A stretch of 43,650 nucleotides of DNA from an uncultured Candidatus Bathyarchaeia archaeon (GTDB lineage Archaea > Thermoproteota > Bathyarchaeia > Bathyarchaeales > Bathyarchaeaceae). Positions 1-43,650 of the stretch are shown here, in pieces; positions within the stretch are counted from its first letter, which is position 1; each line of letters begins with the position of its first letter. The notes under the pieces were generated by a model. It saw only the letters and a list, made by a program, of their open reading frames with translations. It had not been told where the DNA came from and did not search any database. Location: contig CAYFTS010000084.1 in NCBI GenBank assembly GCA_964346135.1, positions 1 through 43,650 on the forward strand, read 5' to 3'. Made by a program: the position numbers and the translations under genes.

Positions 1-14
1 ATAATCTCTTGAAA

Positions 15-740
15 CTAGAAAAGCAAAATTAAACGCAAATACCCCCATACAATATGCCAAGTGATATAATATACAATCCTGAACCAATACATTGTAACAA
101 AGTCGTAACGCTTAAAAAAAGTCAGCTGAGACAGAACAACAAAGAAGATGCGCATCAACTCAATAACAGCAAACCACAAAGGCAACTGTCCTGAAACGCC
201 CAAAGTCTGGAAAACAGGTTCAGGCAAAGAGGCAACGAAAATACCCCCCCACACTGTCTTGTTGCTACTTATTCTCTCAGAAAGTGGAGACAGAAAGATT
301 AAGACTACCGTGAGAGGCAATAGTTGAAAAAGGATTTCAGCAACATATCCCATAGCTGGGTAAAACAACAAAGATTTAGGAAACAAAACATTGATATCAG
401 CAGTATATATTCGAGTGCTAAAATCAACTATGATAGCGATTAACCCTAATAGTGCTGCAAGGCCAGAAGCATAAAGATACCCTTTTAGATGCCCCTTCTT
501 GTAAATTGCAAAGCAACCCCTTGAAATGAGAAAAGCGAAAAGGAAAAAACCCAAAAGAGAAACAAGCAAAACTACGATTAACGGATTGATGCCTACAAAA
601 AGCCTAAGAAGAAGAGGAGGGTAGCCCAGAAAACTCAAGACCGCAAGAAGCACGGTAAGTGCAAGCGATATGCTGATGAAGATTAGAAACTGTGAACGTT
701 CAGAACTAAGTGTTTCAAACAGACGGGCTGAGATTGGCAA
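15..740 (-). CDS. multi-pass integral membrane protein, function unknown
   Basis: 241-aa track ORF with a TTG start at 738-740. Hydrophobic helices run the whole length. No catalytic motif I can name. Confidence 0.6.
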   Translation of the reverse strand: MPISARLFETLSSERSQFLIFISISLALTVLLAVLSFLGYPPLLLRLFVGINPLIVVLLVSLLGFFLFAFLISRGCFAIYKKGHLKGYLYASGLAALLGLIAIIVDFSTRIYTADINVLFPKSLLFYPAMGYVAEILFQLLPLTVVLIFLSPLSERISSNKTVWGGIFVASLPEPVFQTLGVSGQLPLWFAVIELMRIFFVVLSQLTFFKRYDFVTMYWFRIVYYITWHIVWGYLRLILLF

Positions 741-799
741 GTCCTCCTCATCTAGAGATGCGCGCGCGAAGAACCAATAGAAAAAAAGAGATAAAGTGT

Positions 800-1294
800 T
801 TATTGTTGTGTTTGTTGTAGTCTTTGTTCTCTTCTCTGGATTTCGTTGTAGAGGTATTCAAACCACTCAAGTACTTGTGGTAGATTGTACTTTTTTCTCA
901 ATCCTTTTACTATGGGCTTCATTTTTTCCCATGCTATTTTGATTGGTGAGCTGAAGAGGTCGTCAACTACACTCATGTCTATGAGTTTTTTGTGCAGAAG
1001 AACTCCCACTCCTTCAAAAAACATGCCGACCATGCCGATTGCTATGTGGACTGGTTTCCCAGATTCGTATGAGCCATATTTTTTCTCAAAGTCATTGAAA
1101 TCTCTAAACTCCGAGCTGAACAACATCGCATGGGCTTCTTGAAATTCTTTGCTACTCAAAGTTGTGTACAGTCTAAGGGCAAGGTCTGTCTGTCTCACTC
1201 TAGTCTGATTTCTAATCTGAAAAGAATAGTAGAGAGATCCTGCCACAACGCTTACAGTTGCAATTGCTATCGAAAGTGTCTGTATATCTAACAT
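800..1294 (-). CDS. small N-terminally anchored protein of unknown function (DUF4760-like by recollection)
   Basis: 164-aa ORF with ATG at 1292-1294. One N-terminal TM helix is followed by a soluble domain. Two TTTATATT-type AT boxes lie 20-45 nt upstream on the minus strand. Confidence 0.6.
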   Translation of the reverse strand: MLDIQTLSIAIATVSVVAGSLYYSFQIRNQTRVRQTDLALRLYTTLSSKEFQEAHAMLFSSEFRDFNDFEKKYGSYESGKPVHIAIGMVGMFFEGVGVLLHKKLIDMSVVDDLFSSPIKIAWEKMKPIVKGLRKKYNLPQVLEWFEYLYNEIQRREQRLQQTQQ

Positions 1295-1421
1295 TCTATC
1301 ACCTAAGAGAGAATATAAATGAAGTGAATATAAAAGCTACATAGTTAATTTAAAGTTGCATTAGTAATCGCGCGCGCACATGAAAGCTTTTTGAGTGTGT
1401 TCGCTCAGAACATGTAAAGGG

Positions 1422-2405
1422 ATGATTATGTTGGTAGGTCTCTTGGACTCTTTGGAAGTGAAGGGACTAACACTTAAGAACCGGATTGTTATGCCTCCCA
1501 TGCAAACCAGTCTAGCCACCATTGAAGGAGCTGTAACAGAAAACCTCATCACACACTATACTCGACGTTCAAAGGCGCTGGGTCTGCTGATTGTTGAGCA
1601 CAGCTATGTATCTCTTGATGGTAAGCTCAGCGGAAAACAGCTGGGAGTATACGATGACAGCCTCCTCCGTGGCTTGGAGGAACTTTCAAGCAGCGTACAT
1701 GCTACGGGCACACCGCTCGTGATTCAGATCAATCATGCAGGAAGAACCGCCAGTAAAGAGATCACAGGAACAAAGCCTGTTGCTCCTTCAGCCATCGGAA
1801 ATGCCAGAGAACTCCGAGTTGAAGAGATTAAAGCCTTAACCGAAGTCTTCGCCATGGCTGCTGAGAGAGCAATGAAGGCAGGTTTCGACGGAGTCGAAGT
1901 TCATGGAGCCCACGGTTTTCTCCTCAACCAATTCTGGTCACCTCTGACCAATCAACGTAGCGATAAATATGGAGGTTCCTTGGAAAACAGGATGATTTTT
2001 CCTTTACAGGTTGTTGAAAAGGTAAAGGAAAAAGTTGGAGGAAGACTTCTTCTATACCGTTTAGGCTCATATGATCTGGACCCTGCGGGAGTTCAAATCG
2101 AAAGCTCAATCAAATTCGCTTCGAAGCTGGAAGAAGCTGGGGTAGACATCATCGACGTTTCTGGAGGTCTGTGTGGCAGCCGCCCTGCCAATCTCCAGAA
2201 CACTAAAGGCTACTTCATTCCTCAAGCCCAAAAAATCAAAAAAACGGTAAACATACCCGTCATCGGAGTGGGAGGAATCACGGAACCAGAATACGCGGAT
2301 AGCTTAATACAGAAAAGACTCGTCGATCTAGTGGCTGTTGGCAGAGCGCTTCTAAGAGACCCAGACTGGGCCATAAACACCATCGAAACCCTAAAGAAAC
2401 GCTAA
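1422..2405 (+). CDS. NADH:flavin oxidoreductase, Old Yellow Enzyme family
   Basis: LKNRIVMPPM near the N-terminus and HGAHGFLLNQFWSPLTNQRSDKYGGSLENR are typical of OYE TIM barrels. The track ORF starts at GTG 1395; ATG 1422 or 1428 is more plausible. Confidence 0.9.
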   Translation: MIMLVGLLDSLEVKGLTLKNRIVMPPMQTSLATIEGAVTENLITHYTRRSKALGLLIVEHSYVSLDGKLSGKQLGVYDDSLLRGLEELSSSVHATGTPLVIQINHAGRTASKEITGTKPVAPSAIGNARELRVEEIKALTEVFAMAAERAMKAGFDGVEVHGAHGFLLNQFWSPLTNQRSDKYGGSLENRMIFPLQVVEKVKEKVGGRLLLYRLGSYDLDPAGVQIESSIKFASKLEEAGVDIIDVSGGLCGSRPANLQNTKGYFIPQAQKIKKTVNIPVIGVGGITEPEYADSLIQKRLVDLVAVGRALLRDPDWAINTIETLKKR

Positions 2406-2946
2406 CTCTCTACACTCTCATGGCGAAACAACATGCATGCAAAATCAGGCTATTCAAGCCTCTTTATTACGTGGTATCCAAACTTCGTTTTTGCAGCTGG
2501 CGAAATCTGTCCTTTCTGAAGCGTGAAAACCCACAACAGTTTTTGACTATCGTCCTTATTCTAACTTCACCCCAGCACTAGACCTTATGATTTTAACCTT
2601 TTTCACCTTTTGAGTTGAAATAGCATTGGAAACTCTGAAAGGTTCTTTTTTATTCTGAGCAATAACCTTAGTGACTCTAAGTATCGCCTTTCCGTTCTCG
2701 TCGAACTCCAAGTCAGTTTTCCTCCCCGTGCATGCATCTATGTGTTTCTACGTAGTGATTCATTGATTTCACAGGCCAAGTTGCAGAAACATTCTTCACA
2801 TGTCATTATTCCTTTGACTTGCGCAAAATAACACTTGATTTTTGGGGCTCTCAACGATAACACCTAAACATAAACAGGTTCTTAAGTAACATAAGGGATA
2901 TTTCGAGCGTCGTAATATTTCAGACTATTGTATGCATATTAAAATG

Positions 2947-2966
2947 CCGTTCCTTCAAAAAAACGG
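2947..2966 (-). terminator. possible htpX terminator: short hairpin plus T7 run on the minus strand
   Basis: On the minus strand, CCGTT...AACGG arms enclose or abut TTTTTTT (plus-strand A-run 2957-2963), about 55 nt past the htpX stop. Oligo-T is the usual archaeal termination signal. Confidence 0.35.
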
Positions 2967-3017
2967 ACACAAACCCTCTTCTCCTGAAAAGACGAACCAA
3001 CAAAGAAATGCATGCGT

Positions 3018-4070
3018 TTAGACAAGATCATAAACCCGCTCTTCAACGAACCTACCAGATTTTATCTCTTTTTCAATCGTACGCAACAATTGCAAACGTT
3101 TAAAAGTAGGCGGATGAGTTGCCACCCAGCGGTTAATTTTCAGCCAACGTGACTTCGCCTCTTTTTCCATTGCTAACTGCAACTCACGCAAGTCTAAAAC
3201 ACCATCCCGATCCAAATCAAACTCATTTTTGTGCTTCAATATCTTCTGACATTCCTTACCAGCCCTGAACGGGTCACAAATGTATAACATGCGCACATTT
3301 GAAAACAGTTTGGGAGCCAGTGACAGACCGTAGTTGATCTTGGTCAGTGTGCTCGCCAAATCGTGGGGCGACCGAGTTAAGAACGCGGAGAAGGCATCCG
3401 CATAATGTTCCCTTAAACGACTTAATCTAGAAATGCACAAAAGTAAAACAACGTAGGTCAAATACGGTACCACAGCAAGCACAAGCAGTGCTGTTCCTCC
3501 ATAATTGCGTCGATCGGGCATTCTCTCCTTTTCTTTCCATTTTTCCTCTATCTCTTCAAGTGTGTGATGTTTTTGATAGGACCAATAAGTTGATTCATAT
3601 ATCCACCTGACAATTAAATAGGCCAGTAGTGGCCATAATGAAAACGAAGTCATGATCACAAAATCCCAATGTTTAATGTGGCCCAACTCGTGTCCAATCA
3701 CGCTTATGATCTCCGATTGGTTCAGATTCCTCAACAGCCCTTCACTAATCGCCAGCGTGCAATTGCTACGTCTCCGACCAAAAACAAAAGCAATGAGTGT
3801 TCGGCCAGGTATAATCGCAAGTCTAGGTGTTGGTAGACCACTCTTAGCCGACAAACTCTTCACAGTCGACTCTAGCCATGGATGCTCACCATCGCGCAGG
3901 TGTCTGAATCTTGTTGAAGAACTAATGGCCAACGGGCCGACTAGGTGCTGAACGAAAACGATCATCAAGATTCCAAGCAACACAAATACAAAGGGCAGCC
4001 GAAAAACGTAAATTGGAAGGAACAATGCCATCCCAAAAACCAAAAATATCAGGCAACCCGAAATTATCAT
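3018..4070 (-). CDS. htpX: M48-family zinc metalloprotease HtpX homologue with an EF-hand-like insertion
   Basis: HELGH (HEXXH) follows two N-terminal TM helices, with a second TM pair and a C-terminal ATHPP motif, as in HtpX. DLDRDGVLDLRE at 3183-3218 fits the 12-residue EF-hand loop. Confidence 0.85.
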   Translation of the reverse strand: MIISGCLIFLVFGMALFLPIYVFRLPFVFVLLGILMIVFVQHLVGPLAISSSTRFRHLRDGEHPWLESTVKSLSAKSGLPTPRLAIIPGRTLIAFVFGRRRSNCTLAISEGLLRNLNQSEIISVIGHELGHIKHWDFVIMTSFSLWPLLAYLIVRWIYESTYWSYQKHHTLEEIEEKWKEKERMPDRRNYGGTALLVLAVVPYLTYVVLLLCISRLSRLREHYADAFSAFLTRSPHDLASTLTKINYGLSLAPKLFSNVRMLYICDPFRAGKECQKILKHKNEFDLDRDGVLDLRELQLAMEKEAKSRWLKINRWVATHPPTFKRLQLLRTIEKEIKSGRFVEERVYDLV

Positions 4071-4205
4071 AGAAAGCCTCAGCCGAGCTAACCTGACATT
4101 CTATCTCAATAGTTATCTGAACATCAGAAACGAATAAGCCTTTTCGCGCATCCATGCAAGATTTGCGCGGGCGTTTGTAAGCATTTCCACTTTCTGAGTT
4201 TCCAA

Positions 4206-4217
4206 TGCATGCATGCA
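4206..4217. repeat. perfect 12-nt palindrome TGCATGCATGCA
   Basis: Read directly. Lies in ORF-poor DNA 136 nt upstream of the htpX start. Member of the TGCATGCA cluster. Confidence 0.9.
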
Positions 4218-4468
4218 CATATCTTCGGACAGGACCATATGTCTGTTTCATCAATATTTCATTTCAAAAACAACGTATATTAAGATACAAGACAATAATT
4301 ATTACTGGTGCGTGCGATGGGGTACGTTCGCACTTACCGAGAAGAGAAAGGAGAAACACCCTACCTCACCTCCCGATGTCCCTCCTTCTGCGCGCGCACC
4401 TTTAATAAAGTACTTTTTGCTTTGATTAATTTGCTTCTGGACCCGGTTAATTGGATACCAACCTCGAT

Positions 4469-4496
4469 TAATTTGAGTGCATGCATGCTCAAATTA
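4469..4496. repeat. 28-nt inverted repeat: 9-bp arms TAATTTGAG/CTCAAATTA around TGCATGCATG
   Basis: Read directly. The arms are perfectly complementary and the centre is itself a TGCATGCA palindrome. Confidence 0.85.
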
Positions 4497-4670
4497 GTTG
4501 ATTGAATGCGCGCACGAGGAGTTTGCAGACTCAACTCGGTCATAGTTTGCGAATTGCCAAGATGCAAATGTATCATGAGGACAGAAAGAACGCATTGATC
4601 AAACTCGATGAACTATTGAAGAAGGGGTACAAGACGTTCTATGAGTTTAGGCAAACCATTACCCGTTTCC

Positions 4671-4684
4671 TTGCATGCATGCAA
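4671..4684. repeat. perfect 14-nt palindrome TTGCATGCATGCAA
   Basis: Read directly. Lies 49 nt upstream of the small zinc-ribbon ORF at 4733. Confidence 0.9.
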
Positions 4685-4732
4685 ATTGCTTTTATGTATG
4701 TTCGTTGAAAACAGTGGTTTAGAGGTGCTGTA

Positions 4733-4852
4733 ATGCCTTATTGTTCGAAATGCGGAACTGAATTGAAACAGGACGCCAAATTCTGTCAAAAGTGCGGAGC
4801 ATCTACTAGCAGACGCGTTACAAGAGAGAAAAACCTCGAGTGGTGGGGATAA
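4733..4852 (+). CDS. 39-aa zinc-ribbon mini-protein (below the ORF-track cutoff)
   Basis: ATG 4733 to TAA 4850-4852 translates as MPYCSKCGTELKQDAKFCQKCGASTSRRVTREKNLEWWG. The CxxC-x10-CxxC pattern is paralogous to the N-terminus of the next gene, which starts 4 nt later. Confidence 0.45.
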   Translation: MPYCSKCGTELKQDAKFCQKCGASTSRRVTREKNLEWWG

Positions 4853-4855
4853 CCT

Positions 4856-5209
4856 ATGGTATATTGCACTAAATGTGGCACCAAAAACGAGGAAGGCGCT
4901 AGTCATTGCACTAAATGCGGGGCGAACCTGAAGGTCTCACGAGAGGGAAGGTTTGAAAGACGTGTGGAGGAATGGGGAGAAGACTTCGGAAGACGTGCGG
5001 AAAAAGAATGTTTTGGACTCCCCCACGGTGGCTCAATTGCAGGACTAATCATTGGCATCATAATAATAATCGTAGCTCTTTCTTGGATACCTGGATTGAT
5101 TTCGCCTGAAGTGCGAGAAGTAACTGACCCGCTCTTCTGGCCAGTCATAATAATCGTCTTTGGAATACTGATAGTAGCTGGAGGCCTGTATGGTCTTAGA
5201 CGCAGATAA
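4856..5209 (+). CDS. zinc-ribbon domain membrane protein
   Basis: N-terminal MVYCTKCGTKNEEGASHCTKCGANL zinc ribbon, a charged linker, then two C-terminal TM helices. Confidence 0.7.
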   Translation: MVYCTKCGTKNEEGASHCTKCGANLKVSREGRFERRVEEWGEDFGRRAEKECFGLPHGGSIAGLIIGIIIIIVALSWIPGLISPEVREVTDPLFWPVIIIVFGILIVAGGLYGLRRR

Positions 5210-5220
5210 TACTCCACCTC

Positions 5221-5229
5221 TTTTTTTTT
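5221..5229 (+). terminator. oligo-T (T9) terminator
   Basis: A run of nine T starts 12 nt after the TAA at 5207-5209. Confidence 0.4.
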
Positions 5230-5289
5230 CTAGAGCTTTCTTCCAAGGAATTTTACGTGCATGCATACATTAAGAAACGAGGACTCTCA

Positions 5290-5580
5290 AGCCTTTGCGA
5301 CGTACATGGAGGAGCTAGGAATGACGTAGCGCACAGTTTAGTGCTAATCTTCTAGAAAATTAGCGGTATCTTTTTCACCAAGATTAATTAGGTAATGCAA
5401 CTGCTTGGGCACAAGAACATAAACAACACTTTAATATACACCCAACTCATCAACTTTGAAAGCGATGAATTCCACGTCAGAGTTGCAAAAAACCTTAAGG
5501 AAGACGAAGAACTAATTGAGGCAGGCTTTGAATATGTCACAGAACGAGACGGAGTCAAAATCTACCGAAAGCGAAAGTAA
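5290..5580 (+). pseudogene. decayed tyrosine recombinase/integrase (C-terminal remnant)
   Basis: 5395-5580 encodes MQLLGHKNINNTLIYTQL, the LGH...Y catalytic-Tyr box, plus a C-terminal tail. Upstream integrase-like pieces (FATYMEELG, ISGIFFTKIN) lie in other frames and are broken by stops at 5353 and 5389. No N-terminal domain remains. Confidence 0.6.
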
Positions 5581-6526
5581 AAAAACACTGGGTTTCTATG
5601 TGAAAAAGGCGGTTTTCAGAATAGAAACAGCGCGAAAAATCACCCAGTTCTGCTGTTTCCTGCTATTCAATGCCGTGATATTTGGCCTTGGACCATGGCC
5701 AGTGCTTCTTCCCATCATAGGAACCTTGGGAACCCCTCAGAAAACTGTGGGCGAAGCTTTTGGAGCACTTCAACTTATGCTTTTTGAACTTATGATTCCA
5801 TGGCTTGCATTAGCTTCCTTCATTTTAACCGCAACTATTGTGAACAGAAGTCTCTGCGGCTGGGCTTGCCCTTTCGGTTTTGTTCAAGACCTGCTTGGAT
5901 ACGTGAAGAAGAGACACATACAAGTTTCTCCAAGAACCCATAATCTCATGACTCAGGTTAAGTATGCAGTTTTGGCTGCTGTCCTGTTCATCAGTGTAAC
6001 CCTATCCATATCGTTGGCTGCAGGAACAGGGCAGAGCTATAAGCAGACGTTAGGCGTTTTCGCTAAAGCACCATTCAACGCGTTGAGCCCAGCTGACACG
6101 CTGTTCGCTGTTCTGCCCAGAATCATATTTGATGTTCGTTATGCCATACCAACCTTGCTGGAGACGCCAGATGCCTCGGGAGCAGTGATTAATGGATTAT
6201 CGTCGGTGCCTTTGCTTCTATGGGCTCGCTTAGCCATCATGATAGGAATCATAGTTTTAGCGGTGTACATCCCGAGGAGTTGGTGTCGGTATTTCTGTCC
6301 TAACGGAGCATTGATGGGTTTTCTAGGTCGATTCAGTTTCCTCGGTTTGAAGAGAGATCCAGTGAAGTGTACGAAAGCTACGTGTCGTTCATGTGTGGAA
6401 GTTTGCCCCACGTTGGTTCCTATTCTTGAGTTGCCTTGGGAGAAGTTCAATCATCCTGACTGTATTTATTGTTTGAAGTGTGTTGATGCTTGCTCAACAA
6501 AGGCCATAAAGCCGAAATTTCCGTAA
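5534..6526 (+). CDS. membrane-bound 4Fe-4S polyferredoxin (NapH/MauN-like)
   Basis: TM helices, CGWACPFGFVQD and WCRYFCPNGALMG motifs, then CRSCVEVCP and CIYCLKCVDAC ferredoxin motifs. Start is ATG 5534 or 5516. The 5' end overlaps the integrase relic. Confidence 0.8.
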   Translation: MSQNETESKSTESESKKTLGFYVKKAVFRIETARKITQFCCFLLFNAVIFGLGPWPVLLPIIGTLGTPQKTVGEAFGALQLMLFELMIPWLALASFILTATIVNRSLCGWACPFGFVQDLLGYVKKRHIQVSPRTHNLMTQVKYAVLAAVLFISVTLSISLAAGTGQSYKQTLGVFAKAPFNALSPADTLFAVLPRIIFDVRYAIPTLLETPDASGAVINGLSSVPLLLWARLAIMIGIIVLAVYIPRSWCRYFCPNGALMGFLGRFSFLGLKRDPVKCTKATCRSCVEVCPTLVPILELPWEKFNHPDCIYCLKCVDACSTKAIKPKFP

Positions 6527-6610
6527 GAAGAACGAAAACTTCTAAACTTCCAAAGGGAACAGAATGGTTATGAGCGCGGACAAAAGTTGCGTTTTGTCGG
6601 TCAACTCAAG

Positions 6611-7435
6611 CTATGGCTTTACCTTGTGAGGCTTGATTTTCCCACCATTCGCTTGAACTATGTCAGAGAGTTGAATTAACGCTCTGCTAACGCGTTTTTT
6701 AGCTAAACTCGAGTTTTCAGCCGTAGTGGAAAGATGAAGCTCTAAATGAGGAATCCTTTCTTCCGCCTTCGGATGAGACTTTATATAAACATAAGGATTA
6801 TCCTGCACTACCCGATCAATAAGCGGCGCAACCGCAGACTCCCCGATTCCAGTCACATACAGACTTGTTTCAAAAAAAGTCACTTTACCCGCAGCCTGCT
6901 TAAGCATAGGCGCAATTGACTCCTCGAATATAGCCTTCATTTCAGAGGGAACCCCTGGCAACGCTATGATGGTGATGTTGTTATGTTTTATGATTACTCC
7001 AGGAGCGGTTCCAACAGGGTTGAACAGTGGCTCTGCCCCTTTTGGAAGCTTTGCCATTTTGACTCGGTGAGGAGTTAACTCAACCTTTTCCATTCGACCT
7101 TCCTCCATGTATTGGCGGTATTTTTCTCGAACCATTTTCAAAGCCTGATCATGAGTTACCAGTTTGCGTTTCAGCGCCTTAGCGATGCCTTCTAGGGTTT
7201 TGTCGTCGAAGGTTGGACCTAAACCTCCAGTGGTTATGATGAAACTTGGGGCGCGTTGAATTGTCTCTTGCAAGGCAGTGGATATCTCGTCAACGTTATC
7301 GCCTATGATGGTAATGCGTTGAGTGTTTAGTCCTAGGGTAATGATGCGTTTGGCGAGCCATTGAGCATTAGTGTTTACGGTTTTGCCAATTAGCAACTCA
7401 TTTCCCACACAGATTAGTTCTATTGACGAAGCCAT
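6611..7435 (-). CDS. CinA-like / MoCF-binding domain protein (COG1058 type)
   Basis: The N-terminus ELICVGNELLIGKTVNTNAQWLA, and TTGGLGPTFDDKT, are typical of the CinA N-terminal molybdopterin-binding-fold domain. Confidence 0.8.
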   Translation of the reverse strand: MASSIELICVGNELLIGKTVNTNAQWLAKRIITLGLNTQRITIIGDNVDEISTALQETIQRAPSFIITTGGLGPTFDDKTLEGIAKALKRKLVTHDQALKMVREKYRQYMEEGRMEKVELTPHRVKMAKLPKGAEPLFNPVGTAPGVIIKHNNITIIALPGVPSEMKAIFEESIAPMLKQAAGKVTFFETSLYVTGIGESAVAPLIDRVVQDNPYVYIKSHPKAEERIPHLELHLSTTAENSSLAKKRVSRALIQLSDIVQANGGKIKPHKVKP

Positions 7436-7527
7436 TTATGGTTCACCCAGTTTGGCGGGATTCTAACGTTATTATTTGGAAGAACATAAGGTAATAACTG
7501 CTTCGTTTAATCTAAATCAAAGAGATA

Positions 7528-7547
7528 TGGCGCCCTGGCCGGGATTT
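7528..7547 (-). repeat. orphan intron-less copy of the tRNA-Asp 3' end (positions 57-76 including CCA)
   Basis: The minus strand reads AAATCCCGGCCAGGGCGCCA. This equals tRNA-Asp exon 1 end (10038-10027) joined to exon 2 (9996-9989), 20/20 nt. Confidence 0.85.
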
Positions 7548-9060
7548 ATGAAACGTGTAGTTTCTTATGTAGGGCTCCTGCTAGCGATTCGCCCATCTCT
7601 GTCAGGCTAACTGAATCCTCTCGCAAATTGAAATATCTTGTTTTCGGAGATTGTTTTGCATCTTCGTTTACCCACACTCTTACAGATTCTGGAACTTCTG
7701 ATAATTTGATAGATACCTTACTGTATAAGGTTCTCAAGAAATCAAATCTTTGCCCAACCTCTTCGTTCTGTCTAACAAGTTTTCGTATGCTTCTAGCTGG
7801 AACTCTTCTTACAATTTCTTCTAGGTCAGATGGCTTTATCTCGCCTCCTCTCAATATCATTTTTAGAAATGGAAATCCAAAGTATAGGAAGACCAAGAAC
7901 ACAGCTATTAGGACAATCATCGACACATTGAAAAATGTTCTCCAAGCCATTTTCTCGCTTAAACCGATCCACTCAAGAGTGGGTATGCCAAGAAAAATGA
8001 AAAGAAGCGTAACTACTACAAAAATAGATGAAGTGAGATGTTTTCTTCTAAAGAACAACTCTATTGGGATAAATGGCAATGAAACCACCATTATTGCAGC
8101 AAATAAAACCACAATATCACCTCCCAAACCATGGAAAGTGATGTATACCCAGTTAAGAAAAGGAATGGAGATTTTCAGTAAGGCCAATGAGGTCAAGAAT
8201 CCTATAAAAACCAGAGCTAACCACAAGGGTTCCCACTTTTCTTTACTGTTTAAAGTAGGTTTGTATTCTTTTGAAATGATTGTCGGTGCATATTCGCCGC
8301 GCTTTCCTTCTTCAGGCAGCTTGCCTTTAGGTTCTATTTCTGCAATAGCAGTGCCGAAAATTGAGCCAACTATCTTAATGCTAGAGTAGTTGCCTTCCTC
8401 CAACATAACTCGCAGCGGTTTCTTAGCTCGTTCTGAGGCCAAAAAAATAAGTTCTTGAGCGAGCCAACGCGTTGTCTTTGTCGCTTCATCACTCCTAACT
8501 AGTGCCTCAATGCTTTCTTTTCCTTTTTTGTATGCAATTGAGAATGTGAGTAACAAAAGCAATGCTAAGCCAGTAAAAATCCATGACAAGAATTCTAGAT
8601 TGAGGACCTGAGCAAGAAGAATTCCAAATGGACTAATGATTAGGCCACCGAGGATTAAAAGGTTCTGTGTGCGATTTGGCAGTCTGTACTTTCTCAATAT
8701 TTCGTCCCAATTAGTCTGACACTTGCCACCTATCAGATTGACGACTTTTGTGACGTTCCCAGAATAGAAAAATTGTTGACTGGGGACTTTTTTCGAACCG
8801 ACTATACTCAGCCAGTAAATAGCCTTTGTTAAGTCTGATATTAGTACATCATCAATAGTTCCCTTAACCAGCTTCGACGCGCGTCGAAATTCAAAACAGA
8901 TATAAAGCGAAAAAATTGCAAAATCGCCTACGAACCAAAACAGCGACCATGGAGGTAGGTTTAACATAAAGGGGACAAATAAGGTTACAACCCATAACAT
9001 TATGAAAACGAGCATTCTAGGCAGAAGTTTTCTGTACGTGTAGATAACATCAGCGCCCAT
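7546..9060 (-). CDS. 504-aa polytopic membrane protein, function unknown (element cargo)
   Basis: Long ORF with about 10 hydrophobic helices in two blocks, separated and followed by soluble segments. The stop codon TAA (7546-7548) overlaps the first two nt of the repeat. Confidence 0.7.
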   Translation of the reverse strand: MGADVIYTYRKLLPRMLVFIMLWVVTLFVPFMLNLPPWSLFWFVGDFAIFSLYICFEFRRASKLVKGTIDDVLISDLTKAIYWLSIVGSKKVPSQQFFYSGNVTKVVNLIGGKCQTNWDEILRKYRLPNRTQNLLILGGLIISPFGILLAQVLNLEFLSWIFTGLALLLLLTFSIAYKKGKESIEALVRSDEATKTTRWLAQELIFLASERAKKPLRVMLEEGNYSSIKIVGSIFGTAIAEIEPKGKLPEEGKRGEYAPTIISKEYKPTLNSKEKWEPLWLALVFIGFLTSLALLKISIPFLNWVYITFHGLGGDIVVLFAAIMVVSLPFIPIELFFRRKHLTSSIFVVVTLLFIFLGIPTLEWIGLSEKMAWRTFFNVSMIVLIAVFLVFLYFGFPFLKMILRGGEIKPSDLEEIVRRVPARSIRKLVRQNEEVGQRFDFLRTLYSKVSIKLSEVPESVRVWVNEDAKQSPKTRYFNLREDSVSLTEMGESLAGALHKKLHVS

Positions 9061-9988
9061 ACAACATAATACGCTTCCCGAAGTTTTAATCTTTTCTACA
9101 GAATACTCATATAGCCTTGAAAAATGTCCACAGATTAATGAGAAATCAATTTGGCTAATCTTTCTCCCTTTTCTGAACTAACAAAGCCTACGCTTTTGTA
9201 ATATCTTCCTACATTTGGAGACTTTGATACTGTAAGCACATATGCGCCATCATAAGGACCATTAATCCGAGAAAACATGCCCATCTTGTAAAGTAAGAAT
9301 TTGATTTTCTCCAATCCTGAAAGGTTGACGGATTTGAAGGTTATTTCTTTTTTGCTCTTCGAAACGTGGCCTTCTCCATCTCCAAAGCATCTGATCCATT
9401 CTCTTCTAACATTTAAATCGCCATTCATAATTTCGGAAGGAATAGTCCAGTTGTGGCTATCGTAAGGACCATATCTTAGCAAATCATTAACAACAGCTAC
9501 CCGTCTAATCTCCACTCTTCCTCGTTTATAATCAATCCAAGGTTCATAATCATACACTTGCTTTACATGTTCGGCAAAATCTCTTAAGAGAACAGGATCA
9601 GTATTCCAAAATTCTAAGCCAACACGCCGATAACTCTCAGTTCGACAAGGTTTGCTCGCCTTTCTATTTCCTTCCGCAACTAAATACGCGTGAATCCCTG
9701 CTTTAGCAACACTCATTTCACTTGCATGTGGAGGCAAAGGACGCCTAACGCCCATAAAGCTTCTAGGACCAAGCCAAGCCGTATACCTTACCACGGTTCG
9801 TTTACCTATCCCGAGAACAGAAGCTATCTCAGAATTCGTCATGCCTTTCCGTTTCATATCCTTTGCTTTTTCTATTACTGAACTATGGATTCTCATCTTA
9901 AGATAAGAAAGGCTACATGTATACATAAAACTATGTTCACTTGGCGATGTGGAAAAATACGCGCTCCTATTAGACCCAGGTTCAAGGG
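7548..9988. mobile_element. 2.44-kb insertion bounded by tRNA-Asp 3'-end repeats (integrase-less integrated element)
   Basis: Flanked by the 20-nt direct repeat (7528-7547 versus 9989-9996 plus 10027-10038). Carries only two genes, collinear with the tRNA. No recombinase gene lies inside. Confidence 0.5.
9135..9896 (-). CDS. HTH plus double-LAGLIDADG (homing-endonuclease-like) protein
   Basis: N-terminal HTH (MTNSEIASVLGIGKRTVVRY), then two LAGLIDADG-type motifs (IHAYLVAEGN and WIRCFGDGEGHV). Start set at ATG 9896, because the track start at 10013 runs into the tRNA. Confidence 0.75.
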   Translation of the reverse strand: MRIHSSVIEKAKDMKRKGMTNSEIASVLGIGKRTVVRYTAWLGPRSFMGVRRPLPPHASEMSVAKAGIHAYLVAEGNRKASKPCRTESYRRVGLEFWNTDPVLLRDFAEHVKQVYDYEPWIDYKRGRVEIRRVAVVNDLLRYGPYDSHNWTIPSEIMNGDLNVRREWIRCFGDGEGHVSKSKKEITFKSVNLSGLEKIKFLLYKMGMFSRINGPYDGAYVLTVSKSPNVGRYYKSVGFVSSEKGERLAKLISH

Positions 9989-10096
9989 TGGCGCCCTTCG
10001 GCGGAAAAGACAACTCTTCTTTTCCTTGGCCGGGATTTGAACCCGGGTCGGGCGGGCGACAGCCGCCTATACTAGACCGGACTATACTACCAGGGC
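9989..10096 (-). tRNA. tRNA-Asp (anticodon GTC) with a 30-nt intron at 68/69 and encoded CCA
   Basis: Hand-folded cloverleaf. Acceptor GCCCTGG pairs with CCAGGGC only after 9997-10026 is removed. Anticodon arm is GGCGG-CTGTCGC-CCGCC; T arm is CCGGG-TTCAAAT-CCCGG; discriminator G plus CCA. Confidence 0.85.
9997..10026 (-). other. non-canonical bulge-helix-bulge tRNA intron
   Basis: The intron is AGGAAAAGAAGAGTTGTCTTTTCCGCCGAA. An 8-bp inner helix (GGAAAAGA/TCTTTTCC) is followed by a 3-nt bulge CA|A, a 4-bp helix (exon CGGC with intron GCCG), a 3-nt bulge AA|G, and CC:GG. This gives a 3-4-3 BHB with cleavage exactly at 68|69. Confidence 0.75.
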
Positions 10097-10319
10097 ATCA
10101 GCTTTGTAATTGACAAAACTACTCTACTTAAGTTTTTCATTGGCGTTGCTTTCGAGCTTAACATCACAAAGCGTTTCATACATCAAGATACGCTGTTTCT
10201 CACCATGACAAGCATGCGGACCCAAATTATGAGTATTCGAAGAAAGTTTTGGTCACAACGTGAAGTTCAGATGCATAAGGGCGCCTTGGTATCATGTTTT
10301 TGGAGTTTGGACGACTTTT

Positions 10320-10484
10320 ATGCAGCTAGTTTTCGCGTCAATAATTTTTGTGGTTATAGCGTTTATGTGGATTCAAGTATTGGATGTTGGAACTTGGGTC
10401 AAATGGCTGTTGCCCACATATAAGATGGAGCATGATGCTATGATAACAGCGGATCAAGAGTCTAGAGGTTTCAAAAACGACTGA
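10320..10484 (+). CDS. possible small single-pass membrane protein
   Basis: An ATG-started 54-aa portion of track ORF 10260..10484, with one clear TM helix (LVFASIIFVVIAFMWIQVL). There is no other support. Confidence 0.25.
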   Translation: MQLVFASIIFVVIAFMWIQVLDVGTWVKWLLPTYKMEHDAMITADQESRGFKND

Positions 10485-10544
10485 TAATGCTGTATGAATT
10501 TTTGTCGTTTGCAGTTCTTCTTATACTATTTTGGGTGTAAGGTT

Positions 10545-11648
10545 TTAGTAGTTCTTTGGTTCTGGATCCCTTATGAGTGACCCGGCTGCACAGTGGATTG
10601 TTCCGCTGTTCCTAGGAAGTACGAGGCTTGAGCATTCCACTTCGACCACTTCGACGCCTATGCTTTCAAGCCATTTCGTAGCTTTGGGATTCCCCTTTGG
10701 CACTAGAATTTTCATGGGTTCAAGGACAACCCCAGTCTCTGGACCTATTTTCTGATCTCGAGTCCAGTAACTGCGACATATTTCGTCTGGAGGTATTATG
10801 AACTTCCAGTCCATTTCCGCCTTCATCCAGTCCACCAAGTACGGGTCCAAGTATTTTGGGTCTTGGACGGCTGTGTGTCTGTCTATCATGACGTAACCTA
10901 GATTGAGTATTCCTAGGCGGCCTCCGTAGCCTGGGAGAATTCTAATATCAACCTCTGGGTCCTGTAACTTCACTATTCTTGCGAGCTGGATGTGACCAAA
11001 CTCATTTGCACGCATAACTTCAGTTTTCCTAGTGTTTGCACGAGGATAGTGTACAGCTATGACCAAGTGTTTCTCATCTAGCCAGGCTATGGTACCTCCC
11101 TCCGTCATGCCATTGCCCACGATCATACCGACAACTGGGCACCCAATTTCTGCGAGAGTCTGATAGGTGGGGGCTTCCTCTCCTTTGCGTATATTATCAT
11201 ACATGCGTAGTATGACTTCGCCGTAGACTGCTGGACGACATACGTCGTCGGTGTATATTGATTTCACTTGGTAGGGTGGGTCGTTTGGATCAGGTTTTCG
11301 AATGACGACTTCTACGCCTTCATCTTTGTAGGCTTTTACGAGATTTTCGTGGTGTTCAATAATCTCGTCCAGGTTGGGCTTTTCTGACATTCTCCAAGCT
11401 GCTAATGAGCTATCGTGGGGAGGCCAAGGCGTGGGTTTGCCAACACTTAAAAACTCTTTGCCAGGACGATGTAACAGCACCATTCTGAGTTTGCCGATGT
11501 TGGTGTTAGCCTTCCATTTCTTGCCCCAATATTTTTTCATTTCATCTTCAAAGTTCGAGAGAATCTGTGGATGATATTTCATGTATTGTTCATGAAGAGT
11601 CAAACCAGTATTTTTCTTAAAAGGGTCTTCCGCTTCTGTCATAAACAT
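10545..11648 (-). CDS. amidinotransferase / arginine deiminase-like (GME superfamily) enzyme
   Basis: 367 aa. The C-terminal NSGTIHCAAGSL motif with its catalytic Cys is typical of the guanidino-group-modifying enzyme fold. Confidence 0.75.
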   Translation of the reverse strand: MFMTEAEDPFKKNTGLTLHEQYMKYHPQILSNFEDEMKKYWGKKWKANTNIGKLRMVLLHRPGKEFLSVGKPTPWPPHDSSLAAWRMSEKPNLDEIIEHHENLVKAYKDEGVEVVIRKPDPNDPPYQVKSIYTDDVCRPAVYGEVILRMYDNIRKGEEAPTYQTLAEIGCPVVGMIVGNGMTEGGTIAWLDEKHLVIAVHYPRANTRKTEVMRANEFGHIQLARIVKLQDPEVDIRILPGYGGRLGILNLGYVMIDRHTAVQDPKYLDPYLVDWMKAEMDWKFIIPPDEICRSYWTRDQKIGPETGVVLEPMKILVPKGNPKATKWLESIGVEVVEVECSSLVLPRNSGTIHCAAGSLIRDPEPKNY

Positions 11649-11819
11649 AACCAGCTCAGAGTCAATATGCTAGAATAAAAAATTTGTGTGTGTTTTATCA
11701 TATGTTTGAGAAGGTGTTCATGGAAGAGAGGTGTCTGATAGATAGGCTCTACTATTTTTTGTATAGATTCTATCATTTCATTTTAGTCAGTTTTTAGTTT
11801 TGACTTCAACAAGACATTG

Positions 11820-11897
11820 TGGCGGGCCCGGCGGGAATTGAACCCACGACCCCCGGGTTAAAAGCCCGGTGCTCTATCCTTGCTGAGCTACGGGCCC
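11820..11897 (-). tRNA. tRNA-Lys (anticodon TTT), CCA encoded
   Basis: Minus strand reads GGGCCCGTAGCTCAGCAAGGATAGAGCACCGGGCTTTTAACCCGGGGGTCGTGGGTTCAATTCCCGCCGGGCCCGCCA. The acceptor stem is perfect and the anticodon loop is CTTTTAA. Confidence 0.9.
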
Positions 11898-12032
11898 ACG
11901 TACGACTTTCATTATTGGAAGCATAAATTAAGGTTTTCTCGTCGTATAATAAGTCATATTCAATAGCCGTGTCAACCAAAGTCTCTTGGCAAAAATAAAA
12001 ATGTGAATCCCCCTACTTTATTATGAAAAATA

Positions 12033-12650
12033 ATGACAGTGAAGAAAATTTTAGAAGAATTACTGAAAGAAAGGGCTCCAGGACCTTCTCCATCATTCTC
12101 CATCTTCCATGTAGTGAAAGCATTGGAGTTAACTGCAAAAGAGGGGCCAATAGGAAGAGGAAAGTTATCTAAAAAGTTGAGAACAGGCGAGGGAGCAACC
12201 CGCACACTCCTCAACAGATTAATAGACGCAGGATTAATCGTCACATCCAAGCCAGGCTGTTCACTAACTAAAAAGGGAGAGACAATCTGGAACGATTTTC
12301 AGTCAATCTTCCGACAAAAAGTTAAGCTGGAAAAGAGCGAGCTAACACTTGCCAACTACAACATTGCAGTGCTGATTAAAGGTTGCGGAGACAAAGTGAA
12401 GACAGGAATAGAACAGCGTGACGCAGCACTCTTGGCTGGTGCTAAAGGAGCAACCACCTTAATATTCAAGAACCAAACGTTAATTCAGCCAGGAATAAGT
12501 GAAAACGTGGCTCAGGATTTTCCAGAAACCTTCAACCAAATCACTAGACAATTAGAGCTGGAAGAGAACGATGTGGTTGTAATTGGAAGTGCGGATACGT
12601 GGGAGAAGGCGGAATATGGAGCGTTAGCAGCTGGTTGGACACTTATCTAG
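12033..12650 (+). CDS. winged-helix DNA-binding protein (DUF4443-like)
   Basis: The N-terminal segment GPIGRGKLSKKLRTGEGATRTLLNRLIDAGLI looks like a wHTH. The C-terminal domain is unassigned. The family name is from memory only. Confidence 0.65.
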   Translation: MTVKKILEELLKERAPGPSPSFSIFHVVKALELTAKEGPIGRGKLSKKLRTGEGATRTLLNRLIDAGLIVTSKPGCSLTKKGETIWNDFQSIFRQKVKLEKSELTLANYNIAVLIKGCGDKVKTGIEQRDAALLAGAKGATTLIFKNQTLIQPGISENVAQDFPETFNQITRQLELEENDVVVIGSADTWEKAEYGALAAGWTLI

Positions 12651-12659
12651 AATAACGCG

Positions 12660-13421
12660 TTAAAACGTGAATTTTTCGCCTTCGGTGGAAACACGTTCTA
12701 GCATAGCATTAAGGTTTGTCATTCCCTCGTTGGTTTTTGCAGAAACTGGTATCAAAAGAAACTTCAATCCTAGTCGGTAAACGGCATGCGCCATATCGCG
12801 GCTTAGCAAACGTTTTGTTCCATTTAATTTTTCTTCAATAGCCGTTTCCAGAGCGTTAGGACTAGCAGACCAATCTACTATGCGGTTGATGTTTTCTGAT
12901 GGAAGAAGGTCACATTTAGACAGCACATAAGTCTGTGGAACGAAGAAGCGGTTGTAGACAGCGGCTGAAAGAAACAAGTTTGAAACGTAATTGAGAGGAT
13001 TAGAACAGAAAACAGAATCGAATAAGTACAGAATTGCCTTAGTTTCCTTAGTTAACTCGCTGACAATGTAAGGTCCACTCGCTCGAAAAGCAAAAAGCTC
13101 CATCTGACCCGGCGTATCCACAAGCACAATATCAGGACTAAGATTTTCAATTTCCTCTCCAATCATTTCTGTTTCTTCCGCAATCAAATCCGCCGCCATC
13201 ACCAAAGCGCCGTTGGGTCCAAGTCCATGTTTCTTCATGATTTCTTCAATGCTGACATAATCGCGGACATCAATGTCCGGTGAATATGGTAAAGTTAGAG
13301 CTCCCGGGTCCAAGTTTAAGATTATAGCTTTTTGTTTCGTAATTTTCAGCCAGTCAGCAAAAGAAGCGGTGAGAAGAGACTTGCCTGAGCCAGCGGTTCC
13401 TATGATAAACACGGTGAACAT
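12660..13421 (-). CDS. GPN-loop GTPase
   Basis: P-loop GTAGSGKS, NLDPG, and the signature LGPNGA (GPN) motif. At 253 aa it is typical of archaeal GPN GTPases. Confidence 0.9.
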   Translation of the reverse strand: MFTVFIIGTAGSGKSLLTASFADWLKITKQKAIILNLDPGALTLPYSPDIDVRDYVSIEEIMKKHGLGPNGALVMAADLIAEETEMIGEEIENLSPDIVLVDTPGQMELFAFRASGPYIVSELTKETKAILYLFDSVFCSNPLNYVSNLFLSAAVYNRFFVPQTYVLSKCDLLPSENINRIVDWSASPNALETAIEEKLNGTKRLLSRDMAHAVYRLGLKFLLIPVSAKTNEGMTNLNAMLERVSTEGEKFTF

Positions 13422-13540
13422 TTCTTAATCAATTCCCCTGTAAAGTAAAGAGGTTTCGATAAAGAATTCGTTGCAATCTCTTATTTGTTTTTCATAGGAA
13501 GTTGATTGAGCAGCTGATTTGCAACTATTACAGACACATC

Positions 13541-13936
13541 CTATACGAGATAGGTAAGAGTGCTTTCCTGAAGTTCGTGCCCAAACGCTTTCCAAACCAG
13601 CCTCAGTATGTCTGTGAAAACTTTTTGAACAAACTCTTCAACTGATGCATAGCCTAATGCAGATTCTTTTATGAGATTCCAAATTTGTTGGTACTCTTCT
13701 TCAGATATTGAAATTTCAATTGTATTTCCGAAGCATCTCACGTCATCATCACTCAAAGGTTGCAAGGTCTCATGCGAGTATGCTTTCTTGATAATTTTGT
13801 ATATTCGAATGAGCTCATCTTCGAGCTGAAACTTGATGAAGAGTTTAGCCAAACCATTCCCTGCTCTTAACAGACTCTTAAGATGTTTTAAGGGATATTT
13901 CGATGCTCGAAATGATGTGGATTTTGATGTGCGCAC
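13541..13936 (-). CDS. hypothetical helical protein (start uncertain)
   Basis: The track ORF has no internal ATG and a TTG start at 14056 that overlaps the nitroreductase gene. GTG at 13936 or TTG further in are alternatives. The C-terminal 100 aa look protein-like. Confidence 0.35.
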   Translation of the reverse strand: MRTSKSTSFRASKYPLKHLKSLLRAGNGLAKLFIKFQLEDELIRIYKIIKKAYSHETLQPLSDDDVRCFGNTIEISISEEEYQQIWNLIKESALGYASVEEFVQKVFTDILRLVWKAFGHELQESTLTYLV

Positions 13937-13987
13937 AAGCAAAAAAGATAAAACTGGAGTTTCTGACGTAATGATTGAGGCTTTTGA

Positions 13988-14512
13988 ATGGGAGTCTTTG
14001 AGATCATAAGAAAGAGACGTAGCATCCGACTTTACGAGGAAAAACCTGTGGAGCAAGAGAAGCTTAATCGCGTCTTGGAGGCAGGTAGGTTAGCGCCATC
14101 CGCTGATAATTGCCAACCTTGGCGATTCGTAGTTGCAATTAATGATGAAGTCAAAGAGAAACTCAGGGCTTCTTATGACGAAGAATGGTTCGTCTCTGCG
14201 CCCGTGATAATCATAGGTTGCGCTGTTCCCAAGGAAGGTTGGGTGAGGATGGACGGCCAAGAATACTGGATGGTAGATGTCGCTATTGCTATGCAGAACA
14301 TGATTTTAGTAGCCACAGAATTAGGTTTGGGAACCTGTTGGGTCGCCGATTTCGACGAAGAAGCCGCTAGAAAAGCACTTAAGTTGCCTCCAAGCGTTCG
14401 GGTGGTAGCTATGACACCTCTGGGTTATCCAGCCGTAGAGAAGCGTCCAGTTAGGAATAGAAAACCGCTTAGCGAGATAGTTCACTATAATAGTTGGCGC
14501 GCAGGCTGCTAG
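13988..14512 (+). CDS. nitroreductase family protein
   Basis: RRSIRLY near the N-terminus, APSADNCQPWRFVV, and the C-terminal LGYP motif are typical of the FMN nitroreductase fold. Confidence 0.9.
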   Translation: MGVFEIIRKRRSIRLYEEKPVEQEKLNRVLEAGRLAPSADNCQPWRFVVAINDEVKEKLRASYDEEWFVSAPVIIIGCAVPKEGWVRMDGQEYWMVDVAIAMQNMILVATELGLGTCWVADFDEEAARKALKLPPSVRVVAMTPLGYPAVEKRPVRNRKPLSEIVHYNSWRAGC

Positions 14513-14547
14513 CGGAAATCGCCAACCTTGTAATGCACACATGGTTC

Positions 14548-15672
14548 TTAGAGTGCTTCTGCAACTATCTCAGTGAGGTCGCTGACAGGAAGCAACTGAG
14601 CTTGGCGGCTAGCCTCATCCAGATTAAGACAGCAGAATGGACAGCTTGTGACTAATAGGTCTGCCTTTGTCCGAGACGCTTCCTCCATCCTTGAAACTCC
14701 AATTTTCGATGTTACGTCTGAGAAAGCAGCTTTGACTCCTCCACCAGCTCCACAGCACTGGGAGTTTTCTCGATTATGAGGCATCTCCACCAGTTTCAGA
14801 CCTGGTATACTTAATAAAACATTTCGAGGAGACTCGTATATGTTGAAGCGTCGACCGAGATGACAAGAATCATGAAAAGTAACCTTAAGCCCAACCTGCT
14901 TAGTTAGCTTAAGCTTGCTTGTTTGCAAGAGTTGATTGATAAAATCGCTTATGTGAACTACTTCAAAAGGAAAGTCTTCAACAAGTTTCGGGTAATCCTC
15001 TTTGAGAGTTAAATAACATCCCGGACAAACCGTTACTATTTTTTTAACTCCCAATTCCTTGAAGCTCTTCGTGTTTTGTTGAGCCAGTTTTTTAACGGTG
15101 GGAGTTTGACCCGTTCTCATTAACACGGAACCGCAACAAAGCTCCTGTGCCCCAAGAGTGGTATATTCTACGCCAGCCGCTGCCAAGATTTTTTCAACAG
15201 ACTGCACGATGCTGGGTCTGCGGTAGGATAGGACACAACCCACAAAATATAAGACTTCAGCGCTACTAGGATTTTTGCGCTGGTAGGAGGAAGGTCTTTC
15301 AGCTCTGGGAAGTCCGAAGGGGTTGCCCTCTGCTAATATTTTTTCGGCAATTTTCTGATGCTTGTCAAGCGGCGCTTGCTTTTGTTTCACTAGGCTTTCT
15401 CGAACACATTCGTAAACATCAGTGGTTCGAACTAACGCTGGACATGAAGTTTCGCAAGCTTTGCATAGACTGCAGCAGTAAAGTCTATCCAGAACCGCAC
15501 TTGTGACATTTATGTCGTCTTCTATCAATGACTTGATCAGAATCATTCTTCCACGAGTGCCCCATGACTCGTTCTGTTTTACCTTAAAGACGGGACACTG
15601 GGCTCTGCAGTAACCACACCTAAAACATCGATAAACTTCGATCTCGAGTTCCTCTGGCAGTTTGATGCCCAT
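14548..15672 (-). CDS. (Fe-S)-binding CCG-domain oxidoreductase subunit (GlcF/LutA/HdrD-like)
   Basis: Two ferredoxin motifs (CFRCGYCRAQCP, CSLCKACETSCP) are followed by two cysteine-rich CCG-type domains (CCGS..., CCGAGGG). Confidence 0.9.
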   Translation of the reverse strand: MGIKLPEELEIEVYRCFRCGYCRAQCPVFKVKQNESWGTRGRMILIKSLIEDDINVTSAVLDRLYCCSLCKACETSCPALVRTTDVYECVRESLVKQKQAPLDKHQKIAEKILAEGNPFGLPRAERPSSYQRKNPSSAEVLYFVGCVLSYRRPSIVQSVEKILAAAGVEYTTLGAQELCCGSVLMRTGQTPTVKKLAQQNTKSFKELGVKKIVTVCPGCYLTLKEDYPKLVEDFPFEVVHISDFINQLLQTSKLKLTKQVGLKVTFHDSCHLGRRFNIYESPRNVLLSIPGLKLVEMPHNRENSQCCGAGGGVKAAFSDVTSKIGVSRMEEASRTKADLLVTSCPFCCLNLDEASRQAQLLPVSDLTEIVAEAL

Positions 15673-15673
15673 G

Positions 15674-17056
15674 TTAGGCTCCAGCCCATATTTTTCCTGG
15701 ATTAAGAATGTTGTTGGGGTCTATGGCGTTCTTGATTTTTCGCATAACTTCGGTTTCCGAGCTACTGTGTTCCATAGAAAAGAAGGCCGCCTTAGAGAGA
15801 CCTATCCCATGTTCTCCGGAAAGAGTCCCTCCTAGTTCTAGGGCTGCTCTAAATATATCAGCGGTGGCAGCTTCCGCTCTCTTCTCTTCATCTGGGTTCC
15901 TTTCATCATACAGTATAATTGGGTGGAGATTTCCATCTCCAACATGTCCAAACGTAGGAATCAAAACGTTATGTTTCTGTGCAATCTGCTCAATTTTCGT
16001 CAACATCTCTGGAATTCGGCTTGTTGGAACAGTGGCATCCTCGTGCATGCTAGACGGTTTCATGGTAGCTAAAGCTGGACCAGCAGACTTCCTTGCTCGC
16101 CATAAACGGTCGCTCTCTTCCACAGTTTCAGAGACATCAATTCTCGTTGCTTTTTCCATCTTACAAAGTTTACGCGCCTGTCGTATTCTTCTTTTCACCT
16201 CTCCAAGAGATGAACCGTCAAACTCGAAAATTGCCAAAGCAACGCACTCAGGAAACTTCATGTTAATGAACTTGGACACTGCTTCAACCGTTTGTTTGTC
16301 CATAAGCTCTGCAGCAGAGGGAATCAAGTCACTGGTCATAACGCGGAAAATTGCTTTCCCAGCATTTTCCAGAGAGTCGAAGTAGGCAGACATCATAAGT
16401 CTGTACCGCGGCAAAGGAAAGATTCTGAGTCGAGCTCTAGTGATGACACCCAAAGTTCCTTCAGAGCCAATGAATAGGCGAGTGAGGTCGTAACCCGAAA
16501 CTCCCTTCCGAGTTTTTGCACCCGTTTCTATGACTTCGCCGTTCGGCAAGACCACTTGCAACCCGAGGGCCCAGTCTCTGAAAGTTCCATATTTTACCGC
16601 TCGGATGCCTCCAGAAGATTCAGCCATACATCCGCCTATGGTGCATGCCTCTTTGGAGGCGGGGTCTGGGGGAAGAAAAAGCTTGTAGGGTGTCAATTTG
16701 TTGTTTAGGTCTTGCCACACCACTCCGCACTCCACCAGAACTTGCAGGTTGGCGATATCGATTTCCAGAATTTTGTTCATCCTAGTCAGAACTAGGAGGA
16801 TTCCACCCCTTGCGGGAATGGGTCCTCCACTTAGGCACGTTCCAGCGCCCCTTGGAGTTACTGGAACTTTGAGTTTGTTTGCTAACTTCATAATCTCGCT
16901 TACTTGAGACGTGTTTTCGGGCCAAACCACGATGTCAGGCATGCCCACGTTCTCAGAGGCATCACGCGAGTAACACAATAAGTCAACTGATTCGGTGGAA
17001 ACGTTCTTAGCGCCTACAATCTGCTCTAAACGCTTCTTCAACACTGATTCGCTCAC
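15674..17056 (-). CDS. FAD-linked oxidase (GlcD / D-lactate dehydrogenase family)
   Basis: 460 aa with the FAD-binding PCMH domain (VTPRGAGTCLSGG) and the C-terminal GEHGIG motif. Its stop abuts the Fe-S subunit start, 1 nt apart. Confidence 0.9.
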   Translation of the reverse strand: MSESVLKKRLEQIVGAKNVSTESVDLLCYSRDASENVGMPDIVVWPENTSQVSEIMKLANKLKVPVTPRGAGTCLSGGPIPARGGILLVLTRMNKILEIDIANLQVLVECGVVWQDLNNKLTPYKLFLPPDPASKEACTIGGCMAESSGGIRAVKYGTFRDWALGLQVVLPNGEVIETGAKTRKGVSGYDLTRLFIGSEGTLGVITRARLRIFPLPRYRLMMSAYFDSLENAGKAIFRVMTSDLIPSAAELMDKQTVEAVSKFINMKFPECVALAIFEFDGSSLGEVKRRIRQARKLCKMEKATRIDVSETVEESDRLWRARKSAGPALATMKPSSMHEDATVPTSRIPEMLTKIEQIAQKHNVLIPTFGHVGDGNLHPIILYDERNPDEEKRAEAATADIFRAALELGGTLSGEHGIGLSKAAFFSMEHSSSETEVMRKIKNAIDPNNILNPGKIWAGA

Positions 17057-17220
17057 TAGGTTGCCCCCGACCTAAATCAACATACATTCGCATTCCATAA
17101 TAAAAATGTTTCAAAGAAGTATTTAGTTTCCTCTGCCTTGAAAGAATCGACATCAACAATTTCACCACAAAAATTTTTAATTCGATTTTTTTCTCTCTTT
17201 CTCTGGAGAGTCTCTGTAAA

Positions 17221-17574
17221 ATGTCGAAGCGAAAAAGGAAGAAACGGTTTTTCGACCTCTTCGATTTTAACGAGGATTTCCCGTTTGGAAAAGAATTGGC
17301 TGAAGGCGGATCAGGATATTCCATCTCAGTAACCTATAACGACACCAGTAAACCCGTGGTTCACGTCAAGACTCGCGGAGACATAGACGTTGCAGAATTA
17401 CGTAGAGACATCGAGCAACAATATCCTGGGGCTAGGATTGAAGGGTTAGAGAAACGTCCTTTAATTAGAGTGGTGGGTGAGGAAAAAGAAGAAAAGGAAA
17501 GAAAATCGGAGAAAAAGAAAAGCAAAACTGAGGATAAGGAGAAGAAAAAGTCATTCATAAGAGTGGTGGATTAA
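17221..17574 (+). CDS. hypothetical protein with Lys/Glu-rich tail
   Basis: 117-aa ATG ORF with a basic N-terminus (KRKRKKR), a small globular core and an EEKEEKERKSEKKKSK low-complexity tail. Confidence 0.5.
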   Translation: MSKRKRKKRFFDLFDFNEDFPFGKELAEGGSGYSISVTYNDTSKPVVHVKTRGDIDVAELRRDIEQQYPGARIEGLEKRPLIRVVGEEKEEKERKSEKKKSKTEDKEKKKSFIRVVD

Positions 17575-17667
17575 GAGATAATTGTTGAAGGTTTCGCGCG
17601 AAAATTAGAAGAGAGACACGAGAATGGAATATAATTCATAACTTGTTTTTATACTTGACTGATATAG

Positions 17668-17686
17668 AGTATATATTTTATATACT
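17668..17686. promoter_or_regulatory. AT-rich inverted repeat AGTATATA-TTT-TATATACT in a promoter region
   Basis: Read directly: 8-bp perfect arms. It lies 57 nt upstream of ATG 17743 and carries TATA-like sequence on both strands. Confidence 0.3.
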
Positions 17687-17742
17687 ATGAAAGAAGATTC
17701 CCCTTTATATTTGACTATTAAACAGAGTAATAGGGATAAAAA

Positions 17743-17958
17743 ATGCGTAAAGAAAAGACAAGAGCGGCATATCCATATCCAATGCCGCCAAGACGACCCG
17801 AGAGACCGGGAGAGCAGAGGTGGCCATCACCAACTCCACAGCCCATCTTTCCCGCCAAAGACACTGGCAGAGTGCTTAAACAAATACTGAACAGACTGGA
17901 CTCAATAGAAAAGCGACTGGAAGCAATAGAAAAATTGTTGACGGCGCAGACGCGGTAA
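17743..17958 (+). CDS. small Pro-rich / coiled-coil protein, unknown function
   Basis: 71-aa ATG ORF. A Pro/Arg-rich N-terminal half is followed by the heptad-like LKQILNRLDSIEKRLEAIEKLL. Confidence 0.45.
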   Translation: MRKEKTRAAYPYPMPPRRPERPGEQRWPSPTPQPIFPAKDTGRVLKQILNRLDSIEKRLEAIEKLLTAQTR

Positions 17959-18007
17959 ACGTTGGGAGAGAACATTTTAGAATAAGGAGAGCCGCGCGCA
18001 GTCTTAG

Positions 18008-18874
18008 CTATCCTTTTCTTAGCCCCGTTCGAGCAACCAAGATTCCCGCTAACGAAAGGATTAATGCAAAGCCTATCAGAAACTGGAAGTCCAATGCAAC
18101 TCTTGCCGCATCAAATCCTGCGCTAGAGTGAAGAATAAAAGCTCTTACAGCATTCCCCGCGTATGATATAGGATTGAAATTTGCAACGGATTGGAGCCAT
18201 TCAGGCATCTGGCTTATTGGAAACAAAGCGTTGCTGGCAAACATGAGTGGAAGATTCAGCAGGTTTGCAACGGCTATGACGGTTTCGTGGCTCTTGATTC
18301 GGATTGCAATCGCTAAGAACATTGATGATAGCCCTGAACTTAACAAGAACAAGGCCGCCAATACTCCAAAAAAATCTAAGATTCCGAATGCATCTCCAAC
18401 TTGTAACCCAAAAGCGAAGGCAATGCTAAAGACGAGCAAAGCTTGAAACATGCCTCTAATTACGCTGGAGCTTACCTTTGCAAGTACGATTGATCCTCTG
18501 GGGATTGGCGCTACAAGAAGTTTGTCTAGAAACCCGAATCTTCGATCCCAGACCACTGACATGCCACTGAACATGGCAGTGAACAATACGATAACTGACA
18601 ACATTCCAGCAGACATGTACGTGAAATAGTCTGTTGTTCCCCCGAATGTTTCACTTATCATCTGATTCAGAAGTACAGGCACTTGTTCTCGAAATTGTGG
18701 CGGTAATTGATTCAACAAGTCAGGAGGAACCGAAATCAAACTTGATAGGTTAAACGCTTTTCCGAAAAGACCCAACCAAATAACTGGTTGGATAAACATC
18801 ATGAAAAGCAAAAAGGGATTCTTTATCCACTTCTTAATTTCTCTCCTAGTCAACGCAATTGTTTCACTTATCAT
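18008..18874 (-). CDS. ABC-2 type exporter permease
   Basis: Six-TM ABC-2 topology. ATG at 18874 gives a 4-nt overlap with the ATPase stop; the track start is 18910. Confidence 0.85.
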   Translation of the reverse strand: MISETIALTRREIKKWIKNPFLLFMMFIQPVIWLGLFGKAFNLSSLISVPPDLLNQLPPQFREQVPVLLNQMISETFGGTTDYFTYMSAGMLSVIVLFTAMFSGMSVVWDRRFGFLDKLLVAPIPRGSIVLAKVSSSVIRGMFQALLVFSIAFAFGLQVGDAFGILDFFGVLAALFLLSSGLSSMFLAIAIRIKSHETVIAVANLLNLPLMFASNALFPISQMPEWLQSVANFNPISYAGNAVRAFILHSSAGFDAARVALDFQFLIGFALILSLAGILVARTGLRKG

Positions 18875-19866
18875 CTCTGCATCCTCCTTAAAGTTCTCTT
18901 CCTTCTCCAAATCTCCCCGGTTTCACCTTGAGTTTCTCGTAGTGAGCGTCCAGTGTATTCCAGATAGACTTGGTCAAGAGTTGGCTTAGCCAATGAAACT
19001 CTGCCTATCCTCAGATTCATTTTAAGCAGATTTTCCATTATCTTTGGGAGCGCTTCTTCTCCTTTTGAAACCTTGATTCTATACATATCACCGATTTTCT
19101 TGACATCTTTCACTTGAGGCAGAGAACTTAACGTTTTTATTCTGTCATTCGTTTTTCGGTTAAACTCTAGCTCAATTATGTCTCCACCAAGACTGTCTTT
19201 TAGGTTCGATGGAGTGTCCAAAGCCACAATTTTCCCGTGATCTATGATAGCTATGCGGTCGCAGAGGGCATCTGCTTCTTCCATATAATGAGTCGTCAGA
19301 AACATTGTAATTTTATGCTCATCTCGCAGTTTCTTTATGTAATCCCACATGACGACTCGAGTTTGGACATCCAACCCTAACGTAGGTTCATCCAGAAAAA
19401 GAACTTTTGGATGATGAATCAAGCCTTCAGCAAGTTCAAGACGCTTCCGCATTCCGCCTGAGTAAGTTTCAACTTTCCTTTTTGCAGCGTCAGTTAAGCC
19501 GACAAGACCTAAAGCCTCTGTTATCCTTTCCTTAGCCACTTTGGTTGGAACATGATAAAGCTTTGCTTGAAGCATCATGTTTTCCATGCCCGTGAGGTCT
19601 TCATCAACTGTGAGATCTTGAGGTACTAGGCTAATTATTTCTCTAACCTTTGAGTCTTGCTTTTTAACATCGAATCCACCCACCTGAGCAAATCCTTCGG
19701 TAGGGTTGAGTAAAGTTGTAAACATGTTTATTGTGGTGGTTTTTCCAGCACCGTTGGGACCTAAAAAGCCGAATATTTCACCTTCCTCCACAGAGAAGGA
19801 CACATGATCGACTGCTACGAGGGGTCCGAAACGTTTGGTGAGGTTGTTGGCTTCAATGACATGCAT
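18871..19866 (-). CDS. ABC transporter ATP-binding protein (DrrA/ABC-2 type)
   Basis: Walker A GPNGAGKTT, signature YSGGMRKRL and Walker B LFLDEPT, plus a C-terminal regulatory extension. Confidence 0.9.
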   Translation of the reverse strand: MHVIEANNLTKRFGPLVAVDHVSFSVEEGEIFGFLGPNGAGKTTTINMFTTLLNPTEGFAQVGGFDVKKQDSKVREIISLVPQDLTVDEDLTGMENMMLQAKLYHVPTKVAKERITEALGLVGLTDAAKRKVETYSGGMRKRLELAEGLIHHPKVLFLDEPTLGLDVQTRVVMWDYIKKLRDEHKITMFLTTHYMEEADALCDRIAIIDHGKIVALDTPSNLKDSLGGDIIELEFNRKTNDRIKTLSSLPQVKDVKKIGDMYRIKVSKGEEALPKIMENLLKMNLRIGRVSLAKPTLDQVYLEYTGRSLRETQGETGEIWRRKRTLRRMQR

Positions 19867-19909
19867 GTTCTTTCCTTCTCCTTATTTGAGCTTTGAGGTC
19901 TAACTCTTA

Positions 19910-20428
19910 TCAGTCTTTTAATTTCTTCGCTATATCATTCAATTTTTCAGCGGCTTGCTCTATGGCTTCTTTGGCTTCAGTGGCGGCTTCTTCCGAGTAT
20001 TTTTCACGTAGGCCGTCGAGAAGGTTCCAGCCAGCCATCACCAGTTTTTTTCCTGCTTCGACCAGTTCTCGTGTCTTTTCAGGGTAAATGTTGAACCAGG
20101 GAAGTCCAGGGAAGGGAGGCATGAGAAATCCGAATCTTTCGCGTAGTTCTTCTTTTCTCTTAATATGCTCTTGAAGAAACATTTTGCCTTGCTCAGTGAG
20201 AGAGTAACGTTTGATCCCTGCTTCTTGTTCGGGAATCTCTTCGGCATATCCCTTGTCCTGTAGCCATGCTATGAGGGGATAGATAGAGCCTGGACTTGGT
20301 TTCCAACGTTCATCGGTTCGTTTCTCAATTTCATTCATAATCTCTGAGCCTGACATAGGTTTCTCGTTTAGCAGTCTCAAAACGTAATATCTTAGGAAGC
20401 CCTTTGGTACAGACGCCATGTGTCTCAT
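19910..20428 (-). CDS. PadR-family transcriptional regulator
   Basis: GFLRYYVLRLLNEKPMSGSEIMNEI...SPGSIYPLIAWLQDKGY is the PadR winged helix. It heads the ABC operon. The start could also be 20467 or 20488. Confidence 0.85.
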   Translation of the reverse strand: MRHMASVPKGFLRYYVLRLLNEKPMSGSEIMNEIEKRTDERWKPSPGSIYPLIAWLQDKGYAEEIPEQEAGIKRYSLTEQGKMFLQEHIKRKEELRERFGFLMPPFPGLPWFNIYPEKTRELVEAGKKLVMAGWNLLDGLREKYSEEAATEAKEAIEQAAEKLNDIAKKLKD

Positions 20429-20555
20429 CCAATGTTTGAAAGGAGATGAACACAAATCTATCACCATTGATATCACATGCGATATCAACAGTGACTTATA
20501 AACTTTGCTGACACCGATATTATCTCAAAAATCAGCTTTCATGGAATAGTCTAAT

Positions 20556-21602
20556 TTAAGCGGTTTTGAAATGTTCCCATCCTCTGGCTTCTATGGGAAC
20601 TGTTTTTCTTTTTGCTTCAAGAAGCAAATTTTTTTCTTTGGTGACAACTCCGATTTTGATCAGAGACCCATCAACGTGCTCTACAGTCTTCTTCACTTTA
20701 TCCCACAATCTCGGTTTGATGGTGACGAGAAGTTCGTATTCCTCCCCACCGTACAGGCTCAGTTCCGCCGCGTCAAGATGGTGCATCTTTGCGAATTGTT
20801 TTGCTTCAGAGGCTACAGGAAGGCTGTTAATTAGGAATCCTACGTTGCTGGCTACTGAGAGTTCATGGAGACTCCACGCGAGTCCGTCACTGGAGTCGAT
20901 GGAAGCGGTTACAGCTTGAGTTTGAACCAGTGCCAAACCTTCTTTCAATCGTGCATGAGGCACATAAACGGCGTTAATAAACTCTTTTCTGAGTCTTTGT
21001 GGAACAGAAAAACCTTCAAGCAAAATCTTCAGTCCAGAAGATGTTTTGCCAAAAAGTCCTGTGACCGCTACGATGTCGCCAGGAGTTGCGCCACTCCGCC
21101 TCATTAAGCGGCGTTTTTCGCAGATTCCGAAGGCAACGCAATTGATTATTAGGTCGGAGGCTTCGTTGGTGTCTCCTCCTAGAACGTAGGCGTCATATTC
21201 GCGGGCTCCTTCGTTTAATCCCTTGCCGATTTTTTGAATGTCTTTTATGGTGAGGTTTCGAGGAACGCCGACGGATGCAAGTATAGCGAGGGGTTGAACT
21301 CCTTTGGCGGCTAAGTCGCTTATGTTCATGACCACGGCTTTGCGGGCGGCTTGTTGCATCGTCATGCCGGGTGGGACATCGGTTTTTCCAACAAGCATGT
21401 CTGTTTTTATGATGGCGAGTTTTTGGTTTCCGATGTCGATGGCTGAGATGTCGTCTCCGAATGGGACTGATATGTTGGGCATTTGGTCTAGCTGGTCTAG
21501 AATGAGGTTGATTATTTTTCGTTCACCTAACTCTTCCGTTGTACTCAACGCTAAGGCTCTCCACAGAATGGTATTGTGTCCGAATGTCTTAAAAATATGC
21601 AT
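20556..21602 (-). CDS. thiL: thiamine-monophosphate kinase (AIR synthase-related fold)
   Basis: The N-terminal LGERKIINLI...FGDDISAI...KTDMLV...ISDLAAKG pattern matches the ThiL/PurM superfamily, and the length fits ThiL. Confidence 0.75.
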   Translation of the reverse strand: MHIFKTFGHNTILWRALALSTTEELGERKIINLILDQLDQMPNISVPFGDDISAIDIGNQKLAIIKTDMLVGKTDVPPGMTMQQAARKAVVMNISDLAAKGVQPLAILASVGVPRNLTIKDIQKIGKGLNEGAREYDAYVLGGDTNEASDLIINCVAFGICEKRRLMRRSGATPGDIVAVTGLFGKTSSGLKILLEGFSVPQRLRKEFINAVYVPHARLKEGLALVQTQAVTASIDSSDGLAWSLHELSVASNVGFLINSLPVASEAKQFAKMHHLDAAELSLYGGEEYELLVTIKPRLWDKVKKTVEHVDGSLIKIGVVTKEKNLLLEAKRKTVPIEARGWEHFKTA

Positions 21603-21623
21603 TTACTCCAATTGACTGATGAA

Positions 21624-21700
21624 GCCTCGGTGGCTCAGCTCGGTAGAGCGACAGCCTCGTAAGCTGTTGGTCGCGGGATCGAAGCCCGCCCGAGGCTCCA
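21624..21700 (+). tRNA. tRNA-Thr (anticodon CGT), CCA encoded
   Basis: GCCTCGGTGGCTCAGCTCGGTAGAGCGACAGCCTCGTAAGCTGTTGGTCGCGGGATCGAAGCCCGCCCGAGGCTCCA. The acceptor stem is perfect and the anticodon loop is CTCGTAA. Confidence 0.9.
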
Positions 21701-22007
21701 TTTGACAATTAAACAACTCCCTTAGGCATGTAGAACTATTTAGACATGGTTGTTTCTCCGCGGTAAGGCATACTTTTTGATGTTTGTCAGAATGATTAAG
21801 ACACGCAGTAATGTTTATAAGGGAGAGACGTGAATGAGAAGAAAGACCCATTAAGGGAGGAAGAATGATTTTTGAACATTCAAAAGATGAAACGCCGTGC
21901 TTTACGTTTGAGACAGCTAATTGACTCAAAGGAAAAGCGAAAGACACAGGCGCTCAAAGAATACGCACACCTCATCTGGCTAATCAATACCCATTCAAAA
22001 TCTTAGC

Positions 22008-23105
22008 TCACACGCTCTTATCTTTAATGCTTACTCTGAAGAGAACGAATCCAGCTGCGGTTAGTGCCGCTGCAACGTACATTGTGTATTCAAACCTAAA
22101 CAGTTCAGAGATAACTCCACCTAACAACGCTCCAAACACTCTGGCTAAATTGATCAAAGAACTAAGTATTCCAGAGCAAGTAGCCTTCTCAACGTTGTAT
22201 TTCATCAGATAAAGCAGCGAGCCAACGTAAAGACACGACCAAGAACTACCAAGCAAAACTTGGATTGGAACGAGCTGATAAAAGTTTTGAGCAAGAGTGA
22301 ACGCAAAGAAGGACGTCGACGATAATGCAAGCCCCATGTTGATCAAACTTTTACTCTTGAATCGATCAAGATATGGCATCAGAAAAAATTGTGTTAAAGT
22401 GTTTATGGAATAAATCAGCCCAATCCAAAATTTGTCTCCTCCCAAACTCACAATGTACAATGGGTATATGATCCATATGCAACTGGCTCCAGTGTGTCTT
22501 ATAAAATAGGACAAGTAAACTTGCCAGTTCCTTTTCATCAGTCTCCAAGGGAAGAATGGAACACTGAGACTTGAACCAGCAATATAGGGCATCGTAAAGG
22601 AAACGAAAAATGCCATTAAAAGGCAGGCGGAGGACAAGACAAATGCGCCCCAAAACATGGCTATTAAGCCGGCGGTGAAGTTGCCGATAGCCCAGCCTAA
22701 TGAGGCAAGAGAAGTGAATCTTCCTAAGGAATTTTTTGACTCGTAGACGTAAGCTGTAAGTGCCGCGGGAAACATTCCAATAGAAAGTCCTGCTAAGCCC
22801 CGAGAAAGGGCAAGTAACCAAGGGTCTGCCCAAAAAGGCGCAATGAACGAGGGGTCTGTCAATATCTGCATCAAAAATGTTATGGAGGAGATTCCAAGGC
22901 CAAGGTGGATGAAGAATCTACGGCCGTACACGTCCGAGGCACGTCCAAAAAGGTATGCTGAGGTGAATACAGCGAATCCGTAGACCGCTCCAATCATCCC
23001 TATCTGGGCGTTGCTGGCTCCCAACTCGTCAGCCAAATTGGGAATAAAAAGAAGCGATGCTGAGATGGCTAGGTTAGATAACAGTGCAATAGCATTTGAC
23101 TTCAT
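22008..23105 (-). CDS. MFS transporter
   Basis: 365 aa with about 11-12 TM helices. The GRASDVYGRR loop between TM2 and TM3 matches the MFS signature. Confidence 0.85.
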   Translation of the reverse strand: MKSNAIALLSNLAISASLLFIPNLADELGASNAQIGMIGAVYGFAVFTSAYLFGRASDVYGRRFFIHLGLGISSITFLMQILTDPSFIAPFWADPWLLALSRGLAGLSIGMFPAALTAYVYESKNSLGRFTSLASLGWAIGNFTAGLIAMFWGAFVLSSACLLMAFFVSFTMPYIAGSSLSVPFFPWRLMKRNWQVYLSYFIRHTGASCIWIIYPLYIVSLGGDKFWIGLIYSINTLTQFFLMPYLDRFKSKSLINMGLALSSTSFFAFTLAQNFYQLVPIQVLLGSSWSCLYVGSLLYLMKYNVEKATCSGILSSLINLARVFGALLGGVISELFRFEYTMYVAAALTAAGFVLFRVSIKDKSV

Positions 23106-23304
23106 GTTGAATCATCAAAAGTCTCAAGATTAAAAACTTTACTGAAATCTTCTGTAACGGAGCAATGAAGTAATCTGAAGAAACTGGTGATTTCATCTTC
23201 TTCTTAAACATTCATGTCGCCCAAATTCAGATTCTAACTTCATAACTTATTTTAATATACACCATTAAAATTTGACCTAAATATAAATGCTAGGAGGTTA
23301 CGAA

Positions 23305-23670
23305 ATGGAACTTCTACCCGAAAAAAGATTTGGAATCTTCTTGATAGTCATCTCTGTCTGGTACCTAATTAACCTAAAAATTTTCAATGCACTTCACCCA
23401 ATTCTCGCAGTACCTGGCTCTGTGACCTTTTTGGCTGGATTATGGCTTGTGCTGTCACCTTTCACGCCTACAATATCCACAACAGTCATAACAAGATCAA
23501 ATGCTCCTCCGCAGGCTCCTGCTCCAGCTACAACCAAACCTGAAACAATGCCTACGCCAAAGCCCGCGGCAAAAACTAAACCAAAAATTACCAAAACGAC
23601 TAAAACAATGCCTTCAACTGTCAAAAAGCATGTTAGAAAGAAGAAGACAACATCAAAAAGCAGCGCTTAG
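23305..23670 (+). CDS. small membrane protein with Pro/Thr/Lys-rich tail
   Basis: ATG 23305 lies 7 nt after AGGAGG; the track start is 23287. Two TM helices are followed by a PQAPAPATTKPETMPTPKPAAKTKPK low-complexity tail. Confidence 0.6.
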   Translation: MELLPEKRFGIFLIVISVWYLINLKIFNALHPILAVPGSVTFLAGLWLVLSPFTPTISTTVITRSNAPPQAPAPATTKPETMPTPKPAAKTKPKITKTTKTMPSTVKKHVRKKKTTSKSSA

Positions 23671-23699
23671 CAACCTCTAGTTAACACGTTTTTCAATGC

Positions 23700-23706
23700 T
23701 TTTTTT
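23700..23706 (+). terminator. oligo-T runs between convergent genes
   Basis: T5 at 23689-23693 and T7 at 23700-23706, 20-35 nt after the stop at 23670. Confidence 0.3.
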
Positions 23707-23764
23707 CACAGACAATTCTATAGTTTATCCACTTAATTCTCTACTGGCTTAGGACATTTTCAAT

Positions 23765-25336
23765 TTAGCTTAAGATTTTTTCTACTTCTTCTTTGTCCGC
23801 ATGAATAACGTATTTAATTCCTGACGCATGTGCCGCTTCAGAGGTTAGAGCGACAATATCATCGCGTGTGATTTCTTTTGTAGCGAATTTTCTGGCACCG
23901 CACATTAGTTGTTTTAATCCTTGAGTTAATCTCTGGTTGTAGGTGTAGAGACCGATTGCTCCGGTTGGCAATTCTGCAAAATTTTTTCCGAGTTTTTTCT
24001 TTAGCCCACCTGCTTCGACAAAGATCGCGTCAATGGTGTTTCCAAATCTTGCGTAGTAGATAGGAAGGTTTCCTTCCTTGATCCTTTGACCCACGTTTTT
24101 ACCTATCATGGCTGCACTGATGGGGGCTCTAGCCATACCTACAGCCTTTACATAAGGTGCGCCTAGAGCCAGTGCTTTGAAGATGTGATCTTCCATGGTA
24201 ATGCCTCCTGCGAAGGCTATGCTTGGCACGTATTCTCCTTTCTTTGCTAGTCTATCTGCATATTGATACGTTAATGACCATACCTCTACGCTGGGTATTC
24301 CCCACTCGTTCATCATACGCCATGGGCTCATCCCCGTTCCGCCGCCCGCACCGTCAACGGTAAGTAAGTCAATTTTAGCCACCGACGAGAATTTTACAGC
24401 TCTCGCCACATCTGCTGGTCGGTAGGCTCCAGTCTTTAGGAAAACATAGTTAGCACCTAAACTTCTCAACTCTTTTACTTTGTTTACGAAGTCTTCTCTA
24501 TTAACCATGCCAACTCGAGAGTGTCTTTCAAACTCTGTAAATTGTCTTTTTTTGAATGCTTCAACAATGTCTGGATTCTCAGGATCGGGGAGAACTATGT
24601 ATCCTCTCCTCTTTAGAAGCTGTGCTTTAGCGAGATCCTTAATCTTAACTTCGCCACCGATATCTTTTGCACCTTGACCCCATTTTAGTTCAACAGCGTC
24701 CACTTCTAGATCTGAAATTGCATATTCAAAGACTCCAAGTTTTGTGTCTTCTACGTTAGCTTGAACAACAGTTGCACCGTAGCCGTCTTCTCTCCATTTA
24801 TCATAGGTTTTCACTCTCCATTCCAGTTCTGGAGAATGAACTACTTTTCCATTGTTGATTTTTGAGCCAACGTCCATACCGCATACATTTTCTCCTATCA
24901 CTTGCATAGTTCCTGATATTGCTGCGCCAATGGCTAATTCTTTCCAGTTGTCCTTAGCAATTTTTGTCGAGCCAAGTGCACAAGTGAACCATGGAACTTT
25001 TAATCTTATGCCTTTGCCTTGTCCAATTTTGGTTTCCAAGTCAACATTGGGGAATATGGCTTTATCACTATCTGCATCGATGCCAACAGCGCCTACCGTT
25101 GTTCCCATAATGTTAAAATGGGAAAGATTCACAGGATAGTTCTTTTGAGATGCAGTGGTTATCACTCCAAAAGGGGCTGGATAAATGACTTCGCGACCTC
25201 TTATAGCGGATTTGGCAATTTCACATGGGCCTAGGCATCCGTCTATGCACGTGACGCAGAGTCCGCTGACGGGACATTGTTCGGTTCTGGTTTTGGTTAG
25301 AGTTGCTGGGCTCGCATTCGGTTTTGAATAGCTCAT
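23765..25336 (-). CDS. GltB-type FMN-binding (glutamate synthase domain 2-like) oxidoreductase subunit
   Basis: DGAGGGTGMSPW and the surrounding TIM-barrel pattern match the GltS FMN domain. The N-terminal Cys cluster is CPVSGLCVTCIDGCLGPC. No amidotransferase or GXGXG domains are present. Confidence 0.85.
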   Translation of the reverse strand: MSYSKPNASPATLTKTRTEQCPVSGLCVTCIDGCLGPCEIAKSAIRGREVIYPAPFGVITTASQKNYPVNLSHFNIMGTTVGAVGIDADSDKAIFPNVDLETKIGQGKGIRLKVPWFTCALGSTKIAKDNWKELAIGAAISGTMQVIGENVCGMDVGSKINNGKVVHSPELEWRVKTYDKWREDGYGATVVQANVEDTKLGVFEYAISDLEVDAVELKWGQGAKDIGGEVKIKDLAKAQLLKRRGYIVLPDPENPDIVEAFKKRQFTEFERHSRVGMVNREDFVNKVKELRSLGANYVFLKTGAYRPADVARAVKFSSVAKIDLLTVDGAGGGTGMSPWRMMNEWGIPSVEVWSLTYQYADRLAKKGEYVPSIAFAGGITMEDHIFKALALGAPYVKAVGMARAPISAAMIGKNVGQRIKEGNLPIYYARFGNTIDAIFVEAGGLKKKLGKNFAELPTGAIGLYTYNQRLTQGLKQLMCGARKFATKEITRDDIVALTSEAAHASGIKYVIHADKEEVEKILS

Positions 25337-25337
25337 A

Positions 25338-26012
25338 CTATTTTTCCTCCTTTTCTATACATGCTCCACATGAGTCTAGAGTACACATGACTTGACCATA
25401 CTTTTCAGAACATTGTGGGGTGAAGACAAGACAAGAGTTGCAAAGTTCTCCTGGAGACTTAATCCCACGGCACTGCAGTTCTACTAAAGGGCAAATATAC
25501 ATGCAGGCTCCGCAGTTTCGGCATATTTCACTGGCCATATGGAAGGGAGTGACCACCTCTCTATTTTGACCTCTACCCACAAAACCTATGGCTCCACTTC
25601 CCATCTGTTCAGCACACATCCTTACACATAATCCGCATAGAATGCAGTCTTTATTCTCCATCTTGAACCTAACTTTCTCCAATCCCATTTTGGAAGCTAA
25701 ATCTTGCAGGGTCTTCGAGTTGGGGCATCTAGCAAGCAATAATTCTAATATCAGTTTTCGCCCCTTCATCACTCTCTCCGTATGTGTTTTCACCTTTATC
25801 CCCTCTCTAACGGGGTAAAGGCAGGAAGCTACCAGTCTTGTTCTTCTTCCGTCATCAACCTCTACCATACACAAACGGCAAGCACCATAAGGGGTCAACT
25901 CATCATGGTAGCATAGGGTTGGAATGTCAATCCCGTAGAATCTGGCAACTTCAAGTAGAGTAGAGCCTTCTTCTGCTTGGACTTTTACTCCATTCATAGT
26001 AAGGATCACCAT
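25338..26012 (-). CDS. 2Fe-2S plus 4Fe-4S ferredoxin subunit (NuoG/HydA N-terminal-like)
   Basis: A plant-type 2Fe-2S motif (CYHDELTPYGACRLCMVEV) followed by CILCGLCVRMC and CRNCGACMYICP. At 224 aa it stops before any catalytic domain. Confidence 0.85.
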   Translation of the reverse strand: MVILTMNGVKVQAEEGSTLLEVARFYGIDIPTLCYHDELTPYGACRLCMVEVDDGRRTRLVASCLYPVREGIKVKTHTERVMKGRKLILELLLARCPNSKTLQDLASKMGLEKVRFKMENKDCILCGLCVRMCAEQMGSGAIGFVGRGQNREVVTPFHMASEICRNCGACMYICPLVELQCRGIKSPGELCNSCLVFTPQCSEKYGQVMCTLDSCGACIEKEEK

Positions 26013-26023
26013 CCAATCACTTC

Positions 26024-27874
26024 CTATTTGACCATTATCGCTTCAAATGAGCAAGCATCTCGACAGATGCCACATCTAACACATTTAGCGGGATCAATTG
26101 TGTGAATTAGACCATATGCATTGATGGCCTGTTGAGGACAAAGTTTCAAACAGGCACCACATCCTGTGCACTTATCTTCAAGGATGAAATACTCGATCAG
26201 ATCTTTGCAAATGCCTGCAGGGCACTTTTTATCTGTCACATGCGCTTCATATTCTTCTCTGAAATACCTGAGAGTTGACAAAACAGTATTCGGTGCGGTT
26301 TTGCCTAGGCCGCAAAGAGAAAAGTCTTTTATCGTCTCTGCCAGTTCTTGAAGAAGATCCAGATCTTCTTTCTTCCCTCGACCCGCTGTTATATCGGTTA
26401 TGATCTCAAGCATTCTTTTAATTCCTTCACGGCATGGAACACATTTACCGCAAGATTCATACTGTAAAAAGTCGAGGAAGTATCGAGCCACGTCAACCAT
26501 ACACGTATTTTCATCCATCACTATCATACCGCCGGAACCCATCATTGAGCCGGCTTCAGTTAATTTATCAAAGTCCACGGAGAGGTCGAGCAGTTCTTCT
26601 GGTATACAGCCACCCGAAGGACCACCAGTCTGAACAGCCTTGAACTTTTTGCCTTCAAGTATTCCTCCACCTATGTCGTAAATGATTCCTTTGAGCGGGG
26701 TTCCCATTGGAACTTCAACGAGCCCAGTATTGTTTACTTTTCCAACGAGAGAGAAAATTGCTGTTCCTTTGCTCTTCTCGGTCCCGATTTTTGCATACCA
26801 ATCTGCGTCGTTATTGATAATTAGGGGAACGCTGGCCCAAGTCTTAACGTTATTCAGATTGGTCGGTTTGTTCCATAATCCCCGTTCGACCGTATGAATG
26901 TACTTTGATCTTGGTTCGCCCATTTTGCCTTCTATGGAAGCGACCAACGCAGATGATTCACCACATACGAACGCACCTCCGCCTTGATTTATTTTGATGT
27001 CAAAGTCGAACCCAGAATTGAATATGTTGCTTCCGAGGAAGCCGTATTCTCTAGCTTGATCTATCGCTATCTGGAGGTGTTTTAATGCTAGAGGATACTC
27101 AGCGCGAACGTATAAGTAACCTTGGTTCGATCCTATCGCATATGCTCCTATAATCATTCCTTCTAGAATGCTGTGAGGATTTGCTTCCATGAGGCTCCTA
27201 TCACTGAAAGCCCCGGGGTCGCCCTCATCGCCATTTCCAATTACGAACTTAACGTCCCCTGCGGCTTTACGACATAGCCTCCATTTTCTTCCAGTTGGGA
27301 ACCCAGCTCCACCAAGACCTCGCAGTCCAGATTTTTCAACGGTATCGATTATTTCGTCGCAAGACATAGTTGTAATAGCTTTCGCGAGAGCTTGATAGCC
27401 ACCAACAGCGACGTAGTCAAGTATGTTTGTGGGGTCAATTCGTCCATTGTTGGCAAGAATATGTCTTCTCTGTTTTTCGTAAAAAGGCACTTCATGTTCA
27501 TATAACACTTTTTGACCCGTCGTTGGATCTACATAGAGAAGACGGTCAACGATCTCTCCATTTAGCAAGGTTTTCGAAACGATTTCAGAAACATCACGTA
27601 GTTTCACTCTCTGATAGAAGATTTCTTTTGGTCCTATTACAACGACAGGACCCCTTTCGCAGAAGCCATGACAACCAGTTTGCTTGGTGCCTATCGGAAT
27701 TTCTAGATTCTGCTTCTTAATTTCATTCCTGAAAGCTTCAGCAACAACTACGCTGCCACGTGCCCGACAACCAGTTCCAATACATACTCTCACACATGGC
27801 TTGTTGGAATCTCTTCGCCGCAACAACGAGTTTTGTAGAGCCTCCAACTCTTGAGGAGTTTTAATCTTTTTCAT
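26024..27874 (-). CDS. NuoF/HydB-like NAD(P)H-binding flavoprotein subunit
   Basis: N-terminal thioredoxin-like 2Fe-2S ([11 protein letters not shown]...[10 protein letters not shown]), [29 protein letters not shown] and two C-terminal CxxCxxCxxxC motifs. ATG 27874 overlaps the NuoE-like stop by 14 nt. Confidence 0.9.
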
Positions 27875-28352
27875 TTTTACTATACACTCGCACACGCTTT
27901 AATGCACCGCGAACTTTCGTTGGCGTCATTTTGTCAAAATAGCGTTCACCGGAGACCATAACTGGTGCTAACGCACATGCACCGAGACAGCGGACCGATT
28001 GGAGACTAAACGTTAGATCAGGCGTTGTCTCGCCGTCTTTTATGCCTAGCTCTCTTTCCAAAGCCTCAAGAACCCGTGCTGAACCTCTTAGGTAGCAAGC
28101 AGTTCCAACACAGACACGAATCAAGTGCTTGCCACGAGGCGTCAGGTGAAATGCATCGTAGAAGGAAGCTACACCGTAGACCTGAATCATAGGAACATCA
28201 AGCTTTTCAGATACGTGTCTCAATGCCCAAGCCGGCAGATAACCATACGAATTCTCAATCTCTTGTAATACTGCGATTAAAGCTGACTTTTCACAGGAAT
28301 AACTCTCGATAATCTTGTCGACCTTGCTGTACTCATGAGCACTTGCCGCCAA
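27861..28352 (-). CDS. NuoE/HydC-like 2Fe-2S subunit
   Basis: [11 protein letters not shown]...CLGACALAP is the thioredoxin-like 2Fe-2S signature. The 163-aa length fits. Confidence 0.9.
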
Positions 28353-28410
28353 ATTTCATAGCACCCCACAAGTCAATTATCTGCTCCCTGTGTCACTAGA
28401 AGTGAAAATT

Positions 28411-28746
28411 TCATGAAGGCTTGGAGTCTGAACTTCTGCTAACCGTTTTTATACCTTTGAAGCTTAACGGCATCGTTTCGGAAATCTCCTCGGTCAGCGT
28501 TATTTCATATACGTCTTTTGAGCCGCAATCTTGGCATTCCAAGGGTCTAAACCTGCATGTTTGACAATTTTCTGATTCCATACCGATTCGAAGACAAAAA
28601 TCCTCGGACCCCTCCTTTTGCCCAACAATCAATCCAACGAACTCAATCCATGTGCTCCCACAATGAGCACAAGCGACTCTCTTCTTACTCAACTCTCCTG
28701 TATTCTCTCGATTTTCGATTTCTTTAACGATCTCTGTTATTTCCAA
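28411..28746 (-). CDS. Cys-rich zinc-finger-like protein, unknown function
   Basis: 111 aa with CAHCGS, CQTC and CQDCGS pairs. It lies 58 nt upstream of, and co-oriented with, the NuoE-like gene. Confidence 0.55.
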   Translation of the reverse strand: MEITEIVKEIENRENTGELSKKRVACAHCGSTWIEFVGLIVGQKEGSEDFCLRIGMESENCQTCRFRPLECQDCGSKDVYEITLTEEISETMPLSFKGIKTVSRSSDSKPS

Positions 28747-28965
28747 GTAACATCACACAATGTAAGCATATGGAGCACGTATTTAAGGATTTTGTTTGTT
28801 CTATGCCATCTAATATAGACATTATAAGCATAAATCTCACTTTACTCTTATAATGTGGAAATTGGAAATGAAACTTTCACGTATATCCGACATCGTAAGA
28901 TTTTTCGTCGAGAATAGCATAATTTAAAAATTCTGAACGCATAATTTTCTAGTGAGGGTTGAAGC

Positions 28966-29442
28966 GTGTCCCCTAGGAGTAAAATTGACAAAATTGACGT
29001 AACCACTATAAGGGTTCTACAAAAAGACGCACGTGCCGATTTTGCGGGCATCGCAAGGGATTGTGATGTATCAACGGACACGATAAGCAAAAGATTCAGA
29101 AGAATGAAGAAAGCTGGCGTTATCAGGGGGACGACAATATTGTTGAACCCGAAAAGTTTCGGCTATGACTGCGTTGCAAACCTAGGCATTGACGTCAGCT
29201 ATCCACGCTTGAGAGACGTTATTGAATCATTACGGAAGATGCCTGAAATAATCTTCTGTGCCACATCCATGGGTAAATATGACATATTTTGTATCGTAAT
29301 TACTGAGAACGTTGGACGGCTTAGCCAAGTAAAAGATTTGATAAAGGGACATCCTGCAGTCAAAGATGTCACGACGAGCATTTGGGTAGATGACATTTTG
29401 CTATGTCCTTCGAATTTCGAATTTAAACATCTCGAAAGGTAG
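28966..29442 (+). CDS. Lrp/AsnC-family transcriptional regulator
   Basis: An N-terminal HTH (IDVTTIRVLQKDARADFAGIARDCDVSTDTISKRFRRMKKAGVI) plus a C-terminal RAM-type domain. GTG start. Confidence 0.85.
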   Translation: MSPRSKIDKIDVTTIRVLQKDARADFAGIARDCDVSTDTISKRFRRMKKAGVIRGTTILLNPKSFGYDCVANLGIDVSYPRLRDVIESLRKMPEIIFCATSMGKYDIFCIVITENVGRLSQVKDLIKGHPAVKDVTTSIWVDDILLCPSNFEFKHLER

Positions 29443-29444
29443 TG

Positions 29445-29924
29445 ATGGAGATGGATAAAACTGATTTGTTAATAATCGAAAAAATGACAAAAGATGCTCG
29501 CATATCTTTTAGAAAAATTGCGAGAGAACTCGAAGTCTCACCAGATACTATAATCCATAGATATAAAACGCTACAAGAAAAAGGTGTAATCCGTGGATCC
29601 ACTGTTGTAATCGATCCGAAAAAAATTGGCTACCATGGCATGGCTGCATTCATGATAGATGTCTCACCAACACACATCTCGGCAATCGAGCCTACTCCAA
29701 CTGAATCATCATCAATCTTGGAAAAGTTAATTCAAATGCCTAACATCATCATTGCCACAAAGACTGTAGGAGACCACGATCTATTAGCCATCAGCGTAGT
29801 CAGAGATTTCGAACATTTGATTAAGATAGGCGATGATATAGCGAGAATACCTGGAGTCAAGGACTTGCGAATGTCCTTTTGGATTGAAAAAGCAGAACTC
29901 TGTCCAAAGTATTTCATAATTTAA
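29445..29924 (+). CDS. Lrp/AsnC-family transcriptional regulator (tandem paralogue)
   Basis: The architecture matches the previous gene (DKTDLLIIEKMTKDARISFRKIARELEVSPDTIIHRYKTLQEKGVI). The start abuts the previous stop. Confidence 0.85.
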   Translation: MEMDKTDLLIIEKMTKDARISFRKIARELEVSPDTIIHRYKTLQEKGVIRGSTVVIDPKKIGYHGMAAFMIDVSPTHISAIEPTPTESSSILEKLIQMPNIIIATKTVGDHDLLAISVVRDFEHLIKIGDDIARIPGVKDLRMSFWIEKAELCPKYFII

Positions 29925-30087
29925 GCTCCAAATGTGAATTGTGTGCGCATGGCAAAGACATACATAAACTGGGAACAATTATACTATTCTTAGGTGCGTT
30001 GATTCTAGGGGGTGTGATTTTCCGACTGCGGGCTAAAGTGTTTAGTTTGTGGATTTACTAATAATTTGTTAAAGGGGACCTCGAAAA

Positions 30088-30101
30088 GAGAGATATCTCT
30101 C
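30088..30101. repeat. perfect 14-nt palindrome GAGAGATATCTCTC
   Basis: Read directly, in the 363-nt spacer between the Lrp pair and uppP. About 2-3 such 14-mers are expected by chance in a window this size. Confidence 0.8.
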
Positions 30102-30287
30102 AGGTACATCAATAATTAGACTACCCTTTTCCTGTACACGAATAAAACCCTAATATTATATCTATTTTATCAGATTGTAATGGTGTTTCATCATTAAAAT
30201 TATTAATGGAAAAGTGTTTTGTGAGAGGAAAAGATATTTTCATAAATCACTAAGCTCTGAGGGAGAAAAAAATAGAGGTTTTTACCT

Positions 30288-31070
30288 TTGATTATCAATA
30301 AAATAATTGAAACCGTAATTCTCGCCGTCGTTCAAGGCGTAACAGAATGGCTACCCATATCTAGTTCTGGACATTTAGTGATTGTGCAAGAGTGGCTGAT
30401 TCCAGAAGAACTTCCGTTAATCTTTAACGTAATGTTGCATGTGGGAACCTTAGGCGCTGTATTGTTAATGTTCTGGAGAGACATCGTAGAAATTCTCAGA
30501 GCACTGGTTAGGTTAGACTTCAAAACAGAGGAAGGAAAGCTAGCTTTATACATAGCTGTGGGAAGTGTGCCCGCCGCCTTCATAGGCTTGCTATTCCATG
30601 ACATTTTCGAATCTTTCTTCAATAATCTGTTCGCGGTTGGCATAGCCCTACTCATAACTGGCTCTTTCTTATACGTTTCCAAACGTAGAAAAAACAGTAA
30701 AGAATTAAGTTGGTTGGACTCGTTGCTGATCGGGATAGCACAAGGCGTCTCTATTATCCCTGGCATTTCTAGAAGCGGCGCCACCATAACCACTGGGTTG
30801 TGGAGAAAAGTGGGAAAAGAAAAAGCGTTTAGATACTCGTTTCTGCTGTCTATACCCGCAATAATCGGGGCAACTGCCATTGAATCAACGCGTGTAAACG
30901 TGGGCGACGTGGATGTGGCTGTTATGTTTCTCGGTGTCGTGATATCTATGATTGTAGGTTATGTGTCCTTGAAGTTCCTGTTAAAGGTGGTTTTGAAAGA
31001 GAAGTTTCATCTGTTTGCGTATTACTGCTGGACAGTCGGTGCGATAATCATTCTTTCTCAGGTTCTATAA
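30288..31070 (+). CDS. uppP: undecaprenyl/polyprenyl-diphosphate phosphatase
   Basis: VTEWLPISSSGH and SRSGATI motifs with eight TM helices, as in BacA/UppP. TTG start. Confidence 0.9.
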   Translation: MIINKIIETVILAVVQGVTEWLPISSSGHLVIVQEWLIPEELPLIFNVMLHVGTLGAVLLMFWRDIVEILRALVRLDFKTEEGKLALYIAVGSVPAAFIGLLFHDIFESFFNNLFAVGIALLITGSFLYVSKRRKNSKELSWLDSLLIGIAQGVSIIPGISRSGATITTGLWRKVGKEKAFRYSFLLSIPAIIGATAIESTRVNVGDVDVAVMFLGVVISMIVGYVSLKFLLKVVLKEKFHLFAYYCWTVGAIIILSQVL

Positions 31071-31168
31071 CCAGTTTGAAACAAATAAAAACTCTAAAAG
31101 CAGTGTAAACAGATAAGAGGACGAACGCGTTCAGTTGTTAGGATAGATTAGAAAGTGGAAGCTACGTT

Positions 31169-31795
31169 ATGTCAATTACTAAAAAGGCTCCAAGTGTTGT
31201 CTATTGGCTTGGAGATAAACTATGCTTAAACATAACCAACCGATGCTCCAGCGACTGTTACTACTGTTTTAGAAGATACAAAGATGGCATACGAGATTTC
31301 AACTTAAAACTGCTCAGAGAACCATCGGAAGAGGAGATTATTCAACAGCTAAAAGGAGTAATCAACAGACACCGTTGGAACGAAATTGTCTTCTGCGGGT
31401 TTGGAGAACCCACGCAAAGGCTAGACTGCATTTTAGAAGTTACGAGATGGATAAAGAAACATTTTGAAATGGCTGTTAGAATCGACACTAACGGTCATGG
31501 ATGTTTATTGAATCCGGAAAGAGATGTGATTAAAGAGTTGAAGGACGCTGGTGTAGACAGGATAAGTGTGAGTCTGAACGCCCATGACGCGGCGACGTAC
31601 GTTCAGGTGTGTAAGCCGCAGTTTGAAAACGCCTTTGAAAACGTTTTGAAGTTCATCGAAAAAGCAGGGAGAGAATTTGACACAGAAATCACCACCGTAG
31701 CCATACCGGAAGTTGACATTCAGAAAGTGAGAGAAATGGCAGGAAAAATGGGCGTGAAATTTAGAATAAGAGAGTATGTGCCTTGCTTCTGGTGA
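31169..31795 (+). CDS. small radical SAM protein (TatD-associated type by recollection)
   Basis: NITNRCSSDCYYC gives the CxxxCxxC cluster near the N-terminus, with GFGEPT following. 208 aa. Confidence 0.8.
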   Translation: MSITKKAPSVVYWLGDKLCLNITNRCSSDCYYCFRRYKDGIRDFNLKLLREPSEEEIIQQLKGVINRHRWNEIVFCGFGEPTQRLDCILEVTRWIKKHFEMAVRIDTNGHGCLLNPERDVIKELKDAGVDRISVSLNAHDAATYVQVCKPQFENAFENVLKFIEKAGREFDTEITTVAIPEVDIQKVREMAGKMGVKFRIREYVPCFW

Positions 31796-31850
31796 AGATT
31801 ACATTTGGTTTTAACTTTTTCGCGAGTGTATTATTTTTGCAGAAGTGTCG

Positions 31851-32273
31851 TCAGATTACATAATATCTTAGGTAGAAAGAGATTCCAGAAATTATTGCAA
31901 TGAGCCATAATGCCGCTGTGAGTCGCATCCACATTCGCACGGTTCCAAATTTCTTGAAAACAAATGTGATACCTATGCCCTCGGCTAAAATTCCGAAGAG
32001 CACATGGATAGACGTTAATGGGAAACCTATTGTGGAGGGCTCATTCAAAACTGCGGAGAAATTCGTCACAAAAGAGGGAAGCATTACCAGTAAAATTCCT
32101 ATAGCGTTCAAAACAACCATTACAGTCATAACTTTTTCATGTGTCTTAAGGCCCTTCTCCGTTTTCTCTTTGCCAAACTTGACTCCAACAATGAGGATAA
32201 TGAGGATAATTAATTGAAGTAGCAAATTCAAGTCGGACGCGAGCGATGCTTGAGTTCCTAAAATTCCAGACAT
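31851..32273 (-). CDS. four-helix membrane protein, unknown function
   Basis: 140-aa ORF with four evenly spaced hydrophobic helices. It may be DUF420-like, but I cannot confirm that. Confidence 0.55.
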   Translation of the reverse strand: MSGILGTQASLASDLNLLLQLIILIILIVGVKFGKEKTEKGLKTHEKVMTVMVVLNAIGILLVMLPSFVTNFSAVLNEPSTIGFPLTSIHVLFGILAEGIGITFVFKKFGTVRMWMRLTAALWLIAIISGISFYLRYYVI

Positions 32274-32337
32274 GACTTAAAAATAGACAGCATTTGTTTA
32301 TAAAATATTTCATAACTAAAACAGCCCAGTCAAAAAA

Positions 32338-33270
32338 TTGAAAACTCTTAAAAACGTTCAAACACTACAAGTCTCTAAAGAACAACACAAGGAATTTTTT
32401 TCGATGCCATCAAACTCACCATTAACTATAAGACATGATTCTGAATTCTCAAATATCGATAAGTGTACGATTCTCCTTTCAGATTCTTTGGCCCTTAGGA
32501 TTTATTCAGACACGAAACCGCACAACTCACACATAGCTGATTTGCAAAAGGGCTTAATTTTGGTTCAAAAGGGAGTAGAAACGGTTGGGGAAGGAACGGG
32601 ATTCGGAGTTCCCGTTCTGCTGTATTCGGATGAAACCTATTTTTCAGGATCGTCTCACGTTTACCTATCTCGACAAAAGGATTTCAAAATTATTCGTAAA
32701 GAATTCTTTATGGATATGATTCAGAGAAAGATAATTAGAAAAGCCACATTGGAAAATCGAAAACTGCGCGCCGTACTAAGGTATCTGGCTGAAACCTATC
32801 AGAAGCACAGACACTTCCGACTTCTCATGCTGAAAAGCCTATCAAAGAGCATGGATATTCACACCAGTTTTGTAAAAACTCCTCCAGCAGGCAAGGTGAT
32901 TGTGATTTATGGCATAACTCAAGGTCACATCCAAGTGAAAACAGATTTCAACCTTCTGAGGAGAGAGAATCTTCAAAAGATTTTTGTGTTAAATGAACAA
33001 GGTTCAAGGTTTTTCAGAAGATACGTGGATTCAAACGGCACGAAATTGGTTGATAAACAAATCGGCGCTTGGGAGACAATTGAAACTGGATGGGCAAGCA
33101 TAACGGATCTACAAGGCAGAGTTGGCTTCCGTTTATGGAAGGCAAAGAACACCACATTACGTAGAGGCAGAGAGTTTCTAAAGAATTATAGAGACTGGAT
33201 TGGGCTAGACTACGAAATCAACCCGAAAAACGCTGTCTTTGAATACGAAATTGAAATTTTGGGGGCATAA
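32338..33270 (+). CDS. hypothetical soluble protein, no recognisable domain
   Basis: 310-aa ORF with a TTG start (an internal ATG exists at codon 23). It ends 9 nt before the B12-radical SAM gene, so the two are probably co-transcribed. Confidence 0.6.
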   Translation: MKTLKNVQTLQVSKEQHKEFFSMPSNSPLTIRHDSEFSNIDKCTILLSDSLALRIYSDTKPHNSHIADLQKGLILVQKGVETVGEGTGFGVPVLLYSDETYFSGSSHVYLSRQKDFKIIRKEFFMDMIQRKIIRKATLENRKLRAVLRYLAETYQKHRHFRLLMLKSLSKSMDIHTSFVKTPPAGKVIVIYGITQGHIQVKTDFNLLRRENLQKIFVLNEQGSRFFRRYVDSNGTKLVDKQIGAWETIETGWASITDLQGRVGFRLWKAKNTTLRRGREFLKNYRDWIGLDYEINPKNAVFEYEIEILGA

Positions 33271-33279
33271 CCAGCTGAA

Positions 33280-34638
33280 ATGACAACTGTGACACTGGTT
33301 TACCCCTATTTTCAGCCTTTTAACGACAAGTCAATTTTTAGGTTTCAACCATTAGGATTGGGCTACATAGCTGCCTACCTGAAACAGAACAACATCTCAG
33401 TTGGCTTAGTAGATTGCACTTTCCTCAGCCAACAAGAAGCGCTAGAAAAAGCTAGGCGTTCAGACCCAAAAATAATTGGAATTTACTCAATGTTTTCAAT
33501 GAAAAACAAAACCATGCAAATCGCTAAACTCCTTAAAGAAAACTGCGACCTGCTTGTTGCTGGAGGCCCACTGCCTACATTGAACCCAGAGGATTTTCTT
33601 CAAGACTTTGATATCGTCGTTACTGGCGAAGGGGAAGAAACAATGCTTGAACTCGTCCGTGAAGTGGAGAAAGACGCCGATTTATCAAGTGTAAGAGGAA
33701 TCGCCTACAAAGAGAAAAACAAAATGAAACTTACTCCTCCAAGAGAATTAATTCAAAACTTGGACAGTATACCGTTTCCTGCTAGAGAATTGTTTGACAA
33801 CCAAACTTACAAGGATCATTTTTTAAGAAAATTTGGTTACACAATTACATCGCTGATAACATCTAGAGGCTGTCCCTTCAACTGCGACTTCTGCAGCCAA
33901 CCGATCTTTGGCAATAAGTTCAGAACCAGGTCAGCAACGAATATTGTAGACGAGATAGAAACGGTGCATGCACTTGGATACGAGAGAATATGGTTCGCTG
34001 ACGACTGTTTCACTTTAAGCCGTAAAAGACTCATTGATATATGCAACGAAATCATTAAACGACGCATAAAAATCGATTGGGAATGCTTGTCAAGAGTGGA
34101 CACAGTAGACGGAGAAATAACAGAGAAGATGAAGCAGGCTGGATGTGTACGCGTGTTTTTCGGCATAGAATCTGGAAACGACTCAATTCTGGCTTTGATG
34201 AATAAACAAGTAACAACCAAACAGGCCAAAGAAGCGGTGCACGTGACTAAACAGTCTGGAATTCAAGTTGGCGCCTTTTTCATCCTTGGTTATCCTGGCG
34301 AAACCGACGAGACTGTTTTAGACACGGTGAGGTTTTCGTCTTCGCTTCCTTTAGATTATCTTTCTTTTACTTTTCCCTATCCTATTTCTGGAACACGTCT
34401 CTATGAAAGAATGAAAGACAAAATGATAGTTGACAACTGGGAAGAACCTAAACACTTACGCCTAACAGAGCATAAACTGCTGTATCGCTCATCATTTTCT
34501 GAAGCTAAACTTACATTTGCCATGCTGAAAGCTACTGTGCAGTTTAGGTTGAAGAGATATTTGGGAACTCGCATCTATAACTTGATAGTTCTTCCCTTTG
34601 AACGTCTGACAGACTTTGCGTTCAAACTTATGCGTTGA
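33280..34638 (+). CDS. B12-binding-domain radical SAM protein (class B)
   Basis: An N-terminal Rossmann-like cobalamin domain (VGLVDCTFL..., VVTGEGEE), then SRGCPFNCDFC (CxxxCxxC) and GIESG. Confidence 0.85.
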   Translation: MTTVTLVYPYFQPFNDKSIFRFQPLGLGYIAAYLKQNNISVGLVDCTFLSQQEALEKARRSDPKIIGIYSMFSMKNKTMQIAKLLKENCDLLVAGGPLPTLNPEDFLQDFDIVVTGEGEETMLELVREVEKDADLSSVRGIAYKEKNKMKLTPPRELIQNLDSIPFPARELFDNQTYKDHFLRKFGYTITSLITSRGCPFNCDFCSQPIFGNKFRTRSATNIVDEIETVHALGYERIWFADDCFTLSRKRLIDICNEIIKRRIKIDWECLSRVDTVDGEITEKMKQAGCVRVFFGIESGNDSILALMNKQVTTKQAKEAVHVTKQSGIQVGAFFILGYPGETDETVLDTVRFSSSLPLDYLSFTFPYPISGTRLYERMKDKMIVDNWEEPKHLRLTEHKLLYRSSFSEAKLTFAMLKATVQFRLKRYLGTRIYNLIVLPFERLTDFAFKLMR

Positions 34639-34702
34639 TTTTCAGCCAGCTACTCCCCGCGCGAAATGAAAGATTCCTTGACACAGAATATAGTTTCACT
34701 TA

Positions 34703-34963
34703 TTAACCAGTTTTTTGTTGCTTCTCCGTGCCTCGAGTGCAGAAATACTCTGTTGTAAAGTTCATTTTTTCATAGACGGGACAGGAGGGGCAAATGCACC
34801 CTACATCATCCTTTATCTTCTTACTTTTCCCTCTTGTTGCAAAACAGTAAGCGATGTAGTCGTCCGCCACCCCAAGTGCCAAGTATGTCGGACAACCTTC
34901 ACAGATACACATGGACTCAACTTCCTTTAACATCTTTTCCATCGATTCAGGACGCGCTTCCAT
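34703..34963 (-). CDS. small Cys-rich protein (DUF2769-like)
   Basis: 86 aa with CICEGCPTY, YCF, CICPSCPVY and FCTRG motifs. Confidence 0.6.
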   Translation of the reverse strand: MEARPESMEKMLKEVESMCICEGCPTYLALGVADDYIAYCFATRGKSKKIKDDVGCICPSCPVYEKMNFTTEYFCTRGTEKQQKTG

Positions 34964-35009
34964 ACCTATTAGACCTCCATTAATTCATACAAACCATTAG
35001 CTTAATAGC

Positions 35010-35714
35010 CTAACGCTTATCCTCCTGGTCAAAAGTGAAGGCTGAGGGACAAAGCTTGTTCAACACACAGATTTCACACTGAGGTTTCTTTGCCATGCAG
35101 ATTCTTCTACCGTGAAAAATCAGTAAGTCCGTTATTCTCGTCCACTCGGTTTTTGGAACTATTTCCATCAAATCCCTTTCTATTTTATTCGGATCTTCAT
35201 GCTCCGAAAGCCCCAGTCTTTTGTTGAGTCTGCGAACATGAGTATCCACCGCTATCCCTTCAACAACACCATAAATATTTGACAAGACAATATTCGCTGT
35301 CTTTCTTGCAACCCCAGGCAACTCAAGCATATCCTCCATCGTTTTCGGAACCTTCGAGTTGAACTTTTCAACCAGAATTTGGCAACATTTCTTAATGTTT
35401 TTGGCCTTGTTTCTGTAAAAGCCAGTTGGTCTTATATCCTCTTCGAGTTCCTCTAAATCCGCATTGGCATAGTCTTCTACCTTTCTGTACTTTTTGAAGA
35501 GCGTCTTTGTGACAATATTTACTCTTTTGTCGGTGCATTGAGCGGAGAGGATGGTGGCAACTAAGAGTTCCAGAGGGTTTGTGTAGTTTAGAGCTATTTT
35601 TGCGTCTGGATGTTCCTTTTCCAACAGTTCAATTATTTTTAACACTCTAGTTTTATTGTTAACTTTCATATCGATGGATTTCGATTTTTCTTTCATTGCA
35701 ACATTTTCCCTCAC
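35010..35714 (-). CDS. nth: endonuclease III (DNA glycosylase/AP lyase)
   Basis: An HhH-GPD region (LPGVARKTANIVL) and a C-terminal 4Fe-4S loop, CMAKKPQCEICVLNKLC. Confidence 0.9.
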   Translation of the reverse strand: MRENVAMKEKSKSIDMKVNNKTRVLKIIELLEKEHPDAKIALNYTNPLELLVATILSAQCTDKRVNIVTKTLFKKYRKVEDYANADLEELEEDIRPTGFYRNKAKNIKKCCQILVEKFNSKVPKTMEDMLELPGVARKTANIVLSNIYGVVEGIAVDTHVRRLNKRLGLSEHEDPNKIERDLMEIVPKTEWTRITDLLIFHGRRICMAKKPQCEICVLNKLCPSAFTFDQEDKR

Positions 35715-35720
35715 ACAACT

Positions 35721-36383
35721 TCAACTTGTGGAAATCTCTCTTCCTATATCTTTCAACACGACCTTTGCTCTTTTTTTAGCGTCCAGAAAAAGTTTTTCCT
35801 TCCTTTTCTCTTTCCTCAAGAAATCAGTCAGTTCCTTCCGTGTTTCAAGCAGGTCCTTCTTTTTCTCTTCTTCGTCCAAAGGTTTGTCGCCTTGCAGTTT
35901 TACGTCTCCCTCCCAAAAGCCCTCAGCGAAGTACCAGTCCTTGAAACACGTATATCCTGATTTCCATAACAAATATCCGATGGGAGTAGCTGGGGCTGGA
36001 ACACCTTGCTCCAAGCCTTTTCTTGTTTCTTCATGGTTCACGTAAATCACCATGATGTGAGTGCTTTGGGGAAGAAGAGCTGAAAGATGTTTGAACAATT
36101 TCTCGTCTAACCTTCTCTCAGAAAGGTCTATCCTCTTTGAGGATTCAAACTTCACATGTGGATAATAGTATATTTCTAACCAAGGCTTATAGAACTCTCC
36201 TCTCCCTGAAAAATACTTACCGCTCACAATAGAATTTTCAGACATCTCCCCGTCAACAGTTTTCAAGTATAGTTCAAAGTTAGTTTCTTCTACGAACCGT
36301 CCCCGAGAAATATTGTCCACGTGGAGGACAAAACCATTCAGTTTTTTTCCTTCGATTGAAGAAATAAATTTTTTATTCACCAT
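35721..36383 (-). CDS. conserved-looking hypothetical protein
   Basis: 220-aa ATG ORF that ends 6 nt before nth. A globular N-terminal 170 aa is followed by a Lys/Glu-rich tail. No motif recognised. Confidence 0.6.
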   Translation of the reverse strand: MVNKKFISSIEGKKLNGFVLHVDNISRGRFVEETNFELYLKTVDGEMSENSIVSGKYFSGRGEFYKPWLEIYYYPHVKFESSKRIDLSERRLDEKLFKHLSALLPQSTHIMVIYVNHEETRKGLEQGVPAPATPIGYLLWKSGYTCFKDWYFAEGFWEGDVKLQGDKPLDEEEKKKDLLETRKELTDFLRKEKRKEKLFLDAKKRAKVVLKDIGREISTS

Positions 36384-36438
36384 TCATATCATCTTGGCAT
36401 CGATCTAAAACCATTATCAATTTTTAGTCTCAACAGTT

Positions 36439-38178
36439 TCACGATTTTTGCAGTTCAATTTTTTTAGCTATCCCTTCCGGCTCATCAACAGAGGTGCAGG
36501 TTCCTTCGAAGCAAACATACGCCTTCGGTGTTTTAGTGGCTGGATATTTCAGTTCTGTCAGCCTCTCAATGTCAGCGTCGGGATCTAAGATTTCGATTAC
36601 TTTCAGAGGGTTGTAAACTCTTAAACTTTCGTTTAGGAATCGACGGGTTACTGAATCTGTTTTAGAACCCACTATGTATATCTGCATTGGTCGCAGGTAC
36701 AATTCAACAGCAAGACCGTAAGCGGCTGCATTGATGCCGTATCTTTGATAGCTTAAGGCAAAATGCTCCAAGGTTCTTCTAGCCGATTCCAAATATTTTT
36801 CCTTACCCGTTAAGTAGTGGAGTCTCAGGAAAGCATCGGCGGCTACGCTGTTTTCGTCAAAGGGCTTGACCGAAGCTTTCAAGGCTCCTAGAGCTTCAGT
36901 ATTTTTAGGTCTATCATAGAAACCTCCAGAATCATTCCACAAGTTGTTGAGCGCGAATTTGGCGATGCTTTCTGCGTAATTCAAGAATTTTCTATCCGAG
37001 GTTGACTGATAGGTGTCTATTAGGCACTTTATCATGGAAGCTTGGTCTATGAGTAAGCCAGGTAGATGTCTTTTGCCACTAAAGTAATGGTGATACATTC
37101 CCTTTCGTGGACTGAAACTCTTTTCAAGCAAAAGGTCAACTGTTCGTAGCGCAAAATTCCGATAGGATAAATTCTCAAGCACCACTGAAGCTAAAAGATA
37201 TGCTGAGCTCATCAAGGCGTTCCAGCTTGTGTAAAGAGTTTTGTCAATTCTCGGGGATGTTCTCTTCGAACGTTCTGAGCGGTTTAGTTTGTAGTATTCT
37301 TCATCAGCATCTTGGCTACCGTAAAATCCACCGTTGTCTTGGTCACTGAGATTAACATCAACGTATCTGAGGATTCCATGAGCAGTCTCTTTAAAGACCT
37401 CTTCCCCAGTAACCTGATAGGCTTCTAAATAATTGACAAGCAACTTGGCGTTGTCTTCACACATCTTTTCGTAGTGGGGAATGCTCCAGTCTCTTGTGGT
37501 GGAGTAGCGGAAAAAACCTCCTTCCTCCTTATCATAGATGTCACTGGCACTCATCGTTTGCAGAGTTTTCGTTACGATGTTTAAGAGGGCTTTATGTCCC
37601 TGTATATGATATTCTAGGAGTGCCAACGTCAACGCTCTGCTCTGAGGGAATTTAGGTGCATTGCCAAAGCCTCCATGCAACGAATCAAAACTGGACGCGA
37701 TTTCTAATGTCAAATTGTCAATGGTGGACTGGAAGAACTGGTTATCCACTTCATTTTCTATTGATGGCGTTTTTATCTCTTCTTTTTCTAATTCCTTCAA
37801 TTTGGCTTTGATGTCATCTTTATTTTCTTTATAGAAGCGACTTACGCGTTGAAGCAAAGGTTTCATCTGTTGTGGTGGAATGTATGTGGCGCCCGTGATC
37901 ACCTCTCCATTAGGAGTTAAGAAGGCCACGGTGGGCCAGCCGCCCATGTTGTATCGCTTGTCAATGTCTGGTCGCTGGTCTCTGTCCACCCTAATCGGCA
38001 CGTAATGTTCCTCAATTAGTTTTGCGACTTCTTTGTTAGAGTACGTTGTCTCATCCATGACGTGGCACCAGTGACACCAAACTGCACTGATGGCTAAGAG
38101 AATAGGCCTATCCAGTTCCTTTGCCTTCTTGAAGGCTTTTTTATTCCATGACATCCATGAAACCTTTGTCTCACGCAA
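36439..38178 (-). CDS. thioredoxin-domain protein (DUF255/YyaL type) with alpha/alpha-toroid domain
   Basis: An N-terminal WCHWCHVM thioredoxin-like motif is followed by about 400 aa of six-hairpin-glycosidase-like repeats. Confidence 0.85.
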   Translation of the reverse strand: MRETKVSWMSWNKKAFKKAKELDRPILLAISAVWCHWCHVMDETTYSNKEVAKLIEEHYVPIRVDRDQRPDIDKRYNMGGWPTVAFLTPNGEVITGATYIPPQQMKPLLQRVSRFYKENKDDIKAKLKELEKEEIKTPSIENEVDNQFFQSTIDNLTLEIASSFDSLHGGFGNAPKFPQSRALTLALLEYHIQGHKALLNIVTKTLQTMSASDIYDKEEGGFFRYSTTRDWSIPHYEKMCEDNAKLLVNYLEAYQVTGEEVFKETAHGILRYVDVNLSDQDNGGFYGSQDADEEYYKLNRSERSKRTSPRIDKTLYTSWNALMSSAYLLASVVLENLSYRNFALRTVDLLLEKSFSPRKGMYHHYFSGKRHLPGLLIDQASMIKCLIDTYQSTSDRKFLNYAESIAKFALNNLWNDSGGFYDRPKNTEALGALKASVKPFDENSVAADAFLRLHYLTGKEKYLESARRTLEHFALSYQRYGINAAAYGLAVELYLRPMQIYIVGSKTDSVTRRFLNESLRVYNPLKVIEILDPDADIERLTELKYPATKTPKAYVCFEGTCTSVDEPEGIAKKIELQKS

Positions 38179-38291
38179 AAAACATAACCTCCCTAATGCT
38201 TACCATAAACGTTGTTGTCATCATCAAAGTTGCTACTTAATAAAAAAGAAAGGAAACGACTGGCAAGGTTTTTAACATTGTTATGAAGAGG

Positions 38292-38714
38292 CTAAACGAG
38301 TAGGGTTATGTCTGCATCTGAAGCAAGGTCAAGGAAAGCTGCCGCACCAGCGATCTGATCTACCTCAGGAATTAAGTCTTCTTTCTTTACACCAAACATC
38401 TCCATGGTTGGGCTGCAAGCGTATATTTTCAACAGTCCCGATGCCTTCATTCTTTTGAGCATGTCATATGGTGTGGGATAGTTCATTTCCTTAAGCTTCT
38501 TTTTCAGTTGTCCTTCCAAGTGTTTGTATGTGGCAGGTAATCCAGCTTTTTCGAGGGCTCCCTTCTTAAGCATAGTGAGTCCCCAGAATGTGAAGTAGAG
38601 GTGAGCCTCCATGTCCATGGCGGTTGCAGTGGTGCCGAGTATGAAAGCGCAGAGGATTTTGTCTAAAGTGCCGCTGTGAACTATTAGCGCCAGCTTCTTC
38701 TTTTTTTCGGGCAT
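38292..38714 (-). CDS. DsrE/DsrF-like family protein
   Basis: 140 aa. KLALIVHSGTLDKILCAFILGTTATAMDMEAHLYFTFWGL resembles the DrsE_2-type fold. Confidence 0.65.
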   Translation of the reverse strand: MPEKKKKLALIVHSGTLDKILCAFILGTTATAMDMEAHLYFTFWGLTMLKKGALEKAGLPATYKHLEGQLKKKLKEMNYPTPYDMLKRMKASGLLKIYACSPTMEMFGVKKEDLIPEVDQIAGAAAFLDLASDADITLLV

Positions 38715-38751
38715 AAATTTTCACTCCTTTTGTAGGTTTTCAAAATTTTCG

Positions 38752-38780
38752 AATATAAATTATGCTATAACACTGTTATA
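38752..38780 (-). promoter_or_regulatory. TATA-like box plus adjacent inverted repeat upstream of the DsrE-like gene
   Basis: Minus-strand TTTATATT (38752-38759) lies 37 nt before the ATG, with GGAGTG nearer the start. TATAAC-ACT-GTTATA (38766-38780) sits just upstream. Confidence 0.3.
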
Positions 38781-38819
38781 AACCTTTTGAAGCTAAATAA
38801 AGAAGTGTCAACCTCACTC

Positions 38820-40703
38820 TTAGTGACCCGCACCTATTTCTTCAGCAATTTCAGGCAGCCCAAGAGCCACTAGTTTCGCTTCAGTTGGAACCCCGTCCTC
38901 CGACCATCCTCGGGCTTGGTAATAATCATCTAACATTCTTTCCAGTTCCTTTGGTTTAACGTAGCTTCCTTTCGATTTACCTTTAGGTATGGGTTCCGTC
39001 AAAACTCTGTAGGGTAGTGTGTCGTACTTCCTTCCAAAGCCTTCTCTCGCGTTAAACGCTCGTTGGATGTTATAGACTCTTTCACCGATCATTAGAAGCT
39101 CGGATACATCCATGTTCATTCCAGTTACTGCCTTCACCATTTCTGGAAAGGCTTCAACATAAAACATGTGCCTCGAGAACTTACACACTCCAAGAATGTC
39201 ATAAACTGCCATCAAGTCTTGATGAATTTTAACTTCAAAACCCTTATTTTCAGCAGAAAACCTGTTGACGCCAGAAAATCTCCACCATTTTCCCACAAGC
39301 TCTGTTCCATACACTCCAGCGGTTAAGTGGTCTCCTCCCCTCACGGACACGGCGGAAGCTAATGCCATACCCTTCATACCTCTCAAATCATATGCTGGCA
39401 ACTCCAAACCCTTAGAATGAATAGCAAATTTCTCGGAACCTTTGCCCAATCTTTCGCTTGCCGCCTTCACGCCATCAGCTAAGAGTTGTCCGATCTTTCC
39501 TTTTCTGAGAGCCATTGCTTTCAGGACTTCTAGAGTTGCTTCAACATCACCGAACTGGAGTTCAACGCCGTCTAAGTCTTCTTTATTCAACAAGCCTTTA
39601 TCAAAGGCCTCCATGGCCCATGAAATCGTTAATCCCGCTGACAAGGCGTCTAATCCATAGAGGTCACAGACTAGATGGAGTTTACACAGAGCTTCTACAT
39701 CATCGATTTCCAAGTTTCCTCCTAAAGAATAGATGATTTCAAACTCGGGACCATCAAGCTCTGTTCCAGCGTACTTTCCCTCTGTAATCCTAACGATTCT
39801 TCCGCAAGGTTTTGTGCAGTTAGGACACGGTCTATTCCTCACCGTGTAGATGGGCGTCCAATAATAGGGATCAAGCTTAGACAATTCTTTTTCTTTGAGT
39901 TTGTCAAAGGATTTGTGGAAGTATCCCTGTTGCCAGTTGCGGCTAGGAAATACTCCCTTATCCCTATTAATCCAGTCGTAGAATTCTGCTGTGCCATATT
40001 TGATGTCCAACTTAGAGGCTGGATGCTCTCGAAGAATTTTGCTCCACTTGACTATTACACTCCTTAAATCGTCCCAATCAGCAACCTCAACTTTTGAAGT
40101 CCCCTTTGCAACCATGCCCTTCAGTTTTTTAGACCCCATCACCGCGCCCAAACCGGTCCTCGCAGCCTGTCTCTCCTCACAATCTATATCAGCTATCAAA
40201 GAAAGGTTCTCGCCCGCGGGACCTATGACAGCGGTGGAGGCTTTATCGTATCTACTCTTCAGTGTTTGAGCTACTTCACGAACGTTTTTGCCCCAAAGAC
40301 CATTGGCATCTTCAATTTCAACTTTTTCGTCATCAATACATATGACAACAGGGTCAACACTTTTTCCCTCAACAATTAAAAGATCGTAACCAGCTTTCTT
40401 TAATGCAAATCCAAATGATGCTCCGGCTACAGCCCGTCCGAAGACTCTTGTTAGGGGTGATCTTGATATGAAGACGGTTTTAGACGCTGTGGGAATGCCA
40501 GTTGCGGCTAAAAGCCCTGGAGCAACTATGAGCTTGTTTTCTGGACTTAAAGGGTCAAAGTGTTTTAACTCTTGATATAGTACCCAACTGGCAAAGCCCA
40601 TCCCGCCAAGAAACCTTTTGGGAAAATCTTTGGGAATCTCTTCTCTCCTAACTGTGCTGTCAGAGAGGTTTACTTTTAGAAACTTACCAGCATATCCCTT
40701 CAT
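38820..40703 (-). CDS. aor: aldehyde:ferredoxin oxidoreductase family tungstoenzyme
   Basis: 627 aa. An N-terminal AOR_N pattern (AGKFLKVNLS...), the central CPNCTKPCGR cluster ligands and a C-terminal pterin-binding region. Confidence 0.9.
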   Translation of the reverse strand: MKGYAGKFLKVNLSDSTVRREEIPKDFPKRFLGGMGFASWVLYQELKHFDPLSPENKLIVAPGLLAATGIPTASKTVFISRSPLTRVFGRAVAGASFGFALKKAGYDLLIVEGKSVDPVVICIDDEKVEIEDANGLWGKNVREVAQTLKSRYDKASTAVIGPAGENLSLIADIDCEERQAARTGLGAVMGSKKLKGMVAKGTSKVEVADWDDLRSVIVKWSKILREHPASKLDIKYGTAEFYDWINRDKGVFPSRNWQQGYFHKSFDKLKEKELSKLDPYYWTPIYTVRNRPCPNCTKPCGRIVRITEGKYAGTELDGPEFEIIYSLGGNLEIDDVEALCKLHLVCDLYGLDALSAGLTISWAMEAFDKGLLNKEDLDGVELQFGDVEATLEVLKAMALRKGKIGQLLADGVKAASERLGKGSEKFAIHSKGLELPAYDLRGMKGMALASAVSVRGGDHLTAGVYGTELVGKWWRFSGVNRFSAENKGFEVKIHQDLMAVYDILGVCKFSRHMFYVEAFPEMVKAVTGMNMDVSELLMIGERVYNIQRAFNAREGFGRKYDTLPYRVLTEPIPKGKSKGSYVKPKELERMLDDYYQARGWSEDGVPTEAKLVALGLPEIAEEIGAGH

Positions 40704-40856
40704 CTTTCTCCCTCATCTGAACTGTACTACATGTTCTATCTACTTTAACTTTCAATTATTTTTTCTCTTTTTTGGAACGAATTAAGTTTATGTGTAATAG
40801 AGAAAGACATTTTAGCAACGGCAAAACATGACTAAATTGGGTTTAAATGTGGCAGC

Positions 40857-41738
40857 GTGAATAAAGTGAAAAGTGAATCTTACTTCAAAAAAATACTTGT
40901 GCCCGTTGATGGCTCGCATGCTTGTCTCCATGCGGAAGAACTAACTGTCGCTATCGCCAAAAAATTCAAATCTAAAGTAACTGTAATTCACGTAGTTCCA
41001 TATCAACTTGTGCATCCAGAGTTGCGCAAACGTGCATTGCGTTATCCCGTACCATTTACGGCAGTACGCTCCGAAATTTCAAATTATTTTTCACAAATGG
41101 GAAAGAAGATTGTTTGGGAGGCTGAAGCGTTGTTTAAAGAGGAAGGCATAGAAGTCGACGCTAGATTTATTGAACATGAAGACCCAGCTGAAGCAATTTT
41201 ACGGTTGGTTAAAGATGGAGATTATAACTTGGTGGTGATGGGAAACCGTGGGGAAACTGAAGCCGAAGTTTTCTCACTGGGAAGCGTTGCCGAGAAAGTT
41301 GTGCGCCATGTGGAGTGCCCAGTTCTGATCGTCAAAGGAAAGACTAAGATCTCAAAAATCCTTGTAGGAATTGACGGTTCTGAAAATGCAGAGAAGGCTC
41401 TTGAACATGCTGTTGAACTGGCTAAGAAACATAAAGCCAAGATAACGTTGCTAAACGTTGAGGGTCCTGTACTATTAAGTTTAAAGCCTGAGGTGGCAAA
41501 GGAAATTGGAGAAAGCATTTTGTCTGGTGCAGCGGCTAGGGTTAAAGGAGTAGAGTTTAATACGCAAGTGGAATTCGGTAACCCTGCAGAAACTATTATT
41601 GAAGTCACAGAAAAAGGGAACTACGACATAATCGTTGTAGGAAGCAGAGGACTAAGCAAAGTAAAACGGTTCTTCTTAGGCAGCGTGAGCGACGATGTAA
41701 GTCATCATGCCAGAGGTTCTGTACTAGTAGTTAAATGA
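40857..41738 (+). CDS. tandem universal stress protein (two UspA domains)
   Basis: Two repeats of the ILVP(V/G)DGS...G(N/S)RG...GSV...PVL(I/V)VK pattern. GTG start. Confidence 0.85.
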   Translation: MNKVKSESYFKKILVPVDGSHACLHAEELTVAIAKKFKSKVTVIHVVPYQLVHPELRKRALRYPVPFTAVRSEISNYFSQMGKKIVWEAEALFKEEGIEVDARFIEHEDPAEAILRLVKDGDYNLVVMGNRGETEAEVFSLGSVAEKVVRHVECPVLIVKGKTKISKILVGIDGSENAEKALEHAVELAKKHKAKITLLNVEGPVLLSLKPEVAKEIGESILSGAAARVKGVEFNTQVEFGNPAETIIEVTEKGNYDIIVVGSRGLSKVKRFFLGSVSDDVSHHARGSVLVVK

Positions 41739-41800
41739 AAATGAATGTTTTGTCAGAGTTCTACCTTGGAATCGTGAAGCTTATCTGAACCCTTCAGTTT

Positions 41801-42388
41801 CTACTTCTTAACGAGGGAAATCAGCATATCCCTAAACTTCTTTTTAAATTGTTGCTGTTCAGCGAATTTCTCATCAGACATCGAGAGAGTTTCAGCGTAC
41901 TCTTGAACTATCTGTTTGGTAAGAAAATCCACATCCTCTAATTCGGAGATCGCATCTTCAAACTTACTTGAGCCACAACACTCCTCAAGCTTGCTCCTAA
42001 CGTCGATCAATTGAGTAACCTTATTTTCATTGAATTCAAGGTTAAAACCAAGTCTCTTCAAAGCATTGAGGACAGTTCTCATTTGTTCTTTGGCAAATTC
42101 TCTGCTGCGGGGAGTCTTTCCAACGCTGCAAAAGAAAGTTTCAGCAGTCGCTCTGTAATAGCTCTCGATGAGGTGGTCAATACGTTCTTCTCGTGCCACC
42201 TCTACTAAGTCTCCCTTCAGAAGCTTCTTTACGTGGTGGTAAACCGCTTGAGGGGTAATGTTGAGTTCTGCAGCTATTTGACTCACAGTCATTTCTTTGG
42301 CTCGAAGCAGAAACACTATTTTTCTTCTGGTTTCGTCGCCTAACAGCTGGAACGCTTCAGGGTCTTGTATCATTTTTATCGGCTTCAA
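41801..42388 (-). CDS. ArsR-type winged-helix regulator with C-terminal extension
   Basis: LLGDETRRKIVFLLRAKEMTVSQIAAELNITPQAVYHHVKKL is an ArsR/SmtB-like HTH. An extra helical domain of about 110 aa follows. Confidence 0.75.
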   Translation of the reverse strand: MKPIKMIQDPEAFQLLGDETRRKIVFLLRAKEMTVSQIAAELNITPQAVYHHVKKLLKGDLVEVAREERIDHLIESYYRATAETFFCSVGKTPRSREFAKEQMRTVLNALKRLGFNLEFNENKVTQLIDVRSKLEECCGSSKFEDAISELEDVDFLTKQIVQEYAETLSMSDEKFAEQQQFKKKFRDMLISLVKK

Positions 42389-42507
42389 GGTGTCTCACAG
42401 ATAAAGAAAGAGTTTAAATTAATATAAAAGCGTTTCTCTACTAAAACAAAAACTTTATAAGAAGCGATATCATTTGTATTAAAATGCCTGTTTAAGTATT
42501 AAAAGAG

Positions 42508-42771
42508 ATGATGAATATGTCCACAACACCCACACGGAGAAAAAACACGCTCTCTCTACTCATGAAAACACTTAGACTATTGGGAATAAATAGAGGTTTT
42601 GTACAATCGTCAAGCACTCAAAAAGAAGAAAACACCCGCATAAATACTCCAGAAGACAACAACAGTCCTAATATTCTCGCATTGAAAGCAGCGGAAACTG
42701 CTTTATTAGAAATAGAACGCGAAAAAGCTGAAGCAATCATGGAAAGGCAAAGACGCTCCCTCATATGCTAG
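42508..42771 (+). CDS. hypothetical small protein
   Basis: 87-aa ATG ORF with a basic N-terminus and a helical C-terminus. No supporting motif. Confidence 0.35.
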   Translation: MMNMSTTPTRRKNTLSLLMKTLRLLGINRGFVQSSSTQKEENTRINTPEDNNSPNILALKAAETALLEIEREKAEAIMERQRRSLIC

Positions 42772-42873
42772 AAATGGCACTGCAATCATTTTTACCATCG
42801 ACTAGCGCCTCCCTTGTTGAAAGAGCAAAAGAAATTGTATGACCCATAAGGTGTTTGCGCGCACAGCCAAGTT

Positions 42874-43149
42874 CTATAACGATTTTTTCACAATGTATCT
42901 AGTCAACAACATGTTTACATAGTCTTCTAGGGTTAAGTTGCGCTCTCGCGCTTCACGTGCCAGATGCAAGAATAGACCTGGAGAAACCGGTATCGCTCGC
43001 GGAAGCCAAAAACCCTCTAAATATTTCACTACGCAGTAACGGATGAAATCTTCCAAGCCAAGGCCGAAGTCCTCTGCGGCTGCTTTAACTGCTTCGATGT
43101 GTTCTTTTGATGCAGTGTATTTGATTACGAGAGTTTCGTTTTTGCTCAT
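42874..43149 (-). CDS. hypothetical small protein with internal duplication
   Basis: 91 aa with two similar segments (LEDFIRYCVVKYL and LEDYVNMLLTRYI), suggesting a duplicated helical DNA-binding-like module. Confidence 0.5.
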   Translation of the reverse strand: MSKNETLVIKYTASKEHIEAVKAAAEDFGLGLEDFIRYCVVKYLEGFWLPRAIPVSPGLFLHLAREARERNLTLEDYVNMLLTRYIVKKSL

Positions 43150-43256
43150 TTTGCTCTTACCTTCTGTTTCTTATTGATGACGTGGCGCCAGCAAAGCAAA
43201 CACTAAGGTATTCCCTTCCAATGCTCCGATAGGTAGACTACTCGCACTCAAAGATA

Positions 43257-43529
43257 TCATTCTTGGTTTGGTTTTCTGTTGGGGAAAGCAGGTACCGTGT
43301 ATACATCAACGACGCCGGTGGCTTGAGCTAACTTTTCGCGTATGAACTCTAAGGCTTGATTAGAGTTGTCGGCGTCAAACCACATGGCTACGTCCCAAGT
43401 TCCGAAAACGTTCATGACGTATTGCAGGTCTACTCCTGGGCTAGGCTTTTGAGGAAGGCTTCTTAGGTCGTTAATTATATCTGTTACTTTCGTTGGACTA
43501 AGCTTCAGCAGAACCAAATATTGTGTCAC
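43257..43529 (-). CDS. stand-alone Lrp/AsnC ligand-binding (RAM) domain protein
   Basis: QYLVLLKL...VMNVFGTWDVAMWFDADN...VDVYTVP matches the AsnC_trans_reg fold. GTG 43529 lies 7 nt after GGAGGTG; the track ORF extends to 43595. Confidence 0.6.
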   Translation of the reverse strand: MTQYLVLLKLSPTKVTDIINDLRSLPQKPSPGVDLQYVMNVFGTWDVAMWFDADNSNQALEFIREKLAQATGVVDVYTVPAFPNRKPNQE

Positions 43530-43650
43530 ACCAATACACCTCCGATTCTGTTTCTGATTTCTATTCGTGCTAAAGCTTCTACCATTGAAAGTCATTTAGC
43601 TCTTATGAACTGTAAATAATAATTATTAAAATACGTTTACGCGTGCGCAT

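Follow-up and report, generated by a model that had tools for sequence, protein, structure and literature searches.

The tRNA-Asp locus analyzed here bears on the way in which introns come to occupy non-canonical positions of archaeal tRNA genes. It lies in a stretch of 43,650 nucleotides (the window) from an uncultured Candidatus Bathyarchaeia archaeon (GCA_964346135.1, CAYFTS010000084.1:1-43650). The sole concrete model for such a gain was built on one Caldiarchaeum locus and a putative recombinase (PMC3293823). In the window, a tRNA-Asp gene with an intron in its acceptor stem is followed by two open reading frames (ORF1 and ORF2) and by a displaced, intron-less copy of its own 3' end (the orphan). 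The original prediction regarded the whole arrangement as the in-situ insertion of a single 2,491-bp unit. Comparison with other Bathyarchaeia shows instead that the 2.44-kb insert is made up of two modules that recur separately, and not of one element (Table 1).

Table 1. Features of the tRNA-Asp region and its flanks, with positions counted from the first letter of the window.
Feature	Position	Strand	Basis
tRNA-Asp(GUC), live gene	10096..9989	minus	
tRNA-Asp(GUC) exon 1, mature positions 1-68	10027..10096	minus	sequence, ARAGORN, Rfam, MFE fold
BHB mini-intron, 30 nt, at 68/69, 3' strand of acceptor stem, no ORF	9997..10026	minus	
tRNA-Asp exon 2 GGGCGCCA, positions 69-73 and encoded CCA	9989..9996	minus	
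Module A (BHB intron, exon 2, spacer, ORF1)	10026..9135	minus	
Module A spacer, 92 nt	9897..9988	minus	
ORF1, 253 aa, N-terminal HTH and predicted monomeric double-motif LAGLIDADG endonuclease fold	9135..9896	minus	
ORF2, 504 aa, variable cargo (module B)	7546..9060	minus	
Orphan, intron-less copy of tRNA-Asp positions 57-76, AAATCCCGGCCAGGGCGCCA	7528..7547	minus	20/20 match to spliced 3' end
cinA-like gene (MoCF_biosynth), host flank	6611..7435	minus	
C-terminal 61-aa tyrosine recombinase remnant (LLGHKNINNTLIYTQ...)	5395..5580	plus	
DDAH/amidinotransferase-like gene (amid), flank	10545-11648		
Block 100% identical to strain variant L095, 3,153 bp	7464..10616		

The live tRNA-Asp gene is preceded by a conserved archaeal promoter box (AATGAAAAACTTAAGTAGA) and is called by both ARAGORN and Rfam, yet its 3' end is wrongly set at 10021/10022 because of the intron. 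In the minimum-free-energy fold, the pre-tRNA contains a canonical 3-4-3 BHB (central helix CGGC/GCCG, bulges CAA and AAG), and a cut placed behind nucleotide two of the bulge reproduces the predicted exons exactly, with a boundary that can be shifted by 1 nt owing to flanking A residues. The acceptor stem that results from splicing is a perfect 7 bp (GCCCTGG/CCAGGGC). The central helix takes up the 3' strand of the T-stem, and hence the BHB competes with the T-arm fold. The 3-4-3 structure is conserved and has been kept through compensatory changes: in an alignment of 12 homologous introns the BHB cells are paired in 144 cases out of 144, with compensatory changes in four pairs, a score reached by 0 of 500 shuffles, and slid controls are at most 67% paired. 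The intron-containing gene is the only tRNA-Asp seen in the 43.6-kb window and on the module-A contigs, and up to three introns occur in tRNA-Asp genes of relatives. The host must thus process such substrates, and the 68/69 intron must presumably be removed by the host splicing endonuclease and ligase to yield a functional tRNA.

The orphan is the sole match to its 20-mer in the window, even when three mismatches are allowed, and none is expected by chance (0 in 100 shuffles). In the live gene the same 20 nucleotides are split by the intron into 12 (10038-10027) and 8 (9996-9989), and the sequence beyond the repeat differs on both sides. No tyrosine or serine recombinase gene is found between the repeats of the window or within any module-A unit. 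The original prediction was right about the duplication, the 12 and 8 split, the differing outer sequence and the lack of an integrase between the repeats, as it was in assigning the intron to the live copy and not to the displaced one. The orphan overlaps the stop codon of ORF2 and lies at most about 20 nt from the conserved cinA promoter box. Across the lineages, an intron-less orphan follows ORF1 in eight of the nine cases with enough downstream sequence, and in four of them it abuts the ORF1 stop codon or lies within ~60 nt of it; tandem orphan arrays are seen in L100, L081 and L090. These orphans match the tRNA at 18-20 of 20 positions, although the synonymous divergence of ORF1 between lineages (0.7-2.2) would lead one to expect roughly seven changes in a neutral 20-mer; only two copies have decayed, in L081 and L090. 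Mismatches are concentrated towards the 5' side (positions 58-65), and CCAGGGCGCCA is unaltered in nine of the ten orphans seen after ORF1. The orphans are preserved across lineages, and the pattern fits a right homology arm in which the recipient tRNA renews the 3' part. A giant BHB intron reaching from position 68 to the orphan was also considered and rejected: the orphan carries CGGC, and pairing with the 5' strand of the central helix needs GCCG.

Module A carries an obvious candidate for mobility, ORF1, that had been overlooked in the original prediction. ORF1 matches Pfam LAGLIDADG_3 (E = 9e-10) and, in a PDB profile search, 1dq3. Its AF2 model (pLDDT 85.8) shows helices at residues 62-74 and 160-174, each followed by beta strands (numbering refers to the 252-residue query, with Met1 omitted). 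The best Foldseek matches of this model include I-DmoI over its whole length (TM 0.74-0.76), the endonuclease of an archaeal BHB rRNA intron, together with PI-PfuI and the TliVMA intein endonuclease (E = 3e-10 to 5e-9); WhiA was also among the matches. AF2, Foldseek and Pfam together recover in ORF1 two tandem alpha-beta-beta-alpha-beta-beta-alpha domains packed via two LAGLIDADG helices. The candidate catalytic residues fall in motif 1, IHAYLVAEG (E75-G76), and motif 2, IRCFGDGEG (E174-G175). At the first site, all family members that cover the region have E or D, E174 is invariant, and both acids closing the LAGLIDADG helices are retained in 17 more distant free-standing relatives. With dN/dS values of 0.08-0.18 and these conserved acids, ORF1 is, on its predicted fold, a LAGLIDADG homing-endonuclease-type protein under purifying selection. 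With 19 clusters among 5.8 billion proteins, this is a small family, and all members recovered from genome and metagenome scans adjoin a Bathyarchaeia-type tRNA-Asp. More distant HTH-LAGLIDADG representatives number roughly 390, and no member of this wider family was found within roughly 1.3 Mb of examined loci. In the spacer ahead of ORF1, all module-A loci have conserved the proximal part (CCCTTGAACCTGGGTCTAATAGGAGCGCG), even the one that lacks ORF1 (L050), and the distal A/T-rich part is presumably the ORF1 promoter. Two further ideas were tried and discarded: that the proximal spacer is a decayed third copy of the T-arm (p = 0.002-0.5 by local alignment against shuffled sequence, the sequences not being independent), and that the element is of viral origin, ORF1 homologues and the intron pattern being absent from a collection of 2.9 million viral contigs.

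Module B consists of ORF2 and an orphan. ORF2 has no match in Pfam, NCBIfam or PHROGs; inspected by eye, it shows long hydrophobic stretches and is apparently a multi-pass membrane protein. Other genomes carry it immediately behind an intron-less tRNA-Asp. In L084, ORF2 and an orphan stand behind such a gene, a 26-nt repeat brackets ORF2 and ORF1 is absent; in L090 and L081, cargo devoid of a LAGLIDADG gene is enclosed between two orphans, and in L094 an intact Phage_integrase lies near an ORF2 homologue. The intron and ORF1, for their part, occur without ORF2 in units of ~1 kb that hold ORF1 alone and no integrase (L087, L090, L101 and L103), with the orphan directly at the ORF1 stop codon in the last three and ~60 nt past it in L087. 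The 2,491-bp stretch cannot therefore be upheld as one unit and, since ORF2 with its orphan and the intron with ORF1 each occur separately, the orphan of the window cannot be attributed specifically to the arrival of the intron. The comparison does back the general idea of a mobile unit bringing a BHB intron and a replacement 3' exon, with a block that recurs in 11 lineages and an orphan in eight out of nine. This idea is not unprecedented, as an attP carrying an intron was proposed by Sugahara et al. 2012 (PMC3293823). No orphan is found between ORF1 and ORF2 in the window, which counts against simple homing into a locus with tRNA-Asp followed by ORF2, for which one is predicted; an extra step is hence needed. 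Speculatively, a microhomology-mediated deletion via AATC...AATC would leave exactly CATTAATCTGTGG.

The comparative analysis shows a strict linkage between intron and ORF1. The 68/69 intron is present in all 11 tRNA-Asp lineages linked to ORF1 and in one of the 13 without it (Fisher p = 1e-5, uncorrected for phylogeny). The same block of intron, GGGCGCCA, conserved spacer and ORF1 is found in these 11 lineages, at tRNA-Asp every time, and in all of them ORF1 lies outside the intron; in the window it starts 92 nt past exon 2, and the 30-nt intron is itself ORF-less. An intron in relatives free of the insertion was to uncouple the two according to the original prediction, and the single exception, L050, does have the 68/69 intron with ORF1 gone, but it keeps the spacer of module A. 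Because of this conserved spacer, L050 resembles an element in erosion more than an intron of independent origin, a state that is expected late in the life cycle of a homing endonuclease.

Closely related alleles add signs of exchange. Between L101 and L104, identity is 100% over the upstream flank and the 5' half of the tRNA and 99-100% past the orphan, but only ~85% in the interior from intron to orphan, where their cargo differs; the breakpoints of these mosaics lie in the tRNA and in the orphan. Outside the block that it shares with L095 without divergence (3.15 kb), the window differs from this strain variant by ~6.5% just downstream and by ~5% further upstream. The mosaics and the zero-divergence island point to a recent exchange with its limits in tRNA and orphan. 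The flanks downstream of orphans are unrelated from lineage to lineage. ORF1 clades co-vary with intron and tRNA variants, which is also compatible with mostly vertical descent.

The search for empty sites (the same flanks around an intron-less tRNA-Asp), put forward in the original prediction, returned only filled sites or intron-less tRNA-Asp genes outside synteny among genome, metagenome and exact-protein look-ups. Exact-protein look-ups of the flanking amid and cinA gave no record, the closest amid homologues (85% and 80% identity) have no adjoining tRNA-Asp, and in a cinA-based genome scan tRNA-Asp adjoins cinA in none of 80 Bathyarchaeia loci. The synteny of tRNA-Asp is too fluid for an empty site to be recovered from the genomes and metagenomes searched, and the direction of events is thus one that we infer. 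The gene beyond the orphan argues against simple insertion in situ, as cinA is not an ancestral neighbour of tRNA-Asp: throughout the Bathyarchaeia it is followed by the ATP_bind_1 GTPase (gtp) and DUF4443, an order from which it has been displaced here. Logan contig ends were also read as de Bruijn branch points that would give away an empty site present alongside; L082 stops precisely 30 nt into the orphan but L083 continues for 4 nt more, and the reading was dropped as unreliable.

We put at about even the chance of the following reading, in which the DNA behind tRNA-Asp is made up of two cassettes, each recurring with intron-less copies of the tRNA 3' end after it, and module A is the BHB-intron analogue of "collaborative homing". 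By analogy with its class, ORF1 would be a free-standing LAGLIDADG endonuclease that cuts the intron-less 3' part of tRNA-Asp DNA. The ORF-less mini-intron would interrupt this target in the resident gene and render the carrier immune, while the host splicing endonuclease would take the intron out of the RNA, so that the tRNA would still work. A cut in a naive tRNA-Asp would be repaired by copying the donor, with the tRNA body as left homology arm and the intron-less orphan beyond ORF1 presumably recruited as a short right arm. The recipient would thereby gain the intron, a replacement exon 2, ORF1 and any cargo located before the orphan. Module B (ORF2 and the orphan of the window) would be a separate cassette, bracketed by tRNA 3' ends as integrative elements leave, with module A now upstream of it. 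It is the strict co-occurrence of intron and ORF1 (11/11 against 1/13) that argues for ORF1 as a putative cutter of the intron-less allele at or near the insertion site, with the intron as a block to cutting. Against the homing reading, an intact orphan would itself be a target if ORF1 recognized only positions 57-76, yet it persists; recognition must hence reach upstream of position 57, or else the orphan is tolerated.

The cargoes bracketed by tRNA 3' repeats without a LAGLIDADG gene (L084, L090, L081) imply that another mechanism, probably integrases, makes the same repeats at tRNA-Asp. A trans-acting tyrosine recombinase, along the lines of the Sugahara model, might then explain all the cassettes as remnants of integrative elements with an attP that mimics the tRNA-Asp 3' end, the attP of module A having held the intron and ORF1 being a passenger or stabilizing gene. 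Archaeal integrases classically leave a tRNA 3' end in direct repeat (PMC3293823), and such repeats surround the insert here, with 20 nt in the window and 26 nt in L084. The tandem orphan arrays resemble serial integrations. The only traces of a recombinase are the integrase in L094 and the remnant in the window, which may have been left by an integrative element at this hotspot. This remnant lies 2 kb outside the unit. In the 11 module-A lineages the unit never contains an integrase, and in four of them it holds ORF1 alone. ORF1 belongs to a class known for self-mobilization at intron sites, is the sole protein that always accompanies the intron and is under strong purifying selection, and the viral contigs yielded nothing related. 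We deem an integrase origin of module A less likely than homing, but a rival to be taken seriously.

A single ancient insertion, vertical and immobile ever since, appears improbable. ORF1 would in that case have been domesticated as a WhiA-like regulator, a tRNA-Asp maturation factor or a nuclease against elements using tRNA-Asp as att site, and the orphans would be kept by gene conversion with the live tRNA. LAGLIDADG folds can indeed be domesticated as regulators, and WhiA is among the structural matches of ORF1. The element is also single-copy, always at the same site of the same tRNA, and the small size of its family, the invariable tRNA-Asp neighbourhood of the scan-found members, the co-variation of clades and the purifying selection on ORF1 all suit vertical descent. 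The mosaics, with identical flanks around an interior at 85%, and the zero-divergence island speak instead for recent cassette exchange, the flanks downstream of the orphans are unrelated between lineages, and ORF1 retains both catalytic acids, which WhiA is not known to do. Finally, a chance match or an assembly artefact, for which nothing speaks beyond the metagenomic assembly of the sequences, is refuted by the uniqueness of the 20-mer, by an architecture found in ten other lineages and by junctions that recur in three independent assemblies, since the order tRNA, intron, ORF1, ORF2, orphan is shared by L095 (an independent metagenome contig) and by L082 and L083 (Logan contigs from other runs).

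Among the closest known systems, archaeal rRNA BHB introns (e.g. those of I-DmoI, I-PorI and I-ApeI) harbour their LAGLIDADG ORF inside a long intron, and their homing leaves no duplicated target. Module A resembles them in enzyme class and fold (I-DmoI over its full length, TM ~0.75), in BHB splicing by host EndA and in its TACK hosts, but its ORF lies outside, 92 nt past the tRNA 3' end, its intron has minimal size and 20 nt of the target persist as an orphan copy. With SSV-type and pNOB8-type integration it shares the direct repeats of a tRNA 3' end around the insert and the tandem insertions at one tRNA; it differs in having no integrase in the unit, in repeats of 19-26 nt and in a regenerated tRNA end with an intron that is absent from the displaced copy.

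The precedent for collaborative homing is the free-standing F-CphI, encoded beside an ORF-less group I intron in psbA of cyanophage S-PM2 (Zeng, Bonocora & Shub 2009, as summarized in PMC6083498). The likeness extends to an endonuclease gene immediately downstream of the interrupted gene, outside the intron, and to the proposed logic, by which the intron stops self-cleavage and the nuclease gives the intron mobility. The phage system has a group I ribozyme and an Endo VII-type enzyme, in contrast to the 30-nt protein-spliced BHB intron and the LAGLIDADG protein found here, a candidate nuclease. The presumed target here is a tRNA gene of a cellular archaeal chromosome; the unit also brings an exon that replaces the resident one, and behind it stands the displaced copy of the target. 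Intron gain via mobile-element integration has been described for tRNA-Thr of Caldiarchaeum subterraneum (Sugahara et al. 2012, PMC3293823), where a non-canonical intron is again accompanied by a displaced intron-less tRNA fragment ~2 kb away and an insert in between, and where the incoming copy carries the intron in the model. That case, however, concerns the 5' side, position 24/25, a putative recombinase related to the pNOB8 type and one locus in one population, as opposed to the 3' side, position 68/69, a LAGLIDADG gene without recombinase and 11 lineages here. BHB introns gained at non-canonical positions at the DNA level have also been reported in tRNAs of TACK archaea (2010 study, as cited in PMC4090602). 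Similar introns are spread there across many different tRNAs, by an unknown mechanism and with no associated protein, whereas the present intron is linked to a single tRNA and a single neighbouring nuclease-type gene.

The locus thus presents an acceptor-stem intron bound physically and evolutionarily to one nuclease-type gene in 11 lineages, with footprints that end in the tRNA and in its displaced end. On a practical level, standard tRNA finders mis-set the 3' ends of such genes, and annotation pipelines call ORF1 merely a LAGLIDADG domain. If the homing reading is true, collaborative homing, so far a matter of phage group I introns, would extend to protein-spliced BHB introns of cellular genomes, homing elements would prove able to bring along a spare exon and a homology arm, and tRNA introns would be linked to selfish spread and to the protection of tRNA att sites. 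More generally, we tentatively suggest, as a possibility that falls short of an even chance, that archaeal free-standing endonucleases of the HTH-LAGLIDADG family spread by placing a minimal BHB intron, together with a replacement exon, in the targeted tRNA gene, with the orphan as a portable right homology arm; this would be the first enzyme-linked mechanism for non-canonical tRNA intron gain. The cassette could then home into a conserved tRNA in any genomic context, the intron would immunize the carrier gene against the nuclease and, incidentally, against integrases sharing the att site, and the roughly 390 distant representatives of the family may do likewise at other tRNAs.

The tRNA-Asp gene of the window is interrupted at position 68/69, and an intron-less copy of its 3' end (hereafter the orphan) lies on the same strand beyond two likewise collinear genes, ORF1 and ORF2. 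The orphan 20-mer finds a single match in the window at up to 3 mismatches, where none is expected by chance. Once spliced, the tRNA pairs perfectly in the acceptor stem (GCCCTGG/CCAGGGC), has G as discriminator and ends in an encoded CCA, and the minimum-free-energy fold of its precursor contains a canonical bulge-helix-bulge (BHB), with a central helix of 4 bp (C65-C68 with intron GCCG), 3-nt bulges (CAA and AAG) and an inner helix of 8 bp; cutting after the second bulge nucleotide reproduces the predicted exons exactly. Coordinates, unique 20-mer and fold thus bear out how the original prediction had described the sequence, as an exon/intron split in the live gene and a displaced intron-less 3' end. 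The BHB is upheld across 12 homologous introns (144/144 cells paired), with compensatory changes in four inner-helix pairs, and its score was reached by 0/500 shuffles, slid controls being at most 67% paired.

Features of the tRNA-Asp locus in the window, and orphans following ORF1 in related lineages
Feature	Position	Strand	Sequence	Remark
Live tRNA-Asp(GUC)	10096..9989	minus		
tRNA-Asp exon 1	10096..10027	minus		mature positions 1-68
tRNA-Asp 68/69 intron	10026..9997	minus		30 nt
tRNA-Asp exon 2	9996..9989	minus	GGGCGCCA	
ORF1	9896..9135	minus		N-terminal HTH + LAGLIDADG_3 domain
ORF2	9060..7546	minus	ATCTGTGG...ORF2 (leading into ORF2)	504 aa; apparently multi-pass membrane protein, by eye
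Orphan tRNA-Asp 3' end	7547..7528	minus	AAATCCCGGCCAGGGCGCCA	mature positions 57-76
Flank beyond orphan			TATCTCTTTG...cinA	cinA side
L087 orphan	~60 nt past ORF1 stop codon		AAATCCCGTCCAGGGCGCCA	
L090 orphan	overlaps ORF1 stop codon		AATCCCGGCCAGGGCGCCA	
L101 orphan	at ORF1 stop codon		perfect 20-mer	
L103/L105 orphan	at ORF1 stop codon		CCCGGCCAGGGCGCCA	
L104 orphan	1.1 kb past ORF1			
L099 orphan	2.6 kb past ORF1			
L100 orphans				two copies
L081 orphans	before and after MazE-PIN pair			decayed copy before, perfect copy after

Both ARAGORN and Rfam report a 75-77-nt tRNA-Asp at window 10021-10097, ending at 10021/10022 inside the intron, so that standard annotation would misplace the 3' end and overlook the intron. 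The tRNA-Asp genes of Bathyarchaeia carry 0 to 3 BHB introns (L007, L025, L050, L081, L097-L105 and L111 among the loci compared with the window), located in the D-loop (~20/21) or at ~37/38, ~47/48 and 68/69; L101 and L104, the 5' halves of which are otherwise identical, differ in whether they have the intron at 47/48, a second intron polymorphism. A longer 5' leader with GGCGC(T/C)...GGCC, complementary to the tRNA 3' terminal GCGCC and GGCC, is found in many relatives (L081, L090, L098, L101, L103, L050, L111), and the window leader is devoid of it.

Loci with ORF1 homologues were drawn from fetched contigs encoding them and from metagenomes scanned with the family alignment. Wherever upstream sequence is available, a tRNA-Asp precedes the homologue by 91-158 nt, and all these tRNA genes have the same 68/69 intron, exon 2 and conserved spacer, an assembly that together with ORF1 we term module A. 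The loci represent 11 lineages (window/L095/L082-83, L081 (=L096), L087-89, L090-93, L097, L098, L099, L100, L101, L103/L105 and L104), across which ORF1 amino-acid identity is 64-100%. The 68/69 junction is uninterrupted in the tRNA-Asp genes that have no ORF1 downstream (L005, L007, L009, L011, L022, L025, L036, L054, L060, L069, L084-86, L111), with one exception, L050, which has the 68/69 intron and the conserved proximal spacer but neither ORF1 nor orphan and looks like an eroded element. Hence, the intron accompanies 11/11 lineages with ORF1 and 1/13 without (Fisher p = 1e-5, for lineages that are not phylogenetically independent). Nine lineages extend far enough downstream to be judged, and in eight of them an intron-less tRNA-Asp 3' end follows ORF1; the L082-type and L097 contigs stop too early to be counted. 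In the remaining lineage, L098, none was found in the ~1.3 kb downstream. The positions of the orphans after ORF1 therefore delimit a minimal unit of ~1 kb, made up of intron, exon 2, spacer and ORF1.

The spacer directly past exon 2 (CCCTTGAACCTGGGTCTAATAGGAGCGCG, window 9960-9988, minus) is conserved in all module-A loci, ORF1-less L050 included. It weakly resembles the T-arm and acceptor 3' strand (p = 0.002-0.5 versus shuffles), tracks the GGGTCC T-arm variant of L090 and L103 in those two loci, and could be either a decayed third copy of the tRNA end or a binding site.

A single 2,491-bp unit carrying the intron and a replacement 3' exon had been put forward originally, but the insert of the window is composite. 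Homologues of ORF2, which has no match in Pfam, NCBIfam or PHROGs, occur without ORF1 83 nt after an intron-less tRNA-Asp in L084-86, directly after a tRNA-Asp with 47/48 as sole intron in L111, and behind a decayed tRNA-like fragment, with an intact Phage_integrase nearby, in L094. In L084 a 26-nt orphan (GGGTCCAAATCCCGGCTAGGGCGCCA), 25/26 identical to its own tRNA, lies 76 nt past the stop codon of the homologue. ORF2 and the orphan (module B) thus constitute a second, independent cassette at tRNA-Asp, and the window orphan, overlapping the stop codon of ORF2, may have arisen with ORF2 and not in the event that brought the intron. There is no orphan between ORF1 and ORF2 in the window, and we conjecture from its sequence that their junction (CATTAATCTGTGG), exactly the expected product, arose by microhomology deletion (AATC...AATC).

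Cargo in L100 (1516-1602, minus) and L099 (2224-2264, minus) holds inverted tRNA-Asp 5' fragments with their own promoter box; the former ends at CCCGAC, the site of the 47/48 intron of that genome, and the latter is joined to T-arm and acceptor-strand sequence from another tRNA. In L081 (12580-12640) the sequence past the perfect distal orphan is homologous to what in other module-A elements is the distal spacer (ORF1 promoter region), a hint that a second arrangement, intron-less, has left a remnant here.

A scan with the flanking cinA-like gene yielded 80 loci, nearly all from Bathyarchaeota/Bathyarchaeia, and the order cinA, ATP_bind_1 GTPase, DUF4443 is kept in ~70 of them, as well as in L081. 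The cinA of the window (6611-7435; cf. 12033-13421) has moved out of this order to directly beyond the orphan, and no more than ~20 nt separate the conserved cinA promoter box (TTAAACGAAGC) from the orphan, which therefore marks a synteny breakpoint. Some 2 kb further on, an ORF at 5395-5580 (plus) encodes a tyrosine recombinase reduced to its final 61 residues (LLGHKNINNTLIYTQ...; weak XerC and phrog_1 matches), an integrase remnant. No empty site was found among the cinA scan loci, the flank-gene look-ups or the homologue contexts. Fragments related to the recombinase remnant occur in L002 and L038, and five copies of a TGCATGCATGCA-type motif, some inverted, occupy intergenic positions around small zinc-ribbon genes at 4141-5269; the motif may be a regulatory box or an element relic. 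Two Logan contigs from a strain 99.4% identical to the window (L082/L083) break inside tRNA-Asp and 10-14 nt past the orphan, and since their terminal bases (TATCTTTTGAACTT) are unlike those of the window (TATCTCTTTGATTTAG), this flank may be polymorphic in those samples.

Among 5.8 billion proteins the ORF1 family comprises 19 clusters and the ORF2 family 11, so that both are very small. The AlphaFold model of ORF1 (pLDDT 85.8) superposes on LAGLIDADG endonucleases of the monomeric, double-motif type, namely PI-PfuI, the TliVMA intein endonuclease and, along all of its length, I-DmoI (TM 0.74-0.76); PI-PfuI is also found by the sequence profile. The two LAGLIDADG helices close with E75-G76 and E174-G175; all family members covering that region have E or D as the first acid, the second is invariant, and both are retained in 17 more distant free-standing relatives. 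Pairwise dN/dS is 0.08-0.18 at synonymous divergences of 0.7-2.2. Fold, retained acids and low dN/dS argue for a protein under selection, of homing-endonuclease type and probably catalytic. WhiA, a regulator derived from LAGLIDADG, is also among the structural matches of the model, so a role other than nuclease is possible. The wider family of free-standing HTH + double-LAGLIDADG proteins has 392 representatives (E <= 1e-10) with both catalytic acids conserved, and a search of viral contigs found nothing related.

Comparison of close relatives provides evidence of recent exchange. An independent strain-variant contig (L095), 98.2% identical to the window overall, shows 0 mismatches over 10616..7464 (3,153 bp), a block spanning the tRNA, ORF1, ORF2, the orphan and 64 further bases, versus 23 mismatches in 355 bp just outside it and ~5% divergence from 11521 upward. 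L101 and L104 are 100% identical in the upstream flank and tRNA 5' part and 99-100% from the orphan 3' part on, but only ~85% from the 68/69 intron through ORF1. The left limit of the exchange falls inside the tRNA and its right limit inside the orphan; L104 is further distinguished by the 47/48 intron and by 1.1 kb of cargo. Orphans carry 0-2 changes each, as against ~7 expected for a neutral 20-mer at synonymous divergence of at least 0.7; they are either constrained or repeatedly regenerated. The changes cluster at positions 58-65, and CCAGGGCGCCA is unchanged in nine of the ten orphans after ORF1; only the two decayed copies of L081 and L090 depart from this conservation.

With about even confidence, we propose by analogy to regard module A as a homing element built on the plan of the collaborative homing known from phages (PMC6083498). 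We infer that the free-standing endonuclease would cut intron-less tRNA-Asp DNA, while the ORF-less BHB intron would break the target site in the carrier and be removed from RNA by the host. With the tRNA body as left and the orphan as short right repair arm, the recipient would gain intron, exon 2, ORF1 and any cargo in any downstream context. At each transfer the pristine tRNA of the recipient would supply the 3' part of the orphan, which would explain the near-absence of mutations in that part. Architecture, intron-ORF1 linkage, fold, selection on ORF1, BHB conservation and mosaic alleles are demonstrated by the comparisons; cleavage and its site, the direction of events and the role of the two arms are inferred. 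An intact orphan would itself be a target unless recognition reaches upstream of position 57, and the missing empty site and ORF1-ORF2 orphan are further difficulties for homing. Integrase-mediated integration in trans, with an attP carrying the intron, has been proposed for Caldiarchaeum tRNA-Thr (PMC3293823); here it appears rather doubtful, since it accounts for the repeats and the LAGLIDADG-free cassettes but leaves unexplained both the strict, exclusive linkage of intron and ORF1 and the fact that no module-A unit contains an integrase. A single ancient insertion that is now immobile, ORF1 having been domesticated, would fit the way in which tRNA, intron and ORF1 clades vary together but would not account for the mosaic alleles, and we regard it as clearly improbable. 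Artefact or chance match is excluded by the unique 20-mer and by the recurrence of junctions and architecture in other contigs and lineages.

It is well established that LAGLIDADG endonucleases reside inside archaeal rRNA BHB introns and that tRNA 3' ends serve as integration sites. Intron gain through a mobile element has been proposed once before (PMC3293823), a review states the mechanism of archaeal tRNA intron transposition as unknown, and our full-text literature search yielded no account of a tRNA mini-intron with a linked LAGLIDADG gene. Under homing, the intron would moreover abolish the att site of the live gene and divert later integrations to the orphan, explaining why module A is always the tRNA-adjacent cassette. 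Extra cargo lies between two orphans in L090 (3.3 kb) and L081 (MazE-PIN), and the tRNA-Asp 3' end is evidently a landing pad that gathers cassettes with copies of the tRNA end between them.

Follow-up and report, generated by a model that had tools for sequence, protein, structure and literature searches.

A bulge-helix-bulge intron in the acceptor strand of an archaeal tRNA-Asp gene lies on an inserted cassette with a homing-type endonuclease gene

Introduction

Archaeal tRNA genes can contain non-canonical bulge-helix-bulge (BHB) introns, but a 2014 review called the mechanism by which these introns spread or transpose unknown (PMC4090602). Only two types of the splicing endonuclease EndA, the heterotetrameric and the epsilon2 types, cut such introns (PMC5829648). 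The best prior lead on how a tRNA gene gains an intron at an odd position is a single locus, the tRNA-Thr(GGU) gene of Caldiarchaeum subterraneum, which was proposed as an intron-gain model (Sugahara et al. 2012, PMC3293823). In phages, collaborative homing pairs an ORF-less intron with a free-standing endonuclease, as for the psbA group I intron with F-CphI (PMC6083498) and for T4 mobE with the I-TevIII intron (PMC2790892). The homing-cycle model (PMC1654191) predicts that an element invades, that its enzyme gene then decays and that the intron persists.

Here we describe a tRNA-Asp gene from a sediment archaeon (Bathyarchaeia) in which one compact unit, found on about a dozen independent contigs, ties a BHB intron and an intact homing-type endonuclease gene to two tRNA ends, one a replacement and the other displaced. 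In the literature available to us, which did not extend to subscription journals, we found no report that links a BHB tRNA intron to a LAGLIDADG gene lying outside it.

Results

A 30-nt insert interrupts the 3' acceptor strand of tRNA-Asp

We analysed a stretch of 43,650 nt (hereafter, the window) from genome G000, which contains a tRNA-Asp(GTC) gene on the minus strand at 10096-9989, with a 30-nt insert at 10026-9997, between tRNA positions 68 and 69. The precursor reads GCCCTGGTAGTATAGTCCGGTCTAGTATAGGCGGCTGTCGCCCGCCCGACCCGGGTTCAAATCCCGGCCA / AGGAAAAGAAGAGTTGTCTTTTCCGCCGAA / GGGCGCCA (exon 1 / insert / exon 2). Exon 1 (10027..10096, minus strand; 70 nt, tRNA positions 1-68, 3' end AAATCCCGGCCA) is identical to the 5'-most 70 nt of tRNA-Asp in G030 and G056, two relatives whose tRNA-Asp has no intron. 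Exon 2, GGGCGCCA (9989..9996, minus strand), supplies G69-C72, the discriminator G73 and an encoded CCA, and is invariant in 13 of 13 loci. A conserved box, ATGAAAAACTTAAGTAGAG, lies upstream (10122..10140, minus strand) and is shared with the tRNA-Asp genes of relatives (e.g. L035, L038, L041, L064); it is likely a BRE/TATA promoter, a role that we infer.

As the sequence-only reading of this locus had pointed out, the acceptor stem is mismatched at two positions when the gene is taken as encoded (G1/A72 and C4/A69), and Rfam, which scores the unspliced gene at 44.5 bits, sets its non-standard flags on precisely the pairs 1:72 and 4:69. That reading had also claimed that removal of 9997-10026 leaves a perfect 7-bp acceptor stem with a discriminator G and CCA; this is indeed so, and the 78-nt predicted product is identical, letter for letter, to the tRNA-Asp of G030 and G056, and differs from that of 26 other relatives at 1-6 positions. 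The uninterrupted twin, equal to the predicted spliced sequence, reaches 56.9 bits with Rfam, as compared with 44.5 for the unspliced form. The exact match to an orthologous mature sequence, together with the presence of the same insert at the same place in 12 further loci, excludes chance, and the original proposal of an intron at 9997-10026 in the 3' acceptor strand is borne out by the orthologous product and by the 13 homologous loci. Judged on sequence alone, cuts at 67/68 or at 68/69 would yield the same product; we chose 68/69 because only the BHB geometry discriminates between them.

The insert folds into a relaxed BHB supported by covariation

The intron (9997..10026, minus strand), AGGAAAAGAAGAGTTGTCTTTTCCGCCGAA, forms an 8-bp inner hairpin, GGAAAAGA/UCUUUUCC, and its GCCG pairs with exon nucleotides C63-C66 to make a central helix of 4 bp. 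Two bulges of 3 nt each, C67 A68|A and A A|G69, lie on opposite strands, and the outer helix consists of only 2 bp, C61:G71 and C62:G70. Cleavage after the second nucleotide of each bulge, as predicted, falls on 68|69. The minimum free-energy fold of the 108-nt precursor already has the central helix, the 5' bulge and the hairpin. Both the central and the outer helix draw on the 3' strand of the T stem, which means that the RNA cannot form the BHB and the cloverleaf at once. The fold had been described beforehand as a textbook 3-4-3 BHB; its geometry is as stated, but the adjective is too strong for a structure with a 2-bp outer helix that clashes with the T stem. The BHB here is a relaxed form, whose outer helix has two invariant pairs and which competes with the T stem.

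An insert of 30-32 nt occupies the same place in 13 homologous loci, and one of 28 nt is found in genome G064. In an alignment of the 13 loci, the 14 modelled pairs are standard in all 182 of 182 cells, and three pairs of the inner helix show two-sided compensatory changes among GC, AU and GU types, with a hairpin loop that varies freely. As a control, pairing partners slid by 1-3 columns were paired in only 45-66% of cases. The flanking exon sequence does not vary on either side of the insert (13/13 loci). These data support the 30 nt at 10026-9997 as a real BHB intron at 68/69, as first proposed; the support consists of the pairing, the covariation, the exact product and the invariance, besides the sole tRNA-Asp gene and the two EndA genes of the host (see below). 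Splicing in vivo is inferred, with no RNA evidence.

A conserved trailer may favour the BHB

A conserved motif, GAACCTGGGTC, is found in the 3' trailer (9973..9983, minus strand), and is at once complementary and similar to the T-arm 5' strand, GACCCGGGTTC; its function is inferred. The motif GAACCYGGGTC, or a close variant, occurs 4-11 nt past the CCA in 12 of the 13 loci, and RNAalifold pairs the trailer with the T-arm 5' strand GACCCGGGUUC in 10-12 of 12 sequences. With 34 nt of trailer added to the precursor, the BHB-enforced fold reached -49.4 kcal/mol and the cloverleaf-enforced fold -39.4 kcal/mol, as compared with -30.5 and -33.5 kcal/mol, respectively, without the trailer. In silico, then, the trailer favours the BHB over the cloverleaf by about 10 kcal/mol. 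From this modelling, the trailer may hold the 5' strand of the T stem and leave the 3' strand available for the BHB, which we put forward only as a hypothesis. No double compensatory changes were found in the trailer motif and, because the T-arm sequence is palindromic, the trailer could equally be a decayed copy of the T arm, or a protein-binding site.

The intron is the leading edge of an inserted cassette

An intact, free-standing gene for a 253-aa protein with an HTH and a double-LAGLIDADG endonuclease region (9135..9896, minus strand, with its ATG at 9896; Pfam LAGLIDADG_3, 9e-10, plus HTH) begins 93 nt past the CCA of the tRNA. A TATA-like box, TTTTATGTAT (9921..9930, minus strand), with an inferred promoter role, is situated about 25-34 nt 5' of the start codon, in a region conserved among the window, G017 and L064. 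Further downstream, a cargo ORF of 504 aa without any family match (7546..9060, minus strand), which is missing from minimal cassettes, ends with a stop codon that overlaps an orphan, intron-less copy of tRNA-Asp positions 57-76, AAATCCCGGCCAGGGCGCCA (7528..7547, minus strand). This orphan matches the tRNA at 20 of 20 positions (8e-8 expected by chance) and marks the far end of the insertion.

An orphan is located 3' of the enzyme gene in all eight distinct loci with sufficient downstream sequence (the window, L064, L065, L068, L070, L073, L083 and L084), and its left boundary is always at about position 57. Because it overlaps or abuts the endonuclease stop codon in L065/66, L073/74 and L083/85, the endonuclease is the sole gene of the minimal unit. 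In L068 the orphan is 60 nt past the enzyme stop, whereas others lie beyond cargo: a 236-aa ORF followed by MazE and PIN in L064, which has two orphans, a BglII-like gene and others in L070, and likewise cargo genes in L084. Six of nine distinct orphans are mutated, with 1-2 substitutions, while the interrupted copy does not vary in any of the 13 loci.

The intron is thus the leading edge of an inserted cassette of about 2.5 kb, at 10026-7528, a context that had been left out when the intron was first noticed. As read from these arrangements, the putative unit is composed of tRNA positions 57-68, the intron, positions 69-76, the trailer, the promoter, the endonuclease gene and optional cargo, and 20 bp of the tRNA end are duplicated where it is inserted. 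Of the genes in the cassette, only the endonuclease is constant.

We also considered a giant intron that would extend to a 3' splice site at the orphan, and rejected it: GCCGAA, the context that the second bulge needs, is absent from the orphan, and the invariance of the proximal GGGCGCCA, with decaying orphans, also contradicts it.

We consider it probable, without being certain, that the BHB intron rides on a homing cassette that replaces the 3' end of the tRNA gene with its own copy, and that the intron breaks the target of the enzyme. The main rival is integrase-mediated insertion, in which a small integrative element entered the 3' end of tRNA-Asp by site-specific recombination, by means of an integrase that acted in trans or was lost afterwards; in that case the 20-bp repeats would represent attL and attR, the intron would belong to the attP copy of the element, and the LAGLIDADG gene would be a mere passenger. 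Direct repeats of positions 57-76, whose left boundary is constant from locus to locus, are a classic integrase mark, archaeal viruses and plasmids integrate into tRNA-Asp leaving such repeats (PMC4090602, PMC3293823), and a relic of a tyrosine-recombinase C-terminus is found 2 kb off, at 5392-5580. However, two host-type genes separate this relic from the cassette, and no integrase, or tyrosine or serine recombinase, domain was detected in any cargo ORF of the five loci inspected (window, L064, L065, L068 and L070). Moreover, the LAGLIDADG gene is the only ORF between the repeats in L065, L073 and L083, and this supposed passenger is constant and under strong purifying selection (see below). 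We therefore regard integration by a recombinase as unlikely, and retain the homing cassette as the preferred reading.

Intron and enzyme gene are linked across host lineages

A large protein database contained 19 relatives of the enzyme at 60-82% identity. About 12 metagenomic homologs within that identity range are all found 3' of a tRNA-Asp with the same intron, counting every contig that reaches upstream (L064, L065/66/67, L068, L069, L070, L073/74, L077, L078, L079, L083/85 and L084); in these contigs, the tRNA-Asp(GTC) with the 68/69 insert comes immediately before the enzyme gene. Scans with the enzyme alignment recovered 11 loci from metagenomes and no match from the species-genome collection. 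When 301 species genomes of the order were searched, one (G000) had the enzyme gene and another (G017) a decayed relic of it, and all other matches were inteins. The intron was found in three of 401 genomes of the order (G000, G017 and G064); a pattern scan of the 401 genomes found only the first two, since G064 is outside the gap range used.

The other tRNA-Asp introns of the carriers differ, being absent, in the D-loop, in the variable-loop/T-stem (V/T) region, or in both, and the anticodon-stem variants of the carriers are also seen among intron-less relatives; the carriers therefore represent several host lineages.

The decayed copy in G017 retains the T arm, intron, exon 2, trailer, promoter and the first 76 codons (87.5% identity over 385 nt), lies apart from any complete tRNA, and has a compensatory change in its intron hairpin. 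The tRNA-Asp of G064 has three introns, including the 28-nt intron at 68/69, and the same trailer motif; neither an enzyme gene nor an orphan was found in this genome. Such decay of the enzyme gene and persistence of the intron after invasion are as the homing-cycle model predicts.

We found no empty and filled sites in otherwise identical flanks. Synteny of the window with G030 and G024 extends only along the 5' side of the tRNA, so that there is no clean before-and-after pair. Furthermore, the divergence among enzyme genes is about that between host genera, and vertical descent with many losses is therefore not excluded.

A split tRNA in G017 was also considered, and rejected because its pieces do not fit: the 5' piece stops within the anticodon, and the 3' relic begins at position 45; an intact tRNA-Asp between the fragments contradicts it as well.

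Other HTH-LAGLIDADG genes were observed next to tRNA genes. In G017, a second, unrelated gene of this kind abuts an intact tRNA-Asp with a V/T intron, and its four closest relatives (in G233, G049, G216 and G231) lie about 85-95 nt 5' of a V/T-intron tRNA-Asp, with an intron-less orphan 3' part 1.1 kb downstream in G233. Remoter relatives of this gene adjoin tRNA-Ala, -Val, -Pro and -Leu. Separately, a relative of the window enzyme with 31% identity (P0021) is situated 3' of a tRNA-Asn with anticodon and T-loop inserts; no orphan tRNA-Asn end was found within 3 kb after it.

The enzyme is conserved as a putative homing endonuclease

The HTH is N-terminal in the 253-aa protein and is followed by two LAGLIDADG motifs, AYLVAEGN and RCFGDGEG, identified in an alignment of 18 sequences. 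The acidic residues at the ends of these motifs are kept: E175 does not vary, and all 18 sequences have E or D in the first motif. The enzyme profile matches the PI-PfuI intein endonuclease (3.5e-8). An AF2 model (pLDDT 87) retrieved, with Foldseek, the TliVMA and PI-PfuI intein endonucleases (1e-10 to 1e-11) and I-DmoI (TM about 0.75 on the target). The modelled protein meets expectations for a homing-endonuclease fold, from which site-specific DNA cleavage is inferred. No other LAGLIDADG_3 gene was found in G000. Among nine copies compared in pairs, dN/dS was 0.08-0.15 wherever dS was not saturated, indicating that the protein is maintained by selection.

Such strong purifying selection, which extends over saturated synonymous divergence, would also be expected if the protein had been domesticated, as a WhiA-like regulator or as a helper in pre-tRNA folding or splicing, within an old insertion inherited vertically. 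The N-terminal HTH, the presence of WhiA among the structural matches (rank 35) and a conserved palindromic motif 5' of the enzyme promoter, a possible operator, fit with this. Conversely, both acidic motif residues used in LAGLIDADG catalysis are conserved; WhiA is not known to have them. In structure as in sequence, the top matches are active homing endonucleases. The gene also has a very patchy distribution, having decayed in G017 and been lost in G064, and the carriers differ in their intron background. Domestication is thus, in our judgement, quite improbable, and an enzyme that still serves a homing cassette remains the explanation that we prefer.

The host has a single detectable tRNA-Asp gene and two EndA paralogs

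The host genome, a Bathyarchaeia MAG, comprises 2.05 Mb in 246 contigs and is 87% complete. It had been suggested to check whether this is the only tRNA-Asp of the genome; as far as the 87%-complete assembly allows, it is, because neither ARAGORN nor the Rfam tRNA model nor BLAST with the gene found a second one. The accompanying warning, that gene finders may call this tRNA broken, also came true, both in the low Rfam score of the unspliced gene (44.5 bits) and in ARAGORN, which calls a mismatched tRNA-Asp(GTC) at 10021-10097, with the strand CCAAGGA. The intron mode of ARAGORN misses the acceptor intron, and the program wrongly labels the intron-bearing tRNA-Asp of relatives as Leu, Gly or Phe. 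As standard finders mis-call an essential gene, tRNAs that genomes of this group do have may be counted as missing.

G000 encodes two EndA paralogs (PF01974), of 185 aa and 202 aa. The former matches, at about 1e-40, the catalytic subunits of the heterotetrameric crenarchaeal enzymes of Sulfolobus tokodaii and Aeropyrum pernix (2cv8, 3p1z_B); the latter is more distant, and inspection by eye of the corresponding segment revealed no catalytic His. Two differing EndA subunits fit the heterotetrameric type, with the assembly of the subunits being inferred from these similarities. The tRNA-Asp genes of relatives contain D-loop, anticodon and variable-loop/T-stem introns, up to three in a gene, which makes such introns routine in the group.

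It could still be argued that the insert stays in the RNA, the tRNA-Asp is inactivated and a working copy resides in the unassembled 13% of the genome, given an assembly that is 87% complete in 246 contigs, an ARAGORN list without many tRNA species and no RNA evidence of splicing, but this is very improbable, since the interrupted copy stays invariant in 13 of 13 loci while the orphans decay, compensatory changes preserve the intron helix, cuts at the BHB sites give the exact orthologous tRNA, the upstream promoter box is kept, and no second tRNA-Asp was found in the approximately 6.7 kb that were read of the 206-kb carrier contig L064.

Discussion

In the homing scenario that we favour, the endonuclease would cut the uninterrupted T-arm/acceptor DNA of a naive tRNA-Asp gene, and repair off the cassette-bearing allele would copy in the whole unit; both the cleavage target and the direction of transfer are inferred. 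The cassette would bring a replacement 3' end for the tRNA, and the displaced, intron-less original end (positions 57-76) would be left at the far side. In the carrier, the target would be disrupted in both copies: the intron at 68/69 would interrupt it in the working one, and its left part would be absent from the orphan. The immunity argument demands that the target reach beyond the 20-bp orphan, because an intact orphan is present in the same genome. The carrier would thus be immune, yet still make a functional tRNA-Asp via splicing: in each 3-nt bulge, EndA would cleave behind the second nucleotide, and the exon ending in CCA would then be joined to GGGCGCCA by an RNA ligase. Pairing of the trailer with the 5' strand of the T stem may, in this step, free the 3' strand to form the BHB.

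A broader possibility, which we hold only tentatively and with some doubt, is that non-canonical archaeal tRNA introns commonly arise as the immunity device of LAGLIDADG homing cassettes that target tRNA genes. It is supported by the second HTH-LAGLIDADG family beside the V/T-intron tRNA-Asp and by the relative next to tRNA-Asn. If it were true, each such cassette would cleave a naive tRNA gene and supply it with a new end, whose BHB intron disrupts the DNA target and is removed from the RNA by splicing, in the present case aided by a trailer that refolds the pre-tRNA so that the BHB is exposed. The enzyme gene would later decay, and the intron and scattered tRNA fragments would stay behind. 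The cassette bears both on the gain of introns at odd positions and on the scattered tRNA fragments of archaeal genomes, and it suggests a testable route by which archaeal tRNA genes acquire odd introns.

The locus resembles several known systems and differs from each of them. Like the non-canonical BHB tRNA introns of Thermoproteales and other Thermoproteota (PMC4090602, PMC4033280), this is a short intron outside 37/38, with a BHB at its junctions, two EndA subunit genes in the host, and relatives whose tRNAs have several introns each; here, however, it lies in the 3' acceptor strand and is linked to an endonuclease gene and an orphan tRNA end. The BHB arrangement and the cut position are the same as in the canonical anticodon-loop intron.

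Archaeal rRNA BHB introns that encode LAGLIDADG enzymes, such as I-DmoI (PDB 1b24, 2vs7), likewise combine a BHB with a single-chain, double-LAGLIDADG protein of about 200 aa. In our case, the enzyme gene is outside the 30-nt intron, past the tRNA end and with its own promoter-like box; the protein has an extra N-terminal HTH, and the insertion duplicates 20 bp of the target. With integrase elements of the SSV/pNOB8 type, the cassette shares the direct repeats of a tRNA end at both borders, but no recombinase domain was found in its cargo ORFs at the five loci inspected, and its minimal versions hold the LAGLIDADG gene alone.

The parallel with phage collaborative homing lies in the joint occurrence of an ORF-less intron and a neighbouring free-standing endonuclease gene, and in the proposed shielding of the carrier allele from cleavage by means of the intron. 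As collaborative homing requires, the intron is present at every locus that has the gene along with upstream sequence; G064 has the intron without the gene. In contrast to the phage examples, the intron here is a protein-spliced BHB rather than self-splicing, the host gene is an archaeal tRNA, and the cassette gives a replacement gene end and leaves an orphan, with cleavage being inferred.

Finally, the tRNA-Thr(GGU) locus of Caldiarchaeum also has an insertion between direct repeats of the tRNA, one enzyme gene on the same strand beside the tRNA, and a rebuilt tRNA with an additional non-canonical intron. The Caldiarchaeum repeat, however, comes from the 5' part of the tRNA, and the enzyme encoded there was described as a putative recombinase of pNOB8-like origin, whereas the cassette described here has a LAGLIDADG endonuclease and a repeat of the 3' end, and recurs on about 12 independent contigs.

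Repeated insertion at the tRNA-Asp locus

Insertions have targeted the tRNA-Asp locus repeatedly. In the relative G017, three pieces of tRNA-Asp occur within a single 5-kb stretch (C1:18235-23644; L031, L032 and L033): a 5' fragment that breaks off in the anticodon, a complete gene on the opposite strand and a 3' relic with the 68/69 intron, with an 802-aa SMC/AAA-type ATPase gene lying between the pieces. A second relative, G064, carries a tRNA-Asp with three introns (L159:728-890, contig C157), located in the D-loop, in the variable/T-stem region and, 28 nt long, at 68/69. This gene retains the trailer motif, the conserved GAACCYGGGTC-like stretch 4-11 nt after CCA, as in cassette carriers; there is no endonuclease gene downstream, and upstream is a decayed copy of a second HTH-LAGLIDADG family.

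Endonuclease genes beside tRNA genes

This second family, unrelated to the window's endonuclease, directly adjoins Bathyarchaeia tRNA-Asp genes with a variable-loop/T-stem intron, whose junctions (slashes) read GGAC/ATCA...GAG/CCGGG. A search of 301 genomes of the order detected it in 11 (for example, L061:10069-10821, corresponding to G017:C1:22071-22820, minus strand; also L152-L155). The relative G233 has the tRNA-Asp 3' part as an intron-less orphan 1.1 kb downstream, and remoter relatives of the family adjoin tRNA-Ala, -Val, -Pro and -Leu.

P0021, 31% identical to the window's endonuclease, follows a tRNA-Asn(GTT)-like gene (L071:853-985 and 1065-1682; also L072) with two inserts, one in the anticodon region and one of ~19 nt in the T-loop. 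A GIY-YIG ORF comes next after P0021, and a search extending 3 kb revealed no orphan repeat.

tRNA set of the window's genome

Combining ARAGORN and Rfam, we did not find tRNAs for Glu, His, Met, Phe, Trp and Tyr in the 87%-complete assembly, and several Rfam tRNA matches were partial (contigs C120, C168 and C165). Further intron-broken tRNA genes may be hidden in this genome.

Surroundings and cargo of the cassette

In the window, a 367-aa amidinotransferase/arginine-deiminase-like ORF (10545-11648, minus strand) separates tRNA-Asp from tRNA-Lys; in the relatives G030 and G024 these tRNA genes are at most ~500 bases apart. A tyrosine recombinase relic, comprising a short C-terminal stretch (5392-5580, plus strand; LLGHKNINNTLIYTQ...; PF00589, E=0.044), lies 2 kb past the orphan repeat, overlapping the start of a polyferredoxin gene. 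In a 206-kb carrier contig, two orphan tRNA-Asp ends, one perfect and one degenerate, flank a MazE/PIN toxin-antitoxin pair (L064:4845-5590), suggesting that the cassette cargo grew stepwise.
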